A stretch of DNA of 11,849 nt from Myxococcota bacterium (GTDB lineage Bacteria > Myxococcota > JACRCW01). The translations under genes and the position numbers were made by a program. The stretch lies in NCBI GenBank assembly GCA_040752415.1, contig JBFMGU010000311.1, forward strand, positions 1-11,849, given 5' to 3'. Below are positions 1 through 11,849 of the stretch, piece after piece. The notes under the pieces are model-generated. The model made no database searches. It was not told the DNA's origin and saw only the letters and a list, made by a program, of their open reading frames with translations. Numbering within the stretch: the first letter of the stretch is position 1; each line of letters begins with the position of its first letter.

Positions 1-81
1 CGAAGAAAGGGCACTCGCGGCGCCCGCACCTTTGGGAGTGCGGTCTGAAATACCGCTTTGGCTCGGGCTGTCCGGGCTCAC
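1..81 (-). CDS. Possible N-terminus of the next gene downstream of rsmG (runs off the window edge); product not identifiable
   Basis: On the minus strand, GGAGGAG is followed after 5 nt by a GTG at 81, and the frame stays open to position 1 (VSPDSPSQSGISDRTPKGAGAASALSS). No recognisable motif. parA often follows rsmG, but nothing here confirms that. Confidence 0.2.
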   Translation of the reverse strand, partial: MSPDSPSQSGISDRTPKGAGAASALSS

Positions 82-123
82 CGGAGCTCCTCCACATATG
101 TGCAAGAACTTCTGGCCAGGTAC

Positions 124-762
124 TTAGTGACGCTGGCCCAGAAGGACCGTGCGCGCCGCTCCCGAGGGAAGCGAATAGTGGCGCAACTCCAGGATGTTCC
201 ACGTGGAACCTTGGAGCGACCGCAGCTCGCCAGGGGAGGGCGCCTGCTCCGGACCGAGCAGACCCATCAACCTGCCGCCAGGTCGCACGCAGGGTGCGCA
301 CGCGCTCAGCAAGATCGACCACGGCAGCGTGGCGCGACTGGTGACCAGGTCGAACTGCAGGCCCTTCAGCTTCTCCACCGCCTCCCCGCGCACCGTCGCG
401 TCGATGCCCAACCTGGCGCAGGTGTTTTCGAGGAAGGACCGGCGCTTGCGCAGCGGCTCCAACAGCGTCACCCGCGCGCTCGGCCACCACAGCGCCAGCG
501 GGATGCCGGGGAAGCCGGCGCCGGAACCCACGTCCAGGAGCGTGTCCGGCGCGGTCATCCCCGCGAAGGGCAGGATGGAATCCAGCGTGTGCCGCTCCGC
601 CGCCTCCGCCTCCTCCACCGCGGTCAGGTCGTGGACCTTGTTCCAGCGGTAGACCTCCGCCAGGTGCCCGGCGGCCCGATCGAGGAAATCGGACGTGGGC
701 TGGAGCCCCGCCTTCTGGAAGGCACGCTCGAGAAGTGGCCGATGTTCCACGTGAAACGTCAC
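124..762 (-). CDS. rsmG: 16S rRNA (guanine(527)-N7)-methyltransferase RsmG/GidB
   Basis: Family motifs WNKVHDLTA, HTLDS, SAM-binding LLDVGSGAGFPGIPLA, TLLEPLRKRRSFL and FDLVTSRA; 212 aa. The GTG start overlaps the dtd stop (GTGA). Confidence 0.95.
   Translation of the reverse strand: MTFHVEHRPLLERAFQKAGLQPTSDFLDRAAGHLAEVYRWNKVHDLTAVEEAEAAERHTLDSILPFAGMTAPDTLLDVGSGAGFPGIPLALWWPSARVTLLEPLRKRRSFLENTCARLGIDATVRGEAVEKLKGLQFDLVTSRATLPWSILLSACAPCVRPGGRLMGLLGPEQAPSPGELRSLQGSTWNILELRHYSLPSGAARTVLLGQRH
195..210. promoter_or_regulatory. parS site (ParB-binding centromere-like palindrome) inside rsmG
   Basis: TGTTCCACGTGGAACC, with a perfect 14-bp palindrome GTTCCACGTGGAAC at 196-209; matches the parS consensus TGTTTCACGTGAAACA in its GC-rich variant. 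Confidence 0.85.
743..758. promoter_or_regulatory. parS site overlapping the first codons of rsmG
   Basis: TGTTCCACGTGAAACG, a 14/16 match to TGTTTCACGTGAAACA; encodes T-F-H-V-E-H of the RsmG N-terminus. Confidence 0.85.
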
Positions 763-1205
763 CGCTGCTTGGAGTTGAGCACGAAGGTCACCGGCCCGTC
801 GTTGAGCAGGTGCACATCCATCATCGCCCCGAAGCGGCCGGTCTCCACCGGCAGGCCCCGCTTCTCCAGCTCGGCCGCCACCCGGTCACACAGCGCGGAG
901 GCGGGTTGCGGTTCCAGGCTGCGCTCAAAGGACGGACGCCGGCCCTTGGACAGGTTGGCCAGCAGCGTGAACTGGCTGACCACGAGGATCGCCCCGCCCA
1001 CCTCGGCCACGGCCTTGTTCATCTTGCCCGCTTCGTCTTGGAACGCGCGCAGGCCGGCAATCCGGTCCGCGGTCCAGTCCGCGTCTTCCTCGGTGTCGCC
1101 CTTCTCGGCGCCCACCAGGGCCAGCCAGCCCTTGTCGATCCTCCCCACCACCTCGCCCTCGACCTCCACCCGGGCGGAGCGGACCCGCTGCAGGACGCAC
1201 ATCAT
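759..1205 (-). CDS. dtd: D-aminoacyl-tRNA deacylase (D-Tyr-tRNA deacylase)
   Basis: N-terminal VLQRVRSARVEV, RAFQDEAGKMN, SQFTL motif, KGRRPSF, TGRFGAMMDV and the Gly-cisPro motif NDGPVT; 148 aa. Confidence 0.96.
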   Translation of the reverse strand: MMCVLQRVRSARVEVEGEVVGRIDKGWLALVGAEKGDTEEDADWTADRIAGLRAFQDEAGKMNKAVAEVGGAILVVSQFTLLANLSKGRRPSFERSLEPQPASALCDRVAAELEKRGLPVETGRFGAMMDVHLLNDGPVTFVLNSKQR

Positions 1206-1211
1206 GACGCG

Positions 1212-2519
1212 TCAGCGCAGGGCGGCCAGGGCCGCATCCAGGCGCGGCATCAGGGCCTTGATGGAGTCGGTGTTGGTGGCCCCCACGCTGGCGCGGAACC
1301 AGGTGGGCTCGCTGTGCATGCCAAAGGCCGAGAACGGCACAATGGCCATGCCCGCCTCCTCCAGGAGGTACTTCCGGATGGACTCCCCCGACTCCAGGGT
1401 GGTCCCCCCCGGCGTCCGCTTCCCCACCAGGTTGAACTGGACGCTGAGGTAGATGGCCCCCTGCGGCTCGATGGCATCCACCGGTCGGCCCGCCGCGGCC
1501 AGGCCCTTGATGCCGTTGTGCAGGGCCGACAACCGCTCGTGCACCCCCGCGCGCATCCGCACGGTGAACTCCGACATCACCTCCGGTTGTCGCAGCAGCT
1601 TGGCGGTGGCCACCTGCTCCGCGCGCGGCGCCCAGGCACCCACATGTCCCAGGATGGCCTTCATCCGGTCGATGACGTCGGTGGGGCCAATACCCCAGCC
1701 CACACGCAGGCCGGTGGCGGCAAACACCTTGCTGATGCCGTCGATGAGGACCGTGTAGCGGGCCACCTCCGGACGGAGGGCCACCGGGCAGAGGTGCCGG
1801 GCCGAGCCAAACGTCAGGCCGGCGTAGATCTGGTCGTACATGAAGAACAGGTTGGGCCGACCCTCCGCCTCCCGCCGACGGTTCTCCTCCAACACCTCGT
1901 CGCACAGCGCGGTCAGGCTGTCCTTGCCCACCAACGTCCCGGCGGGATTGAGCGGGCTGTTGATAAACAGGATGCGGGCGTCCTTGAGGTGCGGCTTGAT
2001 GGCCTCCACCCGGGGGAAGAACCCGTCCGCCCGCGAGGTGGGCACCTCGATGCCCCGACCCCCGGCCAGCACCATGTAGTGGTTGTTGTTCCAACTCGGC
2101 AGCGGGTAGACCACCCCGTCGCCCTCGTTGAGCAGGGCGCGGTAGGCGCCGTAGAGCACCGGCCGGGCGCCGCCGCAGATGAGCACCGAGCCCAGCGGGT
2201 AGGACACCCCGTACTCCCGCGCCATGTACTCCTGCACCGCCTGGCGCAGCTCCAACACCCCGTCGCTGGGGGGGTAGTTGGTGTGCCCGGCCCGCAGCGC
2301 GGCAATGGTCTCGGTAATCAGCGTCTCCGGGATGGGGAACTCCTTGGCGGAGAAGTCACCCACGGTGAGGTCGCAGAGCGCCTTGCCCTTGGCGGCGAGC
2401 TCGCGAATCTCCCCGGCGATCTTCAGGATCTCCGAGCCGATGAGGCGGGTGGACATGGCGCCCGTCCGAGGACGACCCGGCGGCGGCGTGACGTGGCTGG
2501 TGAGGTCAATGGTGGTCAT
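1212..2519 (-). CDS. PLP-dependent aminotransferase class I/II (aspartate aminotransferase-like)
   Basis: Motifs YPPSDGVLELRQAV, NSPLNPAG, YDQIY, PLP-lysine motif DGISKVFAATGLRVGW and PQGAIY. I chose the ATG at 2519 (MTTIDLT); the ORF track extends to 2540. Confidence 0.92.
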   Translation of the reverse strand: MTTIDLTSHVTPPPGRPRTGAMSTRLIGSEILKIAGEIRELAAKGKALCDLTVGDFSAKEFPIPETLITETIAALRAGHTNYPPSDGVLELRQAVQEYMAREYGVSYPLGSVLICGGARPVLYGAYRALLNEGDGVVYPLPSWNNNHYMVLAGGRGIEVPTSRADGFFPRVEAIKPHLKDARILFINSPLNPAGTLVGKDSLTALCDEVLEENRRREAEGRPNLFFMYDQIYAGLTFGSARHLCPVALRPEVARYTVLIDGISKVFAATGLRVGWGIGPTDVIDRMKAILGHVGAWAPRAEQVATAKLLRQPEVMSEFTVRMRAGVHERLSALHNGIKGLAAAGRPVDAIEPQGAIYLSVQFNLVGKRTPGGTTLESGESIRKYLLEEAGMAIVPFSAFGMHSEPTWFRASVGATNTDSIKALMPRLDAALAALR

Positions 2520-2529
2520 GGCGGCGCGC

Positions 2530-2559
2530 ACCCTACGCATTCTCTGCCGGATTTGTCAC
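2530..2559 (-). promoter_or_regulatory. Putative sigma70-type promoter of the aminotransferase-dtd-rsmG operon
   Basis: Minus strand reads GTGACA-N18-TAGGGT, then 10 nt to the ATG at 2519; no Shine-Dalgarno sequence. Confidence 0.4.
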
Positions 2560-2567
2560 GCAACCGT

Positions 2568-2597
2568 TTGACCCCGGGCCCGCCAGACGCGGAGAGT
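2568..2597 (+). promoter_or_regulatory. Putative sigma70-type promoter of the Cys-rich ORF
   Basis: TTGACC(2568-2573)-N18-GAGAGT(2592-2597), then 10 nt to the ATG at 2608. The GGAGAG could instead be a Shine-Dalgarno sequence. Confidence 0.35.
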
Positions 2598-2607
2598 TGG
2601 CCTTCGC

Positions 2608-2910
2608 ATGCACCTCGAGAGCGGCTTCCCCCTCGGCACCTGCCCGGCCTGCGGCCAGCGCGCGCTTGCCTGGTACGAGCTTGGTGACGACGGAGAACCA
2701 GGTGCACGCAGCCTGTGCTGCAGCGCCGTTCTCGACGAGCTTTCGTCGGGCGACGAGGCGGAGCTGCGCGCGCTGGGTCTCGACGTGTTCGAGCCGCCCT
2801 CGCCGGGGGGATGTGGGGAGCGGGGCGGGTGTCGCAGCGGCGGTTGCACGACGAGGAAGCGCGCGGTTGTCGACGAGAAACCGGGTGCGAAGCTGCGCGT
2901 CGTCGACTGA
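2608..2910 (+). CDS. Small cysteine-rich hypothetical protein (zinc-ribbon-like N-terminus, Gly/Cys-rich tail)
   Basis: 100 aa with ATG start and GC3-rich codons; CPAC...LCC and GGCGERGGCRSGGC motifs; fills the gap between two clear genes. Confidence 0.7.
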   Translation: MHLESGFPLGTCPACGQRALAWYELGDDGEPGARSLCCSAVLDELSSGDEAELRALGLDVFEPPSPGGCGERGGCRSGGCTTRKRAVVDEKPGAKLRVVD

Positions 2911-2946
2911 GTGCCCGTCGAGGATGGATGTGGCACACTGGCGCAC

Positions 2947-5814
2947 GTGAGGGTGCGCGCGCTGCCCATGGTGCTGCTGCTCGTCGGGGGGACGGCCCAC
3001 GCGGCGCCGCCCCTGCGCTCCTGGTCCACCATCAAGACCAGCTGCTGCGACATCACCTACCACGACGGACTCGACGAGGAAGCGCGTCACTTCGCGCGGG
3101 CGGCGCAGGAGGCGCACGAGGCCGCGTGCGAGTTCCTGGCCTACTCCCCCGACGAGCGCACCCAGATCCTCCTCACCGACGACACCGACTTCTCCAACGG
3201 CAGCGCCACCCCACTGCCCTACAACCAGATTCGCGCCTATGCCCGTCCGCCCGGCTCCTTCTCCGACCTCGGCGACTACGACGACTGGGCCCGTGGCCTC
3301 ATCCTCCACGAGTACATCCACATCGCGCACACCGACCAGATTCGCGGCATCCCGCGCGCCATCAACTGGGCCTTCGGGAAAATCTACCCGCCCAACATGT
3401 TGCAGCCGCGCTGGTTCATCGAGGGGCTGGCCACCTTCGGCGAGACCTACATGACGACGGGCGGTCGCGCGCAATCCAGCATCTTCGAGATGTACCTGCG
3501 CACCGCGGCGCTCTCCGGCCAGCTCTGGCCCATGGACATCCTCAGCAGCGGCGGCCGGCCCTTCCCCGGCGGCAACGGCGCGTACCTGTACGGCGGGCAC
3601 TTCCTGGGGTGGATTGCGGAGAAGAAGGGCGCGGGCGTCTTCGGCGACATCGCCAAGCGCTACGGCGGCACGGTGGTGCCCTACGCGCTGGACTGGGCGG
3701 CGGGACCCTCGCTGGGTGAGGACTACGTCATCCTCTACGACCAGTGGCGCTACCAGCTCACCGAGGACGCCGAGGCGCTGGTGAGGCGCGTGGAGGAGGC
3801 GGGTCGCAGCGTGGAGCGGCGGCTCACCGGGATTGGCCAGAGCGTGCTCTTCCCGCGCCTGCTCCCCGACGGAAAAGTGGCCTTCTACGCCGCCCCCACC
3901 GACGACAGTCCCGGCCTCTACGTCATGAAGCCGCGCGCCGGCGCGGTGCCCACGCTCACCCGCATTGCCGAGGTGCAGAACATCCAGGGCCTCTCGCCCA
4001 CGCCCGACGGGAAGGCCATCATCTTCTCCCAGCCCGAGGTGTACGGGAACGAATACGTGTTCCTGGACCTGTGGCGCGCGGAGTTGGGGACCGGGGAGCT
4101 GCGTCGCATCACCGCGGGCGCGCGCCTGCGCGACCCCGACGTGCACCCCGACGGAAAACTGGCCATGGCGGTGGAGAACCGCGTGGGCAACAGCCGCCTG
4201 GTGCTGGTGGACCTCTCCACCGGCGCGGTGCGCGGCCTGTTCAGCTTCGGCGACGGCTCGGAAATCCACTCCCCGCGCTTCTCCCCCCGCGGCGACGCCG
4301 TGGTGTTCACCGCCTGGCGCCCCGGCGGCTTCCGCGACGTGTACCTGCTGCGCGCCGGCCAGCCCGTCCCCGAGCGGCTCACCGCCGACCGCGCCATGGA
4401 CCTCCACCCCGCCTTCTCCGCCGACGGAAAGAGCGTCTACTTCAGCGCGGACCGCGACGGCGTCTTCAACATCCACCGCATCCCCCTGGACGGAACCACG
4501 GTGGAGCGCGCCACCAACGTCGTCACCGGCGCGTTCATGCCGCTCCCGCTCGAGGAGGAGGGCGCGCTCTTGTACGTGGGGTTCGGCCCGGAGGCCTTCG
4601 ACCTGTACGCCACCGCGCTCAACCCGGTGGCGCTCCCGCCCGCCCCGCCCGCCGAGCCGCGGCTGCCGGCCAAGGCGCTTCCCCACGTCGCCATCAGCGA
4701 GCCCACGCCGTACCTCCCGTTCGAGAGCATGCAGCCCTTCACCTGGGAGCCCATGCTGCGCGGGAGCACGCTCAGCGCGTTCAACGTCGGCGCGGTGGTC
4801 AGCGGGCAGGACCTGGTGGGCTACCACGCGTACTCCCTGGAGGCGCGCGCCATCCTCCCGCTGTGGGACTACGCGTGGGCCGCCAGCTACGCCTTCACCG
4901 GTTTTCCCATCACCCTCGCCACCAGCGCCGCCGGGTACGTGGCGCGCCCCTCGCGCTCGCTCACGTCGGAGGGGGCGTTCCTGCGCTTCCCCGAGGACGT
5001 CTTGCGCGGGGAGCTCAGCGCGGCCCTGCCGCTGTCGCGCTGGCGTTGGGGCCACCTGTTCACCGTGGGCTACAGCCTGGAGATGCGCCGGGTGCGCGGC
5101 GGCCCCATCCTCCGCCCCGACGGCCCCGAACCCCTCCTCCAGCTCAGCCGACCCATCAGCGCGGTGGCGTTCACCTGGTCGCACAACAACGTGCGCTCCT
5201 TCCGTGACTCGGTGAGCACCGAGCGCGGTCGACGCATGTTCGCGCGCGTGCGCGTCAGCCACCCGCTCATGCTCAGCGGCTACACGCTCTACGAGTTCAA
5301 CGCCGACTACCGCGAGTACATCCCGGTGCCCGGCCTGCCACGCCACGTGTGGTTCCTGGGACTGTCGGGCGGCGTGGCACGCGGGGACATCACGCGACGA
5401 CGCGTTGCCTTCGTCGGCGGCATCCCGGAGCGGAACATCTTCCTGGACGTGCTCACCCAGACGCGCATCGGCGCGGGCTTCCTGCGCGGCTACCCGTTCG
5501 CGTACGAGTTTGGCGACGGATTCGTGCTGGCCAACCTGGAGTGGCGCTTCCCCATCCTGCAGGTGCAGCAGGGCTTCCACATGGTCCCGTTCTTCGTCGA
5601 CCGGCTGCGGGGCCTCGTCTTCTATGACCAGGGCCTGGTCTTCAATGATTTTCCGAAAGGCGCCAACATCAAGCGCGGGGTGGGCGCGGAGCTGCTCGTC
5701 GACACGCAGATCTTCTACGTGCTGCCACTGGACCTGAGGTTTGGGATGGCGCGCGGGTTGGACCGCGGGGGACTGGACCTGCAGCTGTACTTCGCGCTGG
5801 GGGCGGACAGCTGA
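2947..5814 (+). CDS. Omp85/BamA-TamA family outer-membrane protein with N-terminal HEXXH (gluzincin/peptidase MA-like) domain and TolB/PD40 beta-propeller
   Basis: Signal peptide (RVRALPMVLLLVGGTAHA-A); LILHEYIHIAH plus downstream PRWFIEGLA; PD40-like repeats (SPTPDGK, PDVHPDGK, PRFSPRGD, PAFSADGKSVYFSADRDG); C-terminal amphipathic strands with LRGY, ANLEWRFP, FYDQG and GVGAEL. The start could be 2911, 2947 or 2968. Confidence 0.88.
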   Translation: MRVRALPMVLLLVGGTAHAAPPLRSWSTIKTSCCDITYHDGLDEEARHFARAAQEAHEAACEFLAYSPDERTQILLTDDTDFSNGSATPLPYNQIRAYARPPGSFSDLGDYDDWARGLILHEYIHIAHTDQIRGIPRAINWAFGKIYPPNMLQPRWFIEGLATFGETYMTTGGRAQSSIFEMYLRTAALSGQLWPMDILSSGGRPFPGGNGAYLYGGHFLGWIAEKKGAGVFGDIAKRYGGTVVPYALDWAAGPSLGEDYVILYDQWRYQLTEDAEALVRRVEEAGRSVERRLTGIGQSVLFPRLLPDGKVAFYAAPTDDSPGLYVMKPRAGAVPTLTRIAEVQNIQGLSPTPDGKAIIFSQPEVYGNEYVFLDLWRAELGTGELRRITAGARLRDPDVHPDGKLAMAVENRVGNSRLVLVDLSTGAVRGLFSFGDGSEIHSPRFSPRGDAVVFTAWRPGGFRDVYLLRAGQPVPERLTADRAMDLHPAFSADGKSVYFSADRDGVFNIHRIPLDGTTVERATNVVTGAFMPLPLEEEGALLYVGFGPEAFDLYATALNPVALPPAPPAEPRLPAKALPHVAISEPTPYLPFESMQPFTWEPMLRGSTLSAFNVGAVVSGQDLVGYHAYSLEARAILPLWDYAWAASYAFTGFPITLATSAAGYVARPSRSLTSEGAFLRFPEDVLRGELSAALPLSRWRWGHLFTVGYSLEMRRVRGGPILRPDGPEPLLQLSRPISAVAFTWSHNNVRSFRDSVSTERGRRMFARVRVSHPLMLSGYTLYEFNADYREYIPVPGLPRHVWFLGLSGGVARGDITRRRVAFVGGIPERNIFLDVLTQTRIGAGFLRGYPFAYEFGDGFVLANLEWRFPILQVQQGFHMVPFFVDRLRGLVFYDQGLVFNDFPKGANIKRGVGAELLVDTQIFYVLPLDLRFGMARGLDRGGLDLQLYFALGADS

Positions 5815-5818
5815 GGCG

Positions 5819-6031
5819 TTACTGGATCTCTCCGGGGGCGGGAGCGGTGGCGTCCAGGTCCTGACCCGAGACCAGCGTCTCCATCAGCATGCGGGTCAGC
5901 GCCTGCAGCTGCTCCTCCTCCATCTGGATGGTCACCGCGCCAATGCTCAGGGAGTACTGGCCGCACTCGCACCGCTCCAGCGCAACATCTTGCACCTCGT
6001 CCGAGGCGAGACAGACCCGGTTGTGCTCCAC
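5819..6031 (-). CDS. Small hypothetical protein with RCxCG motif
   Basis: GGAGG lies 4 nt before a GTG at 6031; 70 aa (VEHNRVCLASDEVQDVALERCECGQYSLSIGAVTIQMEEEQLQAL...) with a protein-like strand/helix pattern and GC3-biased codons. Confidence 0.65.
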   Translation of the reverse strand: MEHNRVCLASDEVQDVALERCECGQYSLSIGAVTIQMEEEQLQALTRMLMETLVSGQDLDATAPAPGEIQ

Positions 6032-6139
6032 GCGACCTCCGAAGGGCCCCCTGGCAGAGGACCCGGACCCCACACCTACAGACATCCCCTCCCGCCGGCA
6101 ACGGGCCAGCCAGGGCTCAAGCTTTTCTTTTGAGGGACC

Positions 6140-6889
6140 TCAGCGCTCCAGGCGGAGCAGGACGGCGCTGATGTTGTCGGAGCCGCCGGCCTCGTTGGCG
6201 GCGTCGATGAGGTTCTTGCACGTGTCCTCGAGCGGCGTGCCCGAGCAGACCAGCGAGCCGATGGAGGCGTCGTTGATGAGGCCGTGCAGGCCGTCGGAGC
6301 AGAGCAGCACGGTGTCGCCCAGGCCAAGGTGCACCTGGTCCACGTCGACGATGAGCCCCTCGGTCACGCCGAGCGCGCGCGTGATGGCGTTCTTCTTCAC
6401 GTGCACCGCCTGGCCCTCGGTGATGACACCGGCGCGGAGCAGGTCGCCCACCACGGTGTGGTCCAGCGTGACCTGGATGAGCCCGCGCCCCCGGCCGAGA
6501 TAGCAGCGGCTGTCCCCGGCGTGCGCCACGAACAGCATCCCGTCCTCGATGAGCGCGGCCACCACGGTGGTGCCCATGCCGGCGTGCTCCGGGGCCTCCA
6601 CCACGGCCTGGCGGATGGCCTCGTCGGCGTAGAACACCGAGGAGGCCAGCTTGCGCGCGGGCGCGGGGATGTTGGGGTCCAGGTTGTAGCGCTCACCCTC
6701 GTCGCCGCCGCCGGTGAACCAGGCGTAGATGGCCTCCACCGCGGTGCGGGAGGCCACCTCGCCGGCTTCGTGACCGCCCATGCCGTCGCAGACCACCGCC
6801 AGCGCCAACTCCGGCACCACGAGGATGGCGTCCTCGTTCCCCGGGCGCTTGCGACCCGCATCCGTCATTCCAAACGTGCTCAGACGCAT
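6140..6889 (-). CDS. PP2C/PPM-family Ser/Thr protein phosphatase (Stp1/PrpC-like)
   Basis: TDAGRKRPGNED, VCDGMGGHEAGEVAS, GMGTT, AHAGDSRCY, QVTLDH, ITRALG, LLCSDGL and GGSDNIS motifs. The real gene is the last 249 aa of the 6140..8422 ORF, starting at MRLSTFG. Confidence 0.95.
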   Translation of the reverse strand: MRLSTFGMTDAGRKRPGNEDAILVVPELALAVVCDGMGGHEAGEVASRTAVEAIYAWFTGGGDEGERYNLDPNIPAPARKLASSVFYADEAIRQAVVEAPEHAGMGTTVVAALIEDGMLFVAHAGDSRCYLGRGRGLIQVTLDHTVVGDLLRAGVITEGQAVHVKKNAITRALGVTEGLIVDVDQVHLGLGDTVLLCSDGLHGLINDASIGSLVCSGTPLEDTCKNLIDAANEAGGSDNISAVLLRLER

Positions 6890-6994
6890 GCCGACCCCAC
6901 GGATACTACCGTCCCTGCCCGCGGGGCCAGTATCCGCCCGCCCCGGACGCGAAAGGTGCGCGACCACCCCTCCCTGGAGCAAGCTCCCCGCCAC

Positions 6995-8500
6995 ATGGCG
7001 TGGATCTGGGTGGGACTGGCGGTGGTGGCGGCGGTGGGCCTGGCCTGGCCGCTGCTGGCCATGGCCGGTCACGGCGTGGGGATGCGGGCGCGGCGTGCGC
7101 TGCGTCGACGGGTGGGGGTGACCACGCGCCAGACCCTGCGTCGCTTCCGCGCCCGGATTGACCGCTTCAAGCTGACCCAGAAGGCCCAGGTGCGCGCCGC
7201 GCTGCTGCAGGACCCCGTGCTGGGGAAGGCCGTGGCCGAGGCCGCCGCCCACGACGAGGTGGACAAGGACGTGGGGCTGGACGTGGATGGCGCGTGGGAG
7301 CGCGCCGAGCTGTATCTCGACGAGATCGTCCCCTCGTTCAACATCCTCTCGTACTTCCGGGTGGGCTACAGCGTGGCCAGGGTCTCGCTGGGCGGCCTGT
7401 ACGCGCTGGACCTGGACCCCGCCGACGCCGAGCGCCTCCGCCCCCTGCTCGCCGACAAGAACAAGTCCCTGCTCTTCCTCATCAACCACCGCTCCAATGC
7501 GGACTTCGTGCTCTTGGGCTGGGCGCTGGCGCACCGCGTGGCGCTCTCCTACGCCGTGGGCGAGTGGGCGCGCGTCTGGCCGCTGGAGCCGCTGTTCAAG
7601 AGCTTCGGCAGCTACTTCGTCCGTCGTGGGGAGCGCGACCCGCTCTATCACGCCGTGCTCGCCCGCTACGTGCAGCACATTGCGCAGAACGGCGTGACCC
7701 AGGGGGTGTTCCTGGAGGGCGGTCTGAGTCGGGATGGCGCGCTGCGTCCGCCCAAGGTGGGCCTGCTGGACAGCATCCTCCTGGCCAAGCACGACGCGGC
7801 GTTCCGTCGGGAGCTGTGGATCATTCCCACCGGCATCACCTACGACCGCGTCCTCGAGGACGAGACGCTGATCCAGGAGGCGGGCGGGCGGAAGCCGGAG
7901 CACTGGCAGCGACGGAAGCTGCTGTTGCGCCAGGCGCGCCAGGTGGCGGGCTACCTGTTTGGTCAGGGCTGGAAGTGGCTGCTGGAGCGCCAGCGCAAGT
8001 TCGGCCACGCCGCGCTGCGCATCGGGGAGCCCATGCGCGTGGACGACTGGCTGGCCGCGCACCCCGAGCTGACGACGCTGGACCGCGCCGCGCGCAAGCC
8101 CATCCTGGAGGCGTACGCGACGCAGGTGATGGAGAACATCGGCCGGAACATGGCGGTGCTGCCCATGGGCATCCTTGCGTGCATCCTGCAGCAGCGGCAG
8201 GCGCTCCCGGAGGCCGAGGCGCGTGTGCTCTTCGACGAGATGGCACAGGACCTCCGCGCCCGCGGCGCCCGGCTGTGGCAACCGCACCCGCGCGTGCGCG
8301 ACCCCTTCAAGCTGGCGCGACAGATGCTGGTGCGTCGCGGGGTGCTGAAGGCGGTGGAGGGTGCGCTGGTGGTGACGGAGGGGGCGCGGGAGATTGTGGC
8401 GTACTACGCGCGCGGCCTGCACATGTGGATGCCGGAGGTGCTCTCTCCGACGAGAAATGCGGCGTTGCCGGTGCCGCGCGACGTGGAGAAGGTGGGGTAG
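6995..8500 (+). CDS. Glycerol-3-phosphate/lysophospholipid acyltransferase (PlsB/PlsC superfamily) with N-terminal membrane anchor
   Basis: Catalytic HxxxxD motif NHRSNAD, GSYFVRR, FLEGGLSRDG and IIPTGITYDRV; hydrophobic N-terminus MAWIWVGLAVVAAVGLAWPLL from the ATG at 6995; 501 aa. Confidence 0.9.
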   Translation: MAWIWVGLAVVAAVGLAWPLLAMAGHGVGMRARRALRRRVGVTTRQTLRRFRARIDRFKLTQKAQVRAALLQDPVLGKAVAEAAAHDEVDKDVGLDVDGAWERAELYLDEIVPSFNILSYFRVGYSVARVSLGGLYALDLDPADAERLRPLLADKNKSLLFLINHRSNADFVLLGWALAHRVALSYAVGEWARVWPLEPLFKSFGSYFVRRGERDPLYHAVLARYVQHIAQNGVTQGVFLEGGLSRDGALRPPKVGLLDSILLAKHDAAFRRELWIIPTGITYDRVLEDETLIQEAGGRKPEHWQRRKLLLRQARQVAGYLFGQGWKWLLERQRKFGHAALRIGEPMRVDDWLAAHPELTTLDRAARKPILEAYATQVMENIGRNMAVLPMGILACILQQRQALPEAEARVLFDEMAQDLRARGARLWQPHPRVRDPFKLARQMLVRRGVLKAVEGALVVTEGAREIVAYYARGLHMWMPEVLSPTRNAALPVPRDVEKVG

Positions 8501-8504
8501 GGCG

Positions 8505-8981
8505 TCAGTCTTCCGGGTTGCCGTCGCCGACCACGGCGGGGTTGGCGCTGATGTGCAGCCGGATCAGCAGCTCCGAGAGCGCGGCACGCTCCCGGGCGCT
8601 CAAGGGCTCCAACACGCGGGCGAGGCCGGGGGCGCGTCGCTTGCGGGAGCGCTCCAGGGCCTTGCGGCCGGTGGGGGTGACGGTGATGCGCTGGGCGCGC
8701 TGGTCGTCGGGGTGCGCCTTGGCCTCGAGCAGGCCGCGCGCCACCAGGCCCTGCACCGCCTTGGAGGCCGCCTGGCGCGAGATGCCGAGCTGCTGCGCCA
8801 GCGCGCTGGAGGTGGCGCCCGGCTGTGTGCCGGCGAGCTCGAGCAGGGTCACCGCGCCCGGCGTCAACGCCTCCTCCCGCAGGTCCTTGGCTGCCCCTCC
8901 CCGCAACAACGCGGCCACCGCCTCCAGGCGCGCGGACAGCATCCAGTCTTCTTCCGTGGGGTCGTCAGTACGCTGCTTCAT
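8505..8981 (-). CDS. MarR-family transcriptional regulator
   Basis: Winged HTH (TSSALAQQLGISRQAASKAVQGLVARGLL), HPDDQRAQRITVTPTG and LSARERAALSELL; Shine-Dalgarno GGGAGG just before the ATG at 8981; 158 aa. Confidence 0.92.
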   Translation of the reverse strand: MKQRTDDPTEEDWMLSARLEAVAALLRGGAAKDLREEALTPGAVTLLELAGTQPGATSSALAQQLGISRQAASKAVQGLVARGLLEAKAHPDDQRAQRITVTPTGRKALERSRKRRAPGLARVLEPLSARERAALSELLIRLHISANPAVVGDGNPED

Positions 8982-9062
8982 GCCCTCCCAATAACCGCGT
9001 CCGCCGACCCTCGCGCAATGCGGGACATCCACAGGAAATCAGCGAGAAACCTCGGTTTGGCA

Positions 9063-9110
9063 GCGCATCCTCGAGCTTCAGCGAACAGGTTGCACCAACG
9101 CGCATCCTCG
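9063..9110. repeat. Pair of 11-bp direct repeats upstream of marR
   Basis: GCGCATCCTCG at 9063-9073 and 9100-9110 (37-bp period); partial GCGCAT at 9132. Confidence 0.5.
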
Positions 9111-9252
9111 TCGTGATCGGGCGAATCACCTGCGCATTTTCCGACGGACAGCGACGGTGCGGGGTCCCTGTTGCTCCGACGACGTCTGGCGCCGACCGGG
9201 CGTCCTGGCCCTGGCGCGCGCGAGCATCCGGCGCTGGTGAACCCTGGGGTGG

Positions 9253-9564
9253 TCAGAGGCCCATCTTCTTCTTCAGCTCGCGCAGCTTGGCGTCCACGTC
9301 CTTCTCGCCAACGGCGGGACGCGCAGGCGCGGCGGGAGTGGCCTTCGCGGTTGGGACGGTGAGCTCCACGTCGTGACCGCAGTGTTCGCACACCAGGCGC
9401 CGGGAGGTGAGCTGCGCCACCTCGACGAAGAAGACATTGACGCGGTCCTGGACGTCGCACTCCACGAACCGGCGCACCGCGCCACAATCCTCGCACGCGC
9501 GTTCCACCGTCCTGCCGTCGGGGACGCGCCGCGCCCGGGTCCGGTTGCCGAAGACGAGCCACAT
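9253..9564 (-). CDS. Zinc-ribbon domain protein (zinc_ribbon_15-like)
   Basis: MWLVFG start, CEDCG, hydrophobic VNVFFV, CEHCG and a C-terminal helix DVDAKLRELKKKMGL; 103 aa. Confidence 0.8.
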   Translation of the reverse strand: MWLVFGNRTRARRVPDGRTVERACEDCGAVRRFVECDVQDRVNVFFVEVAQLTSRRLVCEHCGHDVELTVPTAKATPAAPARPAVGEKDVDAKLRELKKKMGL

Positions 9565-9572
9565 GGCGCGAC

Positions 9573-9601
9573 AGGCTCGGGCGTTCGCGCGGCGAGGTCA
9601 A
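9573..9601 (-). promoter_or_regulatory. Putative sigma70-type promoter for a leaderless zinc-ribbon transcript
   Basis: Minus strand reads TTGACC-N17-GAGCCT, then 8 nt to the ATG at 9564; no Shine-Dalgarno sequence. Confidence 0.4.
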
Positions 9602-9623
9602 GACCGCGACGTCATTCCGTGGG

Positions 9624-9654
9624 TGCGTGGTGCGAACATGCTGACAACCACGCA
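9624..9654. other. Intergenic inverted repeat (possible operator or hairpin)
   Basis: TGCGTGGT(9624-9631)-N15-ACCACGCA(9647-9654), between the greA-like gene and the zinc-ribbon gene; no U-tract. Confidence 0.3.
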
Positions 9655-9719
9655 TGGCCACCGCCAGGCCCGCTCCCCGACGCCACGCGCGGGCATCTGG
9701 AAGTGGCCCCCGACGATCC

Positions 9720-10205
9720 TCACGCCACGCGGGTCACGGTCAGCTCCCGCACACGTCCCGCGAGGCGCACGTCGCAGGAGTCACCCTCACGCTTGCCGAG
9801 CAGCGCCTGGCCCAGCGGGGATTTGGGCGTCACCACCTGCACGCGACCACCCGCCAGCTTGGCACCACCACCCGCCGGCGCGAGGAAGTAGACGCTCGTC
9901 GCCGCGTCGTCCTCGACGGTGACCACGGCACCCAGCGCAACGGGCGCGTCGTCACCGAGGTCCTTGACCGGCAGTCCCTGCACCAGCCCCAGCTCCGCGC
10001 GCAGCTCCTCCACGCGCAGGGCCTGTCCGCGCGCCAGGTAGGACTGCTCCAGGCCACGCGTGTCCTTGTCGTTCTCCGGCTTGGCCTCCTCGTGGGTGGC
10101 GCCTTCCCGCGCGGCGCGTTGGGCACGCTCGGCCACGTCGAGTTGGGCGGTGAGGAGGCGGACCAGCTCGTCCTTGAGGGCTGCCTTGGAGGGGAGTGGG
10201 GCCAT
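9720..10205 (-). CDS. GreA/GreB-family elongation-factor-like protein (divergent subfamily)
   Basis: N-terminal coiled coil with ATHEEAKPENDKDTRGLEQSYLARGQ; C-terminal Gre domain VALGAVVTV...VVTPKSPLGQALLGKREGD. Start at 10205 or 10217. Confidence 0.85.
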   Translation of the reverse strand: MAPLPSKAALKDELVRLLTAQLDVAERAQRAAREGATHEEAKPENDKDTRGLEQSYLARGQALRVEELRAELGLVQGLPVKDLGDDAPVALGAVVTVEDDAATSVYFLAPAGGGAKLAGGRVQVVTPKSPLGQALLGKREGDSCDVRLAGRVRELTVTRVA

Positions 10206-10292
10206 GGGGTGGCGCATGGTCGCGCAAGGGCTCGACGGGGAGCAAATGGCACGGGGCGGGGACGCTGGCGGGAGACGGAGAAAACGGCTTCA

Positions 10293-11009
10293 ATGGCGCG
10301 GGTGAGCACGCCGTCCCGCATTGCGCCCACGTCGTCCGCGGCCATTTCCGGGCTGGCCCGACCCGCCGAGCTCCCCACCCGCCGCATCCCGGTGACCCTG
10401 CGACGCGAGGGCCTGGGCTACGCCCCCTTGTCCGCCCCGGTGTGCCCCCACTGCCAGGTCGCGGCCCCCGAGGGGCTGGAGACGCTGCTGCTGCGTCGTC
10501 ACCCCGCGTGGCTGAAGGTGTCCGAGAAGCTGGGCGCGCCCCCGGCGGTGTTCCTTTCGGCGCTGGGGCTGATGGCGGTCCCGCACCTGCGACACTTCGG
10601 GGTGCTGCTGTTCTTCTTTGGTCCGTGCATGTCGCTCTCGCACCACGGGGTGATGCGCCTGGTGAAGGGGTCCCGGCTGCGCGTGAAGCTGGGGTTGTGC
10701 GCGGCGTGTCGCAAGCAGCTGCGCGAGCTGGGCACGCGGGAGGCCCGCTTCCGCCGGCTCAAGAACGTTGCCGCGTGGGCGCTGGTGTTGGTGGCGCCAG
10801 TGGCCATGGGGCTCACGGCGGCAGCGTCGGGGTGGGACCTGGCGGCGGGCGCGTTGGCGGCCACGTGCCTGGTGGGATGGGCGGCGGAGCGGTCGGTGGA
10901 GCGCGCCCGGGCGCGTCGGCTGCCGGAGCTGGAATCCGTGGATGAGACCGGGGCACGGATCCTGGTGCCGGCGCACTGGCCGCGCCCCGCCGAGTCGGGT
11001 GCCGGGTAG
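10293..11009 (+). CDS. Hypothetical membrane protein with two CxxC motifs
   Basis: Last 238 aa of ORF 9654..11009: CPHC, two hydrophobic segments, LGLCAAC, then two more TM segments (VAAWALVLVAPVAMGLTAAA; LAAGALAATCLVGWAA). Start is ATG 10293 or GTG 10302. Confidence 0.7.
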   Translation: MARVSTPSRIAPTSSAAISGLARPAELPTRRIPVTLRREGLGYAPLSAPVCPHCQVAAPEGLETLLLRRHPAWLKVSEKLGAPPAVFLSALGLMAVPHLRHFGVLLFFFGPCMSLSHHGVMRLVKGSRLRVKLGLCAACRKQLRELGTREARFRRLKNVAAWALVLVAPVAMGLTAAASGWDLAAGALAATCLVGWAAERSVERARARRLPELESVDETGARILVPAHWPRPAESGAG

Positions 11010-11332
11010 GGCTGCGTCAGAACAATCTGCCCATTCCGTCGTGGCCGGCGAACACCTAACCCCCCCACGTTCATGCCGTTGTGCTCGCTCGCCCCCCTTC
11101 CCCAGTACCGATTTTCCGTCGTCACCGCGCCGGGGAAGGGGGGCAATCGCCGGGCGCAGTGCCCACTTTCCGACGAGAAAGTGCCCCAGACCAATGCGTG
11201 GCCCCCTTCCCCGCAAGGGTTGACGACGGTGCGGTGAGCGGGTGTGGGGGGGCGAGTGGACGCAGTGGCGCGAACGTGGGGGGCAAGTGTTCGCCGGCCA
11301 CGACGGAATGGGCAGATTGTTCCAACCAGCCC
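11009..11332. repeat. Large nested palindromic element (MITE/REPIN-like or structured ncRNA) with 36-bp perfect terminal inverted repeats
   Basis: GAACAATCTGCCCATTCCGTCGTGGCCGGCGAACAC at 11020-11055 is the exact reverse complement of 11287-11322. Further nested arms are 11061-11072/11272-11283, 11074-11097/11247-11270 (with G.U), 11116-11124/11221-11229 and 11131-11142/11202-11213. The outer pair is GGGCTG/CAGCCC (11009-11014/11327-11332). Confidence 0.9.
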
Positions 11333-11335
11333 CTG

Positions 11336-11358
11336 GCGGATCCAACCCGCGGATCCGC
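11336..11358 (-). terminator. GC hairpin immediately after the TPR gene stop (possible terminator or stability hairpin)
   Basis: GCGGATCC-AACCCGC-GGATCCGC forms an 8-bp stem 6 nt past the TAG at 11365-11367; no U-tract. Confidence 0.35.
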
Positions 11359-11364
11359 AGCGGG

Positions 11365-11849
11365 CTACTTCTTCTTGAGCAGACCGAGGATCCCAGCCAC
11401 GGGGGAGGCGGCGTCCTCCTTCTCCTTCTGCCGCCGCATCTCCAGCAGCCGCACCATGCGCAGCGCGCCATGGTGGTTCTTGTCGTTCTCCAGGGCGCGC
11501 CGGAAGGTGGCTTCCGCTTCCCCGTCGCGGCCCATCAGGTTGAGGACCATGCCCTCGGTGTAGAGCGCCTCCGCGTTCTGGTAGCGGGAGTTGACGCCGC
11601 GGAGCAGCTCCAGCGCCTTGCGCAGTCGCGCGTCCTGGGGGCGGGCGGTGTTGACGGCCGTGGCCCAAGCCAGACCCACCCGGTACAGGACCACGTTGGG
11701 CTCCTTGGCCACCGCCTTCTCGAACTCCTCCTCCGCGGCGCTGTAACGCTGTTTCTCCAGGTGCAGCCGCGCGGCCTCCGCGTGCGCCTTGGCTTCCGCC
11801 GCCACGGCCAGGTGGGCCTGCACCGCCGCATTGCCCGACGCGGGGGTGG
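11365..11849 (-). CDS. Tetratricopeptide-repeat protein, C-terminal part (5' truncated by the window)
   Basis: Frame is open to the window edge. TPR-like helices (YSAAEEEFEKAVAKEPN; NAEALYTEGMVLNLMGRDGEAEATFRRALENDKNHHGA) and an amphipathic basic tail GILGLLKKK. Confidence 0.85.
   Translation of the reverse strand, partial: TPASGNAAVQAHLAVAAEAKAHAEAARLHLEKQRYSAAEEEFEKAVAKEPNVVLYRVGLAWATAVNTARPQDARLRKALELLRGVNSRYQNAEALYTEGMVLNLMGRDGEAEATFRRALENDKNHHGALRMVRLLEMRRQKEKEDAASPVAGILGLLKKK

What the first reader, a model, noticed from the sequence alone, without database searches (positions are those of the whole stretch)
11009..11332. ~320-nt non-coding rod-shaped palindrome with perfect 36-bp terminal inverted repeats between convergent genes
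Seen: nearly the whole intergenic space folds back on itself. A perfect 36-bp arm (11020-11055/11287-11322) is followed by 12-, ~24-, 9- and 12-bp nested arms, which close a ~60-nt centre holding two small hairpins (GGGCG-CAG-TGCCC 11152-11164; CACTTTC-CGACGA-GAAAGTG 11164-11183). It is far too large for a terminator, has no credible ORF, and there is no transposase in the window. A CA dinucleotide flanks both ends of the 36-bp arms (11018-11019, 11323-11324), a weak possible 2-bp target duplication. Inference: a non-autonomous mobile element (MITE or REPIN-like, mobilised in trans) or an undescribed structured RNA. The arms are exact at the outside and degenerate inwards, which fits protein-recognised ends.
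Basis: partly seen in the sequence, partly recalled or inferred. Interest (0 to 1): 0.75.

Follow-up and report, generated by a model that had tools for sequence, protein, structure and literature searches.

The report
Miniature mobile repeat with nuclease-linked arms
The big palindrome is one worn copy of a gene-less mobile repeat scattered through this bacterial genome; its outer ends look like transposon ends, and its inner arms match the DNA that brackets a small nuclease gene (DUF559), a candidate partner for a long-unexplained class of bacterial repeats.

Summary
The palindrome is real (exact 36-bp arms; folding z -18). It is one damaged copy (11008-11333) of a genome-specific family, 'A', at about 90-125 loci.

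The element has two layers. (1) A 25-bp terminal inverted repeat with a T-N-A flank, shared with a second 293-bp family 'B' that shows 3-bp target duplications (8 of 26, 2.0 expected). (2) An inverted pair of BoxC/triplex-motif-like arms with long loops of fixed length. The same arms, in the same orientation, bracket a DUF559 nuclease gene on another contig.

Best reading: a MITE built from a gene-less derivative of a DUF559 cassette, moved in trans by a DDE transposase of IS1182/IS5 type. No transposase with matching ends was found in the fragmented assembly. There is no support for an RNA gene.

The scan noted the DUF559-BoxC pairing before, in other genomes and probably for this family. My paper searches did not find it in print.

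The parts
11008..11333 (.). Whole element: one copy of repeat family A (326 bp)
   Evidence: BLAST and alignment of copies; termini
11008..11032 (+). Left terminal inverted repeat (25 bp, shared with family B); overlaps the stop codon of the left ORF
11033..11048 (+). Family-A-specific 16-nt linker
11049..11066 (+). C-rich tail of the left BoxC-like arm (putative third strand on the opposite strand); its TAA is a hot spot for nested insertions in other copies
11091..11144 (+). Left arm hairpin: 13-bp C-rich/G-rich stem (11091-11103 / 11132-11144) with a 28-nt loop
11145..11200 (.). Asymmetric centre (about 56 nt); at the C323 locus a DUF559 gene occupies this position
11201..11253 (-). Right arm hairpin, damaged (short deletion in the G-rich stem strand relative to other copies)
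11278..11293 (-). Right arm tail, damaged (TTA site lost)
11310..11333 (-). Right terminal inverted repeat, with substitutions near the tip
11020..11055 (+).
11287..11322 (-). Right half of the exact 36-bp pair
11336..11358 (.). Small host hairpin outside the element, before the TPR gene stop; no T-tract, not called as a terminator

Best explanation
A composite non-autonomous mobile element (MITE). Shown: about 90-125 dispersed loci; a fixed architecture of terminal repeat + linker + BoxC-like arm + centre + mirror image; a T-N-A consensus just outside the termini; the same terminal repeat on a second family with 3-bp direct duplications; the inner arms homologous to both flanks of a DUF559 gene. 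Inferred: (1) the body is a gene-less derivative of a DUF559 cassette, the gene replaced by a 56-nt centre; (2) this doublet became enclosed by transposon-type ends and was amplified in trans by a DDE transposase with a 3-nt T-N-A target, most likely of the IS1182 (or IS5) kind, which is lost or unassembled; (3) the T-N-A target includes stop codons, so copies collect at gene 3' ends at little cost; (4) after insertion the long palindrome homogenises its arms and erodes at the tips, giving this copy's exact 36 bp. This copy has damaged ends and is probably no longer mobile.
For: Copy number: 124 merged BLAST loci, 29 of them internal and over 250 nt; 126 arm hits at E<1e-5 in 90 loci. Termini: 218 profile hits = 67 A, 116 B, 15 orphan A ends, 20 other. 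Flank: T at -3 in 65% and A at -1 in 70% of 43 A ends, 62% and 78% of 82 B ends, in a 69% GC genome. Direct 3-bp duplication in 8 of 26 complete B copies vs 2.0 expected, p=1e-4; one B copy sits in an A arm with a direct duplication, so its empty site is known (C334). An intact IS1182-family element in this genome (C499; NF033551 over cut-off) has (A/G)GG ends, a TGA direct repeat, and sits in another palindromic repeat. Several of its phylum relatives show the same TGA flanks. The terminal repeat sits at a fixed 41 nt from the core and is near-intact in 54% of 95 arms, so it is copied with the body. An arm profile built without C323 finds both flanks of the C323 DUF559 gene (E 1.3e-11 and 2.5e-8; gene identity).
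Against: No transposase with these ends was found: none of PF13340, PF13586, PF13359, PF13737, PF13546 matched; the only long element bounded by such ends was C499, whose ends differ in sequence and register. For family A itself direct duplications are not enriched (2 of 12, 1.2 expected, p=0.33), and this copy has none. 26% of A arms have lost the terminal repeat while their core is as close to consensus as in intact arms (0.877 vs 0.881, p=0.81), so the core persists without the ends; B loses its ends at the same 26% rate. Only 4 of 65 A ends fall exactly on the stop of a long ORF. No empty orthologous site could be examined.
Confidence: 0.58

Rival explanations
1. REPIN-like system run by DUF559. 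The single-copy DUF559 nuclease recognises the arm (hairpin plus third strand), nicks it, and host repair or recombination spreads gene-less doublets. The terminal repeat is a passenger or a secondary acquisition.
For: The arms bracket the C323 DUF559 gene in the same orientation as in the doublet, without the terminal repeat. The second DUF559 gene (C384) abuts a different repeat with 71 hits on 49 contigs, and the A profile does not hit it. In the sister genus one DUF559 flank has 9 matches in its own genome and none in two others. Across 53 homologue loci a C-rich hairpin lies in 57 of 100 near flanks vs 5 of 93 distant flanks. The core is the most conserved part and loop lengths are fixed. 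The protein keeps an E-x-D-G-x-x-H-D stretch resembling the EDxHD motif (PMC3239194 passages) and matches PDB 3hrl.
Against: Family B carries the same termini and target consensus without BoxC-like arms. The T-N-A flank marks the boundary at the terminal repeat. A nuclease domain alone has no known strand-joining activity (own knowledge). The distant-flank control is largely coding DNA, so it overstates the enrichment. The C323 arms score lower (37-48 bits) than the window's intact arm (86 bits).
Confidence: 0.25
2. REPIN moved by one of the genome's two Y1/RAYT-type transposases.
For: Two PF01797 genes exist in the genome; the element is an inverted doublet of hairpins in intergenic space.
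Against: Both Y1 genes are flanked by other repeats with no visible likeness to A or B. No conserved GTAG/GGAG tag precedes the A hairpins or ends (the tag is recalled). Direct 3-bp duplications in B are not expected of HUH enzymes (own knowledge).
Confidence: 0.07
3. A functional structured RNA or two-way transcript-end hairpin kept by selection at this locus.
For: Very stable fold. 16 of 21 complete internal copies have an ORF ending within about 150 nt and pointing into them, vs 236 of 1500 random positions (crude ORF rule, control mostly coding).
Against: No Rfam hit; no G.T/A.C strand bias; no terminator or sigma-70 promoter pattern; this copy's right arm is damaged; only 3 of 21 copies have ORFs ending on both sides. 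An incidental effect on mRNA 3' ends is likely but does not explain the family.
Confidence: 0.06

Closest known systems
Bacterial MITEs mobilised by DDE insertion sequences (IS5/IS1182 type)
   Same: Short, gene-less, multicopy, lineage-specific; shared terminal repeat across two families; 3-nt target consensus, with duplication shown in the sister family; nested insertions.
   Different: 326 bp and palindromic over nearly its whole length; the body is a pair of nuclease-associated repeats; cognate transposase not found; duplication not shown for family A.
BoxC / PIT / TM_ECO intrastrand-triplex repeats (PMC4666352; passages and section 18 read)
   Same: C-rich tail containing TAA, then a C-rich/G-rich hairpin; a G-rich third strand in mirror register with the purine stem strand (10-11 of 12 triplets by inspection); intergenic; inverted pairs (5 such pairs in E. 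coli K-12 in that paper).
   Different: Loops of 28-29 and about 25 nt instead of 3-6 and 3 nt; zero strict TM_ECO matches in the genome; enclosed in terminal repeats. The paper found no association with mobile elements.
REPIN-RAYT systems (recalled; no paper read)
   Same: Inverted hairpin doublets, many gene-less copies, one gene-bearing copy per repeat family.
   Different: The bracketed gene is DUF559 (Vsr-like nuclease by recall and motif), not a Y1/HUH transposase; no GTAG-type tag seen.
IS1272 / TnSha1 (IS1182 family) stem-loop-replacing transposition (PMC5678879 abstract and passages; PMC4923244 passages)
   Same: Insertion into palindromes with loss of the target interior: elements abutting the A-arm site more often show mirror flanks than a direct duplication (5 vs 1 of 14 rows).
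   Different: IS1272 makes no target duplication and replaces 21-85-bp structures; here about 230 bp is missing, and 2 of 6 complete copies of an unrelated family show the same mirror outcome, so it may be driven by the palindrome rather than the enzyme.

Membership tests
MITE (DDE-mobilised) | Non-coding, short, multicopy | tested here: met
MITE (DDE-mobilised) | Terminal inverted repeats | tested here: met
   25-bp consensus, 218 hits; near-intact in 54% of arms
MITE (DDE-mobilised) | Target-site duplication | tested here: inconclusive
   Met for B (8 of 26, p=1e-4); not significant for A (2 of 12); T-N-A flank in both
MITE (DDE-mobilised) | Autonomous element with the same ends | tested here: inconclusive
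   Not found in a 520-contig assembly, 96.8% complete by markers; repeats break many contigs
MITE (DDE-mobilised) | Empty orthologous sites | not testable with these tools
   No genome of the same genus among those searched; no sequencing run listed
IS1182-family derivative | Ends matching an IS1182 element | tested here: not met
   C499 and phylum relatives share the style ((A/G)G start, TGA flank) but not the sequence or register
BoxC / TM_ECO | Strict pattern: 9-nt stems, loop 3-6 nt, second loop 3 nt | tested here: not met
   0 matches in the genome; loops 28-29 nt in 87 of 94 arms and 25 nt in 85 of 94 (definition)
BoxC / TM_ECO | C-rich stem, G-rich stem, mirror G-rich third strand (class II layout) | tested here: met
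   Purine stem strand identical in 89 of 94 arms; G-run followed by TTA in 74 and TTG in 17
BoxC / TM_ECO | Forms an intrastrand triplex in vitro | not testable with these tools
   Needs CD, NMR or DMS footprinting
REPIN-RAYT | Same repeats flank a Y1/HUH transposase gene | tested here: not met
   Both PF01797 genes carry other repeats; A arms flank DUF559
REPIN-RAYT | Inverted doublet of hairpin repeats with a single gene-bearing copy | tested here: met
Structured non-coding RNA | Rfam match or one-strand G.U bias | tested here: not met
Structured non-coding RNA | Discrete transcript | not testable with these tools
   No RNA run listed

The most novel reading that the evidence does not exclude
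DUF559 nucleases are the dedicated partner enzymes of BoxC/triplex-type repeats, one gene per repeat family, as RAYTs are for REPINs. Family A is a giant long-loop version whose fixed loop lengths and conserved mirror register point to a protein-read structure, and whose doublet was then captured by transposon ends, giving a repeat with two independent routes of spread.
Probability: 0.3. Interest if true: 0.72.

Novelty: new variant of a known kind. Interest (0 to 1): 0.42.

Why it matters
As a single locus it is selfish repeat DNA and should not be annotated as an RNA gene. As a family it offers a clean test of an open question: what spreads or maintains BoxC/triplex repeats, for which PMC4666352 reports no function and no mobile partner. 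This genome holds two DUF559 genes, each beside a different high-copy repeat, so each enzyme has a cognate and a non-cognate substrate from the same cell. The long-loop arms also test whether triplex formation or only the sequence layout matters.

Tried and rejected
CA target duplication: rejected, it is internal. RNA gene: Rfam negative, no strand bias. Sequencing runs: none was listed, so no reads were laid; this is no evidence either way.

Terminal-repeat pattern elsewhere: 0 in genome contigs. 15 metagenome hits showed no inverted partner end, no match to A or B beyond the motif and no tblastn match to the C499 transposase. 5 viral hits had no partner end. 20 of those hits were fetched: no IS1182 match by tblastn, and ORF lists of 10 of the 20 showed no evident transposase by eye. 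No plasmid or phage match.

C499 IS1182, the C342 fragment and the broken C279 remnant as parent: ends do not match; the motif upstream of C279 belongs to another sequence. Y1 transposases: other repeats. Other long A-bounded pairs (C108, C270, C473, C46) hold a nested gene-less element, not a gene. No B arm pair more than 260 nt apart was found among 74 pairs. Mirror symmetry does not extend past the ends into host DNA. Inverted flank triplets are not enriched. The A-arm profile found nothing in loci L071-L146. No tree of the arms was built. The BoxC-ycjD link in E. coli is recalled and echoed by earlier scan notes; it was not tested here. Paper searches for the DUF559-repeat link listed nothing on it; I saw listings only, and supplements were not opened.

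Full report
Observation. The fold-back is real. The 36-bp arms are exact, shuffled windows reach at most 20 bp, and the region folds at z -18.3 and -14.3 on the two strands. It fills the gap between a left ORF (GC3 0.92, no Pfam match) and a TPR gene on the other strand. Rfam gives nothing here.

It is a repeat family. The window is contig C237 of an 11.0-Mb, 69% GC, 520-contig genome; earlier scan notes call it an uncultured Myxococcota bacterium, which I did not verify. BLAST gives 124 merged loci, 29 of them internal and longer than 250 nt; the best full-length hits are 76-89% identical. An arm profile gives 126 hits at E<1e-5 in 90 loci, 40 of them near contig ends. Forty relatives give only two marginal 29-33-nt matches. 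The end pattern occurs 105 times here and at most 5 times in any of 400 phylum genomes.

Copies align from a terminal repeat that starts at 11008 and ends at 11333 in this copy, so the CA dinucleotides are internal. Across 112 arms the tips are the most variable part and the inner core the most conserved, though arms were found by that core. A copy's two arms resemble each other more than other copies' arms (0.67 vs 0.54 over the outer 41 nt, p=0.0002, 27 pairs; the window copy is not among them because its right core is damaged), and the effect stops at the ends. In the closest copy (C119) the two linkers differ, while here they are identical. I infer that the perfect 36 bp is local arm-to-arm homogenisation.

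Layer 1: transposon-type ends. A profile of the terminal repeat finds 218 sites: 67 on family A, 116 on a second family B (about 293 bp, unrelated interior), 15 orphan A ends and 20 others. Both families are flanked by T-N-A (A: T 65%, A 70% of 43 ends; B: 62%, 78% of 82 ends). Complete B copies show a direct 3-bp duplication in 8 of 26 cases against 2.0 expected (p=1e-4); A copies in 2 of 12 against 1.2 (not significant). The genome holds one intact IS1182-family element with (A/G)GG ends and a TGA direct repeat, inserted in another palindromic repeat, plus fragments. Several phylum relatives share the TGA flanks. Its ends are not the A/B ends, and five other DDE families were not found. The mobiliser is therefore inferred by type, not identified.

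Layer 2: BoxC-like arms tied to DUF559. Each arm is a C-rich tail with TAA, a spacer, and a 13-bp C-rich/G-rich hairpin. The purine stem strand is identical in 89 of 94 arms, the hairpin loop is 28-29 nt in 87, the second loop is 25 nt in 85, and the tail reads as a mirror third strand with TTA in 74 and TTG in 17. This is the layout of the E. coli BoxC/TM_ECO triplex motif, but the published pattern needs loops of 3-6 and 3 nt (PMC4666352) and has no match in this genome. It is built like BoxC but fails strict membership. An earlier scan note (e1-7716861) pointed to DUF559, and I tested it. On contig C323 two such arms, in the same inverted orientation and without the terminal repeat, bracket a 127-aa DUF559 gene (PDB 3hrl). 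A profile built without C323 finds both flanks (E 1.3e-11, 2.5e-8) and not the flank of the second DUF559 gene, which abuts its own repeat with 71 hits on 49 contigs. In the sister genus one DUF559 flank has 9 matches in its own genome. Among 53 homologue loci from many phyla, 40 have a C-rich hairpin within 250 nt, with 57 of 100 near flanks vs 5 of 93 distant, mostly coding, flanks.

Nested behaviour. The TAA in the arm tail is a hot spot: 27 of 173 matches to the linker-tail motif run straight into an A/B-type terminal repeat, 91 continue into the core and 55 are other, mostly chance or decayed. Of 14 rows for complete elements abutting this site (three elements counted twice), 5 have mirror flanks with the A interior gone, 1 has a direct duplication and 8 were one-sided under the strict rule. 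This recalls stem-loop replacement by IS1272 (PMC5678879, PMC4923244), but an unrelated nested family shows the same outcome in 2 of 6 complete copies, so palindrome instability may suffice.

Against the best reading. 26% of A arms lack the terminal repeat with no extra decay of the core (0.877 vs 0.881), which fits a core kept by something else, such as DUF559. But B, which has no such arms, loses its ends at the same rate, and the target consensus sits at the terminal repeat. Only 4 of 65 A ends and 10 of 115 B ends coincide exactly with the stop of a long ORF. No empty site or expression data could be examined.

RNA reading. No Rfam match, no G.T over A.C bias between arms (103 vs 98), no terminator or promoter pattern, and a damaged right arm. 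Any effect on transcript ends is probably incidental.

Verdict. A composite MITE (0.58) whose body derives from a DUF559 cassette; the rival is DUF559-driven spread (0.25). New variant of a known kind. The DUF559-BoxC link was not in the listings of five paper searches, but this scan has noted it in other genomes; those notes are not independent evidence. What this locus adds is a giant long-loop variant, its capture inside transposon ends shared with a second family, and two gene-repeat pairs in one genome for a reciprocal test. Interest 0.42.

Noticed in passing
G000:C279:32475-32766 and about 70 other paired loci (family B): A 293-bp palindromic family sharing the terminal repeat, 221 arms, no gene-bearing copy found; 98-bp internally deleted versions at C18:24333 and C500:24807.
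   Followed up: partly
L018:1309-2786 (G000:C499:5235-6712): Intact single-copy IS1182-family element with a TGA direct repeat, inserted in a palindromic family carrying 7-bp tandem repeats; the C500 mini-element sits in the same heptad type.
   Followed up: partly
contig ends C38, C80, C31, C82 and others: A second, unassembled multi-copy element with IS1182-like ends in the same heptad repeat; the start of its putative gene occurs on 9 contigs.
   Followed up: partly
L068:60-195 (G000:C384): Second DUF559 gene abutting a different C-rich repeat family (71 hits on 49 contigs).
   Followed up: partly
G000:C108:13484-13866, C270:1121-1549, C473:3790-4130, C46:40944-41283: A further palindromic family (49 ends; 33 with A-like flanks) inserts into the loops of A hairpins, twice with mirror flanks.
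   Followed up: partly
L016:24-440 and L017:1490-1890: Two Y1/RAYT-type genes, each flanked by its own repeat family.
   Followed up: partly
many repeat families in G000 and L127 flanks in G001: A short CGTCG/CGACG motif recurs in several otherwise unrelated repeat families, including the loops of A; possibly a shared protein site. Not quantified.
   Followed up: no
L127:1340-1490 (G001:C160): In the sister genus a DUF559 gene lies between direct, not inverted, long-loop G-rich repeats with a loop motif like that of A.
   Followed up: partly
window 2911-5814: 967-aa ORF with PD40 repeats and a C-terminus that looks like an outer-membrane barrel (the barrel is my recall, not a tool result).
   Followed up: no
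window 9720-10217: GreA/GreB C-terminal-domain protein divergent from the left flanking ORF.
   Followed up: no
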